From assembly GCA_963796285.1 (NCBI GenBank), contig CAWCKW010000012.1, forward strand, positions 1,760,001-1,824,000: a stretch of DNA of 64,000 bases. Reading direction: 5' to 3'. The DNA comes from Nitrospirota bacterium. Lineage in GTDB: Bacteria > Nitrospirota > UBA9217. The notes under the pieces were generated by a model. The model saw nothing but the letters and a program-made list of their open reading frames with translations. It did not search any database and had not been told where the DNA came from. The position numbers were made by a program, and so were the translations under genes. Numbering within the stretch: position 1 is the stretch's first letter; each line of letters opens with the position of its first letter. Shown here piece by piece: positions 1 through 64,000 of this stretch.

Positions 1-1
1 A

Positions 2-772
2 AAAAAGATCGGCGACACCATCACCACGATAGACGAAAATCTTCATGCCTATGAGATCAGCCAGGACGCCATCGCAAGCCGGTGGAAGAGCAAATTCGGA
101 CCCGACTTCTATGATATCCTCGCCCACCTCATCGAGGTGGACGCGCTCGACGCTGAATCGCGCCATCAGCTTCTTGACTACATCGGGTCCGCTCCATCCC
201 TGCGGGAAGAGACCATGCTCGACATCATCATGGAGATGGCGGGGAGCAGGGGGTATGACCGGGTCGTCTGGGACACCGCGCCTGCGGGTGAAACGCTCAA
301 CCTCCTCGGCATGCCGAAGAACATCAGGAAGCATCTCCGGGCCGGCGCAAAGGTCTACGAGGGACTGGACAGGATCGGGAAACAGCTCAGCGGAAAACGC
401 TCTATTGCGGGCATCATGGACGAGTGGACAGCATTGTCAGAAAAAATCAGTCGATTCATTCACGAGAAGTCAATGTTCGTTATCGTGGCAAATCCCGAGG
501 CCCTGGTGGTGAACCAGGCCCGCAGGCTCATGACGACCCTCCTGGAATACAATCTCACGGTCCACGGCATGATCATCAACCGTGTGATCGAACATCCTGA
601 TTCGGCATCACTTGCAGCGATCCGGGAAACTCAGAAAGGGCATATCGAGGAGCTGAGAAGGATGGCGGGAGAACGTACCGTTGTCACCCTCCCCTTTTCG
701 TTCAGCGAGATCACGGGAGTGAGACAGCTTCAGGATATCGGGAAAAGGCTCGCAGCCGGGCTCTCGCTGTAA
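2..772 (+). CDS. ArsA/GET3-family ATPase, 5'-truncated by window edge
   Basis: Frame is open from base 2 into ORF 137..772. Contains the ArsA signature WDTAPAGETL and a C-terminal NPE...IINRV pattern. Confidence 0.85.
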   Translation, partial: KKIGDTITTIDENLHAYEISQDAIASRWKSKFGPDFYDILAHLIEVDALDAESRHQLLDYIGSAPSLREETMLDIIMEMAGSRGYDRVVWDTAPAGETLNLLGMPKNIRKHLRAGAKVYEGLDRIGKQLSGKRSIAGIMDEWTALSEKISRFIHEKSMFVIVANPEALVVNQARRLMTTLLEYNLTVHGMIINRVIEHPDSASLAAIRETQKGHIEELRRMAGERTVVTLPFSFSEITGVRQLQDIGKRLAAGLSL

Positions 773-787
773 ACTGTTATCACGATG

Positions 788-1882
788 TTAGACGTTGAAC
801 CGGAACAGCATGATATCACCGTCCTTCACTACGTAGTCCTTGCCTTCGGAACGGAGCAGGCCCGCTGCCTTGATTGCCTGTTCGGTCTTCAGCCTCATCA
901 GGTCGTCAAAGTGGAAGACCTCCGCCCGAATGAACCCCTTTTCAAAATCCGAGTGTATCTTGCCCGCGGCCTGCGGCGCCTTGGTGCCTTTCGTAATGGT
1001 CCAGGCCCGCACTTCGTCCTTGCCTGCCGTGAAGTATGTCTGAAGTCCAAGAAGATCGTAGCCCGCACGAATCATCCGGTCAAGGCCCGATTCCTTGAGC
1101 CCCATGCCCGCGAGATACTCCTTGCGCTCCTCCAAAGGGAGTTGGGCAATCTCGCCCTCCACCTGACCCGAGATGACCACGATTTTGGCGCCCTCGATAT
1201 CCGCGATTGCCCGAACCGCGTCCACGAACGGGTTCGGCTTGTCCACCATGCCTTCGGCCACGTTCGCCACATAGAGCACCGGCTTGGCGGACAACAAAGA
1301 ATAGTTTTTAAGCCATACGGTCTCTTCTTCCGAATGGCTTGCGCGGCGGATGGGCTGGCCCTTCGCGAGCATATCCTTGATCCGGCGCATGAACTCCACT
1401 TCATCAACGGTCTTCTTGTCCGCTGTCTTGACCAGCTTCTCGGCCTTGTACAGCCGCTTCTCGATCGCGTCGAGGTCCGCGAGCATTAGTTCCGCCTCTA
1501 TCACTTCGATGTCCGCTTTCGGATCGACCTTGTTCGCAACGTGAATAACGTTCGGGTCTTCGAAACAGCGGACCACGTGCGCGATGGCGTCCACTTCGCG
1601 GATATTGGCGAGGAATTTGTTCCCGAGCCCCTCACCCTGGGAAGCGCCTTTGACGAGCCCGGCGATGTCCACGAACTCCATGTTCGTTGGCGTCACTTTT
1701 TTAGGTACATAGATCTCGGCCAGGCGGTCGAGCCGCTCGTCAGGCATGTCCACCACCCCAACGTTCGGATCAATGGTGGTGAAGGGATAGTTCGATGCCT
1801 GCGCGCCCGCGGAGGTGAGCGCGTTGAAGATGGTGGACTTGCCTACGTTCGGCAGTCCGACGATGCCGCAGTTGAAACCCAT
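788..1882 (-). CDS. ychF: Redox-regulated ATPase YchF (Obg family)
   Basis: [47 protein letters not shown] and C-terminal [19 protein letters not shown]. Confidence 0.97.
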
Positions 1883-1944
1883 ACAGACTCCTTTTCGTGA
1901 ATCTGTATCGTAAATCAAAACGTTAATGCTCAGGTCAAAATATC

Positions 1945-2029
1945 ATCCACAGATTACGCTGATTTCACAGATTACATGCGAACCTGAATTGTACTTTAAA
2001 ATCTGCGTTCATCTGCGCAATCTGCGGAT
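1945..2029. repeat. Intergenic inverted element with periodic CACAGATT/AATCTGCG arms
   Basis: atccacagattacgctgatttcacagatt, then an AT-rich spacer, then aatctgcgttcatctgcgcaatctgcggat. Confidence 0.7.
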
Positions 2030-2091
2030 AGAACGTTTTTGCGTGTAACATACTTCAGGTTCCCGATATGCCGAATAGTTACTTCAAGACA

Positions 2092-2136
2092 ATAAAAAAC
2101 CCGGAGCTGTCGGAATGGTCCTTCAGGTCCGGGTTT
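2092..2136 (-). terminator. Probable intrinsic terminator after pth
   Basis: aaacccgga...tccgggttt stem followed by a T-tract on the minus strand. Confidence 0.55.
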
Positions 2137-2144
2137 CTGAATAC

Positions 2145-2708
2145 TTACTTCTGATTAACGATATTCATTGCCCGTGTGAAGCCTTCCGCGACAATGAGCC
2201 TGACAGCTTCCGCGGCCTTAGCAACGGCCTCTGAAGCGGCCGGGCGTTCTTCGGCAAGGAACGGGCTGAGCACATAATCCGCTGGGTCCATATTCAGAGC
2301 AGGCCTGCCGATCCCGATGCGGACCCGGATGAAGTCCGGCGATCCAAGATACTCGATGAGGGAACGGAGCCCGTTGTGGCCTCCGTGGCCGCCGCCGATC
2401 TTCACGCGCACGGTCCCGAGCGGAAGATCCAGTTCATCATGGATCACCATGAGATCGGGCACCGTCGCGTAAGTCCCTCTGAGAATCGCCGCCACAGCCC
2501 TGCCGCTTTCATTCATAAATGTCTGCGGCTTGGCAAGAACCGCGGACTCGGAATCGATCCGGGTTTTCCCGATCAGAGCGTGGTATTTATCCTGCGCAAC
2601 ATCAACATGCAGGTTGTTAGCAAGCTCGTCGAGAGCCATAAAGCCTGCGTTGTGGCGCGTACGTTCGTACTTTTTGCCCGGGTTGCCGAGCCCGACGATG
2701 ATCTTCAT
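2145..2708 (-). CDS. pth: Peptidyl-tRNA hydrolase
   Basis: IVGLGNPG...TRHNAGF, KPQTFMNESG, HDELD, GGHNGLRS. Confidence 0.97.
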   Translation of the reverse strand: MKIIVGLGNPGKKYERTRHNAGFMALDELANNLHVDVAQDKYHALIGKTRIDSESAVLAKPQTFMNESGRAVAAILRGTYATVPDLMVIHDELDLPLGTVRVKIGGGHGGHNGLRSLIEYLGSPDFIRVRIGIGRPALNMDPADYVLSPFLAEERPAASEAVAKAAEAVRLIVAEGFTRAMNIVNQK

Positions 2709-2737
2709 GCAATCCCCGGAGAACTACGCCCGATCCG

Positions 2738-3499
2738 TTACTTCTTCGGAGCAGCCTTGGGAGCGGCCGCAGCAGCCTTCGGAGCACCGGCCTTGGGAGC
2801 AGCTTCCTTGGCTCCTTCTTTGCCCTTCGCCTCGGTAGCTTCGCCCTCGGTCTTCGGCTTCTTAACGAGTTCGGGCTCTGCGCCCTCGGTCACCTCAGCT
2901 GGAGTCGTTGTCAACATGGCCTCGAGCTTGGCTTCCGATATCGGCGGCTGGATCGTCGCAACCGTGTTGTCGCCCTCGGTCAGGATCTTGACCCCTTCAG
3001 GCGCCGTGATGTCCCGCACATGGAGGGACTCGTTCACCTTGAGGTGCTCGATATTGACATCGATGAAATCGGGGATATGGGTCGGGAGACACTCGATCTC
3101 GAGATTACGCTGCCCATACTGGAAAATACCGCCCTCCTTCACACCGGCGGCCGTGCCACTGATATGGACCGCCACCTGGAGCTTAACCTTCTCGTTCATG
3201 GCGACTTCCATGAGATCAAGATGGATCAGTTTTCCGCTGATGGGGTCCACCTGGTAGTCCTTGATCAGTGCCAGCTTATCACCCGCGCTTTTTCCGCCCT
3301 CGAGCTTGAGGTTGATGAGTGCATGCTCTCCGCCTTCGGAGTTAAGGACCTTCGAGATGTCCTTATTGATCATCACGATGGGTGTGGACTTGCCGTGACT
3401 GTAGAGGACCGCCGGGACCTGTGCGTCCCTCCGCAATCCCCGGGCAACTCCCTTGCCCACCTTTTGTCTGACTTGAGCTGTTAATGCTATCCTTTTCAT
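2738..3499 (-). CDS. rplY: 50S ribosomal protein L25/Ctc (long form, Ala/Lys-rich tail)
   Basis: GKGVARGLRR..VPAVLY, YQVDPISGKLIHLDL; lies between prs and pth. Confidence 0.95.
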   Translation of the reverse strand: MKRIALTAQVRQKVGKGVARGLRRDAQVPAVLYSHGKSTPIVMINKDISKVLNSEGGEHALINLKLEGGKSAGDKLALIKDYQVDPISGKLIHLDLMEVAMNEKVKLQVAVHISGTAAGVKEGGIFQYGQRNLEIECLPTHIPDFIDVNIEHLKVNESLHVRDITAPEGVKILTEGDNTVATIQPPISEAKLEAMLTTTPAEVTEGAEPELVKKPKTEGEATEAKGKEGAKEAAPKAGAPKAAAAAPKAAPKK

Positions 3500-3532
3500 G
3501 TTTCCTCCGATACAAGTAATGAAACGTTATAC

Positions 3533-3555
3533 ATAACCCGGACAAACCGGAACCA
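3533..3555 (+). repeat. Copy of dispersed TAACCCGGACAAGCCGGAACC motif
   Basis: taacccggacaaaccggaaccaa. Related copies at ~15448, ~18103 (rev), ~28468, ~36321 (rev) and ~42531 (rev). Confidence 0.65.
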
Positions 3556-3673
3556 ACTTTTCCCTAAACTGCGCAACGACATAAAAACTTAAACCGCGTA
3601 CATGAGACTGCACACGCTGCATGAATTATTTCATGTTGTTGTTTCTTTGCGGCTGCTTTACGCTTGTATCCTC

Positions 3674-4625
3674 TTACACGAACAATGAGCTGAGCGATGT
3701 TTCCTCGTGGATCCTCTGTGATCGCGTCGGCAAGGAGCTGTGCCACGGAAAGCACCGTCAGCTTCTTGCATTCCTGCTGTTTACTGTCAAGCGCGATAGT
3801 GTTCGTCGTGATCAGCTCTTCGAGCGTCGATTCATTAACGCGCTTGATCGCCGGGCCCGAGAGCACCGCGTGCGAACAGGCCGCGCTGATCGTACCCGCC
3901 CCGTTGGCCTTGAGCGCGGCAGCGCCTTCGGTCAGCGTTCCGGCGGTGTCCACCATGTCGTCCAGCAGCAGGCAGTCATGCCCTTTAACATCGCCGATAA
4001 TGTGCATGACCTGCGCCTCGTTCGGTTTGTCCCGCCGCTTGTCAATGATCGCAAGCGCCGCATTGAGCCGCTTGGCGAATGCACGCGCCCGCTCCACGCC
4101 GCCGGCGTCGGGCGAAACGACGGTCAGATTGTTGAACTTCTTCGACCGAAGATACTCGAGGAGCACCGGTGCGGCAAACAGGTTGTCCACCGGGATATTG
4201 AAGAAGCCCTGTATCTGGCCCGCATGCAGGTCCACGGTAAGGACCCGGTTTGCGCCCGCGGTCGTGATCAGATCGGCCACGAGCTTGGATGTGATCGGGA
4301 CACGCGGCTGCACCTTCCGGTCCTGCCGGCTGTATCCGTAATAGGGGAGCACCGCTGTGATGCGGGTCGCCGACGCCCTCTTGAGCGCATCTATCATGAT
4401 CAGCAATTCCATGAGGTTCCGGTTCACCGGGCTCGCCGTGGGCTGTACGACGAAGACGTCCATGCCGCGCACGTTGTCCACGATCTGGACATTGATCTCG
4501 CCGTCGCTGAACCGGCCTACCAGCGCGTTCCCAAGCGGGATGCCCATCTTCTGGCAGATTTCCTTTGCCAGTGCCTGGTTTGCGTTACCCGAAAAAATCT
4601 TTATTTCCCGTGATCTCACCATCAT
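3674..4625 (-). CDS. prs: Ribose-phosphate pyrophosphokinase, 1-bp frameshift near 3719
   Basis: [44 protein letters not shown]. Removing one base restores the canonical end [16 protein letters not shown] (TAA at 3674-3676). Confidence 0.95.
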
Positions 4626-4650
4626 CTCATTCTTCCTCTTTTCCGAATAC

Positions 4651-4724
4651 TGGTTCGGGGACAGGGATTCGAACCCCGATAAAAGGCTTCAAAGGCCTCT
4701 GTCCTACCATTAGACGATCCCCGA
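4651..4724 (-). tRNA. tRNA-Gln(TTG)
   Basis: TCGGGGATCGTCTAATGGTAGGACAGAGGCCTTTGAAGCCTTTTATCGGGGTTCGAATCCCTGTCCCCGAACCA: cloverleaf, TTG anticodon, GTTCGAATC T-loop, encoded CCA; typical position upstream of prs. Confidence 0.96.
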
Positions 4725-4948
4725 TCAAAGGCCGACTCCGGGCCTGGCCACGGGCAGGATAAGCCCCGTTAGAGAACAACGGCGAAATGAAACAAGTCCT
4801 TTTGCCGACGAGAACTATCCAATCAAAGAGACGTTCAACCTGGACGAAAGCGGGCTGCATGCTCGAACGCGGTAAACATCAAAGGATAGGCAGGCGCCTA
4901 TCCTCTCGTATCAGATGCAGAATCGGCAATACGTATATCAATAGGTTC

Positions 4949-5251
4949 TTATCGCTCTTCGGAAACTTTCGGCGCTTGTTCCCGCTGTGTGGGATTGGCC
5001 AGCTCACTTTCGTATTCAGCAAGGACCTTCTTTTCTATCATCTGCCTCGTCTCGCTGTTCAGCGGATGGGCGATGTCCTTGAATGTCCCGTCCTTCATCT
5101 TGCGGCTCGGCATGGCCACAAACAATCCAGCGTTGCCGTTTATAACGCGCAGATCCCTGATCAGGAACACGTTGTCGATTGTTATGGTTGCATAGGCCTT
5201 GAGTCGCTCTTCATTATTGACCGGGAAAACCCTCACTTCCGTGATGTCCAT
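4949..5251 (-). CDS. spoVG: SpoVG family nucleic-acid-binding protein
   Basis: MDITEVRV...LKAYATITIDN...GLFVAMPSRK...FKDIAHPLN. Confidence 0.93.
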   Translation of the reverse strand: MDITEVRVFPVNNEERLKAYATITIDNVFLIRDLRVINGNAGLFVAMPSRKMKDGTFKDIAHPLNSETRQMIEKKVLAEYESELANPTQREQAPKVSEER

Positions 5252-5326
5252 AGACTCCCCTTCATACAGAAGACAGAAGAAGCGTGGTTATATGGTAGAT
5301 CCTGAATATCCCGGAACGACGTACAG

Positions 5327-6196
5327 CTATCCCGCATGAAACTCCGCGAGCGGTGATTCGGTCAATGTTTTCACAGGATAAAGCCTCCATCCCTCAGGGG
5401 AAAGGCCATCCGCGGCGGCCCGGCATGCGGTCTCGGTCTCAAATATGCCGAAGACCGTCGGTCCGCTTCCGCTCATGAGAGCGCCCACGGCCCCCCGGTC
5501 CAAAAGTGCGGCTTTGATCCTGTTGATCACCGGGTGAGCGGCCGCGGTAACGGACTCAAGATCGTTATGGAGCCCTAGGGCGATATTGCGGAGATTAAGC
5601 CTTGAGATTTTATTACAGCCAGCTTTTTTTGTCAACCTCAAATTTACATTATTGTAGACCCAGGCCGTGGAGGTCTCAAACCCCGGATTGACGAGTAAAA
5701 CCCGGAATTGCGTCAACGGGGGCAGTTCCGTGAGGATTTCTCCCCTCCCGCGGGCAATGGCCGTCGGCCCATAAAAGAAAAAAGGCACATCCATGCCGAT
5801 GCGGGCGCCGATCTCAGCCAGCCGGTCACGGTCAAGGTCCATGCCCAGCAGCCTGTTTGTTGCCGCGAGCACGGCCGCGGCATTGCCGCTCCCTCCACCG
5901 AGCCCCGCTGCGACCGGAATATTTTTTTTGATCTCGATAGCCAGGCCGGCCTTCTTACCGGAGATCCTGAGCATTTCCGCTGCCGCCTTCCATGCAATGT
6001 TCCCCTCCCCGGAGGGTACGGCACGGCTGTCACATCGCACGCTGATGCCCGTTCCGCCGATCGACACGGTCACCTCATCGAAGAGCCCCACCATCTGCAT
6101 CAGCATTTCCACGTCGTGGTATCCGTCCGGTCTCCTGCCGAGCACGGACAAACAGAGATTGATCTTCGCCGGAGACTGAAGCGTGATCGTGTTCAT
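5327..6196 (-). CDS. ispE: 4-diphosphocytidyl-2-C-methyl-D-erythritol kinase
   Basis: SPAKINLCL..RPDGYH, KNIPVAAGLGGGSGNAA, MSGSGPTVF. Confidence 0.95.
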   Translation of the reverse strand: MNTITLQSPAKINLCLSVLGRRPDGYHDVEMLMQMVGLFDEVTVSIGGTGISVRCDSRAVPSGEGNIAWKAAAEMLRISGKKAGLAIEIKKNIPVAAGLGGGSGNAAAVLAATNRLLGMDLDRDRLAEIGARIGMDVPFFFYGPTAIARGRGEILTELPPLTQFRVLLVNPGFETSTAWVYNNVNLRLTKKAGCNKISRLNLRNIALGLHNDLESVTAAAHPVINRIKAALLDRGAVGALMSGSGPTVFGIFETETACRAAADGLSPEGWRLYPVKTLTESPLAEFHAG

Positions 6197-6966
6197 GGTA
6201 CGTCTGCCCCCTGATCCGAAAGCGTAAACGCATCGTCAGTAATGGGCATATTCACATCCACTTCGGCGTACTCGATCGTGATCGTCACGCCCTTCGCGGG
6301 ATTCTCTATAATGATGGTCCTGGGCAAAAGAACATGCGATACTTCCTGCATGCGTTCATACCGTATCCGGTACACAAGTGTGTTCGACCGGTAAAGCTCT
6401 TCAACAGCGATCCTGACCGCCGCCGGCGTTGATGAAGGAGGCAGCACATGGATGCGCCGCACCGTGTCCGCCTCAGGCAGTTCGATCACGCAGGAGCTGT
6501 TCTGCGTGCAGAACACCCGTGCGTCCAAGGGCCGGGAGATCTCCGTGATCGTGCCGGAGAAGATGGCACAGAGGTCCTTAGCCTCCACGCTCATACCGAG
6601 AAGTTTCTCGATCCCGGCCTGTCCAGGTTTCATGATCCTGTCGTCGTCCTGCATGCGCAGCAACACGTCGTTGCCGTCCCATACAAGCGCGATGAGGGAC
6701 TGACCCAGGGGCCCGACGGCTTCCACCCGGAGCCTGCGCTGGGCGTCGAGCACGATACCCACTGTATCGAAAAAGCGTTTTTTCCCCCGCCTGACCACCT
6801 CAACGCTCGCGATCGCCCTAAGTCCGGTGAAGGACTGACGCTGCGCCTCCAACGCCCTGACGAGCGGACCGGCAGGGACCTCGGTCCCGGGAATCTCGGT
6901 TTTTTTAGGGAGACACGAGAACAGAAACAGCACAGCAATGAGGGCGATGAGTCGGCGGGACTTCAC
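6193..6966 (-). CDS. Lipoprotein, LolB-like/DUF4292-like fold
   Basis: Lipobox LFSC, LRVEAVGPLG motif; occupies the TPR-lolB-ispE position. Confidence 0.6.
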   Translation of the reverse strand: MKSRRLIALIAVLFLFSCLPKKTEIPGTEVPAGPLVRALEAQRQSFTGLRAIASVEVVRRGKKRFFDTVGIVLDAQRRLRVEAVGPLGQSLIALVWDGNDVLLRMQDDDRIMKPGQAGIEKLLGMSVEAKDLCAIFSGTITEISRPLDARVFCTQNSSCVIELPEADTVRRIHVLPPSSTPAAVRIAVEELYRSNTLVYRIRYERMQEVSHVLLPRTIIIENPAKGVTITIEYAEVDVNMPITDDAFTLSDQGADVP

Positions 6967-8711
6967 TTCTTTCCTTTTTTCCTCGGTTTCACGTCCTTGA
7001 GCAGGTCATCGGGATTCCCGAACCGTGCCTCCTTGAACTTCTTGCGGAGCTTTTGGTTCGTGGGATCGATCTCCAGGGCCTTGAGCCACTGAGTTCTGGC
7101 ATTGTCCTTTTGGGAAAGCTTCAGGTAAATGTCTCCGAGGTGCTCGCGCATCACGGGGTCCTCATCAATCTTCGCGACCGCCTTTTTCATGACATCCAGC
7201 GCCTCGTTCAGCATTCCCTTCTGATAATAGGCCCAGGCAAGGCTGTCGAGGATGTAGCCGTTATCGGGCTTGACCAGGAGCGCACGCTTGATGAGCTGTA
7301 TCGACTCGTCGAGGTTCTCTCCCTTTTCGGCATAGGAATAACCCAGGTAGTTCAAGGCGTCCGCGTCGTCCGGCTTGAGTTCGATCGTCTTTTTGAGCGT
7401 AGCAAGCATCTCGTCGCGCTTGCCCTGCTTTTCATATGCGATGGCCAGACTGAACAGCAGGTCGTCCCGGTCGGGCGCCATCTGAAATCCTCTGATCAAG
7501 GTATCAACGGCCTGCTGGTATTTTTCAACGTCCATATACGCATTGGCAAGATACAGGTACAGCTCCGGTTTCCCGGGCTGTTCGGCGAGGGCTTTCTCCA
7601 GAAGCGGTACGGCTTCCGCGGTCCTGCCCATCTGCGCATAAAGGTATGCGATCTGCAGGACCAGGTCAGTGTCCTCGGGCGCGGCTGACAGGAGGGCCTG
7701 ATATTCCGCGAGCGCCTCCTCATACCGTTCCACGGCCACCAGAGTTGAGGCAAGGTAACGCTTGACCCTCAGGTCCTTTGGCAAGGCGCGCGAAACGGTC
7801 TCGAATGCCTCCACGGCCTCTCCATACTTCTTCTGCTCGGCATAGATGAGGCCCATCTTGACAACAGCGTCATAGTTATTAGGATCCATGGCAATCACCC
7901 GTTTCAGCTGTTCCAGTGCTTCTGGAAGCGCGTTCTGCTGAATATAGAGCTGGGCGAGGTGCTGCTGGATTTCGGAGTTGTGGGGATTGAGCTCGATGGC
8001 TTTTTTATATGCCACGATGGCGTCCCCCACGTTGTCCATCAGCTCATAGACGAACGCCATGCCGATGTATGCCGGCTCGAAATCGTCCCGGATGGAGATC
8101 GAGCGTTTATATTCAGCCAGCGCTTCCTTATACATCTGCCGCTCTGTGTAGATCCGGCCGAGATAATAGGGTGACATGAGCAAGGCGGGATTGATTTTAT
8201 CGAGGGCATGGAATGTCTCTACCGCTTCATCGTAGCGCTTCATAGATGCGTACAGTGAACCAAGATAGAGGTAGGCGTCCTCCTGCTTCGGATTGGCCGC
8301 GATGACCTTGCGGTAGGTATTCACTGCATCGTCAAATTTCTTTTTGCCCGTATAGATGGTGGCAAGGATCATGAGCGGCTGCGGGTTGTCCGGCTGGAGC
8401 TCCGCCGCCTGCTGCGCAAAACGGGTTGCCTGGTCGAGTTCCCCCTTGCGGAGATAAAGGGACGCGAGAGAGATCGCGACTTCAGCCGCGATCGGATCCA
8501 GCCGGAACGCTTCTTCATATTCCTCTATGGCAGCATCGAACGCTCCACCCTCTTCGGCGATACTGCCGCGCATAAAATGGTAATAGGCATCGGCCTGGGT
8601 ACGTTCTTCGGAGCTCATCCTGGCGGATGCGGTTTCAGGCATCCTGACGGAAAACCCGGCGCAGGAAGAAACAAAAAGGGACAAGGAAAGAATCAATAAG
8701 ATCTTTTTCAT
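6963..8711 (-). CDS. Tetratricopeptide-repeat lipoprotein
   Basis: Lipobox VSSC, many TPRs, ALNYLGYSYA and ILDSLAWAYYQ motifs. Confidence 0.88.
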   Translation of the reverse strand: MKKILLILSLSLFVSSCAGFSVRMPETASARMSSEERTQADAYYHFMRGSIAEEGGAFDAAIEEYEEAFRLDPIAAEVAISLASLYLRKGELDQATRFAQQAAELQPDNPQPLMILATIYTGKKKFDDAVNTYRKVIAANPKQEDAYLYLGSLYASMKRYDEAVETFHALDKINPALLMSPYYLGRIYTERQMYKEALAEYKRSISIRDDFEPAYIGMAFVYELMDNVGDAIVAYKKAIELNPHNSEIQQHLAQLYIQQNALPEALEQLKRVIAMDPNNYDAVVKMGLIYAEQKKYGEAVEAFETVSRALPKDLRVKRYLASTLVAVERYEEALAEYQALLSAAPEDTDLVLQIAYLYAQMGRTAEAVPLLEKALAEQPGKPELYLYLANAYMDVEKYQQAVDTLIRGFQMAPDRDDLLFSLAIAYEKQGKRDEMLATLKKTIELKPDDADALNYLGYSYAEKGENLDESIQLIKRALLVKPDNGYILDSLAWAYYQKGMLNEALDVMKKAVAKIDEDPVMREHLGDIYLKLSQKDNARTQWLKALEIDPTNQKLRKKFKEARFGNPDDLLKDVKPRKKGKK

Positions 8712-8874
8712 GATTGTAAGTCTAATCGAACGAATAGTGTGTGTCAAGGAGACCGTCCTCTGATTGATGTGTCATTATTTTTTTAAAGCTGTTCAGTTCT
8801 GTATGAGACAAGGCAGTACGTTGAGAGCAAAAAGAGACAAGCTGCGGATACTGTTTTGGCCTGAGCAGATATAA

Positions 8875-9663
8875 TTATCGTTTAGTCCACTCTTTGTTAT
8901 TCGACATGAGCTGCTTCACGCGCGCCAGGCTTGTCTCAATATCCTCTTTATCGTGTGCTTCAATAGTAAAAACCGGCATCGGGGCATGAGCGTTCATCAG
9001 GCTGAAAAATTTTTCAAAATTAATGGTGCCCCGCCCCAGGGCCCAATGCGAGTCTGCCTTCCCATCGTTATCATGCAAATGGACCTCCACCAGATGGCGT
9101 CCTAAAGACTCAAACCATTGCTCCATCGTGACCTTGGAAAATAGATTGAAATGGCCTGTATCGAAACAGAACCCGAATTCCGTGCTGTCGATCTTCTCGA
9201 TGAGCATCTGAAGCGCCTCCGGATCTTCATCGAACACATTCTCGACAGCGACGCGCAGTCCGACTTTGGAGGCCGTGTCCATGACCTTCTGCCAGGTATC
9301 AATGCTGTTTTCGAGCCAGATGTCCTTCCTTCCGCTGTAACGCCACCGGTCGTAGGCAGCATGGAACACGGCAACGCGCGGTTTGAGAATGGCCGCGACG
9401 TTCAGGAGCTGTCGGAAACGCACCTGCGTCACCGACCGCACCATGGGATCCATGGCGCCGGGGTTCATGTCCATGAACGGCGCGTGGAGCGTCAATTTTG
9501 GACCCCAGTCAAGGCGCTCGATCAGCTTCTCGAGGTCCTGCCTCTCGATCTGGTCGAGGACTGCGGCGGAAAGATAGATCTCGAGGTCGTAGCGGCGCTT
9601 GCGCAACATCTCGAGATAGTCCTTCAGCTTTGGATAAGGAATGTGGATGTGTATGGGTTCCAT
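8875..9663 (-). CDS. Sugar phosphate isomerase/epimerase family (xylose isomerase-like TIM barrel)
   Basis: LHAPF, VENVF, CFDTGH, HLHDNDG..DSH..LG.G. Confidence 0.85.
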   Translation of the reverse strand: MEPIHIHIPYPKLKDYLEMLRKRRYDLEIYLSAAVLDQIERQDLEKLIERLDWGPKLTLHAPFMDMNPGAMDPMVRSVTQVRFRQLLNVAAILKPRVAVFHAAYDRWRYSGRKDIWLENSIDTWQKVMDTASKVGLRVAVENVFDEDPEALQMLIEKIDSTEFGFCFDTGHFNLFSKVTMEQWFESLGRHLVEVHLHDNDGKADSHWALGRGTINFEKFFSLMNAHAPMPVFTIEAHDKEDIETSLARVKQLMSNNKEWTKR

Positions 9664-9669
9664 CAGGGC

Positions 9670-9957
9670 TCAGCCTTTGGACGGACACGTACCCGCGCAG
9701 GTACCCGCAGCACAGCCGGTTGCAGGCTTTGGCTCCTCTTTGGGTTTCTCCGAAGCATTTCCCGCCTTTCGGTCGTCCGACGGGTAATCCGACGCATACC
9801 AGCCACTCCCCTTAAGCACGAACGCCGGCGTGGAAAGTACCTTGTGGATATTCGGGGCATTGCACAACGCACATATGGTGAGATCTGGATCGCTGAATTT
9901 CCGGACAGCCTCAAAACGACCCCCACAGCTTCCGCATTTGTATTCATAAACCGGCAT
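9670..9957 (-). CDS. FmdB-family zinc-ribbon protein
   Basis: MPVYEYKCGSCG...CALC...FVLKGSGWYASDY; GGAGG RBS upstream. Confidence 0.88.
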   Translation of the reverse strand: MPVYEYKCGSCGGRFEAVRKFSDPDLTICALCNAPNIHKVLSTPAFVLKGSGWYASDYPSDDRKAGNASEKPKEEPKPATGCAAGTCAGTCPSKG

Positions 9958-10230
9958 ATTACACCTCCACACAATGGAAAGAATTAGAACATGTATTATA
10001 AACAATGGGGCCAATAAAAACAAGCGTTTTCGAGGGATATAGCCTTTGCAGTGTTTTCAATGTGCCTTCCTTCGTGCCTTTGCGCCGTCGTGAGAACAGT
10101 TGACTTCATACGAGATCATTAACTATTTGACATCCTTGAAGGTTTAATCAGGAATCTGCTTTTCAGCCTTGGCGCAAACAGCGGTAGGAACTTGAGTCAA
10201 AAGGATACCCCATTTCTGCCTTTCCGCAAT

Positions 10231-11865
10231 TCAAAAAATTCTCACCCTATCCCCCACTCTTATCCCCGAGCCTGCCGCGGTCTCGATCACCCAGGCAGCA
10301 CGCTCAAAAGTAAAATAAAGATCCAGACTCCCCGGCTTGCAATTCGGATAAATCCGGACGACCTTGTTATCGGAATTGATAAATACAATATCGATCGGGT
10401 ATGCAACGCTTCCCATCCAGAACGTGGCGGCCTCGGGCGTCTCGAACTGAAAAAGTGCGGCCTCGTTGGCCCGCAACTGACGAAAACCCTGCAACCCTTT
10501 GGACCTGGTCTCCTCAGTATCGCAGGTCAGCACGATGTCGAACGCGCGTGAAGCAGCATGGGTATCTAGCGGCAAAACAATCGCCGTTAACTCTTTTCCC
10601 GACCTCTCCGTTGCAACGGCTTCAGCGCCGTTTGCCAGTTTGACTTCAAGTGCGAGCACGAGGATGCCGATCCCTATCGTCATGGCCGTGATCAGCGCTC
10701 CGACGCGGAGATACTCCATAAACCCGATCTCCACCCGTTTTCTGGCCTGCTGCACCACGATCAGGTTGGCAACGGAGCCGATGAGCGTCAGGTTCCCTGC
10801 CAGGGTACTGCTCATGGCGAGTGTAAGCCATACGGCCTGTCCGCTGCCGAGCGTTTGGACAAGGGGTTTAAGCAGCATCACGGCGGGCACGTTGCTCACG
10901 AGATTCGAGAGCATGATGGACACCGCGGACAACCCCGCGATCCTGCCCAGAGGCGAGAGCGCCGTCAGATCGCCTGCCTGTTCGATCATTGCCGCGGCCA
11001 GACCCGAGACCTCCACCCCGTGCATCACGACGAACAATCCGGAAAAGAACAGAAGAAGCGTCCAGTCCACGCCTTCGAGGACCCGCTCCGTGCTCACTTC
11101 TCCGATCAGCAGGAGCGCTACTGCGCCGGCTGCTGCAACGAGCGAATAGGGATATCCCAGCGAGAAGGAAACGAGGACCGCGCCACAGACCAGGAGCGCC
11201 TTCACGAGCAGCGGCTTGTTCACGCGATACTCCGGCATCCGGGGCCGGGATGGAAATGCGCCGGCCTTCATTTCTTTCCTGTACACAAGCCAGATGACCG
11301 CGACGCTCACCGCCAGTCCTGCTATGGCGATCGGGAAGAGCGCCCCCAGGAAAGACAGGTAAGGTATTTTCGAAGATATTCCGATGAGCATATTCTGCGG
11401 ATTGCCGGTCACGGTCATGACACTGCCAATGTTCGACGATGTGGCGAGCGCGAGGAGATAGGGCAGGGGATTCACTCCCAGCTGGATGGTCACCTCCAGG
11501 ATGATCGGCGTGTACAGCAGGCAGATCGTATCGTTCACAAACAGGGCGGACAGCAGGCCTGACGATATCACCACCAGGATGAGGAGCTGGAGCGGTGTTT
11601 TCGAAAACGAGAGCATCTTGTCCGCCATAAGTTCGAAGAACCCCGCAGTCCGGAGATAGACCGTGATGATCATCATCCCGAGGAGCAGCAGGAGGGTATG
11701 CATGTCGATGGCGCTAAAGGCCTGGTCCAGGGTGAGCACGCCGAGGACGACCATCAGCACCGCGCCCACGAGCGCGCCCGCGGGCCGGTCGATCTGCAGG
11801 CGAGGGATCTGGCGCAGGCCGATGAACAGGTAGGTGATTAAGAAAATGATGAGTGCCGTGACCAT
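10231..11865 (-). CDS. ArsB/NhaD (CitMHS-like) ion transporter fused to C-terminal DUF192-like domain
   Basis: LSALFVND, SNIGS..T..GNPQN, SNLVSNVPA, GNLTLIGSVAN; the tail RSKGLQG...FWMGSVAYPIDIVFI...VIETAAG..IRVGDRV is DUF192-like. Confidence 0.82.
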   Translation of the reverse strand: MVTALIIFLITYLFIGLRQIPRLQIDRPAGALVGAVLMVVLGVLTLDQAFSAIDMHTLLLLLGMMIITVYLRTAGFFELMADKMLSFSKTPLQLLILVVISSGLLSALFVNDTICLLYTPIILEVTIQLGVNPLPYLLALATSSNIGSVMTVTGNPQNMLIGISSKIPYLSFLGALFPIAIAGLAVSVAVIWLVYRKEMKAGAFPSRPRMPEYRVNKPLLVKALLVCGAVLVSFSLGYPYSLVAAAGAVALLLIGEVSTERVLEGVDWTLLLFFSGLFVVMHGVEVSGLAAAMIEQAGDLTALSPLGRIAGLSAVSIMLSNLVSNVPAVMLLKPLVQTLGSGQAVWLTLAMSSTLAGNLTLIGSVANLIVVQQARKRVEIGFMEYLRVGALITAMTIGIGILVLALEVKLANGAEAVATERSGKELTAIVLPLDTHAASRAFDIVLTCDTEETRSKGLQGFRQLRANEAALFQFETPEAATFWMGSVAYPIDIVFINSDNKVVRIYPNCKPGSLDLYFTFERAAWVIETAAGSGIRVGDRVRIF

Positions 11866-11948
11866 GGATCGCAGCTTACCTTTGATATGGTGTTGTTCGT
11901 TGAGAAGCTTTAGTGGGCACTGGATTCACTCTACCGGCGGCGTTCCGT

Positions 11949-13319
11949 TTATCCCACGACATCAAGCTCGCGAACGCGGAACCGGGCGCCAAGTTCATCA
12001 ACGATCTTTCGGCAGGCCTCGACATCCACACCCGGCGCCGATACGATGGTAGCGGTTACCTCAGGGATATACTTCGTGGCCTCGCGGATAAACTCCTTGA
12101 CCGCCTCATACGCGGGGGCGCCGAACTGCGGCTGGGAAAGCTTCTCATAGACCTCGGCGTTCTGGGCATTCAGGCTCACGCTCACGGCGTCCACAAGCCC
12201 GGCCAATTCCGGCAGCACGTTCCGCTTATGGATCAGGTTCGCATGGCCATTCGTGTCGACGCGCACCTTGCCTCCCCGTCGTTTCACCTCGGCAGCCACC
12301 GCCTTGATCACATCCAGCCGGAGCAGCGGCTCACCGTATCCGCAGAACACGATCTCGTCATATCGCTTCGGGTCCCCGATTTCCTTGATGAGCTCCGCAG
12401 CTGTCGGCTCTTCTCGCAGACGAAGGTTGTGCCCCTTCACAAAATCGGTGTGATAGCGGACGCAAAACGTGCAGGCAGAGGTGCACCGGTTCGTGATGTT
12501 CAGGTAGAGCGAGTTCCGTATGGGATAGGTGATCTGGCCGCGTTCGGGTATCGTACCCATGCCGAAGAGCTGCATGGCGTTAAAGCTCGTGATCCTGCCA
12601 ACATCGTCCAGCGTCAGTCCCTTGATCTTTGCAATGGCCTCGGCCGTATGGCGCACGAAGGCGGGCTCGTTCCTTTTGCCGCGCATCGGGACGGGTGAAA
12701 GATACGGGGCGTCCGTTTCGACCAGCAGGTGCTCGATCGGGACCTGGCGCACGACCTCTCGCAGGGCTTCTGCCTTGGGGAACGTGACCGGCCCCGCAAT
12801 GGAGATGAGGAACCCCTTCTCGATCAACGTTCTCGCCATCTCCATGTCGCCGGAGAAGCAGTGCATGACGCCGCCGAGTCCGGGCGACCACTCTTCAGAC
12901 AGGATCTGGAGCATGTCCTCATGAGCGTCGCGGTCATGAACGATGATCGGGAGCTTGAGCTCGCGCGCCTCGTGCAGCATGTCTCGGAATTTTCTTTTCT
13001 GGTCCGTGCGGGGTGAATGCTCGTAGTGATAATCGAGCCCGATCTCGCCGTAGGCCACGACCTTCTTGTGCTGCGCGAAGTGCCTGAGGATGTCGTAGGC
13101 GGGATGAAGGATGTCCTTCACTTCGTGGGGGTGGATGCCGATGGCGGCATAGATGAAATCATGCTTATCCGCGAGCATCACCGCGTCGCGGCATGACTCG
13201 ATGGTCGTGCCGATGGTGATGATATGTTCAACGCCCGCTTCGCGCGCGCGTTTGATCACGTCTTCGCGGTCGTCATTGAACTCGCGCATCTCTAAGTGCG
13301 CGTGGGTGTCGATCAACAT
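11949..13319 (-). CDS. TatD hydrolase fused to TatD-associated radical SAM domain
   Basis: IDTHAH, GEIGLDY, HCFSG, ETDAPYL, followed by YLNITNRCTSACTFC (CxxxCxxC) and VFCGYGEP. Confidence 0.9.
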   Translation of the reverse strand: MLIDTHAHLEMREFNDDREDVIKRAREAGVEHIITIGTTIESCRDAVMLADKHDFIYAAIGIHPHEVKDILHPAYDILRHFAQHKKVVAYGEIGLDYHYEHSPRTDQKRKFRDMLHEARELKLPIIVHDRDAHEDMLQILSEEWSPGLGGVMHCFSGDMEMARTLIEKGFLISIAGPVTFPKAEALREVVRQVPIEHLLVETDAPYLSPVPMRGKRNEPAFVRHTAEAIAKIKGLTLDDVGRITSFNAMQLFGMGTIPERGQITYPIRNSLYLNITNRCTSACTFCVRYHTDFVKGHNLRLREEPTAAELIKEIGDPKRYDEIVFCGYGEPLLRLDVIKAVAAEVKRRGGKVRVDTNGHANLIHKRNVLPELAGLVDAVSVSLNAQNAEVYEKLSQPQFGAPAYEAVKEFIREATKYIPEVTATIVSAPGVDVEACRKIVDELGARFRVRELDVVG

Positions 13320-13338
13320 GTCTGCAACTCACAACACG

Positions 13339-13367
13339 GTAAGGGCGGGTTTAAAATCCGTTCCTAC
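13339..13367. repeat. Degenerate GTAG-type REP-like palindrome
   Basis: gtaagggcgggtttaaaatccgttcctac: GTA..CTAC ends around a GC-rich imperfect palindrome. Confidence 0.5.
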
Positions 13368-13389
13368 ACACTTTCTTTCTTGATTTTCA

Positions 13390-13420
13390 TTCCGTATTCC
13401 GCACTCCGAAATCCGCAATC
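13390..13420. repeat. 7-nt periodic arm (TCCGCAA-like)
   Basis: ttccgtattccgcactccgaaatccgcaatc; same unit as 59448-59541. Confidence 0.6.
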
Positions 13421-13423
13421 GGT

Positions 13424-15398
<1,975 letters not shown>

Positions 15399-15633
15399 GG
15401 TCTCGCTGTGCTCTTATTTTTCTTCCTACTCCCTGCTTCTAACTTCATAATCCGGACAAGCCGGAACCGGACAAATCATTTTCACGCATGACCGCAACTG
15501 GCCCAAAGGAAAGACTGTAAGTCTTGAATTAAAAGATTATCCTTTGTTTTTACCGATCTTTGCGGTCTTTGTTAATGGCCGCGCTTTCGCAGAGCAGGCT
15601 ACGGCTTTGCCGATATAAAGTTTTTCTCCCGCC

Positions 15634-16875
15634 TCAAGCGCTCCCCGGACCCTGTGGTTTGTTCTCGCCCTGCGACGGTCCCTTCTTTTTTCTGCGCCAG
15701 AACTTACGTTTTTTCTTCCTTGCGGACACTTCCCCATCCTGCTGCTCCGCTTTCTTTTCCTGTTCCGTGGGCTGCTGCTTTTCGGACTTCGGTTGCTGAG
15801 GCTCTCTGGGCTGCTCCGGCCTTGGCTGTTGTTTTTCGGATTTAGGCTGCTGACGTTCTCTTGGCTGCTCCGGCCTTGGCTGCTGCGCTTTCTTCTCCTG
15901 CTGCTGGTCTTTCTTCTTCTCGGGTCTGCCACCGCCCTTCTGGCCGCCTGCGCTCTGCTTGTCGCGCCGCTGGTCCTGCTGCTTGCGGTCCTCCTGGCGT
16001 CTTTTGTCCTCGGCAGCCCGGCTTTCGTCCGCCGCTTTCCGTTCCTCGGTGATCCGCAGCTCCTCTTCGGCCTTCTTGTCTTTCAACACGACCTCGCGCA
16101 TGGCCGCGAGGTCCTTCTTGTTCTCATCGTACATCTCGAACTCATAGGAAAGACAGCAGAGCAGCCTGCCGCACACCCCGGAGATCTTGGACGGATTCAA
16201 TACCATTTCCTGTTTTTTGGCCATCCTGATCGAGACCGGCTCGAAGTTCTTCAGAAACGACGAACAACAGAGCTCCCGGCCGCAGGGGCCGAACCCGCCG
16301 ATCATGCGCGCAACGTCCCGGACGCCCACCTGGCGCATCTCGATCCTGCTCTTGAGTTTGTGCGCCAGGTCCTTGACCAACTCCCGGAAGTCCACCCTGG
16401 TCTCGGAGAAAAAGAAAAAGGTGACGCGCGACGCATCGAAGGAATATTCCGCGCGGATCAGTCTCATCGGCAGTTCACGCTCGGCGATCATGGCCTGGGC
16501 AACGCTGAACGCCTCAGCCTCGCGCGCACGGTTTTTTTCATCTCGAGAAAGGTCATCTTCCGTGGCCTTGCGAAAGATCTTTCGAAGCCCTCGAGACGGC
16601 CTGGATGCCACAGGAGAAGAGGTTTCAGGCGGCGCAGTTTTTTCCTCGCCATCCATTGACATTTCTCCTTCCAACCCTGCCCGCGACGATGGGTCCACCG
16701 TGGGCGGCTCCTGCGACCTTCGCACGCGTACCACCTGAGCAACATCCAGGCCACGTTCGGAGTCGATGATCACCTTGTCACCCACGGCAACATCAATGTC
16801 CGTTGCATCGAAGTCGTACACCTTCCAATTAGCATGAAAACGTACACCGGCTATTTTTATCATAGTATCTGTCAT
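15634..16875 (-). CDS. ricT: PSP1/RicT (YaaT) family protein with Q/E/K-rich C-terminal extension
   Basis: RVDFRELVKDL, IEMRQVGVRD, GPCGRELCC, SKISGVCGRLLCCLSYE; follows holB. Confidence 0.85.
   Translation of the reverse strand: MTDTMIKIAGVRFHANWKVYDFDATDIDVAVGDKVIIDSERGLDVAQVVRVRRSQEPPTVDPSSRAGLEGEMSMDGEEKTAPPETSSPVASRPSRGLRKIFRKATEDDLSRDEKNRAREAEAFSVAQAMIAERELPMRLIRAEYSFDASRVTFFFFSETRVDFRELVKDLAHKLKSRIEMRQVGVRDVARMIGGFGPCGRELCCSSFLKNFEPVSIRMAKKQEMVLNPSKISGVCGRLLCCLSYEFEMYDENKKDLAAMREVVLKDKKAEEELRITEERKAADESRAAEDKRRQEDRKQQDQRRDKQSAGGQKGGGRPEKKKDQQQEKKAQQPRPEQPRERQQPKSEKQQPRPEQPREPQQPKSEKQQPTEQEKKAEQQDGEVSARKKKRKFWRRKKKGPSQGENKPQGPGSA
15770..15886 (-). repeat. In-frame 54-bp tandem repeat (2+ copies, QQPRPEQPRExQQPKSEK)
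   Basis: Units begin at 15770, 15824 and 15878 on the + strand. Confidence 0.85.
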
Positions 16876-16926
16876 CTGTTTTCTCTGTCCTGCCTTCTGT
16901 CTTCTGGCTTCTGACTTCTTATGTTC

Positions 16927-17908
16927 TCATCCTCTCCCGCACTTCAGAAGCAGGTTCTCCGCCACGAGCTGGGTGCTCACCCTCCGGTCCAGCAGGTTCC
17001 GGCTCATTAGGAAAAGGTCCATGTCCGCGAGAAGCCGTGGGAAGCGAATACCCGTCGGCCAACTCACGGTAGTGCTGCCGAGCGCGTGCATGAACGAGCA
17101 GGCGCTCTTCCCCGGTCTCACGATATACCAGCGCGTCACGGAGCCATTCGACGCCGATCTCGATCAGGCGTTCTAGCCGCTCGCGGTCCTTAGCAAGCGT
17201 ATCCGCAAGCGCAAGCGCCGCGCCGGGACCCATATGTGCCAGCCCGGACCAGAGCGTCGCAACCTCCTCCCGGGCAGCCTTTTCCTGTTCAAGGTCCATC
17301 TCAAGACCGCGGCCCATGCTTCCCTGCGCAAGCGCCGCGATAAACCATGCGTCTTCCTCCGGCAGTCCACGCTGGTGCATGAGTGCCCGGGCAAGCACGT
17401 TGCGAGGAAGCGGATGGAACATGATCTCCTGGCACCGCGAGCGGATGGTAGCAAGAAGGCTCTGCGGCATCGCGGTTATCAGAATGATCAGAGCATCGCC
17501 GGGCGGTTCCTCCAGTGTTTTCAGGAACGCGTTCGACGAAGCAGCGTTCATGCTCTCTGCATTGTCGACGATCAGGACCTTTTTCGTTCCCTCGAACGGC
17601 TTGAGCGCGAGATCAGACTGCACCTGCCTGATCTGGTCGATCTTTATCTCATCGCCGTCCGGGACCAGGACACGAACATCCGGATGGCCGAGCGTGTCAA
17701 CCTTGCGGCACGATGGGCACTCGCCGCACCCGCCCTCCGGTCGCGCATCCAGGCAGTTCACCGCGGCGGCAAGGGCAAAGGCTGTCTTCTTTTTGCCGAT
17801 CCCTGCCTGGCCCGAGAACAGGTAGGCATGGGCAAGGGTATTGTTCGCTATCGCCCTTTGCAATATTCGAATGGACTTTTCGTGGCCTTCTATCGTCGAA
17901 AACTTCAT
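16927..17908 (-). CDS. holB: DNA polymerase III delta' subunit, frameshift near 17040
   Basis: HAYLFSG..GIGK, CGECPSC, HPDV, IKIDQIR, NAFLKTLEEPP, TIRSRC; true C-terminus (..LVAENLLL) is in ORF 16927..17139. Confidence 0.92.
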
Positions 17909-18147
17909 AATTGATAAACTCAAGAGCGGTTACTATCATCCCTGGAACCACAAGGCAAGAATATTTCTGCAACAAAGACACCAAAACCCAGGAAAAGCAA
18001 AATACAGATGGCCCTACTTTTCGAGCAAGCGATACTGCTTCCCGCATGGATCTTAGCGCTTAAGTTCTAAGTGTGCCCCTCTTCTTGGCTATCGTGGCAA
18101 AGTTGGTTCCGGCTTGCCCGGACCGGCATTCCATCCATGCAACGTTC

Positions 18148-18795
18148 TTATTTTCCGCTTCGCAGCCTCTCGTCAACGATCTTCCTGACCTGTTCCTGAA
18201 CCGCCTCGGAGATCCCCGACGCGTCCACAATCCTGATGCGGTCCGGTTCCCGCGCGACCAGCTTCAAATATCCCTGCCTTACCCGATCGTGAAATACAAG
18301 CTCCTCGTTCTCGAACCGTGCCTCTGCTTCTAGTCCGAGGCTGTTATTCCTCCCTCGCGCGCGCGCAATCCCCATGCCGGCTTCGATATCAAACAGAATG
18401 GTCAGGTCGGGGCGCATCCCCGTGGTGACGATCCGGTCGAGGGAGCGTATCATCTCAATATCCAACCCCCTCCCGTACCCCTGGTAGGCGAGCGTGGCGT
18501 CCGAGAACCGGTCGCACAGGACTATCATGCCGTTTGCAAGCGCAGGCAGGATGATCTCACGCAGGTGCTGGGCCCTGCTCGCGGCGTACAGGAGGAGTTC
18601 CGCTGTGGGATCAAGCGACCGGTTCGCCGGGTCCAGCAGGATCTTCCTTACCTGGTCGCCGATCAACGTCCCTCCCGGCTCCCGGGTAAGCACGTTTCGT
18701 ATTCCTCTGGCAGAAAGATAGTTTGCGAGCAGCGCTATCTGGGTGGACTTGCCGGAACCTTCGATGCCCTCGAAGGTAATGAACGTTCCCGTCAT
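18148..18795 (-). CDS. tmk: Thymidylate kinase
   Basis: FITFEGIEGSGKST, TREPGG, CDRFSDATLAYQG. Confidence 0.97.
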   Translation of the reverse strand: MTGTFITFEGIEGSGKSTQIALLANYLSARGIRNVLTREPGGTLIGDQVRKILLDPANRSLDPTAELLLYAASRAQHLREIILPALANGMIVLCDRFSDATLAYQGYGRGLDIEMIRSLDRIVTTGMRPDLTILFDIEAGMGIARARGRNNSLGLEAEARFENEELVFHDRVRQGYLKLVAREPDRIRIVDASGISEAVQEQVRKIVDERLRSGK

Positions 18796-20695
18796 CTATT
18801 TAAGCTCCATGACGGTATCACCCTCTGCGCTGAGCGAAGGGTTGGAGGTGAACAGGATGACCTGGGTCTTCGCACCAAGACCACGAAGGACCTGGCATGC
18901 GGCCTTCTGCCTCGCCGGATCCAAGTCCGCGAGGGGGTCGTCCAATATGAACGGAAGACGTCGTTTTCCGGCAAGCGCCTCGACAAGACCGGTCCTGAGA
19001 CAAAAGTATATCAAGCTTTTGGTACCGTGGCTCAGTCCCGAATAGTCCATTGCCGAGTCGTCTTTGGCATGCACGACGGGCCCGCCTTCATGGCCGGCCT
19101 CGATCCTAATATACTTGCCCGCGGTAATTGCAGCAAGGTTCCTCTGGGCCGCCGCCTCAACCGCCGGGATCAGCGTCTCCATCTCGATCCCTCCGATCCT
19201 GCTCGCGATGCCGATCTCTTCGAGAAACCCACCCCTGCCGCCCGCAATTGAGTCCGGGGAAAAAGCCGGCAGTTCTTGCGGCTCGGCGCCAAAATCCCAC
19301 GACACCCCGGCTGACGCAGCGGATGCCTCGGAGTCCAGCCGTTCGATATCCTGCCGGATACTGTACGTATCTATGTTATTCTGGGCGACCGCCAGCGCGG
19401 CTTTTTCCAGTTCCGCTGCCTCCAGCTGGCGTTGCTCATGCTGCTGCTGCAGATTTTCCAGGGTCAGATCTCCAAGGCTCCGCTGTCGTTGCTCTCCAAG
19501 ATCAGCCCCAAGGGAGAAAAAATAGCGGTAATTCTCGGCCTTTTCTTTGAGCTCGGCCGGTGACGAGGCGCGTGTCGAGCGAAGTGCGGCCGTTATGGTC
19601 GCCCCTTCCTGCTGAAAACGTTTTTCAAGTTCAGCAAGCGCTTTCTTCAGGTCTTCCTCTTCCCGTAACAAGTTTTTGCGCCGCACGTTCTTCCGGGAAT
19701 CGTTGTACCACGCTACGGCCATCAGTATAAGTGAAAGGAGGACGCCGAGGGGAAAGAGGAGTTTCAGGTCCTCCGTGAGCACGAACACACCGGCCAGGAT
19801 CGAGATGACTCCCACCGCCACTCCGGCGATGAACAACTTTTCGGCAAAAAATTCCCGGGTCGGTATCGCCGCACGCTGACTCTTGACCCCTTCAATCTGC
19901 TTGTTGAGTTCTTCGGCATCGACCAGCTTCTGGCCCTGACGCCGCTCATAGTCGTCAATAAGCCCCGCAAGGTCCTCGGGCAGTCCCTCGTATCCCTTGA
20001 GCGACGGCAAGCGTTGACCCTATCTCGGCCTTCTTCCTCTCGATCTCTTCAAGGGAGCCAATTTTTTTCTCGATCTCTTCCAGCGCGAGTTTGGCTGACT
20101 GGTACTTGTAATCGGCATCCGCGGCCTCTTCCGCTTTGCGAAGGGTCTCATGGAGTTCGGCAAGGCGCTCCCTGTCTGCGGAGGACTTCACCCCCGCAGG
20201 CGGACCAAGCAAACTCGGCGCCGGCTGCGGCGCTGCGGCCGAAGCGAGTGATCCCGTTCGGGCCGCATGATGCTCCCGCTGGAATATAAAAATTCTGGCA
20301 AAATCGTCCTCGGACATACCGGCGGTCATTCCGGCCATAAACTGCGCCGCGCTGTCCCAGTCCTTGTGAAGAAGGTCGAAGTCCCTGCTCGTCGCGTTGT
20401 ATTTGGAAAGGTTCACAGCGCGTTTTGAGAAATCCTGGATAATGCGGTAGTAGGTCCCTTCATCGGAACTTATCACAAGTGCCGCACGCGAGGCATCGGG
20501 CGCCTGTTTTGATATCAGCGTTGCGAGAAGTACTGTCTGGTTGCTTGGAAAAAGCAGACGCTGCAGGGAGTCTGCCGCCGTGGTCTTGCCCGCTTCATTG
20601 CCCGCAACGACGAAATTCAACCCGCCCTTGAATCGCAGGCGGGCAAGTTCCCGAATCCCACGTACACCCTGAAGAACAAGCTCCACCAGGAACAT
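18796..20695 (-). CDS. YhaN/Rad50-like coiled-coil ABC-type ATPase with two membrane segments, frameshift near 20010
   Basis: N-terminal Walker A GNEAGKTT; C-terminal LSHGTK signature, ILDDPLADLD Walker B and QVILFT; hydrophobic hairpin within the coiled coil. Confidence 0.72.
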
Positions 20696-20771
20696 AAATA
20701 AGGCCCCTTTCCTCAATTAATTTGGTACTATAACGCAAGTGGCTAAAGTTGCAACAGGGAAAACTTCTCCG

Positions 20772-22298
20772 TCACAGCATCTCCAGCGCCTTCTTGAGCG
20801 CTTCGGCCTTCTGGAGGGTCTCGAAATATTCCTGCTCGGGAACGGAATCCGCAACGATCCCGGCCCCGACCTGAATGTGTGCCATACCGTCCTTTACCAC
20901 GAACGTCCTGATGATGATGTTCAGGTCCATGTCGCCGGCGTTCGACAGGTATCCGATGGAACCGGTATAAGGTCCGCGCGCCACGGGTTCAAGTTCATCG
21001 ATGATCTCCATGCACCGAACCTTGGGCACGCCGGTGATCGTCCCTCCCGGGAAAACGGCACGCACCAGGTCGAAGGCGTCCCGCCCCGGCGCCAGCACCC
21101 CCCTGACATTCGAGACGATATGAATAACATGGGAGTAATCCTCCACCACCATCATTTCATCGACCTGGACCGTACCGTACTCGCACACCCTGCCGAGGTC
21201 GTTCCGCTCGAGATCGAGCAGCATGATGTGTTCCGCCCGCTCCTTTTCGTTCATCAGGAGCTCCGCGGAAAGCGCGCTCGTTTCCGCGCCATTCCTTCCC
21301 CTTCTGCGAGTACCCGCTATCGGCCTCGTATCGGCGATATTTCTGTGGAGGCGAACCAGACGCTCGGGGGAAGAACTCACGAGCTGCAGGTCGCCGAAAT
21401 CGAGGTACGCTGCAAAGGGCGACGGATTGATGGTCCGCAGGATCTTATATAAACGAAGCGGGTCCGCATTGTTCATCGATGTCGAGAGCCGCTGGGACAG
21501 GTTCGCCTGATAGATGTCCCCTGCCGCGATATATTCCTTGCATTTCACGACCATTGACTCGAACTCGTCTTTCGTCATATTCGGTGTGAGGCTGAAACGC
21601 TGTTGAGCGTTTTTTTCAGGGAACAGTACGTCGCTCGTGTTGTCCTTTGCCGCGAACTTCGAACCCAGGGCCAAAAGCCTTGCCGCGGCCTCATCATAGA
21701 GCCTGCCCCACTGGTCCGGTTCCGGTTTCCGGAAGCCCATCTCCTGCTCCCGGGCGCCCGGATTGACGATCACCCACGCCTTGTCCAGGATATGATCAAA
21801 GGCAATTACCATATCCACAAACACGAAATACGCCTCGGGAATGTCGATATCGACCGGCGCCCGGCGCGGTAGTTTCTCGATCTGGTGCGCAAAATCGTAG
21901 GAAAAGAACCCCACAGCCCCTCCGGTGAAAGGCGGCAGACCGTCGGTCCGCGTTGTCCGGTAATTGGCAAGAAGCTCACGCAGTTTCACAAGCGGCTTCC
22001 GGTTCATGGACGCGCGCCTGCCGTATTTGCCCAAAGGCGTAGACGGCAGGCTGAGTTCCACGACATCCCCGCGGGACTTGAAAATAAGGTAGGGGTCCGC
22101 CGTAACAAACGAATACCGCCCGATCCTGTCGTTCATCCGTGCGCTTTCGAGAAGCACAGGATAGCCTTCCCCTCTGAGCGCCTCAAGCGCCGCAAGCGGT
22201 GTGAGCCCCGGCAGGTCGAGCTCGGCGGAAAGAGGTAGTATCTTCCCGGATTGAAGGGCTTCGAGGAATTCGTTTTTTGAGGGCTTGATCGTATCCAT
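20772..22298 (-). CDS. Anthranilate synthase / aminodeoxychorismate synthase component I family
   Basis: LLES, GGAVGFFSYD, AGDIYQANLS, SSSPE, RPIAGT, KERAEH.ML.DLERNDLG, FPGGTITGVPK; TrpE vs PabB not resolved. Confidence 0.92.
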   Translation of the reverse strand: MDTIKPSKNEFLEALQSGKILPLSAELDLPGLTPLAALEALRGEGYPVLLESARMNDRIGRYSFVTADPYLIFKSRGDVVELSLPSTPLGKYGRRASMNRKPLVKLRELLANYRTTRTDGLPPFTGGAVGFFSYDFAHQIEKLPRRAPVDIDIPEAYFVFVDMVIAFDHILDKAWVIVNPGAREQEMGFRKPEPDQWGRLYDEAAARLLALGSKFAAKDNTSDVLFPEKNAQQRFSLTPNMTKDEFESMVVKCKEYIAAGDIYQANLSQRLSTSMNNADPLRLYKILRTINPSPFAAYLDFGDLQLVSSSPERLVRLHRNIADTRPIAGTRRRGRNGAETSALSAELLMNEKERAEHIMLLDLERNDLGRVCEYGTVQVDEMMVVEDYSHVIHIVSNVRGVLAPGRDAFDLVRAVFPGGTITGVPKVRCMEIIDELEPVARGPYTGSIGYLSNAGDMDLNIIIRTFVVKDGMAHIQVGAGIVADSVPEQEYFETLQKAEALKKALEML

Positions 22299-22382
22299 GG
22301 AAAGGTGGGGAAATTCTAAAGGCAATTCAGACGCGGGTCAAGATAATTCTCGAAAAAAAATTCCGCACAGTGGCGCAGAAAG

Positions 22383-22391
22383 TGGTATATT
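22383..22391 (+). promoter_or_regulatory. Extended -10 element (TGnTATATT)
   Basis: tggtatatt about 45 nt upstream of the structured RNA candidate; no good -35. Confidence 0.45.
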
Positions 22392-22436
22392 ATAAATGAA
22401 TAAAGAATCATTGGTCTTTCTAAAAAAGGTACATTG

Positions 22437-22751
22437 GGCGTTGCCGGACCATCACCGACTAGGTGTAGAGATGATAACCCGTTTTGAGGGGAATCAAGCA
22501 CCGTGCTGGATGGAGAGCCGAGACCAGAAAGAAGGCTGCAAGTTGAGCTGTCGTTCACTGGTTGTTTCATAGGCTGCTGTAAAGCACGGAAGAGCCGAAA
22601 GCCCCGAAGCCGAAGGAGATGGCGGGAAGAAAGGTACAATGAGCTTCACAGGGTCTGCTGAGCAGAGCCATAGAAGCACCCATTGGAATCCCCGCAGAGG
22701 CTCCCCGGCTCAACGGAATATCAGTAACGGTCCGCAGGCAACGCCTTTTTT
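22437..22751 (+). ncRNA. Candidate large structured non-coding RNA (~310 nt), family not recognised
   Basis: Ends pair (GGCGTTGCC 22437-45 / GGCAACGCC 22737-45; GGACC/GGTCC), with several nested internal helices and a trailing U-tract; no credible ORF. Confidence 0.65.
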
Positions 22752-22876
22752 ATTTCTCAAAGTATCCACTGCAGTAACCTCGCCCCCTATACGGAAATCG
22801 TCTCTATCGCACACTATCTTCCTCTCGACAAAATAGAAAAAATAATTTAAACTGCTTCTTCATAAGGAGACCAGGT

Positions 22877-23269
22877 ATGAACCATGCCATGGACGTTAAG
22901 ATCTATTACGAGGACACGGATTGCGGCGGAGTTGTGTACTACGCCAACTATCTTCGCTATATGGAACGGGCGCGGACCGAGTACCTGGCATCCAGGGGCT
23001 ACGAGGTCAAAAAACTGATGGACGAGGGCACGATCTTCATGGTGCTCCGCGTCGAGATCGACTACAGATCTCCGGCACGGTACGGCGATACGATCGAGAT
23101 CGAGACCAGGGTGTCGGAGGTCTCGCGCGTCACCATGATCTTTCATCACACCATGAAGGAAAAAACATCGGGCAGGGTGTTCGTTGAGTGCATGGCCAAG
23201 CTTGTCTACGTAGACCCCACTGGCAGACCCAAGCGCCTGCCTGACGAGTATGTGGAAAAAGTGAAGTGA
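22877..23269 (+). CDS. YbgC/FadM-family acyl-CoA thioesterase
   Basis: IYYEDTDCGGVVYYANYLRYMERARTE. Confidence 0.9.
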   Translation: MNHAMDVKIYYEDTDCGGVVYYANYLRYMERARTEYLASRGYEVKKLMDEGTIFMVLRVEIDYRSPARYGDTIEIETRVSEVSRVTMIFHHTMKEKTSGRVFVECMAKLVYVDPTGRPKRLPDEYVEKVK

Positions 23270-23384
23270 CGTTGTCTCTCGCAATGGCCAAGAAGAGGGC
23301 CACATTGTGACGCAAGGGACGAGAAGTTGTTAAACCAAAGCCTCATCCTCTTCTGTTCGGGCATTGCGAATAAAAATACTTGTC

Positions 23385-24116
23385 ATGACTTCCATAACCC
23401 TTGACAGCATCTCGCTCCGCAAAACCGGCATCGTGAGCATCGTCCAGCCAAAAAAAGGCTTCCGCTTTACGCTGGACAGCCTCCTCCTCGCGGATTTTTG
23501 CCGCATTAAACCTCGCGACCGTATACTTGAACCGGGCGCGGGAACCGGGATAATCTCGCTTTTGCTTGCACGAAAATTCCCCGGGGCACGGTTCGTTGCC
23601 GATGAGGTCGAATCACGGACATTCACGCTCCTCTGCCAAAATATCGAAGACAATCGGCTTGTCGAAGCTATCACACCCCTTGACCGGGACATACGATCTC
23701 TGGGCCGATCGATCGCGCCGGACTCCTTCGATGTCCTCATTGCCAACCCGCCCTATACCAAAGGAGGTACCGGCAGAAAAAGCCCCTTCCTTGAACGACA
23801 AACCGCGCGGCAGGACCAGACCGCATCTCTTCCTTGCTGGCTCGACCTCCAAACCTTATTAAAGAACAAGGGCAGGTACTTCCTCGTCTTTCCCGCAAGC
23901 CGCTCAGCGGAATTGATGTCTTTATTGCGGGAAAGAGGACTAGAACCAAAACGCCTTCGGTCTGTGCATCCCTTTCAGACCAAACCTGCCTCACTCGTTT
24001 TGATCGAAGCGATAAAGACCAAAGGGGTTGGTCTTGATATTCTGCCACCATTGATCATTCATGAAAAGGGTGGCGGTTATACGGAAGAGATGCAGGACAT
24101 TTATGGATTGGGATGA
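23385..24116 (+). CDS. tRNA1(Val) A37 N6-methyltransferase-like (TrmN6/YfiC/YabB family)
   Basis: QPKKGFRFTLDSLLLADF, EPGAGTG, NPPY, PPLIIH. Confidence 0.82.
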   Translation: MTSITLDSISLRKTGIVSIVQPKKGFRFTLDSLLLADFCRIKPRDRILEPGAGTGIISLLLARKFPGARFVADEVESRTFTLLCQNIEDNRLVEAITPLDRDIRSLGRSIAPDSFDVLIANPPYTKGGTGRKSPFLERQTARQDQTASLPCWLDLQTLLKNKGRYFLVFPASRSAELMSLLRERGLEPKRLRSVHPFQTKPASLVLIEAIKTKGVGLDILPPLIIHEKGGGYTEEMQDIYGLG

Positions 24117-24448
24117 TGACGCTCATCTGGAGCGCGGCAAGAGCATGGGCGGAACAGGTCAAAAACGCAGACAAAGAAGGCCCTTGTAAAAGTACTTATT
24201 TCCCCAGGTAATCGCAAATATCAATCATTTTATGCCTTTGTTTTCAATGCGTTACTAAATCAGGGTAACATTTTCGGCTATTAATGTATGTTAGCATTGG
24301 GCTCAAAGACCCAAACAAAGGTTGCTTTTGTTAAAAAAAAATGCAATAATATAACTAATAATTCTTTAGATTAACGAGAATGGCCGCAAAGACAGGCGTC
24401 TTAGCGGCTTTTCCATTAGGTGAAATTCGGCTTCCGGAAAGGGACATC

Positions 24449-24835
24449 ATGTCGCTCAAGCAAAATTACAAGGAAAAATTGGAACTGAAAAAAAACGCCA
24501 TGATCGCTGCCGGTCTGATTTCCGAACGCTTTCCCGCGGTTTCAAATATCATGTTTCGCATGACCTATTATCAGAAAACAGCAGACCCGATCCTGATGAC
24601 TCGCACCATAAGCTTCAATCCCGGTAATTACGCCTGTTTTCACCTGGAATGCATGCGGGAAGAATGCACTGACGGCGGTTTTGACCTGGCGCCGGTGGTT
24701 GCAGGGCTGGTTAAACACAACAAGAAATCCGTATCAGGAAAGATCGTTTGCAGCGGGAAAAATGAGGACGTCCGACACGGCCATGCGAGCATCGCCTATG
24801 AGGTCAGTGTTCAGTACAACAAGCATACCAAATAG
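24449..24835 (+). CDS. Hypothetical protein with possible metal-binding Cys/His set
   Basis: RBS-preceded ATG at 24449; CMREECTDGGFDL...C.GK......H. Confidence 0.65.
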   Translation: MSLKQNYKEKLELKKNAMIAAGLISERFPAVSNIMFRMTYYQKTADPILMTRTISFNPGNYACFHLECMREECTDGGFDLAPVVAGLVKHNKKSVSGKIVCSGKNEDVRHGHASIAYEVSVQYNKHTK

Positions 24836-24933
24836 GGAGCCTCCCCTCCCGCAACATACCCAATAATCGAATCTCCTCCTTCCCGCGCTCAAAATCCCTG
24901 AACGTTGGACCGCGTACTTTTCCCCGTTCTCTC

Positions 24934-24962
24934 TTGACATTCAGCTTTTCTTTGCCTATTCT
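24934..24962 (+). promoter_or_regulatory. Sigma70-type promoter
   Basis: TTGACA-17-TATTCT upstream of ORF 24984. Confidence 0.6.
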
Positions 24963-24983
24963 CTGTGAAGCAATCCGATAACG

Positions 24984-26099
24984 ATGCCGATCATTAAACA
25001 CATACCCACGATTGTCATATTGATCGCCCTCCACCAGTCCCCGTTCGCCTGGGCGGAAGGTGAAGATACGTCCCCTCCGACGTCGCCCCCTCAGCAAAAT
25101 GGAGTGCAGCTTTTGCGGGAACAGCCTTCGGAAGAAGCGACACCGTATTCGTCGGCGCCGCTTTTCGAAAAAATACTATCATCGCCAACGGATACATTGT
25201 CGATCCCGCAAGAAGACGGCAAGGAATTGGGTTTGGTGGATATGCTTCACCACGAAATTTCCCAGAGACTTCTAACGACCGCAGTCTGGCTCGATTCGTT
25301 TTTCGAAGACGAACGGGTGGTGAAAGAGGAAAACCATTCGTACATACGGGCCCGCTATGATGTCTTTCAGGAAGAGAGGGCCAGGGCGACGTACAGAGGA
25401 CCAACCTTCAATGTACGTCTGGCGCTCCCCCAATTAGAGCATAAAGCGCACCTCGTCGTCTCGGCCGAGTCGCCCGAACCTGCCACAACCACCCCTGCTC
25501 CGGCGGGTACCAGCAGCAGCAACCGGATCTCGCCCACCGATGAGCGGAATGTTACCACGGCGCTCAATTACATTCTCCGGGCCACCGAGGAGCAGAGTTC
25601 CATTGTGAGGACCGGCGCGCAGTTCAGTCATGGGTCGCCCGTACTGTTCATCGCGCCGCGGTACCGGCATTTTATCCCGCTTACCACGTGGGATTTCCGG
25701 TTCACCCAGGAGGCTGTTTGGAAGACAGACACCAAGTGGCAGATGGACACACTCTTCGATCTCGAGCGGCAGCTCCCGCACGGGTTTTTTTTTCGGACGA
25801 GCGCCGGCGGGACTTGGATAGATGGCACCAATGGTTATTTCTACAGCCTCAATTTCTCGCTGCGCCAGATGATCGATCCAAAGCACGCTCTGGACTACGC
25901 GTGGATCAACAGCTACCAAACAAGACCGGTCTACGAACTGGTGGAAATCCTCGTCAGTATCCGGTACCGCCAGAACCTCTGGAGGGATTGGTTCTTCTTC
26001 GAGGTGGCCCCCCAGTTACGGTTCCCCCGGTCCGGAAACTTCGACGGCATTCCCGGGATCCTGTTCAGATTTGAAATGTATTTCGGGCAAAAGGCATAG
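24984..26099 (+). CDS. Secreted protein, probable outer-membrane beta-barrel
   Basis: Signal peptide (..FAWA), alternating aromatic beta-strands, ends RFEMYFGQKA. Confidence 0.6.
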   Translation: MPIIKHIPTIVILIALHQSPFAWAEGEDTSPPTSPPQQNGVQLLREQPSEEATPYSSAPLFEKILSSPTDTLSIPQEDGKELGLVDMLHHEISQRLLTTAVWLDSFFEDERVVKEENHSYIRARYDVFQEERARATYRGPTFNVRLALPQLEHKAHLVVSAESPEPATTTPAPAGTSSSNRISPTDERNVTTALNYILRATEEQSSIVRTGAQFSHGSPVLFIAPRYRHFIPLTTWDFRFTQEAVWKTDTKWQMDTLFDLERQLPHGFFFRTSAGGTWIDGTNGYFYSLNFSLRQMIDPKHALDYAWINSYQTRPVYELVEILVSIRYRQNLWRDWFFFEVAPQLRFPRSGNFDGIPGILFRFEMYFGQKA

Positions 26100-26250
26100 A
26101 AGAGATCGGGGAGATGAAAATAATTGCGATTTGGAATCCGGAACACGTATTAGAGGATAGATCGAAAAGCGGATGAAGATGCAACAGTGCTTGTTACCAT
26201 CAGAACCCTCGCTGCCAACCAGACAAAGAAGCACTGCCCGATCGGCTCCA

Positions 26251-27048
26251 TTACCCTATCTGAAAGCACCTCATAGAGATCGAGCCGTATTGAAACCCTT
26301 CGTAGATGAATGTAAGAGGTTCATTCTTTTCCCGCAGGGCAATGGCATAGATCATGGGGAGATAATGGTCCAGGGTCGGTACGGCAAGGGCCGCTGCCTT
26401 TCCCAGGGTCGGATAGTTGATCAATCTATGGTGGTCTTCACGGATCAAGTTCTCTTTCACTCGTTCATCGAACTCAACGGCCCAGTCAAACGGATTCGCA
26501 TCGATGTTCGTGAAATCGAACATGCTGAGATTATGCACGATGTTTCCGCTCCCGATGATCAGTACACCCCGGTTTCGCAATTCAGAAAGCTCGGCCGCAA
26601 GATCATAGTGATACTGGAGCGGTTTCGGGTCCCATTCATTAAAGGTATAATCAAGGCTCAGTTGGAACACCGGGATATCGGCACGAGGATACAGGTGTTT
26701 CAGAATTGCCCAGGCCCCGTGGTCCAGCCCCCGGCTAGTATCGCACGTTACCGCTGCTTGCTTTAGCGTTTCTGTTACAAACGCCGCTTCTCCAGAAGCA
26801 CCACGGCAGGGGTAAACCACGTCATACAGCTCTTCGGCAAATCCATAAAAATCGTAAATGGTCTCCGGTTTCTCCATGCACCCCACAAACGTGCCCTTCG
26901 TGAGCCAGTGCGCGGAGATGACCATGATTGCTTTTGGCTGCGGCAGACGTCTCCCCACAGCAGCCAAGCTTCGCGTAAAGCTGTTGTCCAGAATGATGTT
27001 CAGCGGCGATCCATGCCCGATAAAGAGCACCGGCATTTTATTCTTCAT
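26251..27048 (-). CDS. ygiD: 4,5-DOPA dioxygenase extradiol (LigB family)
   Basis: PVLFIGHGSP, ISAHW, YDFYGF, GLDHGAW, GSGNIVHNL, PTLDHYLP. Confidence 0.88.
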   Translation of the reverse strand: MKNKMPVLFIGHGSPLNIILDNSFTRSLAAVGRRLPQPKAIMVISAHWLTKGTFVGCMEKPETIYDFYGFAEELYDVVYPCRGASGEAAFVTETLKQAAVTCDTSRGLDHGAWAILKHLYPRADIPVFQLSLDYTFNEWDPKPLQYHYDLAAELSELRNRGVLIIGSGNIVHNLSMFDFTNIDANPFDWAVEFDERVKENLIREDHHRLINYPTLGKAAALAVPTLDHYLPMIYAIALREKNEPLTFIYEGFQYGSISMRCFQIG

Positions 27049-27415
27049 AGTTCCTTTACCTCTAACTAGCAGCTGAAATTGTTCTCACACAAGTTCAAAG
27101 CACGCAACGATAATGCGGATGTCGTCATTGTGGAAGATCTCCGCACCGGAGCAGCCGCACACCGTTGCTGCCGAGGCTCTAAGAGGCCCTGTCTGTATAG
27201 GTTAAGATGATGAGGGGAAGCGGTACCGTCGTATAGTCGCTGTCTCCGACCGATTTCTTGAAATTAAATGACCCGGTGCCGATGATCCTGTGGAGATCGA
27301 AAAGCGCAATGCGCTCCGGGAACGGCACGTCTGCGGCCATGTAGTCGTCGATCAGATCACCTGCACTATCCACGAAGGCCTTTCTGCAGGCCGGTTCAGG
27401 AGTGGTCTCTCGGGA

Positions 27416-27880
27416 TCAGTGGCTTTTAAAGTCGATGATGTTATGGACCCACTTCACGAGGTCGGTTTTATCCTTCGGTGAGCCATCGACCCGATAGAGC
27501 TCCACGCCATTTTTGTACAGGATAAAAGTCGGCGTTTTCTCGACCTTAAAGCGCTGCGTAAGATATTCATCCGTATCAGTATCGATCTTCAGGACCTTGA
27601 GCTTTCCCGCTTTTTCACGGGCAAGCCCGGTCACTACGGGATCGATTATCTTGCTATGGACGCACATCGATGCGGTAAATTCGATAAGGAGCGTTTCCGG
27701 CCAGGTTGCAACCACGCGGTCGAAGGTTCCCCGTTTTGCCCATACGGGTTCCTGCGGGATATCGAGAACCGACTTGCACGTTCCGCAAAGTGGCTTGTTT
27801 TCGAGTTTCCGCTTTTCCAACGGGACCCGGTTCAGTTGACGGCAGGTATCGCACCGGATAATGGCTGAATCATCTGACAT
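27416..27880 (-). CDS. TrxC-like thioredoxin with N-terminal Zn finger and atypical CxxS site
   Basis: CDTC..NRVP...CGTC; the active-site position reads MCVHS; PTFILYKNG. Confidence 0.75.
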   Translation of the reverse strand: MSDDSAIIRCDTCRQLNRVPLEKRKLENKPLCGTCKSVLDIPQEPVWAKRGTFDRVVATWPETLLIEFTASMCVHSKIIDPVVTGLAREKAGKLKVLKIDTDTDEYLTQRFKVEKTPTFILYKNGVELYRVDGSPKDKTDLVKWVHNIIDFKSH

Positions 27881-27931
27881 CGTTGCACTCCAGAGACCTC
27901 ACCGGTCCGCATTCAAGACACCCGTCCGTCA

Positions 27932-28454
27932 TCAAGCCTCGCCCTTTTGCCCGATGAAGTGATCGCTTTTTTCCTGAAAGAGAATGTTGAACGTCGTGAG
28001 CGAGCCGTATATGCGGGTGATGTACTGCTGCAGTTCCACCTTTTCATTGTCCGTGAGGACCTTGTGACCGTTGATCTGAGCTTCCATGACCCGCAGCCGG
28101 TCGCGCACCATCACGATCTTGTGAAAGAACACCTCGATGGGCATGCTCTTTGACGCAAGTTTCGGATCTCCGGGCTTGAGGAGCATCTCTCCTCCCTTCC
28201 AGCGGGCGCCCAATTCAATCTGCGGCAGATCTTCCCGGCTGACCTCGAACACCGCAAGCTTCACCATATCGTAGGCAGCCATCTCGGCGTCGGTCAGCAC
28301 CAGAAGTTCCTCCGCCGCCACCACGGTCCTCTTGTCAGTACGGGAAAAATGGACGGTGCACTGCTGATCGTCCCCCACTCCCAACGTCTCCTTGACGCGA
28401 CCGATGCCAAATTCGCTCATGATGCACCAGATCGCCCTGTATCATCGTACCCAT
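27932..28454 (-). CDS. Hypothetical protein with N-terminal Tudor/SH3-like motif, 1-bp frameshift near 28418
   Basis: GGGAGG RBS and ATG at 28454 give GDLVHH; removing one base joins it to SEFGIGRV and to FFHKIVMVRDRLRV...YITRIYGSLTTFN. Confidence 0.7.
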
Positions 28455-28467
28455 AACAAGCCTCCCA

Positions 28468-28650
28468 AACCCGGACAAGCCCCATTAGAGGCGAATGACT
28501 CTAAAGCGGGGCAAGCCGGAACCAAAACCTTTTTTGCCACAGAGTACATCGAGGTCACAGACGGAAAATGAACGGCAAATCTTTTAGCTATAAAATTACT
28601 TTTATCCTTTCTCTGTGTGCTCTGTGGCAGATTTATTCCGTCCCGGTTTG
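28468..28650. mobile_element. Composite MITE-like palindromic element (terminal motif + hairpin insert + CACAGAG/CTCTGTG arms)
   Basis: cccggacaag[36-bp hairpin]ccggaacc, then gccacagag...ctctgtgtgctctgtggc (28536-28628), then a degenerate right terminus. Confidence 0.55.
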
Positions 28651-28673
28651 GAAAAATTTTATTTCATAACTTT

Positions 28674-29321
28674 CTAAAAAGCGTACTTCTGAAGTTTCTC
28701 CAGAACCTTGATATGGAGAAGTTCCGAAGGAATGATGCGGAGCTCAAGCAGTTCCCGGTTTACATCATTCAAGCTGGTCGGTTGGGCAGCGGCCACAAAA
28801 TAGGTCCCATATCTTATTGCAAGCTGGGGCTCTGCAATAAACAGCGCGTCCTGAAGAAACCCGACCATGCGCTGCACTTTCATCCGCTCCGCGGCATAGG
28901 CTATCCAGGTACCGCTTGAAGGGAACCGTCCGATGATCAGGACAAGGCTGATATCAGACCTTGTCTGGTCATCCTCCATGAGCAATAAAAAAATACGGGC
29001 AAGCTTCTTTAAATCGGCCTGTGCCGAGGCCTTCAGGGCGCCGTCCTCCGCGAACAGGAACGACCTCTCGATGAGAACGGAACTCCCTTTTACCCTGAAG
29101 CCCTTGAGCGATTCCGCACCGAATTCTTGCTGAAAGATCTGTTTGATGTTCTTGGAGAACTCGTTACGGGGCTGGGAAATGGCGAGGGCCGGCTCCAGAA
29201 ACCGCTGGATCTTGACTGCCCGATAGTAGAGCAGTGCGCTCAGAAGAACCAGGCCGATCAGCAAGAGGCTGAAAACCGGTCCGACCGACGGCACGTATTT
29301 CCAGAAGGACTTGGTCTTCAT
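28674..29321 (-). CDS. Membrane-anchored protein, possibly OmpA/MotB-like
   Basis: One N-terminal TM helix; LF..DGAL...L..LA, II.G and RELLELRII pattern; ATGA overlap with the upstream regulator. Confidence 0.5.
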   Translation of the reverse strand: MKTKSFWKYVPSVGPVFSLLLIGLVLLSALLYYRAVKIQRFLEPALAISQPRNEFSKNIKQIFQQEFGAESLKGFRVKGSSVLIERSFLFAEDGALKASAQADLKKLARIFLLLMEDDQTRSDISLVLIIGRFPSSGTWIAYAAERMKVQRMVGFLQDALFIAEPQLAIRYGTYFVAAAQPTSLNDVNRELLELRIIPSELLHIKVLEKLQKYAF

Positions 29322-30208
29322 GGCACCGTTTCCTCAAGTCGGTCCAGCTTTTTTATCGCGGTCTTGAAATCCGCTTCAGAGATATTTGCCGGATTGTGAA
29401 TGGCCTTGTTCCGCAATCCCAGAAGGTCGCTGAACAGTTCTTTCTTCAGGTGGCTGATGCGGCGGCTCTGGTCCATCTCTTTCAGGCAGTCGGAAAGGAT
29501 CGGGAAGGTCCGCCCGATCACAGCGGACGTGTAGGACATCAGACGCTTCTCCAGATGATATCCCAGCAGGAGGGCGGCAACGACCTGCTCGCCGGTCCGG
29601 TAATGCTCCAATGCCTGGTCGACCGACATGCCTCCTTTGACGATACGGATGTTTTCCTTTGACTCGATCTCGCCGGGCGCCAGGAGCTGTATCTTCTGGT
29701 AGACCTCCAGGCACTTATCGAGCATGTTCTTTTCGAGATACGATTCAGCAAGGAGAAAGAGCTCCCGGATGCCGTCAACACCCTCCCGCTGCTTGACCGC
29801 AAATTCATAGGCGCGGCGGATGGCTTCGGCCTTGTCGTCCTTCTTGTCAAGCACATCGAAATGCCTGGCCCACCGCTTGCCTTTCAGCACATTGTCCTTT
29901 GTAAAGCGGAAGAGGCGCTCTGAAACCTCTCGTTTGTCGAGCTTGCCGCTGATGATGATAATGTTCAGCGTCGGATGGGTCTCGAAGAGCTCCGGCAGGA
30001 TATCGATGCCCTCGTCCATCCGGTCGAACTCGATATCGAGCGTCATGAGGTCGATGATCTGCGACGTCAGGATCCGGAGGGCCTCCCGTATGCTGACAGC
30101 CTCGTAAAACCGGAGGTCGGGCGACTCATCCTTGAGTGCACGTTGAATTTCGAGTTTCAGAAGTTCCCGGTCCTCGAAGTCGTCGTCGGCGATAAGCACT
30201 TTAAACAT
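29318..30208 (-). CDS. Response regulator: REC + TPR + HEPN/DUF4145-like C-terminal domain
   Basis: VLIADDD, LMTLD, ISG receiver motifs; TPR LAESYLEKNMLDKCLEVYQKI; helical tail with LEKRL and LRNKAIH (Rx4H). Confidence 0.75.
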   Translation of the reverse strand: MFKVLIADDDFEDRELLKLEIQRALKDESPDLRFYEAVSIREALRILTSQIIDLMTLDIEFDRMDEGIDILPELFETHPTLNIIIISGKLDKREVSERLFRFTKDNVLKGKRWARHFDVLDKKDDKAEAIRRAYEFAVKQREGVDGIRELFLLAESYLEKNMLDKCLEVYQKIQLLAPGEIESKENIRIVKGGMSVDQALEHYRTGEQVVAALLLGYHLEKRLMSYTSAVIGRTFPILSDCLKEMDQSRRISHLKKELFSDLLGLRNKAIHNPANISEADFKTAIKKLDRLEETVP

Positions 30209-31235
30209 CGGAAGCCTCCTCGACAAAGGGGAAATTAATGATCACTTCCGTGCCGACCCCCGGAGCAGTATATCCCTTGCCGATCTTGATCTTCCCGGCA
30301 TGGAGGCCGATGACGTACTTGGCATAATAAAGCCCCTGTCCCCATCCCTCTCCGGTTGTCCTGCCCTTATAAAAACACTGGTCAGCCTGCTGCTCATCCA
30401 TACCGAGCCCCTCGTCCCGGAACGAGATCGTCACGTAGCGCCTGGTGCCGTCCTTGTCCGTTGAGCAGGAGAGCTCGATCCGTGCCCGGGGCTGCTCCGG
30501 TTTCTTATACTTGATGGAGTTGTCGATCAAATTCTCGAACACCGTCTTGAGCAGCGGCGGGGCCGCATAGATCATAGGTATGATTGCGTGTTCGTGAACT
30601 GTGATATCAACGAGGTCGCTGTAATGCGTCGTGAGATCCCCGAGCATTGCCTTGATGTTGATATTTTTGAAATCGACCAAACCCGCTTCGCGCTTATCGG
30701 AGATCTTTTTAAAGATATCGATATCGGCAAACAGCTTGTCCAGGTTATCATCGATGCGTTCTTGAGCATCCAGCGGCAGACCGGGAAGCAGGTCGATCCT
30801 TCGTTTTATTCGTCCGAGGTTATTTTTGAATTCATGCCCGATCGTCGCCGAGATATAGCGGATAAATTCGTTCCGCCGCGCGATCTCCTGATTTTTTAGA
30901 ACAAGCAGCATGTTTTCACGGGCCCTCCGTTGTTTTTGCTGGTAAACGACGGACAGGTACATGCTGAGAATGGCAAAAGAAATGATCGTAACTACAAAAG
31001 CGTAACGAGAGACCCTGTTGGAATCGTTGAGCTGCCCCTGCATGATTGAAAGACGCTGATCGATGCCGGCATCGGGAGGGACCGGTCCCTTCCACGGCAT
31101 CAGGCGCAGTTCAAGCCGGTTAAGGGGAGGGAGGAACCGTTCTGTATACACCATACCCAGAAGAAGCCAGACCACGACCAGAAGGACCATCAGCGTCAGG
31201 GCCTTTATTTTGTGAGGAATATCGGAATCGATCAT
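30201..31235 (-). CDS. Membrane-bound sensor histidine kinase
   Basis: Two TM helices, H-box IGHEFKN, N-box ENLIDNSIKY, G1 DEGLG, G2 GWGQGL. Confidence 0.9.
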   Translation of the reverse strand: MIDSDIPHKIKALTLMVLLVVVWLLLGMVYTERFLPPLNRLELRLMPWKGPVPPDAGIDQRLSIMQGQLNDSNRVSRYAFVVTIISFAILSMYLSVVYQQKQRRARENMLLVLKNQEIARRNEFIRYISATIGHEFKNNLGRIKRRIDLLPGLPLDAQERIDDNLDKLFADIDIFKKISDKREAGLVDFKNINIKAMLGDLTTHYSDLVDITVHEHAIIPMIYAAPPLLKTVFENLIDNSIKYKKPEQPRARIELSCSTDKDGTRRYVTISFRDEGLGMDEQQADQCFYKGRTTGEGWGQGLYYAKYVIGLHAGKIKIGKGYTAPGVGTEVIINFPFVEEASDV

Positions 31236-31355
31236 ACTGGATAATTTATTACAAAATGCCGGATATTACAACAAGAAAAGCCCAGTCAAAGTCTTTCACA
31301 TGGATAACAGCGGCTGATACCTATGAAAAAATATGATTCTTCATAATCAAAGCAG

Positions 31356-31372
31356 TGTCAACGATGTTGACA
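31356..31372. promoter_or_regulatory. Perfect 7-3-7 palindrome upstream of kinase operon
   Basis: TGTCAAC-gat-GTTGACA, which contains TTGACA on both strands. Confidence 0.45.
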
Positions 31373-31452
31373 TTTTTTCCCCCCAATGTGGGTAGCATGT
31401 GACTCAAACGAATGTCTGTGCTGCTTCTTTTTACAAAGGAATGCGGAAGTTG

Positions 31453-33018
31453 TCATGGTCTTGTAAAAAACGCGGCATGGTTGGAAGTAAATATCGGGGG
31501 GTCCTTTTTCAGGATCGCCGAGACAGCCGGGTGTTTTTTAAATTCAGCATCCAGGAACCGACGCACGGCTTTCCGGTCCCATCCCCGGGGATGCCTAAAT
31601 GCCGTATAGAGTGAAAGGTCTCCCTCATAGAACTTTCCGTCCTCATACGCCCCTGCCTCCTGTCCGCACACCGGCATGTTGAACACCGCAAGGTTCAGGA
31701 ACGTGATCGCATCGCTATGGGCGGCAACGAACGCAAGCGTCTTTCGCGCCTCCCTGATCGTCTCGGCCGGGGTGCCGAAGAGGAGATACACATAGACGGC
31801 GATCCCGGCCGCATGAAGATTTTTCAAGACCAGCGACGCTGTCGCGAGATCGATCCCCTTCCGCAACCTGTCGAGCACTCCCTGATCGCCTGATTCAAGG
31901 CCGAGTTTGAGCATCCTGCACCCTGACCGTTTGAGCGCGCGACAGTAATCAAGGTCCATGAGTTCCTTGCTGATCCTGGCAAAACCATACCACGGGACAC
32001 CGGGAGGTTTGTCCGCGAGTGCTGCCATGAGCGCGGGATTGATCGAGTTGTCGAGAAGGTGGATCAGGACAGGTTTCGTTTCTTTCACTAATACAGCAAG
32101 CTCTGCCATGGCCCGTTTCACGGGAACAGGGACATAAGGATTGTCCTCGGCTGTTTCCGGACAGAAGGAGCATTTATTCCAGTAGCACCCGCTCGAGCCG
32201 CTGTATGGAAGAATGGGGCCCGGCGAGAGATACTCATGAAGGGGCATGGACGAGTAGTCCGGTGCAGCGCTCTTTTGCTTTTTCCCATGGGCGCCCAGCA
32301 GCTCGAGCAGCGGCCCCTCCCCCGGGCCCGCGATAAGGTGATCGACAAAACAACCGAACGGGTCCTTCCACGCCGGACCTTTCATCCAGGACGTCACCAA
32401 ACCGCCGCCGAGGACGATCTTCACGCCGGGATACTCCTGTCTGATATAGCCGATCATGGCAAAGGCGCAGAGCGCCTGGCTCAGATAGTTCAGGGAAAAA
32501 CCGACGAACTTTGCCGTGCGCCACTGGTCTGACCCGGGCAACGACGAAGGGTACCTTTGCGAAAAAACAGATTCTTCAAATACTGCCGGCAATCGCCTGC
32601 TGAACCAGGGATAGAAGGGGTCCTGCTCCGGATGCTCGGCAGCAGTGATCAGGTCTGCGCTGCGCAACGGAGAAAGCTGTTGATGATGATAGTCCGCCAG
32701 ACCCAGGACCGCATGATACGCTTTGGCGGAAGCCATGAGCACGCGATTCACATCTTTTACAGCCCTGCTATAGCGGTCAGGGGATCGATAGGTTCGCGGG
32801 TCGCGGAGTGCCGTGAGATTGGATGAAATATTTTTCGCGGCCCGCCGGGTCCAGGTATCCGACGCGGTCCGCGGCTGCCGCAGAAGATACAGAAGTCCCT
32901 CGAGATTCGCGTCCAGGATCGCGCAGGAAACGCCATGCGTCTTCAACGCGCCGGCAAGTTTCGCTATGCCCGCAGGCGGTTCGCAGGGTTTTGCAACAGG
33001 AGGAAAGATGAGGAGCAT
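31453..33018 (-). CDS. Cobalamin-binding-like radical SAM protein
   Basis: LLIFPP..PPAGIA, IVLGGG, GPGE, GCYWNKCSFC (CxxxCxxC), GLESG, YLLFGTPAET. Confidence 0.85.
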   Translation of the reverse strand: MLLIFPPVAKPCEPPAGIAKLAGALKTHGVSCAILDANLEGLLYLLRQPRTASDTWTRRAAKNISSNLTALRDPRTYRSPDRYSRAVKDVNRVLMASAKAYHAVLGLADYHHQQLSPLRSADLITAAEHPEQDPFYPWFSRRLPAVFEESVFSQRYPSSLPGSDQWRTAKFVGFSLNYLSQALCAFAMIGYIRQEYPGVKIVLGGGLVTSWMKGPAWKDPFGCFVDHLIAGPGEGPLLELLGAHGKKQKSAAPDYSSMPLHEYLSPGPILPYSGSSGCYWNKCSFCPETAEDNPYVPVPVKRAMAELAVLVKETKPVLIHLLDNSINPALMAALADKPPGVPWYGFARISKELMDLDYCRALKRSGCRMLKLGLESGDQGVLDRLRKGIDLATASLVLKNLHAAGIAVYVYLLFGTPAETIREARKTLAFVAAHSDAITFLNLAVFNMPVCGQEAGAYEDGKFYEGDLSLYTAFRHPRGWDRKAVRRFLDAEFKKHPAVSAILKKDPPIFTSNHAAFFTRP

Positions 33019-33071
33019 GGGATATTATGCCGGATGCGGGATGCGATATCAAGGGCATTGTTTTTTTGTGG

Positions 33072-33428
33072 TCAAGTCATGGTGACTGCTCTCCAATGCG
33101 TGTCGTTTGTCCAATCGGCCTGGTGATCATTGACGCTGCTCGCTGCACGTGTTGTCTTTTCCATTTCCATTTCTTGACCTTCATGCCATTTTTTGTTCTT
33201 TATCAAAAAGATCATAAGATCACTCGTTTTAAATACATGTAACAGTTTGCACATAATAAGTCTGCACATGGCGGGGATATCGTTAAGCATGGACGCTTTG
33301 TCTGACACCACCATCAGAGTATCGTTTTCTTTCATGTCCTTCAGCTTTCCGACGACCGCCAGAATAGGTGGTCCTCAGCACAAGCCCCTGATGTCAAGAA
33401 CACATCCTTCTTCGATCATATGATCCAT
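33072..33428 (-). CDS. TusA/SirA-like sulfur carrier with in-frame TGA (probable selenocysteine)
   Basis: GAGGG RBS, then MDHMIEEGCVLDIRGLC-TGA(33375-77)-GPPIL...LMVVSD...DIPAMC, in frame with ORF 33072..33335. Confidence 0.72.
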
Positions 33429-33493
33429 GTGCCGCCCTCTTCCGGCATTCCCGGAATATTCCTTCTAAAAGATTACCTCTGGATACAGAGAAC

Positions 33494-33524
33494 AAAAAGC
33501 CGGTTCGATTGCCGAACCGGCTTT
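33494..33524. terminator. Intrinsic terminator hairpin
   Basis: aaagccggttcg-attgc-cgaaccggcttt, 12-bp perfect stem with A/T flanks. Confidence 0.75.
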
Positions 33525-33554
33525 CCCTTCACAGATGCTTCGGCTACCATGACG

Positions 33555-34466
33555 CTAAATTTTCCCCCCTGCTGCGTTTGTCAGCGCCTTACGGATCGCC
33601 TCAGGGCTTTTCATAATATGCATGAAGCTGTTGCTCCCCATCATGGAAAGGTCCGGGAAGCTGATCGCGATGCGGAACCGAGCATAGAGCGCATACACTT
33701 TGTTGCCTGAAACCAGCATCTCATAGGGAAGGTGGGCAGTGGACCGAATGTCCTTGAAATCGATCTCGCTCATGATGAACCTGTCGTCCATATACTTGTC
33801 CGCCTCTGTCGCACCCTTCAGGGCCACACCGAACACTGACTCTTTCTTTCCAGGGAGGTCGATCCGGTAGACCCTCGTCACTCCGCCCCTGCCCGCGGCA
33901 AGGCCCGCCTCTACAGCCGCCGCTGCTTCTTCAAAGCTCCCGTATTCGGCCAGCATGCTGGGCTCATTAAAATATTCCATGCCCATCATATAGTGATAGG
34001 AGCGGAGCTTCTTGGCCGTCAGACCCTTTGCGCCGAATTCCTCCTGTTTGCCCAGCGCGGCACCAAGCTTGACAGCAACATCTGCCAGATCGCCCTGCAT
34101 CCGGTAGGCATTCGCCATATAGACGGGATTCACGTAGGCCACCTGCACGTCGTCCTTGACCTTGGTGATTGAGACGCGGATTGCCGCCCCGAACCCGCCG
34201 CGTTCGGATTTCGCCGCATTGCTCTTCAGCTCGTCATTCGTTGCGACGATGACCACGGCCTCGGGATAGGGCGCGTACTCTCCTGCAATGGTGAAACCCT
34301 GTGCTATAAGGGCGGACTTGACCGCAGTGGTTTTTTCCGCCACCGTTCCGGGACCCCGGGACCCGAGAACGAAGGGCTTCAGGAGCGCTTCATCCGCACC
34401 GGCCACGTTCAACAAAAAGAAAACGAACAACGATGCCAACGACAGACTTCTCAATGCCTTTTTCAT
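33555..34466 (-). CDS. Secreted hypothetical protein (two DUF302-like repeats possible)
   Basis: Signal peptide; GGFGAAIRV, NPVYMANAYR, YHYMMGMEYF, AHLPYE, RIAISFPDLSM. Confidence 0.7.
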   Translation of the reverse strand: MKKALRSLSLASLFVFFLLNVAGADEALLKPFVLGSRGPGTVAEKTTAVKSALIAQGFTIAGEYAPYPEAVVIVATNDELKSNAAKSERGGFGAAIRVSITKVKDDVQVAYVNPVYMANAYRMQGDLADVAVKLGAALGKQEEFGAKGLTAKKLRSYHYMMGMEYFNEPSMLAEYGSFEEAAAAVEAGLAAGRGGVTRVYRIDLPGKKESVFGVALKGATEADKYMDDRFIMSEIDFKDIRSTAHLPYEMLVSGNKVYALYARFRIAISFPDLSMMGSNSFMHIMKSPEAIRKALTNAAGGKI

Positions 34467-34550
34467 AGTTCCTCCCTTTCTTTATAATAAATTTAGGCTA
34501 TCATTATATTCCAAGCTTTGCAAGAAAATTTATCACCAGGGTCATGCCCC

Positions 34551-34580
34551 TTGACATCAGACATTTTTTCTTGCTATTGT
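34551..34580 (+). promoter_or_regulatory. Sigma70-type promoter
   Basis: TTGACA-18-TATTGT with TG extension. Confidence 0.5.
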
Positions 34581-34654
34581 TGGTCAACCAGATCGAAGGC
34601 TCTACTTGAACTATTCGATCCAGTCCAGTCCGCGGCTCCATGAAAGGCCGGATC

Positions 34655-36112
34655 ATGTCTCAGTCATGTTTTATCGGCATAGACCAGGGAAGCAGCGCGA
34701 CCAAGGCCGTTGTGCTGAGCGCTGCCGGTCAGATCCTGTTCAATACCCGGCAGGACCTTCTCCCGCCCTTTCGTGACGGCTTCCGCATCGAGCAGGACCC
34801 TCTGCAACTCCTGACCTCCGTCCGGGAGGTGTTGGATGAATGTATCCAACAGGTCCAGGGTTCGGGCGTCTCCGTTGTCGGCATCGGTCTTTCGTGTCAG
34901 CGGTCGTCCTGCCTGTTATGGAACGAATCAACGGGCGAACCGCAGTCACCGCTTCTCAGCTGGCGCGACACGCGCGGCAGGGACATCGTCCGCCGGCTCG
35001 CTCAGCAGGAGCCCATGATCTTCAGGCAATCGGGGCTCCCGCTCACCCCTTACTATTCAGCATCGAAGCTCAGCTGGCTGCGCGATAACCTTGCTGCTGG
35101 AAAACTTGCCAACATGGTGTTTGGCACGCTCAGCAGCTTTCTGGTGCAGCAGCTCACCAACAACACGCAGGCATTGATCGACCACACCAACGCGGCCCGG
35201 ACACAACTTATGAGCATTCATACGCTCTCGTGGGACGATGAATTGCTCGGGGCCTTCGGGCTAACGGGGATCCGGCTTCCGGGGATCCGGCCAACGGCCC
35301 ATGAATATGGAAAGGTGCAGACCGCGGCAGGGGCAATCCCGCTCCTCGCCTCCCTGGGAGACCAGCAGGCGGCCATGCTCGGCCTCGGCGTGCTGACCAA
35401 GGGCGCCGCAGGGATCAACTACGGCACCGGCGGGTTTCTGATGGTGAATACGGGCACAACGCTGGTCCCTGCCCCTGGCCTCATGGCATCCGTGTATTAT
35501 TCCAATGACCGGCAACAGCGGTATTTGCTCGAAGGAAGTGTGAACGCGGTGGGCGATGCGCTGGAATGGGTCCGGAGCCGTCTCGGCCTGTTCAAGGAAT
35601 ACAGCGAGGTGGACGACCTCTGCTGGAAAGCAACAACACCTGTGACAGCCTTTATCGGACTGAACGGGATCGGGGCGCCGCATTGGGAAGCTGAGATGGC
35701 AAGCTCGTTCCATGGCCTGGAATTGGAAAGCACCTCTGCAGACATGGTCCGGGCCGTGGTGGAGGGTGTCGCCTTTTTCATGAAGGACATTGCAGACGCT
35801 ATGCTCACAGCAGGGGTCGAACCCGTTTCGGTCATACTTTCCGGAGGCCTGTCGTCGCTCAGCTACCTGGTCCAGATCCAGGCCGATATCCTCGGCAAAG
35901 ACATCCACATAAGCGCGGCAAGGGAGGCCTCGGCATTGGGCGCCGCACTTCTTGCCGGCATGCAGCACGGTACATGGACGGCTGAAGACATAACGCGAAT
36001 GATGACCCCGCACGGCGAGACCATACAGGGGGAGCCGAATCCAGGCCTGGCAAGAAGATACCGACAGTGGAAGGAACTGCACCGGATGACAAGGGAACTG
36101 GACAGGCTGTGA
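34655..36112 (+). CDS. FGGY-family carbohydrate kinase (glycerol kinase-like)
   Basis: IDQGSSATKA, CQRSS, SWRDTR, YYSASK, GDQQAA, YGTGGF, GAPHW. Confidence 0.88.
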   Translation: MSQSCFIGIDQGSSATKAVVLSAAGQILFNTRQDLLPPFRDGFRIEQDPLQLLTSVREVLDECIQQVQGSGVSVVGIGLSCQRSSCLLWNESTGEPQSPLLSWRDTRGRDIVRRLAQQEPMIFRQSGLPLTPYYSASKLSWLRDNLAAGKLANMVFGTLSSFLVQQLTNNTQALIDHTNAARTQLMSIHTLSWDDELLGAFGLTGIRLPGIRPTAHEYGKVQTAAGAIPLLASLGDQQAAMLGLGVLTKGAAGINYGTGGFLMVNTGTTLVPAPGLMASVYYSNDRQQRYLLEGSVNAVGDALEWVRSRLGLFKEYSEVDDLCWKATTPVTAFIGLNGIGAPHWEAEMASSFHGLELESTSADMVRAVVEGVAFFMKDIADAMLTAGVEPVSVILSGGLSSLSYLVQIQADILGKDIHISAAREASALGAALLAGMQHGTWTAEDITRMMTPHGETIQGEPNPGLARRYRQWKELHRMTRELDRL

Positions 36113-36149
36113 TCATACTGGATCAGAGAATCAGGGCGAGATCATGATC

Positions 36150-36345
36150 AAATTCCACTCAAGACGGCAAGAGAAAATATTTTCCGCGAAGACGCACAGG
36201 ACGCCAAACGAAAATCTTTAAGCCTTGCGTTTAAAACAAACAAATAATTTGAGCTTTTGCTTTAATACAAGACCTGCAAGCTTTTCTTCGCGAGAGATGC
36301 CCTTTCGCTGTTGTCATGGTTTGGTTCCCGCTTGTCCGGGTTAGG
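36150..36345. mobile_element. Composite palindromic element (CGCAAAG-arm type)
   Basis: Inverted homolog of 42333-42552 (shared aaggcttaaagatttt core); ends with ggttcccgcttgtccgggttagg. Confidence 0.55.
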
Positions 36346-36361
36346 GCGGACAGGAATAAGA

Positions 36362-37903
36362 TCAATGAACTGCAGGTGGTCCACCCGCGGCAGGCGCCTT
36401 TGCCCACTGCATAATGAACACCAGGGGGATAACGCAGAGGATAAGGAGGCAGATCACGAGAAACGCGTCCGTGAACGCGAGGGTCGTTGATTGCCTGATC
36501 AGTTCCCGGTACATCAGACCGTCGGCGCCGGCGGGCGGCAGTCCCTTCAGGCTTAAGGCGCCCGCTATCTTTTCATGAGCCATGACGTAGCCCGGGTCCA
36601 GCGGCGATAGATGTTCCACCAGCCGCGTCTGGTGGAACTGCGCCCTGCGCGAGAGAATGGTCGTTGTCATGGCAATGCCCACACTCCCTCCCAGGTTCCG
36701 CAGAAGGTTGTAGACCGAGGTTGCCTCGGTCATCCGCTCTTTCGGGATATGCGAGAGCGTCAAGGTCGTGAGCGGGATGAACGTCATACCCATACCGAAA
36801 CCCAGCGTCATCCGCGGCCAGACAAAGGTCCAGAAGTCAGTTGTAAGATTAAACCTGGACATCATGTACGTGCTGATCGCGCAGACCGACATGCCGAATA
36901 CGAGGAACCGTTTCGGGTTCACCCTGCCGATGAACTTCCCGGCGATCGGCATGGCGAACAGGGTGGCGATGCCTCCGGGGCCGAGCACGAGCCCGGCATA
37001 GAACGATGTATAGCCCATCATCATCTGGAGGTAGATCGGCAGCAGCACGATGCTGCCGAAAAGGTTCAGAAAGACGAAGAACATCACCAGGGAACCGCTC
37101 GTGAACGTCCGGTCCTTGAACAGCTTCAGGTTGACGATGGGGGTCTCTGAATAATATTCATTGATCGCCAGGAGCGTGAGGGATACGGCCGCTATGATGC
37201 CGAAGGTCACGATCTTGCCGGAGGCGAACCAGTCCTCGCTCTCACCCTTGTCGAGCATGAACTGGAGCGCGCCGAGCCCGACAGCAAGGAACAAGAGCCC
37301 CCAGTAGTCGATCTTCATCTTCTGGCGCTTCATGTACGGTGGGTCCTCGATCACGATGACGTTCATGATGATCGACAGAATGCCGATCGGTATGTTGATA
37401 TAGAAGATCCAGCGCCAGGAGAGCGTGTCGGTGATCCATCCGCCGAGGAGCGGGCCCACGATCGGGCCCACCATGGCTCCCAGTCCGAAAATGGCCATGG
37501 CCTGGCCGTGTTTCTCCCGGGGGAAGGATTCGAGCAGGATGGACTGGCTGATCGGGACGAGACCGCCGCCGCCGATGCCCTGGAGGATCCGGAAGAATAT
37601 GAGGCTGTTCAGGCTCCACGCCGAGCCGCACATGAAGGAACTGAAGGTGAACAGCGCGATGGAGGCGATCTGGTAGTTTTTTCTGCCGATAAGCTTGGCC
37701 AGCCAGCCCGCCATGGGGATCACGATGGCGTTCGACACGAGGTAGGCGGTGATGGTCCACGTTGCTTCGTCGTACCCGGCGGAGAGCGAACCCCTGATGT
37801 GATCGAGCGATACGTTCACAATGGAGGTATCGATGATCTCGATCAGGGTAGGGAGCATCACCGTGAATGCAATTAATCCCCTGCTCCTGCTGCTCATGTT
37901 CAT
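36362..37903 (-). CDS. DHA2 MFS efflux permease (EmrB family)
   Basis: DTSIVNV, WTITAYL, FRILQGIGGG, GPLLGGWITD..SWRWIFYINIPIG. Confidence 0.93.
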   Translation of the reverse strand: MNMSSRSRGLIAFTVMLPTLIEIIDTSIVNVSLDHIRGSLSAGYDEATWTITAYLVSNAIVIPMAGWLAKLIGRKNYQIASIALFTFSSFMCGSAWSLNSLIFFRILQGIGGGGLVPISQSILLESFPREKHGQAMAIFGLGAMVGPIVGPLLGGWITDTLSWRWIFYINIPIGILSIIMNVIVIEDPPYMKRQKMKIDYWGLLFLAVGLGALQFMLDKGESEDWFASGKIVTFGIIAAVSLTLLAINEYYSETPIVNLKLFKDRTFTSGSLVMFFVFLNLFGSIVLLPIYLQMMMGYTSFYAGLVLGPGGIATLFAMPIAGKFIGRVNPKRFLVFGMSVCAISTYMMSRFNLTTDFWTFVWPRMTLGFGMGMTFIPLTTLTLSHIPKERMTEATSVYNLLRNLGGSVGIAMTTTILSRRAQFHQTRLVEHLSPLDPGYVMAHEKIAGALSLKGLPPAGADGLMYRELIRQSTTLAFTDAFLVICLLILCVIPLVFIMQWAKAPAAGGPPAVH

Positions 37904-38780
37904 TTTGCCAGTACCACCGGCTCAACGGACATGCCGACTCTCAAAAGATGCTCTTTGTCCGTTCCTTCCTGGAAAACGATCTTGATCGGGATCCGCTGGA
38001 CCACCTTGACGTAGTTGCCCGTGGCGTTCTCCGCGGGAAAGAGAGAAAAGGTCACGCCGGTGCCTGCCATGATGCTGTCAACCTTTCCCTTGAACTCCTT
38101 CCCGGGAAAAGAGTCGATCGTCATCTTGACCTCCTGCCCCGGGCGGATGCGCTCCATCTGGGTTTCCTTGTAGTTGGCGACGACGTACAAACTGTCCAGA
38201 TCGACAATCGCCATCAAGGGCTGGCCGGTCTGCACTTGATTACCCGTTTGGACGGATTTTCGTCGTGACATACCCGTCCGCAGGCGCCACGACCGTAGTG
38301 TATCCCAGATTGAGCTCCGCATTGCCGAAGCTGCTCCTCGGCGAGTTTCACCTGCGCCAGGGAGATCTCATATGTTGAGACGGCCTTATCGTAACGCTCG
38401 GTCGAACTCGCATCCTGTTCGTATAAGGCTTTGGCGCGCTTTCGATCGCTTTCAGCGAGGCGCAGCGTAGCGCGCTGGAGTTCGCGGTTCGCTTTCGCGG
38501 CCTCGGCCTTCGACTGGTAATCCGCGGGATCGATCTCGACCAGGAGGTCACCCTTCTTCACCCGCTGGTTGTCGTTGACGAGGACGGCCTTCACATTGCC
38601 GCTGACCCGCGCCGAGATGGTATGGATGTTGCCGTCAATGAAAGCATCGTCGGTCGAAACATGCGTCTTGCGATAGGCGCTGTAGAAATAACCGAGGGTG
38701 AGTCCGATGACCACGACCACCCCGACGATCATGAAGGCTTTTTTCTTTTTCTGTCCGCTGCCCGCCTGTTCTTCTGCCAT
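37900..38780 (-). CDS. EmrA/HlyD-family adaptor, frameshifted near 38260-38325
   Basis: STDDAFI..ISARVSG in ORF 38214..38780; ANYKETQ and ENATGNYVKVVQRIP in ORF 37900..38322. Confidence 0.88.
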
Positions 38781-38804
38781 GCTGTCTCCTTGATGATTAC
38801 TGCT

Positions 38805-38875
38805 TAGAGCTTAGAGCATAGAGCTATCAATGCTTCACCCTCAATGCTTTACGCTCTGCCCTCTGCGCTCTGCTG
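38805..38875. repeat. 7-nt periodic inverted arms (AGAGCxT / GCTCTGC)
   Basis: tagagcttagagcatagagc ... gctctgccctctgcgctctgc between tolC and emrA. Confidence 0.55.
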
Positions 38876-38878
38876 CAC

Positions 38879-40171
38879 TCACTTCCCATACGCTCCAACC
38901 ATGTCCTTGCCTGCCGCATTAAGGAGGACGGCCTCCGCCCGTTTGACGCCGTAAAGCGATTTCCAGGAATTCGATTCGGCCGTGGTCAAAAGCGCCACCG
39001 CATCGAGCACTTCGGTCGCCGTGCCCACGCCTTCCTTATACCGGAGATGCTGGAGCCTCAGGTTCTCCTCGGCCTGTTCAACCGCGGCCTTCGTGACCTC
39101 CATCTTTTTTGTCGAGCTTTGGAGGTCGAGATAGGCGCTCTTAACCTCCAGCCGGATAGTATCAAGCAGCTTGTCCCGTGACAGCTTGAGCGACCGCAGC
39201 TCCGCCCTTGCCATACCGATCTTCGAATCGCTTGCCCCGCCGGAAAAAAGATTGATATTCACGCCGACAATGGCGGACCAGTTGTCCTGGTGCACCATGT
39301 ATTTGTTCTCTGAATATTCATACCCGCCGGAGACGTAGAAGGTCGGCAGGTATTCCGCCTGTGTGGACTGGACGTTCTGTTCCTTCGCCGCGATGGCCGC
39401 ATCCATTTCCTTGAGCACGGACCGGGAGGCCTCGGCGCCGGCCCATGCCTCATCGAGCGTCAGGCCCGCAGCCGGGCTTGCCCTGATCTCCTCAGGCTGT
39501 ACGGCATCGTTCAGCGGTTTCAGGAGCAGGCTGTTGATCTTCGATTCCCTGACAGAGCACAGGTTCTCCGAGGTCAGGAGCCGCTGTTGAGAGTCGGCAA
39601 GAGTGACGTTCACCTGGAGCACTTCGTTCTTCGTGATGACGCCTGCGCGATACCGCGTTTCCGTGTCCTTTTTGTGCGCCTCATACTGCTTAACTTCTTC
39701 CTGGGCCACGGTGAGCAGTTTCTCCGATTCCAGAAGGTCCAGGTAGGCGACAATGAAGTCCAGCGCCGCCTGGTTCTTCGACTGGCTGGTCATGATCTCG
39801 CGGGCCTTTAATCCATATTTTGCGGCATCGATCGACGAAGACGTCCTGCCGAAGTCATACAACAGTTGCGTGGCCTTCACGCCGTAGGTCAGGAATTGGT
39901 CCTGCGATGTGGGGACCGTCAGATCCCCGAATTTTGCCTCCGGAATGTACCGGAGCCACGTCTCGCGGCCGTAGAGGTCGACCGACGGGAGCCAGGGGGA
40001 GCGTGCGAGCGATACGGCACCCCGTGCCGCATCCTCATCGGACCGGGCGATCATGATGTCCCTTCCCGTCTCGGTGACGATCCTCAGGCCATCTTCAAGC
40101 GAGAGGGCATGGGCCGTGAGCGGAAACAAGAAGGATAGGAAAAGAATGAGAGCACTGTGTGAGCGTTTCAT
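38879..40171 (-). CDS. TolC-family outer-membrane efflux protein
   Basis: Signal peptide; QLLYDFG, RYRAG, NLFSGG, RYKEGVGT..EVLDA. Confidence 0.9.
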   Translation of the reverse strand: MKRSHSALILFLSFLFPLTAHALSLEDGLRIVTETGRDIMIARSDEDAARGAVSLARSPWLPSVDLYGRETWLRYIPEAKFGDLTVPTSQDQFLTYGVKATQLLYDFGRTSSSIDAAKYGLKAREIMTSQSKNQAALDFIVAYLDLLESEKLLTVAQEEVKQYEAHKKDTETRYRAGVITKNEVLQVNVTLADSQQRLLTSENLCSVRESKINSLLLKPLNDAVQPEEIRASPAAGLTLDEAWAGAEASRSVLKEMDAAIAAKEQNVQSTQAEYLPTFYVSGGYEYSENKYMVHQDNWSAIVGVNINLFSGGASDSKIGMARAELRSLKLSRDKLLDTIRLEVKSAYLDLQSSTKKMEVTKAAVEQAEENLRLQHLRYKEGVGTATEVLDAVALLTTAESNSWKSLYGVKRAEAVLLNAAGKDMVGAYGK

Positions 40172-40333
40172 GGCAATACCTCGGAAGCAGCGTTGTGAAA
40201 TGTTAGTGACCGCTATACTACACGAAATTACTTAAAAAGTGAAGCGGTCTTTCCGGTTCATGATTACGATTACTATCCTTATCTCACTCTATTGCGTCTG
40301 CCCCTGACGACCCTTTTCGGATCGAAATCGCAA

Positions 40334-40362
40334 TTGACAAGTTTAAGGGAAAGTCCTACATT
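40334..40362 (+). promoter_or_regulatory. Sigma70-type promoter
   Basis: TTGACA-17-TACATT upstream of the hemerythrin-like gene. Confidence 0.6.
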
Positions 40363-40485
40363 AATATTGATAAGCAGCTCTGCACCAGACCCGTGACCAA
40401 GTACAGATAACGTACTGCAACTTTTCTCGGAGAGCTATGCTGCCTATAGTAAAATCAGCATGGCAAGGTCAAAGAAAACTAAATC

Positions 40486-40890
40486 ATGTCCAATCTGAGT
40501 GAAGACCTAAAGAACGAACACAAGATCATTCTTAGGATTCTCGACGAGATGAAGACTTTCGGAATTTCATCCGCGTCGGGACAGGAGAAACTGCTCTCAG
40601 CAAAAGGTCTTTTAATTGCTCATATGAAAAAAGAGGATGAACAATATTATCCCGCGTTGAAAAGAGCTGCTGAGAACAATAAAGATCTAAAGATCATGAT
40701 GGATTACTTTATCAAGGATATGGAAGATGTCAGCAAAAAGGCGATGTGTTTATTTGATAAATATTCCCAGGGCGGGGATGAGACGGATTTTGCAGGAGAC
40801 GTAACATTATTGTATATGACCCTGAAAGACAGGATCCGCATAGAGGAAAAAACTCTTTTTGAGAAATTCAATCCGCTGAGCAAAGAATGA
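40486..40890 (+). CDS. Hemerythrin-like (HHE) domain protein
   Basis: LKNEH, AHMKKEDEQYYP, RIRIEEKTLF. Confidence 0.72.
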   Translation: MSNLSEDLKNEHKIILRILDEMKTFGISSASGQEKLLSAKGLLIAHMKKEDEQYYPALKRAAENNKDLKIMMDYFIKDMEDVSKKAMCLFDKYSQGGDETDFAGDVTLLYMTLKDRIRIEEKTLFEKFNPLSKE

Positions 40891-40902
40891 ACAGTAATCA
40901 TA

Positions 40903-41040
40903 TTTGAGGATCTCGTAAAAAGTCATTATCCACCGCCGAGACGCGGAGACACGGAGAAGTGCATATTGAAAATAAAGAGGGATTCCCTCTGCGCCTCTGC
41001 GTCTCAGCGGTTAAATTCGATTATTGGGGGTTCATCATAT
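40903..41040. mobile_element. Composite palindromic element (GATCTCGTAAAAAGTC end, GCGGAGA/TCTCTGC arms)
   Basis: Homologous to 61351-61545 in arms, spacer and gtctcagcggttaaattcga. Confidence 0.55.
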
Positions 41041-41083
41041 TTGGCTTCTCCATATTTTGTGATCGAAAGTAGAATAATTGAAC

Positions 41084-42271
41084 ATGAATAAAACGATAGC
41101 AACAATCATTGCCCTCCTCTCCCTTTTCGCCTGCGCCAGGCCGCCGGTGACGGTGACGAGACCGGAAGATTCTTTGACGCATCTCTCGTCATGGAAGTCG
41201 ATCACGCCCCGTGACGACAGGGATTTCAAAGATTTCGCCGCTGCGGCGCGCCAGAGCCTGGAGTATTACAAGAAGCTTCCGCAGGACACCATGTTCGTTC
41301 TGGGGCCTGACAAAGTAAGCGCCCTCGATATGGCCGTAACACTCCAGAACTTTATCCTGATCGTCGAGAACAATTCGCTCACCTATGATCAGAAGGTGGA
41401 GCGCATCAAAAACGATTTCATGCTGTACCGTTCCGTCGGGTCAGATGGAAACGGCAAGGTGCTCTTTACCGGCTACTATGAGCCACTGTTGTCTTGCCGC
41501 ATAACGGGTGATGAGACCTTCCGTTTTCCGTTGTACCGAAGGCCCGATGATATCATCGAGGTCGATCTGACGCTGTTTGGGAATGGATTCCCCAGGAGCA
41601 AGCTCTTCGGCAGGCTTGCCAACAAAAAGGTCATCCCCTATTACTCCCGCGAAGAGATCGACCAGAAGAAGGCGCTCGCGGGCAAAGACCTTGAGATCCT
41701 GTGGTGCTCCGACATCGTTGACATCCATTTTCTTCAGGTGCAGGGCTCGGGCAGGGTTGACCTGGGAGACGGGAACATCCTGAGCGTGTTGTACGACGGT
41801 GCAAACGGCTGGCCGTACAAGGGCATCGGCAGATATTTGATCGATACCGGGGCCATGACCAAAGAGAACATGTCCATGCAGGCGATACGGGAGTATCTGC
41901 GGACCCATCCTGACCAGCTCACCACGGTCCTGAACCAGAACCCCAGCTACGTCTTCTTCCGCCTCGACACGGGCCCATCGATCGGCAGCATCGGTGTGCC
42001 GCTCACGCCGGGCCGGTCCATTGCCACGGACAGCAAGTTGTTCCCCAAGGGTGCGCTGGCTTTTATTGCAGCGCAGAAGCCGGTGATCGAGAACAATGTG
42101 ATCAAGGAATGGGTGCCCTTCACCCGGTTCGTGCTGAACCAGGACACGGGCGGAGCGATCAAGGGGGCGGGAAGGGCGGATGTGTTCTTCGGTTACGGCG
42201 CCGAAGCGGAGCTCACCGCGGGGTATCTGCAGCATGAGGGGGAGTTGTATTTTCTGATGAGGAAAAAATAA
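41084..42271 (+). CDS. mltA: Membrane-bound lytic murein transglycosylase A
   Basis: Lipobox LFAC, FTGYYEP, FLQVQGSG, NPSYVFF, QDTGGAIKG..RAD.F.G. Confidence 0.92.
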   Translation: MNKTIATIIALLSLFACARPPVTVTRPEDSLTHLSSWKSITPRDDRDFKDFAAAARQSLEYYKKLPQDTMFVLGPDKVSALDMAVTLQNFILIVENNSLTYDQKVERIKNDFMLYRSVGSDGNGKVLFTGYYEPLLSCRITGDETFRFPLYRRPDDIIEVDLTLFGNGFPRSKLFGRLANKKVIPYYSREEIDQKKALAGKDLEILWCSDIVDIHFLQVQGSGRVDLGDGNILSVLYDGANGWPYKGIGRYLIDTGAMTKENMSMQAIREYLRTHPDQLTTVLNQNPSYVFFRLDTGPSIGSIGVPLTPGRSIATDSKLFPKGALAFIAAQKPVIENNVIKEWVPFTRFVLNQDTGGAIKGAGRADVFFGYGAEAELTAGYLQHEGELYFLMRKK

Positions 42272-42332
42272 TCCATTTATCATAGAAACGGCATTTGCCA
42301 AGAGAAGGTTCGCATTAGTGACTAAGGAATCA

Positions 42333-42552
42333 AATTCTACTTCAAAACGGCAAGAATATTTCTCGCAATGGCCAAGAAGAGGGCCACACTGAGGCGCAAA
42401 GCTCGCAAAGAAAGGCTAAACTATTTGTTTTTTTTAAAACAAGGCTTAAAGATTTTCTTGGCGTCCTTTGTTTATGGCCGCAGAGCTGGGGCTACGTCTT
42501 TGCGCGAGACGCTTTTCGGTTTTGACCTTCCGGTTCCGTCTTTTCGGGTTAG
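42333..42552. mobile_element. Composite palindromic element carrying two hairpin inserts
   Basis: tctcgca[tggcc..ggcca]ggcgcaaag...cttggcgtcctttg[tttatggccgcagagctggggcta]cgtctttgcgcgaga...tcgggttagg. Confidence 0.55.
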
Positions 42553-42574
42553 GTTTATCAGAAAGGAGATCCAT

Positions 42575-43183
42575 ATGAAAGAGTTTATCATCTCGATGAT
42601 GGGACTGTCGGTGGCGCTCATTGCCGCCACCACGGTCACGGCCGCAACGAATCTTGAGAAAGCGACGTTTGCCGGCGGCTGCTTCTGGTGTATGGAACAC
42701 CCGTTCGACGAGATTCCCGGCGTTGTATCGGTCACCTCCGGCTATACCGGCGGACAGAAAAAAAATCCCACCTACGAAGAGGTTTCCGCAGGAGGAACCG
42801 GGCACGCCGAGTCGGTCCAAATAGTTTATGACCCGGCAAAGGTGACGTATGAGAAGCTCCTGAACGTATTCTGGCATAACATCGACCCGACCGTCCAGGA
42901 CAGGCAGTTTTGTGATGGAGGGCATCAGTATCGCAGCGCCATCTTTTATCATAACGAGGAACAGCACCGGCTGGCGCTTCAATCCAAGGCCATGTTGGAA
43001 AAGAACAAGCCCTTCAAAGAAGCGGTCGTGACCGAGATCGTGCAGGCCACCGAATTCTACCCGGCCGAGGATTATCACCAGCACTATTACAAGAAGAACC
43101 CGATCCGTTACAAATTCTACCGGACCACCTGCGGTCGTGACAAGCGGCTCAAGGAACTGTGGGGCAGTGAGGCGGGGCACTGA
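42575..43183 (+). CDS. msrA: Peptide-methionine (S)-S-oxide reductase with signal peptide
   Basis: AAGGAG RBS; FAGGCFWC, SGYTGG, GHAE, QYRSAIF, FYPAEDYHQ. Confidence 0.95.
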   Translation: MKEFIISMMGLSVALIAATTVTAATNLEKATFAGGCFWCMEHPFDEIPGVVSVTSGYTGGQKKNPTYEEVSAGGTGHAESVQIVYDPAKVTYEKLLNVFWHNIDPTVQDRQFCDGGHQYRSAIFYHNEEQHRLALQSKAMLEKNKPFKEAVVTEIVQATEFYPAEDYHQHYYKKNPIRYKFYRTTCGRDKRLKELWGSEAGH

Positions 43184-43303
43184 TAAGGTTGGAGGAGCTG
43201 AAAGTCGCTCTCCGGAGAAGCCTTGAGATAGGCGTTTTTATAACAGTCTCCTTACATGAATTTGAACCCAGGCAACGCTTGCGATTTTATGCTGCCCGCC
43301 CGG

Positions 43304-45607
43304 CTATGTGCTATCCAGTGATATCGAGGGGGGGCGTAAATAATATTCCGTGCGAGGTCTCAGATCCAGGTTGATTGGCGCAGCCCCCATTTTTTTCGCG
43401 ATAAAATCCTGGTCGCCAAGATATTTGGTCACTCTCCAAATGCCGTCTTGAGTGCCTTTGGGAAAGGCATTTAGCAGCTCATGATACCTTTGGTCAACAT
43501 GATCAAAGGTTCCCCGGGAAGCCAGGAAGAATGAGTCATATCCGCGTACATAGGGAAAAACCTGGCCTAATGTCTTGCCTATAATTCCTTTCTTGGCCCC
43601 GAGCATAAAAATACCATCGGGACTGAGGCGCTTATTGACCAAGGCAAAAAATTCGCGTGATTGGACGTTATTGCTATAAGCGGTCGTGCTGCGTATGGGA
43701 TCTGCCAGGACAAGGTCATAAACATCTTTAGTCGTGTTTAGATAGCGCCTGCCGTCGTCTATGACCACCTTGATCCTGCTGTCGGCGAGCATCTTCTGGT
43801 AAAGAGGGATCTTCTTCAAATTCGATATGGATGTCGGACACAGCTCAACAATCGTGATACTTTTAACTGTGTCCATTTTTTGGACGACCTCCAAGGTCGA
43901 GCCTGCCCCAAAACCGATGATCAGGATATGGTCCGTCTTGCGCGCGTATTTCAGGGCCTCAAGTGATTCAGCATAAAAAATTTCTCCCGGGCGGAATCCA
44001 TGCCCCTGCCCGTTGATGAAGTTGCGAACGAACTCGCCCTTTTTGTAGGCGACAACAACGCTATCCACCCCCTCGCTGAAATAAGTTTCCGAATCGCCAA
44101 AAGGATCGGAATGCATGAGTCTATAAAGCTGACCGTTTTTAGGAAACAGCAGAAAGCCGGCAATAATCACGGCCATTACCAAAACAAGCGTTCTGGGGAA
44201 TGGACGGTCGGCCAATTCATCTATGAAAAGAACATACATCAAGCCGACAGATACAAACAGGTATATGGTCAATTCCGTTCCCAGGAGCGGCAGCAAGACA
44301 AATCCTGTAACAATTCCCCCAAAAAGATTTCCTAATGTATTAAAAAAATAGACCATGCCGACCGTGCGGCCTTCCTTTCGAGGATCCGCTATTGCCAAGG
44401 ATGAAATGAGCGGCAGGCTTGCCCCCATGACCAGGGTTGGGATAAAGACAAAGACCATGGGCCAAAAAAAGACGTCGAGCGCCAGATAAATGCTCTGGAA
44501 CAGCTCCTGCATTGTGGCGCTTGAATGACCAAGCGCCAAAGGATGCACATCACTGCCAAACGAAAGCCGGGTCAAGGCGCCGAGGGGAGAATATTTTGTG
44601 AGGGTGAAATAGCCCAGGATTATGACGCTCACGCTGATGCTCAGGAGAACCTGGAGAACAAAATAAAGACTTCGATGGCTTGTCTTACGACTGCGACCCA
44701 GGTATTTCTGAATACAGAAACTCCCGATGGCGAGCCCCAACAGGTAAACCGACAATATGCTCGAAAACGCGTAAGGCGAATCCTTGACCAGAATGCCGAT
44801 GACCCTAAACCAAACGATTTCATAACCGATCGCTAAAAATCCGGCGATGCATACCAGAAGGTAGGCGATCTTTCCCAGAGAAATATCACCGGGATGACTT
44901 CCCACGGTTGTGTCTATTGTTCGCGCAGGCGGATTCCGGATAGTCCTGGTCCCCAATATCATAAACGCGAGGACTATATTAATGGCGGCGGCCGCGTAAA
45001 TCCCCACGTCCAGACCGAAAAAGGTTATCAAGATATAACTGGCGAATAAAGCCCCTGCAGCCGCCCCAAGCGTATTGATGAAATACAGGAAGCCGATGGA
45101 ATGAAGAAAGTTCCCCGCATATTGATTAAATATTTTCATGAGCACAGGCAGCGTCATGCCCATCAAGGTCGTCGGGATGGATAAAAACAGAAAGATATAA
45201 AAAAAAGAAAGGACGTAGTTACTCCCTGCCGTATATCGGCCCAAGAAATCAATGATGGGCAAGCTTGCCAATCCGAAACAACCCACCGACAGTTCAATGG
45301 CAAAATATAAGATGGTTCTATTAGCTACCCGCTCAACCAGAATACCGCCCAGCAGGTAGCCGACGCCTAAGCCCAACATAAAAACGCTTACGATGATCGT
45401 GGTAGAGATTGGGCCTACTCCGTAATAAAGTGTCAGCAATCGCTGCCAGGCCACTTGATAGATAAGGCTGGCGAAGCCGGAGAAGAAGAATACAAAAGAT
45501 AGGATAGGCGCAAGACGCGTATGTATGAGACCGTTTCTTTTATACAGATTATATTGCATAACGTTCCAGCAAAAGTGCATGGCTTCAAGGCTCTCGCGTG
45601 AAGACAT
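43304..45607 (-). CDS. Fused multi-TM / spermidine synthase-like methyltransferase
   Basis: FFFSGFASLIYQVAW, LMGMTLP, NTLGAAAG, IGFGAG, VELCP, DDGRRYL; true start uncertain. Confidence 0.85.
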   Translation of the reverse strand: MSSRESLEAMHFCWNVMQYNLYKRNGLIHTRLAPILSFVFFFSGFASLIYQVAWQRLLTLYYGVGPISTTIIVSVFMLGLGVGYLLGGILVERVANRTILYFAIELSVGCFGLASLPIIDFLGRYTAGSNYVLSFFYIFLFLSIPTTLMGMTLPVLMKIFNQYAGNFLHSIGFLYFINTLGAAAGALFASYILITFFGLDVGIYAAAAINIVLAFMILGTRTIRNPPARTIDTTVGSHPGDISLGKIAYLLVCIAGFLAIGYEIVWFRVIGILVKDSPYAFSSILSVYLLGLAIGSFCIQKYLGRSRKTSHRSLYFVLQVLLSISVSVIILGYFTLTKYSPLGALTRLSFGSDVHPLALGHSSATMQELFQSIYLALDVFFWPMVFVFIPTLVMGASLPLISSLAIADPRKEGRTVGMVYFFNTLGNLFGGIVTGFVLLPLLGTELTIYLFVSVGLMYVLFIDELADRPFPRTLVLVMAVIIAGFLLFPKNGQLYRLMHSDPFGDSETYFSEGVDSVVVAYKKGEFVRNFINGQGHGFRPGEIFYAESLEALKYARKTDHILIIGFGAGSTLEVVQKMDTVKSITIVELCPTSISNLKKIPLYQKMLADSRIKVVIDDGRRYLNTTKDVYDLVLADPIRSTTAYSNNVQSREFFALVNKRLSPDGIFMLGAKKGIIGKTLGQVFPYVRGYDSFFLASRGTFDHVDQRYHELLNAFPKGTQDGIWRVTKYLGDQDFIAKKMGAAPINLDLRPRTEYYLRPPSISLDST

Positions 45608-45609
45608 TT

Positions 45610-45909
45610 CGCATCTATATGCTTTTCCAGCGCTGTTCCTTTAATTTTCCCTTATCGGATGAACCACAATCTTACGTCCGCGTTCCATCTACCTTTTGCA
45701 ATCCTCGCTGACTCGATCATATCCTTTTCTGGGTATCCGATCCGTACAGTCACAATATCGTTGTCGCCATATTTTCGTGCCCGCGGGCGCAATGCTGTCC
45801 TCTCAACAATGAATTCGATGGTCTATAATCTCGTACGGCTCACCTTATCATACCGATAGCGCACACAGAATAGTGATTCGCCATGTTTCTCGAGTAGTTT
45901 TTTCTTTCC
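45610..45909 (-). pseudogene. Decayed small conserved hypothetical gene (LLEKHGESLFCVRYRYD type)
   Basis: One minus frame reads KKLLEKHGESLFCVRYRYDKVSRTRL*TIEFIVE...VRIGYPE...KGRWNADVRLWFIR*GKIKG, with stops at 45823-25 and 45652-54 and no start codon. Confidence 0.6.
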
Positions 45910-48233
45910 CTACCCTTCCAGGATCCTCCGATACAGATTTTTCGTCTGCTCATCCGGTTCGAGATCAATATCCCTGCACAAGGCGCGTTCACACCGTTCA
46001 TAGGTCCGTACCGCCTCCCTGCGCCGGTCGTCAGATTGGTACCGCATCATGAGCCAGCAGCAGGCCTTCTCGTTGCAGGGGTCCGCGATGAACATTTTCT
46101 CGTAGAACCGGAGCGCCCGGTCCCGGTCACCCGAAGACTCGGCGATGCCGGCCGCGTCCTCGAGCGCCCGCAGATAACGGATGCGCAAGTGATCCCGCAT
46201 TGGTGCGGCCCAGTCGCTGTAAATATCTTCAGGCAAAAAATCTCCCGCATAAAGGTCGAACGCCTTCTCATATTCTCCTACGATGTTTTCAGGTTTTCCG
46301 CTTGACTTCATGCGGTCCGTTGTGTCGAGATGGGAAAGCACCTGTCCGACATCGGTCCAGACGAGGTCCCTGTTCAGCATGATGAATCCGTCTTTGTGAA
46401 GAATGCATGAATCGATTATGCCCGGAACGTTCTCCGGCTCCAGCACCTTCCGTACGCGGTGGAACATGCTGTTGAATGTCTGATGGAGCGTGTCAGGGTC
46501 CTTGTCCGGCCATAGTAACTCCATGGCCCTATCGCGGGATACGGTATGTCCGTCCTGGGCAACGAGCAGTTTGACAAATGTCTTTGCCCGCTTGCTTTTC
46601 CACTCGGAGTCCCGTATCGGGACCATTTCCCGAATTGCCCTGAACCCCCCAAGACACTTGATCATAAGAAAAGGCTTTTTGTTCGAACGGGCCTGGTTAT
46701 CGATCAGCGTGGAGCAATAGTCACTGCAGATGCCGTGGGCGAGCGCCGCATTCGCCAGCTCGGCCAGTTCCGCGGCATTGAACAGGGCATAGTAGGTGAA
46801 CCCCCGCTCCCGGCCGATGGAAAAACCTTCCCGCAGGTGTTTGCGGACCCTGTCCGTTTTTTTCATCTTCCCGTAGAGCCGTGCCAGCACGAGGTGGGCG
46901 TTCGCCTCCTGCTGAGCGGCCTTGATCTGCTGAAGCATCTTAAGGGCCGTGAGCAGCTCTGTTTCCGCCTGACAATGCTTTGCGAGCTTCAGGTGGATCG
47001 CGCCGCTCGCGATAAGGTAGATCGCATGGAACAGCTTGCTTCCTGACTGCGTCCGGATCGCCAGGGCATAGTCCGACTCTTTCTTTGCCTGCACCAGCTT
47101 GCCCTGGAACAAACAGGCGATCGCGAGAAGATGGGCGGCGGAGGCGCTGAAAAATTTCCTGTTTCTTCTCCTTTTTTTCCTCTGCGCCGGCATTCCTCCT
47201 CTTCCCCCGCCTTCACAGAACACCTCTCCTCCCCCCCCCCCCCCCACCCCCCCCACTCCCCCCCCCGCGCGGTCACGAAGAGGTTCCTGTCCCGGAGTTC
47301 CTTCACCATTGAGGAAATGGACGCTTTGCCTGATGGCGCGGTGCCCGGCAGGCCGGTCAGCAGTTCGATGAGCGGAACGGGAATGAAGTCCACGATCGCG
47401 GTCTGAAGCAGGAAGCGCTGCATTGCCTGCGGAAGGTGCGCGAAAACCTCCTGCGCAAGATAATCAAAGACGTTGGTCCGGAACCCGGCAGCGCGTTTGT
47501 CGATAAGCGCCAGCGCCCGCGCGCCCGGCGCAAGGGTGGAAAGATATTCGTGCATCAGCACAAGACCGGCCGGCCAGCCTTCCGCCGTGCTGTTGATAAG
47601 CACCGCTTCGTTCACGGAGATGTGCATGCTGAAGACGATGCTGAACAGGTCCTGGACCTCGCCATCGGTGAACCTGAGGTCTTCGCCGGTGAGTTCTCCC
47701 ACGGACTGTGTTGCGCGAAGTTTCGCGATGTCCAGTTCAGGCCGCAACCGTGAAATGATCATGAACCGGACATGGGGCGGGGTGTTGTCGATCAACTGTT
47801 TCATGAGGTGCTGCAGGTCAGGCGAGGTCGATGTTCCGATATAATCGTCGAACACGAGCAAACAAGGCTTCGGGATGTTCCTGAACACCTGCTCGATCCA
47901 GGTGCCGATGTCCTGTCGGACACCGTTGATGCCATAGCGGTTCAGCGGAATGGAGGGAACCGTGGGAACACTCTCAGGCCAGACGCGCCGGATCGCCGTG
48001 CCCAGCGCTGACAGGAAAACCGCGAGGTCCATGTCCTCCTGGTCCATGGTGTACCACACCGAGGGGGCGGCGAGCGACTGGACATGTCCAGCCGCCAGCG
48101 TGCTCTTCCCCTGGCCTGCCTGCGCATGGATGATCACCAGTTTTTTGTCCTCCCACGCCAGGAGTTTGCTCGTGAGCCGTTCACGATCAAGGACGTGAGC
48201 GGGCTTGGGTGGAAGGAACTTGGTAAGGTTCAT
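45910..48233 (-). CDS. MalT-like NTPase / BTAD transcriptional regulator, interrupted by a low-complexity tract
   Basis: TKFLPP..RERL, AQAGQGKST, AEGWPAGL, FDYLAQEVF (N-half); CLGGF, ELLWP, LYAGDFL, DPCNE, DLEP (C-half); junction 47150-47270 is poly-C. Confidence 0.75.
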
Positions 48234-48342
48234 GCGCGTACACCCCCGTCAGGGTCATTGTGAACAGCGTCATGGGAGAAAAAACAGCAAAAGTATAGAG
48301 GCCTTTCTTTGAAAAATCAACAAATTTTTTTGGTCCGGGGGA

Positions 48343-49161
48343 TCAGCGCTGTCGGGACGTGAGGATGTTCAGCGCCAGCACGTGGGTCGCGTCGTTCTTG
48401 CTCGCGAGCAGCGGAACGGTCCTGCCGAGTCCCACGACAAGGTGGTCGAGCGATGTTCCCTCGAGATCGGTGATCACGCCGTCCGCTTCTTCAAGGATCA
48501 GCATTCCGGCCGCGTAATCAAAGGCGCGCGAGGCAGTGGCCGTGGCGAACACGCTGATGGCGCCCGACGCGAGGTACGAGAGGTCAAGGGCCGTGGATCC
48601 GAAGCACCTCGTACGCCTCGCCTCCCCGAGGAGCGGCATGATGCGCGGCAGATCGGTCTTGGGTGACGATGCCTCGTAGGCCACGATCGTGATGCCCTGC
48701 GTGGCCGCGGTCCTGATCCGCTTGCCGTTCTTGTACGCGCCCTGGGCGCGCACGGCCCAGAACTCGTCGCCCACGGCGAGGTTGATGATGTAGCCCACGG
48801 CGAGGGTGGAGAGCGTTTCGTCGTTCAAGAGCGCCAGCGACGTGGAAAAGAACGGGATCCCGCTCTTGGCATTGTTGCTCCCGTCGATGGGATCGACCAA
48901 CACGATCTTCTTCCCCTCGCCGAACTTCCTGATGCCGAGTTCCTCGGAGATGAGCGTAAAGGACTCGCCCTGCTTGTGCGCCTTTTCGAGTGCGGCAAGA
49001 ATGATGTCCTCGGCCCACTTGTCCACCGGAAAGGTCTTGTCTCCTGCGGCGCCCTTGCCGAGCGGGATCGTGCCGCCCTCCTTGGCGAGGATGACGGACA
49101 GTCCGTCGCGCATTTTCTTGCCGATGCCTTTGAAGAGTTCCAACCATTGATCGTTTGTCAT
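48343..49161 (-). CDS. Inositol monophosphatase / FBPase family
   Basis: ISEE, VDPIDGSNN, RCFGSTALDL, FDYAAG. Confidence 0.9.
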   Translation of the reverse strand: MTNDQWLELFKGIGKKMRDGLSVILAKEGGTIPLGKGAAGDKTFPVDKWAEDIILAALEKAHKQGESFTLISEELGIRKFGEGKKIVLVDPIDGSNNAKSGIPFFSTSLALLNDETLSTLAVGYIINLAVGDEFWAVRAQGAYKNGKRIRTAATQGITIVAYEASSPKTDLPRIMPLLGEARRTRCFGSTALDLSYLASGAISVFATATASRAFDYAAGMLILEEADGVITDLEGTSLDHLVVGLGRTVPLLASKNDATHVLALNILTSRQR

Positions 49162-49708
49162 GAATGCTCCTTAAAAGATGAAGGGTTAAGTAGGCAAGGG
49201 ACAAGGAATGCAAAACCTGCTACTTGCCCCTTATTTCTCCGCCATGATAAAACCTTGTGATTTGATGGGCATGGAGGCTTGTGGATATGAAAATAGACTT
49301 GACTAGAGACTGCTATTTCTGAGCAGTAGAACTGATTGGCAGATGGCGAGAAGGACAGGCTCTGCAAACATCTCGCTTTGACGACAACGGAGGTAGTTTC
49401 AAGATTTGATAAAGACTAGGCATCGACGTCGAGGCTTAAGAGAAGGGCCATGCACATATGCTTGTGTTTGCGGACACAGAGAGAGGCGGGATAGTGAAAA
49501 GGTTCACAAAGAAGTTTATGCATTAGGTGGAGGAACTCTGCACAGGGCGCATTTAAAGAAAAGCTTCATACTTTTGCAGGAGCATGTGGACACAGGCAAT
49601 AGGTGGTAAAATAAAACAAGAGAGGCAATTTCGAGCTTTTGTTGGCACACAGCGGTAGCAGGACATAGGTTGTACTTTGTATAAGATAATGAAAGGAACG
49701 GGAGAATA

Positions 49709-50535
49709 ATGAAAAGAATAAAAAATCATCTGAAACGATTCTTCACGACAAGACGAAGACTGCCGGACACGCTCGGACTATTGGTTCTCATCACCGTACT
49801 GCTGTCGCCAGGCCCTCTCTTAGCGGCTCCGATCCCGGTACGCTTCGTCGAGGGCGCTGTGCATGGTTTTCTTGTTCTGCGCACAGTCGACGACGTCCTC
49901 ATTGCATCGGGCGATCTTCTCCAGGTCAGCCGGGGCGGACAGGTCGAAAGCCGCATGGTTTTTCGATTTAAGGACGGGTCGGTGTTCGACGAGTCGGTGG
50001 TATTTTCACAGGATCAGGTCTTCACAATGCAGAGCTACCATTTAGTGCAGCGCGGGCCTGTATTCAGCGAGGATACAGAGATCCGGCTGGAACGGGCTAC
50101 GGGGAAATACAGCGTAAAGACCAAAGCACACAAAGACGGACGGGAGAAGACGCTCGACGGCACGCTCAAGCTGCCTTCCGATGTATACAACGGAATGGTG
50201 CTCACCGTCGCGAAGAGCCTCCAAAGGACACGAGAGAGACCGTACACATCGTGGCTTTCACGCCTAAGCCCATGATCATCGAGTTGAGACTGGCAGCAGT
50301 GGGCGAGCAGCAGGTTCTGATCGGCGAACTTCCAAAGACCGCGATCCATTACGTGTTCAAGCCCCAGCTCGGGAGCTGGCTCAAGTTTTTCGCCAAGCTG
50401 ACCGGACGCACGCCGCCGGACAACCACGCCTGGATTGTCACTGAAAAGGTGCCGGCGTTCGTGAAGTTCGAGGGGCCGCTCTACATGACAGGACCGATCT
50501 GGCGGATCGAGTTGACGATCCCCCGTTGGCATTAG
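49709..50535 (+). CDS. Secreted hypothetical protein, frameshift near 50225
   Basis: ORFs 49709..50275 and 50251..50535 read as one protein (EGAVHGFLVLR...DVYNGM / VAFTPKP...PAFVKFEGPLY). Confidence 0.6.
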
Positions 50536-50829
50536 CCGGACAAGCTCTCCGTGCCCTGCCCGCGACCTCCATGTGTCAGGTGTACCTATTGATCTGCATC
50601 CTTCATGCCTGAAGGACAGTTTTCTGCTTCAACGGATGAGTCATTTCCTCATCAGTACATTTCCATAATGCTACCTAATCAAGCGTTTGCAGCCGACCCA
50701 AAAAAGAGCGTGGCCGGATGAAACGAGGTATCAGATATTATCAGATTTTTATCCTGTAATCCTGTCAAAAAGGTTTTGACTCCTGTTTGTCCATTTTAGG
50801 CAACGTTTTTTATAGAGTCATCTTAATTG

Positions 50830-52647
50830 CTACTTGGAATTAAAATACTTACCAGCGCCGCATTTCTTCGACATCCCCTTGACCGTGGAAATATCCTGCG
50901 TCGTCGCCTGCTTGATCTTCTCCAGGCTCCCGAAATGCCGCAGCAGTTCCTTTTTTCGCACCTCACCGATACCGGGGATATCGTCAAGCTCGGACTTGAT
51001 AGCGCGCTTCTCGCGCAGCTTGCGGTGATACGCGATCGCGAAGCGGTGCGCTTCGTCTCGCGCGCGCGCGACCAGGTGCGTGGTCTGGCTCGTGGGCTCG
51101 AGGATGATCGGCTCGTCCACACCGGGCAGGAAGACCCGTTCGAACTCCCGTTCCGAACCCTCTTCACCGCTCCGCGCCTTGGCAAGGCCGATCACGTCGG
51201 GCGCGTCCATCCCGAGCTCGCGCAGCACCTCCAGTCCTGCGTTCAGCTGGCCTTTGCCGCCGTCGATCAGGATCAGGTCAGGCAGTATACCCTCTTCCTT
51301 TGCCTTTGTATAGCGCCGTCTGATCACCTCTGCCATGCTCGCGAAGTCGTCCTGGCCGCTCACGCTCTTGATCTTGAACCGCTTGTAATTCCGTTTGTCA
51401 GGCAGGTTGTTCTCGAAAGACACCATGCTCGCGACCGCTTCGGTGCCCTGGATGTTCGAAACATCGAAGGCCTCGATCCTGCGAGGAAGGTTCCTGAGCC
51501 CCAGCTCTTCCTGGAGCCGCAGCAGGACCCGTTCCTTGCTCTTGCGCGAGAGCAGGTGCTCGCGAAGCGACTGTCCCGCATTGTCCGATGCCATCTGGAC
51601 CAGTTCTCGCTTCCTGCCCCGCTGCGGCACGAGGACCTCCACCCTCGCTCCGCGCTTCTCCGTGAGCCAAACCTCGAACAGTCCCCGGTCCGGCACATCA
51701 AAAGGCAGGAGCACCTCGGCAGGCACGATCATCTCCTTTGCATAGAACTGGCGCAGGAAGTCGGTAAACACTTCCTCGTCCGTCATGCCCTGCACGTCGG
51801 GGATGGTGAAATCCTTTCTGCCGAGCAGCATGCCGTTCCGGATAAAGAGCGCCTGAATGTCCGCGTGGCCGCCCTCCGAGGCCATGCCGATCACGTCCTG
51901 GTTCTCGAACCCCGGGGAGATGATCTTCTGCTTCTCGAAGGCCCCTTCGATCTTCGCGATCCGGTCACGGAGCTCTGCCGCGCGTTCGTACTCCATCTTT
52001 TCCGACGCCTCTGCCATGCGCTGCTTCAGCAGATCGAGCAGGTCGCGGTTCTTCCCTTCGAGGAACAACCGCACCTGGCCGACCATGTCCTGATAGGCGT
52101 CCTTATCAACCTCCCCCGAGCACGGCGCCATGCACCTGCCGATCTGGTGCTGCACGCAGGGCCGCTCGGGCCTGTCCTTTTTGAATTCCTTTTTGCACGT
52201 TGCAAGCGGGAACGTGCGCCGGATGAGCGAGAGCAGCTCCCACATGCCGCCTGCGGGGACGTAGGGGCCGTAGTAGAGCGCGCCGTCTTTTTTCAGTCCC
52301 CGGACCACGTCCAGGCGGGGATACTCGGCCTTCAGGTCGAACCGGAGGTAGGGATAATTCTTGTCGTCCCGAAGGATGATGTTGTAGCGCGGGTGGTGCT
52401 TCTTGATGAGGTTGGCCTCCAGGATCAGCGCCTCGAGCTCGGTGTGCGTCATGATGGTCTCAAGGTCAACGATCTGGCGCACCATCATCTCGGTCTTTTC
52501 GCCCTTCGCGCCCTTCTGAAAGTACGAGCGCACGCGGTTCCAGAGGGACAAGGCCTTGCCGATGTAGATGACGCGCCCCTTTGCGTCCTTCATGAGGTAG
52601 ACGCCGGGCGAATCCGGGAGATTCTGGAGTTTTTCTTCAAGGGTCAT
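50830..52647 (-). CDS. uvrC: Excinuclease ABC subunit C
   Basis: PGVYLM..IYIGKA..RVRSYF, DDKNYPY, IEAFDVSN, PDLILIDGGKGQ, RDEAHRFA, HhH tail. Confidence 0.97.
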   Translation of the reverse strand: MTLEEKLQNLPDSPGVYLMKDAKGRVIYIGKALSLWNRVRSYFQKGAKGEKTEMMVRQIVDLETIMTHTELEALILEANLIKKHHPRYNIILRDDKNYPYLRFDLKAEYPRLDVVRGLKKDGALYYGPYVPAGGMWELLSLIRRTFPLATCKKEFKKDRPERPCVQHQIGRCMAPCSGEVDKDAYQDMVGQVRLFLEGKNRDLLDLLKQRMAEASEKMEYERAAELRDRIAKIEGAFEKQKIISPGFENQDVIGMASEGGHADIQALFIRNGMLLGRKDFTIPDVQGMTDEEVFTDFLRQFYAKEMIVPAEVLLPFDVPDRGLFEVWLTEKRGARVEVLVPQRGRKRELVQMASDNAGQSLREHLLSRKSKERVLLRLQEELGLRNLPRRIEAFDVSNIQGTEAVASMVSFENNLPDKRNYKRFKIKSVSGQDDFASMAEVIRRRYTKAKEEGILPDLILIDGGKGQLNAGLEVLRELGMDAPDVIGLAKARSGEEGSEREFERVFLPGVDEPIILEPTSQTTHLVARARDEAHRFAIAYHRKLREKRAIKSELDDIPGIGEVRKKELLRHFGSLEKIKQATTQDISTVKGMSKKCGAGKYFNSK

Positions 52648-52708
52648 GGCGGGGTCATTTTACCACGGATTCGGCTCGGTGAGAAACGAAGATATAAAAC
52701 AATGTGGC

Positions 52709-52812
52709 TCACACGAAGACACGATGCCACAAAGAACACAAACGACAAATACGCCTTTTGTTTAAAACCAGGTTCTAAATATTTTCTTCGTGCCTTTGTG
52801 GCTTCGTGTGAG
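52709..52812. repeat. Inverted element with CACGAAG/CTTCGTG periodic arms
   Basis: tcacacgaagacacgatgccacaaagaacac ... cttcgtgcctttgtggcttcgtgtga; spacer resembles that of 42415-42460. Confidence 0.65.
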
Positions 52813-52914
52813 ATAGATCTCAGAAGTTTCATTCACTTTTTATCAATGTCTAATCTCACGGCGGACATTTGTGGTATGAAGGTACAAAATTGTCGAAGCC
52901 ATGATGAATAGCAA

Positions 52915-52927
52915 AATCAACCAGTTA
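52915..52927 (+). promoter_or_regulatory. IHF-like binding site
   Basis: AATCAACCAGTTA matches WATCAANNNNTTR. Confidence 0.5.
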
Positions 52928-53029
52928 ATTAATAAAGGCCGGAAAATCATTCGACAAAATTTTCCGTCCTCTTTCCCATTCAATCCCCTATATGCTACAA
53001 ACTTATATAAAACCAGCATGTTATGTGTT

Positions 53030-53045
53030 TGGCATGCTTGTTGTA
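53030..53045 (+). promoter_or_regulatory. Sigma54 (-24/-12) promoter
   Basis: TGGCATG-CTTG-TTGTA vs consensus TGGCACG-N4-TTGCW. Confidence 0.6.
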
Positions 53046-53199
53046 ATAGAAAGTACCAGAGCATGAACGATGGGCGCTGTCATCCCCCCCCCTTTTTCCT
53101 CCTTTACCGGAGGATAACCCCTGGCAGCGTCCATTGTTCTGCTTCTTTACAAAGTAGCCAAAATGAAACCGAATGACCGGAAGCGTGAAGGAGATTACA

Positions 53200-53538
53200 A
53201 TGTTTTTTAATACCAATAGATGTCAGAACATAGGACCTGAAGATCTGATCGAAAAAAGAGAGGCGGGTGAGGACTTTCTCCTGCTCGACGTGCGGACCCC
53301 CCAGGAACACGCTGCGCAGGCCATCACGGGGTCTTACCTGCTCCCGCTCCAGGACCTCGGCAGCCGGATCGATGAGCTGCCGAAAAATAAAGAGATCGTG
53401 GTCTACTGCAGGGTCGGGAACAGAAGCGCCTATGCCTGTTCGTATCTTTCGCGCATGGGATACAACGTAAAAAATCTTGAAGGCGGGATCATGACATGGA
53501 ATCTGACCGAACATGCTTCGATGACCAGGGCGTCATAA
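53200..53538 (+). CDS. Single-domain rhodanese-like protein
   Basis: LLDVRTPQE, VVYCRVGNRS, NLEGGIMTW; AAGGAG RBS. Confidence 0.9.
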   Translation: MFFNTNRCQNIGPEDLIEKREAGEDFLLLDVRTPQEHAAQAITGSYLLPLQDLGSRIDELPKNKEIVVYCRVGNRSAYACSYLSRMGYNVKNLEGGIMTWNLTEHASMTRAS

Positions 53539-54890
53539 TGAAAAGCAGCGCGTGCAGGATCACACTGTTCGCAACGTATCTGATCCTGACCACACTGTTG
53601 ACCTTTATCGTAGCAGCCTACAGCTACGCTGCCGAGACATTGGCACTTGATCAGGCGATCGACATGGCGCTCAAGCACAACCCGGGGCTCAAGGCCGCTG
53701 ACGCGCAGGTAGACGCCGCCGATGCAGGCGTGCTCAGGTCCGCGTCCGGGTTTCTGCCCAAGGTGACGGCGTCAGAGACCTGGAGCAGGACCGACAGCCC
53801 GCTCATGGCGCTCGGAACCAAGTTGAACCGGGAGATCGTGACACCCGCGGATTTTGATCCCTCCGTCATGAACCACCCGGACGCTATCTCGAATTACAAC
53901 ACGAGGCTGGCGGTCATGCAGCCGATCTGGAGCGGCGGGAAAGAATATGTCGGAAGAAAACAGGCAACGCTCGCCAGGGAAGCATCGATCCAGGACCGCG
54001 AGCGAGCGCGTCAGGAGACGGTTTTCAACGTGATCAAGGCATACTACGGTGTGCTGCTTGCCAAAGAATATTACAAGGTAGCTGTCCAGTCGCTCGAAAC
54101 AACGGCGGCAACCGTCACCTTAGCTGAAGCTCGCTACAAAGCAGGGGCGGTCCTCCAGTCGGACCTTCTCCGGGCCACTGTGCAGCGTGCCGAGGTCCAG
54201 GAGATGGCAACGCGCTCCCAGAACAGCGTAAAGCTCGCGATCGCAGGGCTCAATTTCGCCATGGGCGTGCCGCAAGGTACGGAGTACGAAGTCATAGGGG
54301 CGCTTTCAACCCAGGACATGATAACAGGGATGGATGCCATGCTTGAGGAGGCCGCTACTAAACGTCCGGACCTCATGTCCATGGAACTGAACCGCGGGAA
54401 TGCCGAGACGTCGGTGACGATGGCGCGCGCTGATTACCTCCCGAGCCTGAACCTTATGGGCCAGATGGACTGGAACAGCGACAAGCCTGCAGGCGATGAG
54501 GCAAAGAGCTGGGCAGTGATGGCAGTGCTCCAGTGGAACCTCTTCGATGGGCTGGTGACCAGATCGAAGGTGAAGGAAGCTCTCGCGACAAGCAGCAGGA
54601 TGAGATCGCTGGAAGAACAGACCCGGTCGGCGGTGCAGCTCCAGGTCAGGCAGGCCTACTTCAATCTTACCGCGTCCCTCGACCGGATAGCGGCAACCTC
54701 GTCATCGGTCCAGGAGGCGGAGGAAGGCCTCAGGATCGTGCAGAAACGTTATGAAGTCGGCATGACCACCTTCGTCGACGTGCTTGGCGCGGAGACCTCA
54801 CTCATACGGGCGCGCACGAATGTGCTCCAGGCGCTGTACGATAACAACATCGCGCAGGCTGAGTTGAAGCTCGCAGTGGGAACGTTGTAA
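53538..54890 (+). CDS. TolC-family outer-membrane efflux protein
   Basis: ALKHNP, QPIWSGG, RYKAG, RPDL, WNLFDG, RYEVG. Confidence 0.9.
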   Translation: MKSSACRITLFATYLILTTLLTFIVAAYSYAAETLALDQAIDMALKHNPGLKAADAQVDAADAGVLRSASGFLPKVTASETWSRTDSPLMALGTKLNREIVTPADFDPSVMNHPDAISNYNTRLAVMQPIWSGGKEYVGRKQATLAREASIQDRERARQETVFNVIKAYYGVLLAKEYYKVAVQSLETTAATVTLAEARYKAGAVLQSDLLRATVQRAEVQEMATRSQNSVKLAIAGLNFAMGVPQGTEYEVIGALSTQDMITGMDAMLEEAATKRPDLMSMELNRGNAETSVTMARADYLPSLNLMGQMDWNSDKPAGDEAKSWAVMAVLQWNLFDGLVTRSKVKEALATSSRMRSLEEQTRSAVQLQVRQAYFNLTASLDRIAATSSSVQEAEEGLRIVQKRYEVGMTTFVDVLGAETSLIRARTNVLQALYDNNIAQAELKLAVGTL

Positions 54891-54968
54891 GGACAGGAGA
54901 CAGAGGTCAGGGTTCGGAGTTCGGCAGTTCGAAGTATCACAACGCAATACAGGAAGGAAGATAAGACC

Positions 54969-56029
54969 ATGGATAAAATAAGATCGCATGGATACAGCAT
55001 TTCCCTTGTAGCGCAGCAATTGCAGTGCTCGGCGCCGGCTACCTGTTCTTCAGAGAAGAAAACAGCTATGCCGAAGCGCCAAAGGCCGAAGCGCCGGTGT
55101 CAGTGGCTGCCGTCATTGTGGAACCGAAGATCATTGACTCCGTGGTAACAGCGGCAGGGGCCTTGAGTTCCAAGAACACCTCGGTGCTTTCGAGCAAGAT
55201 CATGGGCAGGGTGGTCCGCCTCAGCGTGCAGGAAGGCGACCGCGTTGACGCAGGCAAACTGCTGATGAAGATCGACAGCGGCGAGATCACGGCCCAGGCG
55301 ATCCAGGCCAGGGCAGCATACAACAACGCCAGGCTCCAGTATGACCGGATCAAGAGCCTCTATGACGCGAAGGCATCGACCCAGATGGAGATGGACCAGG
55401 CGACCCTCGGACTGGAGAACGCGCAGGCCGGCCTGCAGGCGGCAAAGGCCATGGAAAGCTATACCATCATTACCGCGCCCATCTCGGGCCAGATCGTGGA
55501 GAAACGTATCAACCTCGGTGAGATGGCGCTCCCCGGCCAGCCCCTCATCAAGATCGAGGACAACAGGAACCTGCGGCTCGAGGTGACCGTGAAGGATCTG
55601 GACATCCTCTCCATTCAGCCCGGCAAACCGGTCAAGGTCCAGATCGATGCCATGCCCGGTGTGGAGATCAGCGGCATTGTGTCACAGGTGGTCCAGGCCT
55701 CGGATGTGCGGACCCATTCGTTCATCGTGAAGGTCGACATCCCGGCGCGCAAGGGGCTCATTACCGGCATGTATGGCAAGGCGTTCTTCACCATCGGCAA
55801 ACGTGAGGCCATCCTGGTCCCAAAGAGCGCCGTGGTTGAAATGTCCGGAATCTCGGGCGTGTATATCGTCTCCGGTGACCGGGGTGCCGTGTTCCAGATG
55901 ATCCAGGTCGGCGAGGAGCGCGGAAATTTCGTGGAAGTGATCTCGGGCCTTAAAAAAGGCGACCAGGTGATCAGCGATAAGCACCTCGGCAGAATGGATG
56001 GGAAAAAGGTCGTGGTTGCGCAGAATTAA
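54969..56029 (+). CDS. RND efflux periplasmic adaptor (5' end frameshifted)
   Basis: SSKIMGRV..VQEGD.V, ITAPISG, PGQPL, ILVPKSAV, VEVISGL; RBS-preceded ATG 54969 is out of frame with ORF 55025. Confidence 0.88.
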
Positions 56030-56278
56030 CGATCGACGAAAAGCCGTCAAAGGGGCATCTCGCGCAAAGCCGTAGCCTGCTGTTGCCCCCTGCTCTTGCG
56101 ATAGCGCGGGACAAGCCAAAACGCGGCCATAAACAAAGGCGCAAAGAACGTCAGAACTTTGGAATATAGAGTAAACCAAAACCAGGATTTGCTTTCCTTT
56201 GCGACTTGGCGTCTTTGCGCGAAAAAGTTTTTGCATTTTGTCCGTTCGTACCTGCGTAGATATAAATAAGGATTAAAC

Positions 56279-59200
56279 ATGAAACTCAATATCAGCGGCA
56301 AGATAACCCAATACTTCATCAATTCCCAGCTCACCGTGCTGCTCATGGCGGCAACGGCGCTGCTCGGGCTCTTCGCCCTTATTTACACTCCCCGTGAGGA
56401 AAATCCCCAGATCGTCGTCCCCGCTGCGAACGTGATGGTCATGATGCCGGGCTCCTCTGCCAAAGAAGTGGAAGAGCTCGTGTCCAAACGGCTCGAGTCC
56501 ATTCTCTGGGAGATCCCCGGCGTCGAGGACGTGTACTCGGTCTCGATGAACTCCATGGCCGTGGTGACCGTGAAGTTCTTCGTGGGACAGGACAAAGAGC
56601 GGTCCATGGTGAAGCTCTACGACAAGATCATGTCCCATATGGATTTTGCGCCTCCCGGAGCGTCCCAGCCGCTGGTGAAGCCCATTGACGTGGACGATGT
56701 GCCGATCGTTGCCATCACGCTCTCTCCGGAAAACGGAAGCGCCTATGACGATGCGCAGCTCAGGCTCGTGGCCGACAACGTGCTCGACGAGCTCAGAAAG
56801 GTCCCCGGCGTCGGCAACACAACGGTCATCGGCGGACGCAGCCGCCAGGTGCGCGTGGTCCTCGACCCGCTCCGCATCGCAGGCTACGGCCTGTCGCCGC
56901 TCCAGATCGCAGGGGCCATCACCCAGTCGAACGCCAATCTTCTATCCGGTGAGCTTGAGCAGGGCAGCAGAAAGATCACCCTCGAGACCGGCGGCTTCTT
57001 TACCCGGGCAAGCGATGTACGGAACGCCGTGGTCGGCGTTGCGAACAACAAGCCTGTCTATCTCGGCGATGTTGCCGAGGTTTCGGACGGGTTCGAGGAG
57101 ACCGTAAAACTCACGCGCATCGCTTTCAACAATCATCATGCCGCGCATGCGGACATCAAGGAGAACAGCGAGGGTGCGGCAGGCGAACGCCCAGCCGTGA
57201 CCCTGGCCCTGGCCAAACGGCAGAAGCTGAACGCTGTTAAGATCTCGGACCAGATCCTTGCAAAGCTCGATGAATTGAAAAAAACCAGCATCCCGCCGGG
57301 AATCCGCGTGACTGTTACCCGGAACGACGGCAAGACGGCCAACAACGCGGTGAACGAGCTGGTCTTCCACCTAGCGGTCTCGATCATCGTCGTGATCATC
57401 CTGCTGTTCCTGACCCTCGGTTGGCGCGAGGCAGCCATCGTGGCGCTCGCCATACCGCTCACACTCTTCATCACCCTTGCCATAGGCATGCTGGCGGGGC
57501 AGACCATCAACCGGATAACGCTCTTCGCGCTCATCCTTTCCCTTGGTCTTCTGGTCGATGATGCCATCGTGGTGGTCGAGAACATCCATCGCCATTACAA
57601 GCTTCAGCAGCATTCGAGACTGCAGGGCGCGATCATGGCCGTGAACGAGATCGGCATGCCGACCATCCTCGCGACCATAACCGTGGTGCTGGCGTTCATC
57701 CCCATGGCGTTCGTCACGGGCATGATGGGCTCCTACATGAAGCCGATCCCCTTTAATGTGCCCGTGGCAATGGTCACGTCTCTCTTCGTGGCCTTCATCG
57801 TGACGCCCTGGGCGAGCTACCGTATCATGAAGACCGACCATCAGGGGGAACAGCCGCTGCCGCTGGAGGATACGAAGCTCTATAAGGGCTATAAGAAGAT
57901 ACTCGGGCCGCTGCTCGAGAACCCCGGCAAGCGCAAACTGTTCATGAGCATCATCATCGGCCTGTTCCTGATCACCATGACCTTTCCGCTCGTGCAGTTG
58001 GTGAAATTCCGTATGCTGCCCAAGGCGAACAAGAACACGTTCCTGGTCTCGATCGACATGCCTGCGGGCACGGCGCTCGAGAACACGGACCGCGTAGCCA
58101 GGACCATAGGCGAATATCTCGGCCGCATTCCCGAAGTGAAGGACTACGAGACCTTTGTAGGCACCGGCTCGGTGATGGACTTCAACGGCCTGCTCAGGGG
58201 CAGCGCGTTCCGCGAGGCGAGCCACTTCGCCGACGTGCGCGTGAACCTCGTCGATAAGGAAGAGCGTTCGATTTCGAGCGAGAAACTGGTGCTCAAGATG
58301 CGGCCCGACATCACCAAAATTGCGCAGGAATACGATGCGAACATCAAGCTGGTGGAAGACCCGCCCGGACCACCGGTGCGCGCCACCGTAATGGCCGAGA
58401 TCAGCGGCCCGGATTACAATACCCAGCGCGAGATCGCCGGGGACATCAAGGCGCTTTTCGCGAAAACGGACCAGGTCGTGGATATCGACGACAGCGTGAA
58501 GGAAAACCAGGAAAAATACCAGCTCATCGTTGACAAGGAAAAGGCGGCGCTCGCGGGCATCTCCACGGAACAGATCGTCCAGACCCTTCGCATGTCCGTA
58601 GCTGGCATGGCGATCTCGACCCTGCATAAGTCTGACGCAAAGAACCCGATCGCCATCTTCCTTCGGCTTCCCAAGGAAGAGCGCTCAAGGATGTCGGATA
58701 TGGACAAGGTGTACGTTTCGGGTCCGCAGGGCAGCCAGGTGGCGCTCTCGTCGCTCGTGAAGGTGGTCTCGTCGGAAATGGACAACGCCATCTATCACAA
58801 GAACCTGGAACCGGTAACGTATGTATATGGAGAAATGGGGGCCCGGAGCCAGGTCTATGCAGTGATCGATATGATGAAGCATCTCCACAGGAATCCACTC
58901 CCTGCGGGGTATACGATCAAGTGGGACGGCGAGATGAAGCTGACCCTTGATGTGTTCCGCGATCTGGGAGCGGCCATGGGCGTGGCGCTCATCGCCATCT
59001 ATCTCCTGCTCGTGGGCAGGTTCCGGTCCTTTACGATCCCGGTGGTCATCATGGCGGCGATCCCGCTCTCGATGATCGGCATCATGCCGGGCTTCGCCAT
59101 GACCGGCGTGTACTTCAGCGCAACGTCGATGATCGGCGTGATCGCCCTGGCGGGGATCGTGGTCAGGAACTCCATCGTGCTCCTGGAGTTCATTCTCGAC

Positions 59201-59443
59201 AAAAAGCACGAGGGACTGCCGCTCGCGCAGGCGCTGATCGAGGCAGGGGCTATCCGGACCCGGCCGATCGTGCTGACGGCAGCGGCTGCGATCCTGGGTT
59301 CGGCCGTGATCGTGACCGACCCGGTCTGGTCCGGTCTCGCCCTGGCGCTCATTTTCGGAATGCTGGCGTCCACGGCCCTCACCCTGGTGGTGATCCCGGT
59401 CTTCTACTATATGGTTGAAAAAAAGAACTGGGAGAACGCGTAA
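56279..59443 (+). CDS. RND efflux permease (AcrB/CusA superfamily)
   Basis: PREENPQI, INRITLFALILSLGLLVDDAIVVVENI, GIVVRNSI, RTRPIVLT. Confidence 0.95.
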   Translation: MKLNISGKITQYFINSQLTVLLMAATALLGLFALIYTPREENPQIVVPAANVMVMMPGSSAKEVEELVSKRLESILWEIPGVEDVYSVSMNSMAVVTVKFFVGQDKERSMVKLYDKIMSHMDFAPPGASQPLVKPIDVDDVPIVAITLSPENGSAYDDAQLRLVADNVLDELRKVPGVGNTTVIGGRSRQVRVVLDPLRIAGYGLSPLQIAGAITQSNANLLSGELEQGSRKITLETGGFFTRASDVRNAVVGVANNKPVYLGDVAEVSDGFEETVKLTRIAFNNHHAAHADIKENSEGAAGERPAVTLALAKRQKLNAVKISDQILAKLDELKKTSIPPGIRVTVTRNDGKTANNAVNELVFHLAVSIIVVIILLFLTLGWREAAIVALAIPLTLFITLAIGMLAGQTINRITLFALILSLGLLVDDAIVVVENIHRHYKLQQHSRLQGAIMAVNEIGMPTILATITVVLAFIPMAFVTGMMGSYMKPIPFNVPVAMVTSLFVAFIVTPWASYRIMKTDHQGEQPLPLEDTKLYKGYKKILGPLLENPGKRKLFMSIIIGLFLITMTFPLVQLVKFRMLPKANKNTFLVSIDMPAGTALENTDRVARTIGEYLGRIPEVKDYETFVGTGSVMDFNGLLRGSAFREASHFADVRVNLVDKEERSISSEKLVLKMRPDITKIAQEYDANIKLVEDPPGPPVRATVMAEISGPDYNTQREIAGDIKALFAKTDQVVDIDDSVKENQEKYQLIVDKEKAALAGISTEQIVQTLRMSVAGMAISTLHKSDAKNPIAIFLRLPKEERSRMSDMDKVYVSGPQGSQVALSSLVKVVSSEMDNAIYHKNLEPVTYVYGEMGARSQVYAVIDMMKHLHRNPLPAGYTIKWDGEMKLTLDVFRDLGAAMGVALIAIYLLLVGRFRSFTIPVVIMAAIPLSMIGIMPGFAMTGVYFSATSMIGVIALAGIVVRNSIVLLEFILDKKHEGLPLAQALIEAGAIRTRPIVLTAAAAILGSAVIVTDPVWSGLALALIFGMLASTALTLVVIPVFYYMVEKKNWENA

Positions 59444-59447
59444 TGAA

Positions 59448-59541
59448 TTGCGGATTGCGGATCTCGGATTTCGGATTTTAAATCCGCATTCCGCAATCTG
59501 TTTATGCCAGCGCTCTCGCAAGAGCAGGTACAATCCGCAAT
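59448..59541. repeat. TTGCGGA/TCCGCAA 7-nt periodic inverted element with 30-bp hairpin insert
   Basis: ttgcggattgcggatctcggatttcggattt / aatccgcattccgcaatctg[tttatgccagcgctctcgcaagagcaggta]caatccgcaat. Confidence 0.7.
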
Positions 59542-59557
59542 AAAACCGGAGGTTCAT

Positions 59558-60298
59558 ATGTCAAATACATGTGTAAGTTCTGATTGCAAGGACTGGATCA
59601 TCACCGTGACGATCGATAATCCGCCGGATAATTACCTGGACAAGGATGTCCTTTCAGGGTTGAACAAGACCGTCAGTGAGATAATCTCATCCAGGACCGA
59701 CCTTCGCGTGGTGCTGCTCACGGCAAAAGGGAAAAACTTCTCAGCAGGCATCGACTACGCCCGGTTCGTGAACATAACCAAGGAGGAGGCGGGCCATGTT
59801 GCCGAAGTGGGATACAGCCTGCTGAAGAACATCGAGAACCTTCCGATCCCGGTGATCGCCGCGGTCAAGGGCGAGACCACGGGAGCGGGCCTCGGCCTGG
59901 CGCTCGCGGCGGACATTCGGATCGCATCATCGGACGCGGTATTTTCGTTCCCTGAGGCGCAGTTCGGCGTGCCGCCTGTATTCGGGTCGTCGCAGAGATT
60001 GTATAAGACCATCGGCATCGGCCGGGCCAAAGAGCTGCTTTTCACCGGCCGGACAGTGGACGCTGAAGAAGCTCTCAGGATTGGACTCGTGAACAAGGTG
60101 GTCCCGCTCGATGCCCTCGACGAGGAAGCGAACCGGCTCGCGGTAAAGATCGGGGGAAACAGCATGAGTTCCCTGCGATCAATCAAGATGCTCGTGAACT
60201 TCGGACTGAACGAGGGCTACGAGGTCGGCCTGCAGCAGGAGGTCACTGCGTTCAGCGAAGCGTTCAATCTGGACACAAAGCAGTGGGAGCGGCTATAA
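59558..60298 (+). CDS. Enoyl-CoA hydratase/isomerase family
   Basis: FSAGID, PVIAAVKG, DIRIAS, FPEAQFG, AKELLFTG, EALRIGLVN. Confidence 0.88.
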   Translation: MSNTCVSSDCKDWIITVTIDNPPDNYLDKDVLSGLNKTVSEIISSRTDLRVVLLTAKGKNFSAGIDYARFVNITKEEAGHVAEVGYSLLKNIENLPIPVIAAVKGETTGAGLGLALAADIRIASSDAVFSFPEAQFGVPPVFGSSQRLYKTIGIGRAKELLFTGRTVDAEEALRIGLVNKVVPLDALDEEANRLAVKIGGNSMSSLRSIKMLVNFGLNEGYEVGLQQEVTAFSEAFNLDTKQWERL

Positions 60299-60396
60299 TA
60301 AGAAGATCACGAAAGCACGTATTTGGGGAAACCGGATTCAAGGCATTTCCGTCGCGGATAAAAGCTGCGGGAAAACAAGAAGGGGAGGGAGAAAAA

Positions 60397-60825
60397 ATGA
60401 ATATCAGTGCGTGGCATATCATGCGGGAGAAGATCAAGGTGGGGCCCGACGCAACAGCGAGGGAGGTTACGATGAAGATCATCTCATCGGGACTGGCAGC
60501 AATGCCGGTCGTAGGTGACGCTCAGGAGGTCCTGGGTGTCGTATCGGAGAACGCAATTCTGGACGCGATACGGGAAGGCCAGGACCTGGAAAGCATCCCG
60601 GCGTCAAAAATCATGGTGCCTGCGCCGATCATCGCCGATGCAGTCACCTCGACAGACGAGCTTATTAACCTGCTTCTGAAGAGCTGCTGTTCCATCGTCG
60701 TGGTCGTGAAGGACAAAAAGTATGTCGGTGTGGTGAGCCGCCACATGCTGATGGATATCTTCACATCCCCGCACTATTCGCGTTTTGCCGCAAAAGACAG
60801 GAAGTCGCCGTTCGCCTGCAAGTAA
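60397..60825 (+). CDS. CBS-domain protein
   Basis: MPVV...LGVVSE, IM, VVV..K.VGVVSR. Confidence 0.8.
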   Translation: MNISAWHIMREKIKVGPDATAREVTMKIISSGLAAMPVVGDAQEVLGVVSENAILDAIREGQDLESIPASKIMVPAPIIADAVTSTDELINLLLKSCCSIVVVVKDKKYVGVVSRHMLMDIFTSPHYSRFAAKDRKSPFACK

Positions 60826-60940
60826 GACAACAAGGGCCTCGGGTCAGGCGGTCAGGACTCCCGGGCTCCTCAGTCCATTCATGCACCCGAATTGCCCTCT
60901 TTTCAGCGGCTTCGGAGGCGCCAGGCACGCCATTTTCACC

Positions 60941-60969
60941 TTGACAGGCCTCTGCCCGATGAGTATTAT
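60941..60969 (+). promoter_or_regulatory. Sigma70-type promoter
   Basis: TTGACA-17-TATTAT upstream of the FmdB-like gene. Confidence 0.65.
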
Positions 60970-61042
60970 GCTGTATCTGGCAGGCGCGTAAGCGTGGCAA
61001 ATGCCAGTATAATTGGAACATTTGTTGAAAGGAGTACACACC

Positions 61043-61246
61043 ATGCCGTTTTATGAATACGTATGCGAAAGTTGCAAAAAAGAGTTCGTGCTTTTGCAGT
61101 CCATGACCGCAAAAGCTGAGGATACTGTCTGCCCCTATTGCAACGAGAAAAAAGCCAGGAAGCTCGTGTCCACATTCTCGTCCAGTGGCAGCGGCGCGGT
61201 CTGCAGCACCGGGGGACATTCCTGGGGCGGCGGCTGAGGTAGCTGA
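61043..61246 (+). CDS. FmdB-family zinc-ribbon protein; ends at TGA 61235-37 or reads it as Sec to TGA 61244-46
   Basis: MPFYEYVCESC...CPYC...KLVSTF; AAGGAG RBS; tail GGG-TGA-GS-TGA followed by a hairpin. Confidence 0.8.
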
Positions 61247-61279
61247 TCGCTCCGCCGTGCGCGGATCAATAACACCAGC

Positions 61280-61312
61280 AGCCTGAGAGTCATAGGATTC
61301 TCAGGCTTTTTT
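61280..61312 (+). terminator. Intrinsic terminator
   Basis: agcctgaga...tctcaggct followed by a T-tract. Confidence 0.8.
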
Positions 61313-61350
61313 GTGCAACGAGAGGTCGTGAACAAATCATCTGGCGCCAA

Positions 61351-61545
61351 ATTGATGATCTGGTAACGATGCATAATCTACCGCGGAGACCCGGAGAAAT
61401 ACATGTTGAATATAATGAGGATTTTCTCTGCGTCTCTGCTTGTGCCCGCGTTTTGGCTTGTCCCCGCGCTATCGCAAGAGCAGGGGGCAACAGCAGGGTA
61501 CGTCTCAGCGGTTAAATTCGATTTATGAATGTGGATCCACCAAAT
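61351..61545. mobile_element. Composite palindromic element with doubly nested hairpin insert
   Basis: Homolog of 40903-41040 carrying an extra 62 bp at 61439-61500. Confidence 0.65.
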
Positions 61546-61559
61546 TTGAAATCTACAGT

Positions 61560-62480
61560 ATGAACACCGTCACCCTCAAAACATTCCTCCATCCCCGGTA
61601 CTGGTATGCATGGCCGGTCCTGGCGCTCATGCTCGTCATGAGCTGGATGCCTTCACGCGTGCTCTGGGTCCTGGGCAGCGGACTCGGTGCGTTCGTGTCC
61701 TGGTTCCCTACCTCCAACCGCCGCTTTGCCGAGCGCAATATCGAGCTTTGCTTTCCGGAAATGGGCACACAGGATCGCATTCATCTCGTGAAACAGCATT
61801 TTCGCTTGACTGGTTTTGCCATGATAAGCCTCAGCGTAGCCTGGTTTGCGCCACGATGGAGAGTCGAACGATTTATCACCCTGCGCCATCAGCATCTGCT
61901 GGATGAGGCGCTGGCAAGCGGGAAAAAGGTCATCCTGTTCGCACCACATTTCATCAGCCTGGACATGGGAGGCGCCCGCCTGTCTGCAATGAGGGACAGG
62001 AAGTTCGTCAGCATGTACCGCAAATCCAGGGACCCCTTGCTCGAATACCTGTTCCAGCGACGGGGCAGGTTTGGCGGCGTGGTGGTGGAACGTATGGCCA
62101 GCTTGAGACTGATCATCCGCGCTATCAGGGAAGGGCGGGTTTTTTACTACCTGCCGGACCAGGACATGGGGGAGCGCGCGAGCGTCTTTGTTCCCTTCTT
62201 CGGCATCCCCACGGCGACCGTCACTACGCTCAGCCGCATTGCAGAGACCTCGAACGCCGTGGTCATCCCCTGCCTTACCCGCATCCTGCCGCACGGCCGC
62301 GGTTACGAGGTGATCCTGCACCCGCCGTTAGAGAACTTCCCTACCAGTGACCCTGTTGCCGATGCACGGTACATGAACGAGCAGATCGAGCAGTGGGTCC
62401 GCGAAATGCCGGACCAGTACATGTGGTCCTACCGCCGCTTCAAGACCCGGCCGAACAACGAGCCGTCGTTCTACGAATAA
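61560..62480 (+). CDS. Lipid A lauroyl/myristoyl acyltransferase (LpxL family)
   Basis: NIELCFPE, PHFISLD (HxxxxD), YLPDQD, FVPFFG, PDQYMWSYRRFKTRP. Confidence 0.92.
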   Translation: MNTVTLKTFLHPRYWYAWPVLALMLVMSWMPSRVLWVLGSGLGAFVSWFPTSNRRFAERNIELCFPEMGTQDRIHLVKQHFRLTGFAMISLSVAWFAPRWRVERFITLRHQHLLDEALASGKKVILFAPHFISLDMGGARLSAMRDRKFVSMYRKSRDPLLEYLFQRRGRFGGVVVERMASLRLIIRAIREGRVFYYLPDQDMGERASVFVPFFGIPTATVTTLSRIAETSNAVVIPCLTRILPHGRGYEVILHPPLENFPTSDPVADARYMNEQIEQWVREMPDQYMWSYRRFKTRPNNEPSFYE

Positions 62481-62718
62481 GATCCCTGCATCAATGCCGT
62501 ACTGTGAAATAATCTGCCGATCGACTTGCCGCAAGAGCAACGAATATACGGGATGGAAGCACTGTCCGGATTATTGGCTGGTGTATGAACGTTCGAAGAG
62601 GTTTGCTGATCTTCAGGAAATGGTTTGGATCTCGGACGTCGCTACGGGCAAACGACTTTATTTGACGGAGCGATCCCGCGTGGTTACGCTGAATGCGGCT
62701 GGCCAGAGCGTGCCGCCC

Positions 62719-64000
62719 TTATTGATTTGCGGTCTTGTTCTCCCTCCGGGAAATGCTTCCGATCTCTGTTGACCGGGAGATCATGGTCCCTGACGAGAAG
62801 AGCAGCCTGCCCGCGGTGATCACCTCCCGCTTCAGGATTGAATCGGATGAGAGCGAAAGGTCTGTATCTGTTCCATGAAGAGGCGACAGATCCTTTGCCC
62901 AGCAAGCACCAACAACGAGGTACCGGTATGCGGGTACGACGGCCTTGATCTCTTTCATGATAGAAGAACTTGAACCATAGTTCATCGATGCGCCCATCTT
63001 CCGGGCCAGAGCCTGTATGATCTGCCAGTCCGGCCTCGATTCCCCTATCGGCTCCTCTGCCTTGTCAATACGCCCCAACCGCCGTTCGAGATTCGTGACC
63101 GTCCCGGTCTTCTCAACAAAACTAGCCGCGGGAAACACCACGTCGGCTATTTTCGCTGTCTCGGTCAGGAAGATGTCCTGTACAACCAGAAAGTCGAGCT
63201 TCCTGAGCACGGATGCGATCTCAGGGGAATTGCCGACCGGGTCATCTCCCATGATATAGAGGGCGGCGAGCGTTCCCGATGCAATGCTGTTCAGCATTTC
63301 GATGGCGTTCAGGCCCGGCGTCTCCGGCAATACAATGCTCCCTGTTGTTTTATATTGTGCAGCGGCGACCGGGCTGATCGATTGATAGCCGGGATAATAA
63401 TCCGGCAGGATCCCCATATCGAGCGCGCCCTGAAGATTGCCGCGCCGGACGAGCGGAACGAGGGTCGTCTGTCCCAGCAAAAGAGCGAGATACCGTGCGC
63501 GGTACAGTACCGCGGGCGGCGGTTCAGACGGCAGGATGATCGAAACGCGTCTCGCCGTCATGAGCAGGCTCACCGCCGCGGCAATGTCCTTACCTTTCTG
63601 GCGGGTATCTCCACCAACCGCTGCGATCAGGTCGATGAGCGCCGCTTCCGCGTCCCTTGCAATCAACAGAACCGACGCGAGCCGGTCGAACTTGTTGACC
63701 TGGCCGTTCAGCAGGATCAGCTTTTTCCCCTTTTGGTTCACCGCGCGCACGATCTCGATGCCCGTCAATGGATTGATCTCGCCCACGTCACGCTCCAGAA
63801 CAAGGACCGCGTCACTCTCGCCAATGGACACAAGTTCGGGTGAGAAGTATGCCGTATTCATACCCACCGGCATCTTGAGCCGCGCGAGCAGGTCGATGTT
63901 GTTCGTGCCGACCACCATGCGCATGAACTTCTGGAACAGGTAGTTGTCCTCGTTCGTCGTCCTGATGGAACCCAGGCCCCCGATGCTCGCCGCGCCGCGC
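62719..64000 (-). CDS. Molybdopterin oxidoreductase family (NuoG/FdhA-like), 5' part outside window
   Basis: TNEDNYLFQKF, NLQGALDMG, LYIMGDDP, FLVVQDIFLTETAKIADVVFPA, EKTGTVTNLERR. Confidence 0.85.
   Translation of the reverse strand, partial: RGAASIGGLGSIRTTNEDNYLFQKFMRMVVGTNNIDLLARLKMPVGMNTAYFSPELVSIGESDAVLVLERDVGEINPLTGIEIVRAVNQKGKKLILLNGQVNKFDRLASVLLIARDAEAALIDLIAAVGGDTRQKGKDIAAAVSLLMTARRVSIILPSEPPPAVLYRARYLALLLGQTTLVPLVRRGNLQGALDMGILPDYYPGYQSISPVAAAQYKTTGSIVLPETPGLNAIEMLNSIASGTLAALYIMGDDPVGNSPEIASVLRKLDFLVVQDIFLTETAKIADVVFPAASFVEKTGTVTNLERRLGRIDKAEEPIGESRPDWQIIQALARKMGASMNYGSSSSIMKEIKAVVPAYRYLVVGACWAKDLSPLHGTDTDLSLSSDSILKREVITAGRLLFSSGTMISRSTEIGSISRRENKTANQ

What the first reader, a model, noticed from the sequence alone, without database searches (positions are those of the whole stretch)
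22383..22751. Unrecognised ~310-nt highly structured RNA between the trpE/pabB-like and ybgC-like genes
Seen: the ORF-free gap folds as nested helices. These are GGCGTTGCC(22437-45)/GGCAACGCC(22737-45), GGACC(22446-50)/GGTCC(22729-33), a small hairpin CACC/GGTG (22453-65), TGATA(22472-76)/TATCA(22719-23), CCGTT(22479-83)/AACGG(22712-16) and GGGGA/TCCCC. They enclose three arms: CCGTGCT(22501-07)/AGCACGG(22583-89), CCC..GCC/GGC.GGG (22603-26), and CAATG..GCTTC..TCTGC/GCAGA..GAAGC..CATTG (22637-85). GAGCCG (22515, 22592) can alternatively pair with CGGCTC (22706-11), which could be a pseudoknot or a switch. An extended -10 box precedes it and a U-tract directly follows the closing helix, as expected for a stand-alone transcript. 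I do not see the signatures of RNase P, tmRNA, SRP, 6S, T-box or common riboswitches. Inference: a novel large ncRNA, ribozyme or cis-regulator.
Basis: partly seen in the sequence, partly recalled or inferred. Interest (0 to 1): 0.85.

Follow-up and report, generated by a model that had tools for sequence, protein, structure and literature searches.

The report
New abundant structured RNA in Nitrospirota
This is a folded RNA gene of about 316 bases, absent from the RNA family catalogue, that nearly every genome of one uncultured Nitrospirota class carries and that turns up at high depth in environmental RNA data, although its job is still unknown.

Summary
The finding is real. Window 22437-22752 (+) encodes a ~316-nt RNA whose 5' and 3' ends pair in a 9-bp helix followed by a U-tract. 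It folds better than shuffles (z -4.56). It has no Rfam 15 match.

A covariance model found it in 62 of 64 genomes of one Nitrospirota class, including 32 of 32 high-quality ones. It found nothing in 113 genomes of 23 other families.

Covariation across 86 full-length copies is strong: 85 of 97 pairs show double changes, and 0 of 500 shuffles reach any of the five measures. G-U excess fixes the + strand.

There are two forms:
- Type A (61 copies) lies divergent from trpE in 59 of 61 loci. It has an extended -10 box, a ~57-nt leader and a U-tract.
- Type B (25 copies) is dispersed. Its promoter abuts the first helix and it has its own hairpin terminator.

In three metatranscriptomes from three studies, contigs cover only the RNA, at depths of hundreds to about 200,000, against 0-13 on the flanks.

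RNase P, SRP, 6S and tmRNA genes lie elsewhere in the genome.

Function is unknown. My best guess is a stable trans-acting RNA that binds a protein or is catalytic.

The parts
22383..22391 (+). Extended -10 promoter of the RNA gene (TG 22383-84, TATATT 22386-91). The transcription start was not mapped.
   Evidence: Read. A TG-n-TATAnT-like motif lies upstream of 60 of 61 type A copies, 43-94 nt (median 57) before the first helix. It also lies upstream of 21 of 25 type B copies, median 8 nt before it.
22392..22436 (+). 5' leader of the type A precursor, holding the conserved motif GGTCTTT (22413-22419). Probably removed from the mature RNA (inferred).
   Evidence: The motif G[AGT]TC[TG]TT is present in 54 of 61 type A leaders, starting 24-50 nt (median 28) before P1, and in 3 of 25 type B. 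RNA-library contigs of X16, X17 and X19 give depth 0 in bin 22361-22411. One X17 contig begins at 22436. This is a weak hint, because these are contigs and not reads.
22437..22745 (+). Body of the structured RNA, from the first to the last base of the closing helix P1.
   Evidence: R1 scores 325.5 bits over 22437-22752. Covariation. G-U excess.
22437..22445 (+). P1 5' strand GGCGTTGCC, pairing with 22737-22745 GGCAACGCC.
   Evidence: Fourteen of the fifteen columns that are >=97% invariant across all 86 copies lie in P1; the fifteenth is one C of P5. Eight of the nine P1 pairs show no change on both sides.
22446..22450 (+). P2 GGACC, pairing with 22729-22733 GGTCC.
   Evidence: All 5 pairs show changes on both sides and 95.7% of cells pair. 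The second pair reads AU in 46 copies, GC in 32 and GU in 4.
22453..22465 (+). P3 hairpin CACC/GGTG. The loop is GACUA here and a GAGA-type tetraloop in many type B copies.
   Evidence: 95.2% of cells pair and 3 of 4 pairs show double changes. Loop sequences seen.
22472..22476 (+). P4 TGATA, pairing with 22719-22723 TATCA.
   Evidence: 71.1% of cells pair and all 4 scored pairs show double changes. This helix is not part of model R1, so the alignment is not fitted to it.
22479..22483 (+). P5 CCGTT, pairing with 22712-22716 AACGG.
   Evidence: 92.5% of cells pair. In L106 and L108 the whole helix is replaced by CAGGCU/AGCCUG.
22488..22491 (+). P6 GGGG, pairing with 22602-22605 CCCC. It closes the 5' domain.
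   Evidence: 94% of cells pair in type A and 93% in type B, with GC to AU/UA changes.
22498..22595 (+). 5' domain: P7 (22498-99/22594-95), P8 (22501-07/22583-89), P9 (22522-27/22558-63) and the P10 hairpin (22534-39/22547-52) with the loop AAGUUGA.
   Evidence: Helices 8, 9 and 13-15: 98.2% paired for P7, 95.8% for P9 and 98.0% for the P10 tip. The loop AAGUUGA is conserved in type A, and three of its positions are >=97% invariant there.
22608..22710 (+). 3' domain: P11 (22608-12/22706-10), inner helices 22615-18/22701-04 and 22622-26/22691-95, P13 (22643-47/22673-77) and the P14 hairpin (22651-58/22662-69).
   Evidence: P11 is 79-87% paired, all 5 pairs show double changes, and it is not in model R1. 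P13 is 94.3% paired and P14 97.1%. P11 extends to 8-9 covarying pairs in other genera.
22746..22751 (+). U-tract directly after P1. Likely the 3' end of the type A transcript, with P1 plus the U-run acting as an intrinsic terminator (inferred).
   Evidence: A run of >=5 T directly follows P1 in 56 of 61 type A copies. Of these, 41 were counted by script and 15 were rows my pattern missed, read by eye. The same holds in 3 of 25 type B. RNA-library contigs of X16 and X17 give depth 0 from 22769 on.
20772..22298 (-). Conserved divergent neighbour: an anthranilate synthase component I-like gene (trpE-like). Its promoter-like site is TTGACC..TAGAAT at 22341-22313.
   Evidence: Pfam Chorismate_bind and Anth_synt_I_N. 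NCBIfam trpE_most scores 489.2 bits, below the cut-off of 517.7. It lies divergent from 59 of 61 type A copies. Promoter-like site.

Best explanation
Window 22437-22752 (+) is the gene of a stable, highly structured RNA of about 316 nt that acts on its own and not as part of an mRNA.

Shown:
- It belongs to a family confined, among the genomes searched, to one class-level lineage of Nitrospirota.
- Its secondary structure is kept by compensatory changes.
- It is read from the + strand.
- It appears in RNA libraries at depths far above its neighbours.

The fold is a long closing stack (P1, P2, P4, P5, with a small capped hairpin P3). This opens into two multi-helix domains.

Inferred:
- Type A copies, such as this one, are transcribed from an extended -10 promoter about 57 nt upstream.
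- They lose the leader by processing at or near the conserved GAUCUUU motif.
- They end at P1 plus the U-tract.
- Type B copies start at P1 and end at a separate hairpin terminator.

The nearly invariant sequence of P1 in both types, against a covarying interior, suggests that the paired ends are a recognition site for a protein or a processing enzyme.

My best guess for function is a trans-acting RNA of housekeeping grade that works as the RNA part of a ribonucleoprotein. Less likely, it is a ribozyme. I put about 0.9 on the identity part (real, new, stand-alone structured RNA) and about 0.35 on the protein-partner mechanism.
For: Structure:
- z -4.56 against shuffles.
- RNAalifold on 22 sequences gives 58 pairs, 28 of them with compensatory changes.
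- On 86 copies and 97 pairs, 81.2% of cells pair against 74.2 +/- 0.2 in shuffles. 85 pairs have double changes against 59.3 +/- 2.7. The covariation score is 0.267 against 0.160. 0 of 500 shuffles reach any measure. Slid controls score 0.048-0.098.

Strand:
- 387 G-U/U-G cells against 68 A-C/C-A in the 56 best pairs.

Distribution:
- 62 of 64 genomes of the order, which is also the class and a single family. This includes 32 of 32 high-quality genomes and 19 of 19 genera. The two misses are 68% and 71% complete.
- 0 of 113 genomes in 23 other families.
- 0 full-length hits in 33 genomes of 14 other families with laxer filters.

Stand-alone gene:
- Promoter and terminator features.
- Variable downstream genes.

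Expression:
- In X16, X17 and X19 (three studies) contigs cover only bins 22412-22768. Peak word depths are 211,919, 358.8 and 58,585, against 0-12.7 on the flanks.

Not a known RNA:
-.

P1 invariance:
-.
Against: - No partner protein was found. No protein family recurs within 3 kb of the type B copies; the largest cluster is 4 ORFs from 3 loci.
- No unpaired position is >=97% invariant across both types. That is less than one might expect for a ribozyme core or a ligand pocket.
- The expression data are assembled contigs. Depths are summed over organisms, and neither ends nor strand can be read from them (notes). In X15 a single 2277-nt contig at depth 11 spans the RNA and both neighbours, which looks like DNA.
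- The simple scan flagged neither the promoter nor the terminator on the + strand. Both rest on comparison with relatives.
- The strict linkage to trpE is not explained by this reading.
Confidence: 0.55

Rival explanations
1. It is a regulator tied to tryptophan synthesis. Either the RNA acts on trpE expression in trans, or its very active promoter is coupled to the back-to-back trpE promoter, for example through a shared regulator site or local supercoiling.
For: - A trpE-like gene lies divergent from 59 of 61 type A copies across 19 genera. Its start is mostly 107-175 nt from P1, while the downstream neighbour changes.
- The trpE-side block GGTCAAGA(C/T)AATTCT, which holds a -35-like TTGACC, is conserved in many loci.
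Against: - Type B copies keep the fold but sit away from trpE; 3 of 25 are near it, all in tandem arrays.
- No T-box or other known amino-acid leader family matches.
- No R1 match lies beside the trpE orthologues in 20 loci of other Nitrospirota families.
- Conserved synteny of stable RNA genes with unrelated housekeeping genes has precedent: ssrS with ygfA in enterobacteria (recalled, not tested here).
Confidence: 0.15
2. It is a ribozyme. It would be a large RNA that processes itself or acts on another substrate, and its compact multi-domain fold would build an active site.
For: - Its size and branched, conserved architecture, with a capped hairpin that could dock (GNRA-type loop in many type B copies).
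- It is present in nearly every genome of the class.
- A contig in X19 joins position 22751 to 22437 through 20 letters at depth 5131. Joined ends, whether a circle or a ligated form, would produce this.
Against: - No unpaired nucleotide is >=97% invariant across both types.
- No known ribozyme family matches.
- The joining contig can equally come from a close tandem array. Arrays with 80-173 nt spacers exist in G009, G013 and G023. It could also come from the assembly graph.
Confidence: 0.12
3. It is a second 6S-like or sponge RNA that titrates RNA polymerase or a global RNA-binding protein.
For: - High apparent abundance.
- Paired 5' and 3' ends, its own strong promoter, and several paralogues.
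- One type B copy gave a weak CsrC hit: E 0.94, 16.7 bits against a gathering score of 61.
Against: - A canonical 6S gene is present elsewhere at 103.5 bits.
- The fold is branched, not a rod with a central bubble.
- The hairpin loops carry no GGA motifs (sequence read).
- The CsrC hit is far below threshold and occurs in 1 of 16 loci.
Confidence: 0.08
4. It is a cis-acting leader or riboswitch of the downstream thioesterase gene, with P1 plus the U-tract as the regulated terminator.
For: - P1 is followed directly by a U-run in 56 of 61 type A copies.
- A YbgC-type thioesterase and a methyltransferase follow on the same strand in about 23 of 61 loci.
Against: - In the other loci the next gene differs or lies on the opposite strand.
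- The thioesterase has its own promoter-like site at 22825-22853.
- Type B copies have a dedicated terminator and no common downstream gene.
- RNA-library contigs of X16 and X17 stop before 22769.
Confidence: 0.04
5. It is a DNA-level repeat (a miniature inverted-repeat element) bounded by the 9-bp inverted repeats, not an RNA gene.
For: - Invariant terminal inverted repeats.
- Several dispersed and tandem copies in some genomes.
Against: - Compensatory changes and a 387 to 68 excess of G-U over A-C pairs show selection on one RNA strand.
- Promoter and terminator blocks outside the repeats are conserved with the copies.
- The position next to trpE is fixed across 19 genera.
- 0 of 60 pattern matches in viral contigs pass the model.
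Confidence: 0.02

Closest known systems
Large structured bacterial RNAs of unknown or recently emerging function (OLE, ROOL, GOLLD, raiA, HEARO)
   Same: - Several hundred nucleotides long.
- An intricate conserved secondary structure supported by covariation.
- Restricted to a lineage.
- A stand-alone gene with high apparent expression.
- No function deducible from the gene context.
   Different: - None of their Rfam models matches the window or 16 homologous loci.
- The host is a Nitrospirota class.
- It was not found on phage contigs: 0 of 60 pattern matches pass the model.
- No recurring partner genes lie beside it.

The properties of those families are recalled, not tested here.
Housekeeping stable RNAs with paired termini (RNase P RNA, 6S RNA, 4.5S/SRP RNA, tmRNA)
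   Same: - The 5' and 3' ends pair in a terminal helix.
- It is present in nearly every genome of the lineage.
- It has its own promoter.
- A 5' leader is probably removed.
- Depth in RNA libraries is very high.
   Different: - All four are encoded elsewhere in this genome with scores above their Rfam cut-offs.
- None of their models matches here.
- ARAGORN finds no tRNA-like or tmRNA feature.
- This RNA is limited to one class.
Bacterial Y RNAs (partners of the Ro/Rsr protein)
   Same: - A terminal stem formed by both ends whose sequence, and not only its pairing, is conserved.
- A more variable interior.
- Several paralogues per genome.
   Different: - No TROVE (Ro) domain gene was found in this 96% complete genome.
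- The RNA is about three times longer.
- There is no Rfam Y RNA match.

Membership tests
RNase P RNA (RF00010) | Match to the covariance model; one essential copy per genome | tested here: not met
   No match in the window at gathering score or at E <= 10. The genome's copy is at G000:C6:158852-159228, 270.4 bits.
tmRNA (RF00023) | tRNA-like ends plus a tag reading frame; match to the model or to ARAGORN | tested here: not met
   ARAGORN finds 0 genes in 22300-22900. There is no Rfam match. The genome's tmRNA is at C3:54722-55075, 191.8 bits.
SRP RNA (RF00169 and the large bacterial form) | Match to the model, which includes the conserved domain IV hairpin | tested here: not met
   No match. 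The small SRP RNA is at C6:125956-126054, 77.6 bits.
6S RNA (RF00013) | Match to the model; a rod-like helix with a large central bubble | tested here: not met
   No match. The supported fold is branched, with two multi-helix domains. The canonical 6S gene is at C12:1524125-1524304, 103.5 bits.
Bacterial Y RNA | A Ro/Rsr (TROVE domain) protein encoded in the genome, usually nearby | tested here: not met
   PF05731 has 0 matches in G000, which is 96.22% complete. The control genomes Deinococcus and Bacteroides scored.
Bacterial Y RNA | A terminal stem of conserved sequence formed by the 5' and 3' ends | tested here: met
   Fourteen of the fifteen columns >=97% invariant in all 86 copies lie in P1. 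This feature alone does not make it a member.
Riboswitch or other cis-regulatory leader (including T-box) | Sits in the 5' untranslated region of a consistent downstream gene on the same strand | tested here: not met
   Downstream genes and strands vary among the 61 type A loci. Type B copies end in their own terminators in 18 of 25 cases. No Rfam riboswitch or T-box match.
OLE, ROOL, GOLLD, raiA, HEARO and other large RNAs in Rfam 15 | Match to the family's covariance model | tested here: not met
   No such match in the window or in 16 homologous loci at E <= 10.
Miniature inverted-repeat transposable element | Selection at the DNA level only: no strand asymmetry and no compensatory pairing inside; unit bounded by the inverted repeats | tested here: not met
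   85 of 97 pairs show double changes. G-U 387 against A-C 68. Conserved promoter and terminator blocks lie outside the repeats.
Intrinsic (Rho-independent) terminator, as the 3' end of type A | A G+C-rich helix followed directly by a U-run | tested here: met
   P1 (9 bp, 7 of them G-C) is followed by >=5 T in 56 of 61 type A copies. The helix closes a loop of about 290 nt, which is unusual, and the scan cannot see it. Termination itself was not tested.

The most novel reading that the evidence does not exclude
This is the RNA subunit of an unrecognised ribonucleoprotein machine, or a new natural ribozyme, that one whole class of Nitrospirota depends on. It would be a fifth stable RNA of housekeeping grade beside RNase P, SRP, tmRNA and 6S. 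It would have a constitutive form (type A) and a separately regulated isoform (type B). Its invariant paired ends would be a recognition or joining site, and the 3'-to-5' junction contig in one RNA library could then reflect a circular or end-joined mature form.
Probability: 0.2. Interest if true: 0.9.

Novelty: categorically new. Interest (0 to 1): 0.75.

Why it matters
New large, intricately folded bacterial RNAs are rare. Earlier ones (RNase P, the group I and II introns, OLE, ROOL, GOLLD) led to new biochemistry or new RNA architecture.

This one has unusually clean evidence for a case resting on sequence alone:
- It is present in nearly every genome of a class-level lineage.
- It has dozens of compensatory pairs.
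- It has two forms with different transcription signals but the same fold.
- Contigs in RNA libraries of three studies are limited to it.

At about 316 nt it is within reach of in vitro probing and cryo-EM, even though no member of the host lineage appears to be in culture. I base that last point on the record titles, which all name metagenome bins.

It also flags a gap in annotation. Genomes of this lineage would carry an unannotated, highly expressed gene next to trpE.

Tried and rejected
Known families:
- The Rfam gathering scan of the whole window found only a tRNA at 4654-4724.
- The E <= 10 scan of 22250-22900 gave six hits, all far below their cut-offs.
- The E <= 10 scan of 16 homologous loci gave eight hits. 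None recurred, and only a CsrC hit of 16.7 bits lay on an RNA copy.

Y RNA: rejected, because the genome has no TROVE gene.

tRNA or tmRNA: none found.

A kissing contact between the P10 loop GUUGA and UCAAC at 22710-14: no consistent covariation in the 61 type A copies.

A small arginine-rich reading frame on the opposite strand upstream of type B copies: rejected as coding, because the aligned block carries 1-nt insertions and deletions and some copies have stops. The roughly 70-nt block remains unexplained.

Partner proteins by neighbourhood: no family recurs near type B.

Phage origin: 55 and 5 pattern matches in viral contigs, and 0 of 60 pass R1 at E <= 0.1.

Relatives outside the class:
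- 0 of 113 genomes.
- With laxer filters, nothing better than 18.1 bits over 41 nt in 33 genomes.
- 0 matches beside trpE orthologues in 20 loci.
- My stop-to-stop ORF gap measure for those loci was too noisy to use.

MAFFT plus RNAalifold on the 61 type A copies gave a poorer consensus than the model-based alignment, so I did not use it. Mutual information with APC was dominated by the split between type A and type B.

Sequencing runs with small shares that I did not lay (X18, X20, X21) are not used as evidence. X15 looks like DNA carry-over: one contig at depth 11 across everything. Parts without cover in contigs are not evidence of absence.

Literature:
- Searches for 'UBA9217', for Nitrospirota/noncoding RNA/covariation, for large noncoding RNA/metatranscriptome and for Nitrospirae/RNA motif/intergenic/Rfam. 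I saw only the search listings and the starts of abstracts. None describes this RNA.
- Word finds for Nitrospir, trpE, anthranilate (and, depending on the paper, UBA9217 or Leptospirillum and Thermodesulfovibrio) in the main text of PMC11109978 and of two 2026 bioRxiv preprints gave 0 occurrences.

The class name UBA9217 is my inference. One matching record is titled 'isolate UBA9217', and I recall how GTDB forms placeholder names. It was not tested.
Full report
WHAT IS THERE

The gap between a trpE-like gene (20772-22298, - strand) and a YbgC-type thioesterase gene (22877-23269, + strand) holds the element. The gene assignments come from Pfam and NCBIfam. trpE_most scores 489.2 bits against a cut-off of 517.7. 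The YbgC/FadM subfamily scores 107.9 bits against a cut-off of 68.7.

The stretch 22430-22752 folds at -125 kcal/mol on the + strand, against -99.9 +/- 5.5 for 100 dinucleotide shuffles (z -4.56, none as good). The reverse strand also folds well (z -4.03), so energy alone does not give the strand.

NOT A CATALOGUED RNA

A scan of the whole window against Rfam 15 at gathering scores found only a tRNA at 4654-4724. A permissive scan of 22250-22900 gave six hits with E 0.9-9.9, all far below their cut-offs. The same permissive scan of 16 homologous loci gave eight hits. None recurred. Only one lay on a copy of the RNA: CsrC at 16.7 bits against a gathering score of 61.

The genome encodes the usual stable RNAs elsewhere:
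- RNase P RNA, 270.4 bits
- small SRP RNA, 77.6 bits
- 6S RNA, 103.5 bits
- tmRNA, 191.8 bits

ARAGORN finds nothing in the region.

HOMOLOGUES AND DISTRIBUTION

BLASTN against 41 related genomes found the element in 20 of 24 genomes of the same family and in 0 of 16 from other families. The match begins at 22437 in the more distant relatives.

A covariance model (R1, 315 positions) was built from 22 copies. It found the element in 62 of 64 genomes of the order. These include 32 of 32 genomes that are at least 90% complete with at most 5% contamination, and 19 of 19 genera. The two genomes without it are 68% and 71% complete. The order is the only one in its class among the genomes held, and it has a single family (54 of 54 genomes at least 85% complete).

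In a sample of the phylum, 37 of 37 genomes of this family matched, and 0 of 113 genomes from 23 other families matched. With laxer filters, 33 genomes of 14 other families gave nothing better than 18.1 bits over 41 nt, which is a bare hairpin. There was no match beside the trpE orthologues in 20 loci of other families.

An exact-pattern scan of 185,579 species genomes gave 42 stretches. All of them come from records titled as Nitrospirota, Nitrospirae, Nitrospiria or Nitrospiraceae metagenome bins. One of these is 'isolate UBA9217', so I take the lineage to be the GTDB class of that name. This is an inference from recalled naming practice.

Sixty pattern matches in viral contigs all failed the model.

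TWO FORMS

Eighty loci hold 86 full-length copies.

Type A comprises 61 copies that score 140.8-325.5 bits and are 295-342 nt long. The window's copy is one of them. Its features are:
- A trpE homologue lies divergent from 59 of the 61 copies, mostly 107-175 nt from the first helix.
- The downstream gene varies. A thioesterase plus a methyltransferase follows in about 23 loci, a protein of about 415 aa follows in 8, and other genes or the opposite strand follow in the rest.
- An extended -10 box (TGTG-n-TATAnT) lies upstream of 60 of 61 copies, 43-94 nt (median 57) before the first helix.
- A leader motif G(A/G)TCTTT is present in 54 of 61 copies, about 28 nt before the first helix.
- A run of at least five T directly follows the closing helix in 56 of 61 copies. 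Of these, 41 were counted by script and 15 by eye, in rows that my pattern missed.

Type B comprises 25 copies that score 29.3-96.6 bits and are 273-319 nt long. They occur as extra copies in some genomes; for example, R1 matches G009 at five places, type A and type B together. G000 has none. Its features are:
- The same kind of -10 box lies upstream of 21 of 25 copies, and in 15 of those it ends only 6-9 nt before the first helix.
- The U-run after P1 is mostly missing (3 of 25).
- A strong hairpin plus T-run follows within about 90 nt in 18 of 25 copies, against 5 of 61 for type A.
- No protein family recurs within 3 kb.

Tandem arrays occur in G009, G013 and G023.

STRUCTURE

RNAalifold on the first 22 copies gave 58 pairs, 28 of them with compensatory changes.

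On the 86-copy alignment I scored the 97 pairs of the window's minimum-energy fold:

| Measure | Observed | Shuffled |
|---|---|---|
| Cells forming a standard pair | 81.2% | 74.2 +/- 0.2% |
| Pairs with a change on both sides | 85 | 59.3 +/- 2.7 |
| Covariation score | 0.267 | 0.160 +/- 0.003 |

None of 500 shuffles reached any of the five measures. Sliding the partners by 1-3 columns dropped the covariation score to 0.048-0.098.

Two caveats apply. The alignment is fitted to the 58 pairs of R1, and the tested structure was derived from one of the sequences. However, P4, P11 and the inner helices of the 3' domain are not in R1 and still covary. In P11, all 5 pairs show double changes. In other genera P11 grows to 8-9 pairs that change in step, for example AGCUGCGG/CCGCAGCU against AGUUCCGG/CCGGAACU.

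In the 56 pairs that are at least 85% canonical there are 387 G-U or U-G cells against 68 A-C or C-A. This places the RNA on the + strand.

The supported model (coordinates) is:
- P1 22437-45/22737-45
- P2 22446-50/22729-33
- hairpin P3 22453-65
- P4 22472-76/22719-23
- P5 22479-83/22712-16
- a 5' domain closed by P6 22488-91/22602-05
- a 3' domain closed by P11 22608-12/22706-10, ending in the near-palindromic hairpin P13-P14 (22643-77)

- GGGGA/TCCCC
- the local arm at 22603-26
- the GAGCCG/CGGCTC pseudoknot

The only columns at least 97% invariant in all 86 copies are 14 positions of P1 and one C of P5. No unpaired position reaches that level.

EXPRESSION

Fourteen DNA metagenomes (peat, sediment, wetland, soil) hold 37-66% of the sampled words of window 21800-23300. 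Six metatranscriptomes hold 8-19%, where the RNA makes up 21% of the stretch.

I laid the contigs of four RNA runs at 90% likeness or better. In X16, X17 and X19, which come from three studies, cover is confined to bins 22412-22768:

| Run | Peak word depth on the RNA | Depth over the trpE side and bin 22361-22411 | Depth downstream of 22769 |
|---|---|---|---|
| X16 | 211,919 | 0 (4.64 in the outermost bin, 21800-21850) | 0-3.1 |
| X17 | 358.8 | 0 | 0 |
| X19 | 58,585 | 0 | 0-12.7 |

One X17 contig starts at 22436. In X15, one 2277-nt contig at depth 11 spans everything, which looks like DNA.

These are assembled contigs. Depths are summed over related organisms, and they show neither strand nor true ends. 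So I read them as strong evidence that the element is present at high level in RNA libraries, and only as a weak hint about its ends.

One X19 contig joins 22751 to 22437 through 20 letters at depth 5131. A tight tandem array, an end-joined or circular RNA, or an assembly effect could each explain it.

HOW IT MOST LIKELY WORKS

Shown: it is a stand-alone, conserved, structured RNA gene on the + strand, and it is present in RNA libraries.

Inferred:
- Type A is made from the extended -10 promoter with a leader of about 45-60 nt. The leader is removed at or near the conserved motif.
- The transcript ends where P1 is followed by the U-run.
- Type B starts at P1 and ends at its own terminator.

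P1 keeps its sequence in both forms while the interior drifts and compensates. The paired ends therefore look like a sequence-specific recognition site for a protein or a processing enzyme. That points to a ribonucleoprotein (about 0.35).

The rivals are:
- a link to tryptophan synthesis through the fixed divergent trpE promoter (0.15)
- a ribozyme (0.12)
- a 6S-like or sponge RNA (0.08)
- a cis leader (0.04)
- a DNA repeat (0.02)

A Y RNA reading fails because no Ro-type gene is present.

COMPARISON AND NOVELTY

In kind it resembles the large structured RNAs of unknown function and the housekeeping stable RNAs with paired ends. It matches none of their models, and the usual housekeeping RNAs are all accounted for in this genome.

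Four literature searches and three in-paper word finds turned up no description.

I rate it a new RNA family, with interest 0.75. The evidence that it is real is unusually strong, and the RNA is of a size that can be studied in vitro. Against that, its function is open and the hosts are uncultured.

Noticed in passing
L072-L076, L078, L080-L082 (about 40-110 nt upstream of type B copies): A block of about 70 nt (ACTAAAGTACTAACAAGGCGATCGTTTCTCGTTTCCCT...) is conserved upstream of the type B promoters in different genomes. A TTGACA lies only 8 nt before the -10 box. Read on the other strand, the block gives an arginine-rich frame, but 1-nt indels and stops argue against coding. It may be a regulator site or another small RNA.
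   Followed up: partly
window 22751 joined to 22437 (run X19): A contig in an RNA library joins the 3' end of the RNA to its 5' end through 20 letters at word depth 5131. Its last 11 letters resemble the leader of type A loci of genus g9. It could be a tight tandem array, an end-joined or circular RNA, or an assembly effect.
   Followed up: no
window 22361-22380 (- strand): A terminator-like hairpin plus T-run on the minus strand lies between the RNA promoter and the trpE promoter. It is not obviously conserved in the other type A loci.
   Followed up: partly
L020 (G009 C90), L107 (G023), L110 (G013): These loci hold tandem arrays of the RNA gene, with spacers of about 80-173 nt. In L020 and L110 each repeat is preceded by its own -10 box. 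G009 has three copies in a row (two type A, one type B) plus two more elsewhere.
   Followed up: partly
window 18796-20716 (- strand): Two overlapping reading frames (18796-20010 and 19955-20716) carry AAA_23 and SMC_N-type ATPase signatures. Together they look like one RecF/RecN/SMC-like gene, either split by a frameshift or truly two genes.
   Followed up: no
G000:C12:1441019-1441843 and second hits in most genomes: In 47 of 61 Nitrospirota genomes searched the trpE-like query matched at two places, the second mostly at 39-46% identity. In G000 the second hit is only a 297-aa open frame at 55% identity to residues 232-507.
   Followed up: no
window 4654-4724 (- strand): A tRNA gene, the only Rfam match above its gathering score in the 64-kb window (64.9 bits).
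   Followed up: no
window 24984-26099 (+ strand): A 371-aa reading frame has a weak hit, below the cut-off, to the red chlorophyll catabolite reductase family (23.5 bits against 24.9).
   Followed up: no

Follow-up and report, generated by a model that had tools for sequence, protein, structure and literature searches.

The window, that is the whole 64,000-nt stretch of Nitrospirota DNA analysed here, carries at its right-hand side an intergenic palindromic repeat occupied by a 62-bp insert. Alignment of 61365-61535 with an empty paralogue places 62 extra bases after ...ctctg, at a junction corresponding to 40999|41000 and with both flanks in register, so that the clean insert proposed in a preliminary description of this DNA is borne out. 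The insert is composed of CTTGTGCCCGCGTTTTGG, a 31-nt inner cassette and CAACAGCAGGGTA, and the inner cassette occupies the GCAA loop of an outer one, also of 31 nt (Table 1). Because the outer 31-mer occurs without interruption at four distinct sites (L010, L032 twice and L097; three loci in two assemblies), the 62-mer is indeed one unit lying within another, in agreement with the nested pair described earlier.

The host repeat is ~100 bp long and has two ~32-bp arms, which are inverted copies of 7-9-mer runs (ccgccgagacgcggagacacggagaa ... ttctctgcgcctctgcgtctcagcgg), and an AT-rich centre. In appearance it resembles a MITE or a long hairpin. Copies are present in at least three assemblies (window 40925-41025 and 61365-61520; L053 9885-10055; L011 9600-9745; L102; L051 3770-3900), and the homologous repeat is met in three states: empty (window 40925, L051), with a single cassette (L053, L011) and with a double one (window 61365, L102).

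Seven units of the 31-nt family lie at five sites in the 64 kb, and one cassette of a 36-nt sister family lies at a sixth. Their occurrence in the window is not due to chance (three matches to the core pattern, versus none in 100 dinucleotide shuffles). The inverted double at 56073-56133 was located as previously described, with one C missing from its inner copy, and so were the two single cassettes (42471-42494 and 59501-59530), while the cassette at 15572-15601 is additional to the earlier list. The element at 28480-28515 (minus strand), also counted as a member before, does have the CTTG foot and a hairpin, but it belongs to the 36-nt sister family, of which two more copies were found in a close relative (L011 and L054, one assembly), and with CTTG on both flanks its junction is ambiguous by four bases. 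No Rfam family matches the region or the cassettes; the sole Rfam match in the window is a tRNA gene (4654-4724, minus strand).

Table 1. Cassettes, target sites and host repeat in the window
Feature	Position	Strand	Details
Single cassette between PSP1 and metG genes (antisense)	15572..15601	+	38.3 bits; common to orthologous locus L054
Empty site of the 36-nt family (ggttccgg^cttgcccgg)	18105..18121	+	Orthologous L054 site filled
36-nt sister-family cassette, CTTG + CCCCGC...GGGG, different apical hairpin	28480..28515	-	
Empty target site, right arm of ~100-bp palindromic host repeat	40987..41020	+	Junction 40999|41000
Short 24-nt variant, foot and basal stem retained, apical stem replaced	42471..42494	+	15.2 bits, E=0.045
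Second double cassette, outer TTTATGGCC...GGCTA, inner copy 56086-56115	56073..56133	-	61 nt; between HlyD-like and AcrB-like genes, antisense to both
Single cassette in (ATTCCGCA)-type array, directly upstream of enoyl-CoA hydratase gene	59501..59530	+	
Palindromic host repeat bearing double cassette	61365..61535	+	Paralogue of 40925-41040
Outer cassette (61439-61500), left part	61439..61456	+	Foot CTTGT, basal stem, to first G of GCAA loop; paralogue alignment
Inner 31-nt cassette at G^CAA of outer loop	61457..61487	+	Covariance model 49.6 bits, E=6e-12; pattern match
Outer cassette, right part (CAACAGCAGGGTA)	61488..61500	+	Paralogue alignment

Anatomy and spread of the cassette family

Each unit begins with an unpaired 5' foot of 4-5 nt (YTTRT or CCTGY), followed by a GC-rich basal stem of 5 bp, in which a G.T wobble is usual; a small internal loop separates this stem from an apical one of 4 bp, which is capped by the loop GCAA. 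Unit lengths are 24-36 nt. There is a single hairpin per element, with no distinct left and right ends, and the right end coincides with the end of the stem. Over 33 distinct sequences, 96.3% of 296 cells pair in the structure ....(((((..((..((....)))).))))). and sliding the 3' partner by 1-3 columns drops pairing to 38-49%; the covariation score was reached by none of 500 shuffles. The GCAA loop is closed by C-G in 23 sequences and by G-C in nine, and the closing positions are unpaired in none, under a search pattern that permitted all four S..S combinations. Basal pairs vary on both sides (UA/CG/UG, and CG/GC), with pair 5-31 being UA in 20 cases, CG in six and UG in six. The earlier remark that changes in the stems preserve pairing is thus upheld by the covariation analysis. 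At the three basal pairs free of search-pattern constraint, 25 G.T were counted against one A.C in 99 cells, an excess which marks the foot-first strand as the folding strand. The folding energies predicted for the hairpins as DNA are modest (single cassettes, -4 to -6 kcal/mol; z from -0.07 to -2.36 over all ten folds) and do not clearly separate cassettes from shuffled sequence, and for this reason support for the fold was drawn from covariation.

One scan of species-representative genomes, with a degenerate 22-mer spanning the "outer" and "inner" types, returned at least 109 loci. Among the matches listed, a unit with the characteristic foot and flanks is present at 54 of 109 loci from at least 19 assemblies, 18 of them labelled Nitrospirota, Nitrospirae, Nitrospiria or Thermodesulfovibrionales and one Acidobacteriota; all listed loci labelled Nitrospirota carry the cassette. 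The remaining 55, from other phyla, look like chance matches, since they have neither the foot nor the typical flanks. The family is dispersed in uncultivated Nitrospirota, and both the further copies and the family of ultra-short foot-plus-hairpin elements that had been predicted from the window do exist in these assemblies. In the MAG labelled Acidobacteriota (L059) a typical cassette lies between typical flanks; this could be a mis-binned Nitrospirota contig or a true occurrence beyond the phylum.

Un-nested "outer" copies are numerous among the matches listed, and one MAG holds at least 12 cassette loci. A covariance model added just four copies in 614 kb of flanking DNA, indicating that the family is moderately, not massively, repeated and that the window is comparatively rich. 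Positions are mostly intergenic and copies almost all singletons, the exceptions among 59 covariance-model matches being an inverted pair spaced by 56 bp (L053) and a pair arranged head to tail (L105). We found no description of such elements in Nitrospirota in the literature; in a 2025 REP survey, three Nitrospirota genomes are entered in the count table and the terms "insertion", "nested" and "RAYT" do not occur.

Complete doubles number at least six (two in the window, and L011, L023, L065 and L102), and in all six the inner unit occupies the identical position, between the G and the C of the outer GCAA loop. At L063 (3347-3408, minus strand) a cassette loop is interrupted at this G^C step too, here by another 31-nt sequence, one that does not fit the family model. 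L042 and L083 have the look of former doubles from which 13 bp between two AGCAGGG direct repeats have been lost.

Insertion sites and differences between relatives

The consensus of 58 junctions is TYYG^CG, with T at -4 in 41, a pyrimidine at -3 in 56 and G at +2 in 43. Insertion had been placed at a G^C step in the preliminary description: the G before the junction stands in 58 of 58 sites, but C follows it in just 43 (T in 10, A in 5). Junctions are precise and show no target duplication, as had been claimed; where a cassette begins with C, the position of its junction is uncertain by one base. Insertion is into DNA that is likely unpaired or slipped, namely runs of short tandem 7-9-mers, the arms of a palindromic intergenic repeat, and hairpin loops. 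Units of the tandem flanks are lineage-specific (aatctgcg, ctttgcgg, ctctgcg, attccgc, cacaccctgcactcg), and the same 31-mer occurs in unrelated contexts (aatctgcg, ctttgcgg, attccgc and ctctgcg arrays as well as a ggcaac hairpin loop). The element's own loop, TTGG^CAAC, is a target-like site, which explains the nesting. At L053 each arm of a palindromic host repeat, left and right, holds a cassette, in opposite orientations, and we conclude that orientation follows the target strand. The strict motif is insufficient for insertion, as 36 of the 193 TYYGCG sites in the window are both intergenic and unoccupied. A periodicity score on the joined flanks barely discriminates (0.44 at sites versus 0.40 at random positions), and the tandem-array context is therefore taken from reading of the flanks. 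Intergenic tandem runs of 7-9-mers are abundant in general, with a lineage-dependent unit (window 2000-2030, 15480-15570, 42380-42520 and 56140-56225), and recall the heptamer arrays of cyanobacteria.

Relative to co-directional neighbour genes, 12 cassettes are in sense and 11 in antisense orientation, in a count with 22 "genic" calls, most of which fall in 600-bp loci or where a stop-to-stop ORF has an uncertain 5' end; this argues against an RNA-level role, a terminator or an mRNA element. Orientation was split 14 versus 23 against the sign of local GC skew (p=0.19, n=37; origins unmapped, skew weak and power low) and 20 versus 17 against the majority gene strand.

A related genome (L054/L055) is syntenic with the window over 7.8-26.7 kb, with 92.8% identity over 18,871 columns. 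The 15572 cassette is common to both, with two small differences. Two others are present in the relative and missing from the window: a 31-nt cassette (L054 9995-10025) and a 36-nt one, for which the empty site is readable at window positions 18105-18121. Outside two gene-scale insertions there are just three indels of 20-45 bp, namely these two cassettes and one array-length change of 24 bp, or three units (window ~15500 versus L054). Filled and empty alleles, a comparison suggested previously, can thus be seen between relatives, and at the level of sequence these differences are consistent with mobility on a short evolutionary timescale. The designation "recently active" can be used in a relative sense only: the 15572 copy predates the split and looks decayed. 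Its window version has lost a loop base, through what could be neutral decay or an indel error. The two gene-scale insertions in the relative (~2.2 kb and ~1.2 kb; L055 15414-17816 and L054 2619-3811, against window 10035-10238 and 24122) were considered as transposons and rejected, their ORFs being ordinary-looking and none of them RAYT-like; by eye they are membrane transporter-like, cupin-like and pirin-like.

Differences of 1-2 nt were frequent in the same alignment, with 50 such indels in 18.9 kb against the intact orthologue, including 10 in metG. Where cassette copies differ by a single base, the difference is for this reason not to be trusted and may be a sequencing error. The metG gene (13332-15398, minus strand) is broken by its ten 1-2 nt indels into at least four ORFs, while the L054 orthologue is one ORF of 659 aa; an HlyD-like gene (37903-38780) and an AAA/SMC-like gene (18799-20716) are fragmented as well, a pattern that points to assembly indel errors and not to pseudogenes.

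Candidate enzymes and known mobile elements

None of the 61 ORFs in the window matches a transposase family, as the preliminary description had it. A local search with E. coli RayT against 6,864 ORFs gave one clear relative, at L001 9385-9951, with 86 bits to the NCBIfam model NF047646 "REP-associated tyrosine transposase" (cut-off 80), 25.4 bits to Pfam Y1_Tnp (cut-off 23), and HYH and YLYNNP (Y...NP) motifs in the translation; judged by family models and motifs, this ORF is a predicted RAYT. It lies 50 bp from a cassette, which is inserted into the loop of a hairpin of another kind. The RAYT and a degraded copy at L043 are bracketed by hairpin A (GCCGACcgtGTCGGC) and hairpin B (GGCAACatgGTTGCC), the latter tandemly repeated with TTGGTCCAAA and being the one that holds the cassette. 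Both hairpins occur in two assemblies and are absent from the window, and together with the RAYT they are a second, separate mini-element system. The low-GC RAYT locus (L001 9316-10110) sits between kdsD-like and downstream genes; L043 has the remnant of a RAYT with an internal deletion, and A+B units of ~55 nt in which the gene is missing (500-850, 1055-1125 and 9960-10060).

The L001 RAYT was considered as the cognate enzyme of the cassettes and not retained, the hairpins that flank it being of a different family in two assemblies. The HUH/Y1 link drawn earlier for the cassettes does not gain from this gene or its degraded L043 copy, the only RAYT found, and a RAYT or TnpA(Y1) gene flanked by the same hairpins, proposed as a check, did not turn up: in ~0.6 Mb sampled from 19 assemblies, no HUH gene is flanked by cassettes. 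Of the 183 ORFs that lie no more than 2 kb from a cassette, 150 were scanned, and just one transposase was detected at E<=1e-8, of the IS91-type Y2 kind (L029). This gene (10720-12972, minus strand; Y2_Tnp and zinc-binding domain) is ~700 bp from a cassette and adjoins a gene of the phage-integrase family. No gene family recurs beside the cassettes, the largest cluster among 896 ORFs covering four loci, and no reverse transcriptase or similar gene recurs near them.

REPs and cyanobacterial SDRs are the nearest known kinds, and in behaviour SDRs come closest. REPs are intergenic imperfect palindromes of 20-40 nt, with frequent G.T pairs in the stem and sub-families that differ by complementary stem changes, as described in three sources (PMC3733652, PMC2817692, PMC6006769), and some REP families lie inside small palindromic targets, according to PMC3733652. 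The cassettes are similar in being short (24-36 nt), palindromic, dispersed and mostly intergenic, in their G.T pairs, complementary stem changes and palindromic targets, in the unpaired tetranucleotide at the foot of the hairpin and in the presence of a RAYT in the clade. They differ in the tag, as the wobble strand opens at its 5' end with an unpaired YTTR, as against GTAG or CGTC. On the complement, the ends read TAGCC, TACCC, CACCC, CCCCC or CGCCC and are paired with the 5' arm, and the leading G would come from the flank; a GTAG, in part flank-derived and base-paired, can be read on the complement in a single sub-family. Membership of the GTAG/CGTC-tagged REP superfamily, as defined in PMC3733652, was therefore rejected: the unpaired tag is lacking, the copies are singletons (one inverted pair among ~55) in contrast to REPIN/BIME dimers, and the RAYT is flanked by other hairpins, with no REPtron in the ~0.6 Mb from 19 assemblies. 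A further difference from REPs is that the cassettes let one see exact sites in both the empty and the filled state, as well as self-nesting.

The SDR families, SDR1-8, are hosted by Nostocales. The SDRs of Elhai et al. 2008 are reportedly 21-27 nt long, and are said to nest and to be associated with tandem heptamers. Compared in behaviour only, SDRs and cassettes have in common that they are dispersed repeats of very small size, presumed mobile although no enzyme is known for them. Precise insertion in a short sequence is another shared feature: SDR5 goes between nucleotides 3 and 4 of the HIP1 octamer, as stated in PMC4390886. Phylum, length (24-36 nt) and target (TYYG^CG) are different, and so, probably, is the sequence.

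Two families of HUH elements were also compared. IS200/IS605 elements are expected to show a lagging-strand orientation bias, which was not detected in the cassettes, with a skew that is weak (14 versus 23, see above). With IS608 and ISDra2 (as presented in PMC6006769) the cassettes share the absence of target duplication, strand-specific insertion 3' of a short conserved target, a hairpin with a tetranucleotide 5' of its foot, and a substrate presumed to be single-stranded. The invariant G at -1, the TYYG motif and the opposite orientations in the arms of the host repeat are what an IS200/IS605-type derivative would show upon insertion, whereas the single hairpin differs from the distinct left and right subterminal hairpins of these elements, and neither a parent IS nor a Y1 gene with cassette ends was found in the sampled DNA. 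IS91-family elements (Y2 HUH) have the target CTTG/GTTC. Here too there is no target duplication and a tetranucleotide is adjacent, the commonest cassette foot is CTTG, and the L029 transposase is near a cassette; the differences are that this co-occurrence is a single one, that ori/ter-like ends are not present, and that the CTTG belongs to the insert and not to the target, since the empty site reads CTCTG before the junction.

Possible modes of cassette movement

The 62-bp insert consists of two nested copies of a ~31-nt non-coding, non-autonomous element, and we propose, with confidence that is about evenly balanced, that this element is moved in trans by an HUH enzyme. The foot-first strand would be the active form, cut out and pasted as single-stranded DNA by a tyrosine enzyme of the HUH class, whose gene would lie at another place in the genome and which would be of the RAYT, IS200/IS605 TnpA or IS91 kind; both this enzyme and the single-strand intermediate are what we infer from the features of the copies. 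Mobilisation of this kind is favoured because insertion is precise, duplication-free and strand-oriented, 3' of a short motif, because the 5' foot is unpaired and one strand folds, and because the targets are likely unpaired. This is the pattern of HUH single-strand transposases and of REP cleavage by RAYT, with one tetranucleotide, the guide, 5' of the hairpin foot and another, the target, flanking the left end, according to PMC6006769. The L001 RAYT, as a sign that an HUH enzyme is available in the clade, also counts in favour. Against it we count the fact that no HUH gene is flanked by cassettes in the sampled DNA, the finding of just one transposase among the 150 neighbouring ORFs, the orientation bias that was not found (at low power), the single hairpin without distinct ends and the modest fold energies, and further that a GNRA-type loop and G.U-type wobbles would suit an RNA form equally well.

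An alternative that we regard as possible, though rather unlikely, is that the cassettes are SDR-type mobile mini-elements moved without HUH enzymes, for instance through an RNA hairpin intermediate copied into DNA or through a site-specific nuclease and templated repair. The GNRA-type GCAA loop with its covarying closing pair and the dominance of G.U-type wobbles on one strand are in keeping with this, as are the cognate transposase that was not found beside any of ~55 copies, the replication-strand bias that was not seen (at low power), and the precise insertion of SDR5 in HIP1 with no known enzyme, reported in PMC4390886. However, orientation is unrelated to transcription of the neighbours, no reverse transcriptase or similar gene recurs nearby, and duplication-free, strand-specific insertion 3' of a short motif is exactly the HUH pattern. 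It is improbable, in our view, that the cassettes are not independently mobile at all but are functional hairpins (a terminator, protein-binding site or small RNA) spread through duplication or conversion of carrier repeats by recombination. While cassettes are always found in repeated contexts (tandem arrays, and a palindromic host repeat in several genomes), with flanks that are similar within lineages (e.g. ...ccctgcactcg before 10 copies) and a double cassette that recurs as a unit at no fewer than six sites, the same 31-mer is present in unrelated array types and in the ggcaac hairpin loop, homologous host repeats are empty, single or double, and nesting takes place at one exact loop position. 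Random orientation with respect to genes and the absence of an Rfam match also speak against a functional hairpin, and so does the loop base that the 15572 copy has lost in the manner of neutral DNA, with the reservation already made about indel errors. That the inserts are artefacts of assembly or sequencing is scarcely conceivable despite the many 1-2 nt indels of the window and the fragmented metG, as identical 31-nt units following the same junction rule are found in at least 19 independent assemblies from different projects.

To our knowledge, how REP singletons and SDRs, the smallest repeats of bacteria, actually move has yet to be proven, since a clean set of donor, empty and filled sites can seldom be seen. 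Seen at single-base resolution, the present family displays an invariant G, no duplication, orientation set by the target strand, one folding strand, self-nesting at one position, and empty, single and double sites. How cleavage and joining proceed can therefore be put to a direct test with short oligonucleotides. The family also carries the notion of mobile repeats of very small size into an unrelated second phylum, one known for the most part through metagenome assemblies, and in practical terms cassette inserts create indel differences between close strains and mark intergenic hot spots.

We put forward, as a speculative and rather unlikely extension, that the cassettes and the cyanobacterial SDRs may form a distinct class of autonomous-looking minimal mobile DNA, in which one ~31-nt hairpin would hold all cis information for excision and for strand-specific, duplication-free integration at an unpaired TYYG^Y. 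The enzyme might then be not a REP-flanked RAYT but a housekeeping or unrecognised single-strand DNA enzyme, or an HUH enzyme with an unusually small, one-hairpin substrate. The tandem 7-9-mer arrays could be a by-product of cassette activity or a co-evolved landing pad. A larger composite intergenic repeat, with copies in the window (18060-18125, 23277-23326 and 42361-42410), at L054 (9790-9900) and at L073, L021 and L023, contains the hairpin ATGGCCAAGAAGAGGGCCAC and a small palindrome, GGTTCCGGCTTGTCCGGG, which is the landing site of the 36-nt cassette.
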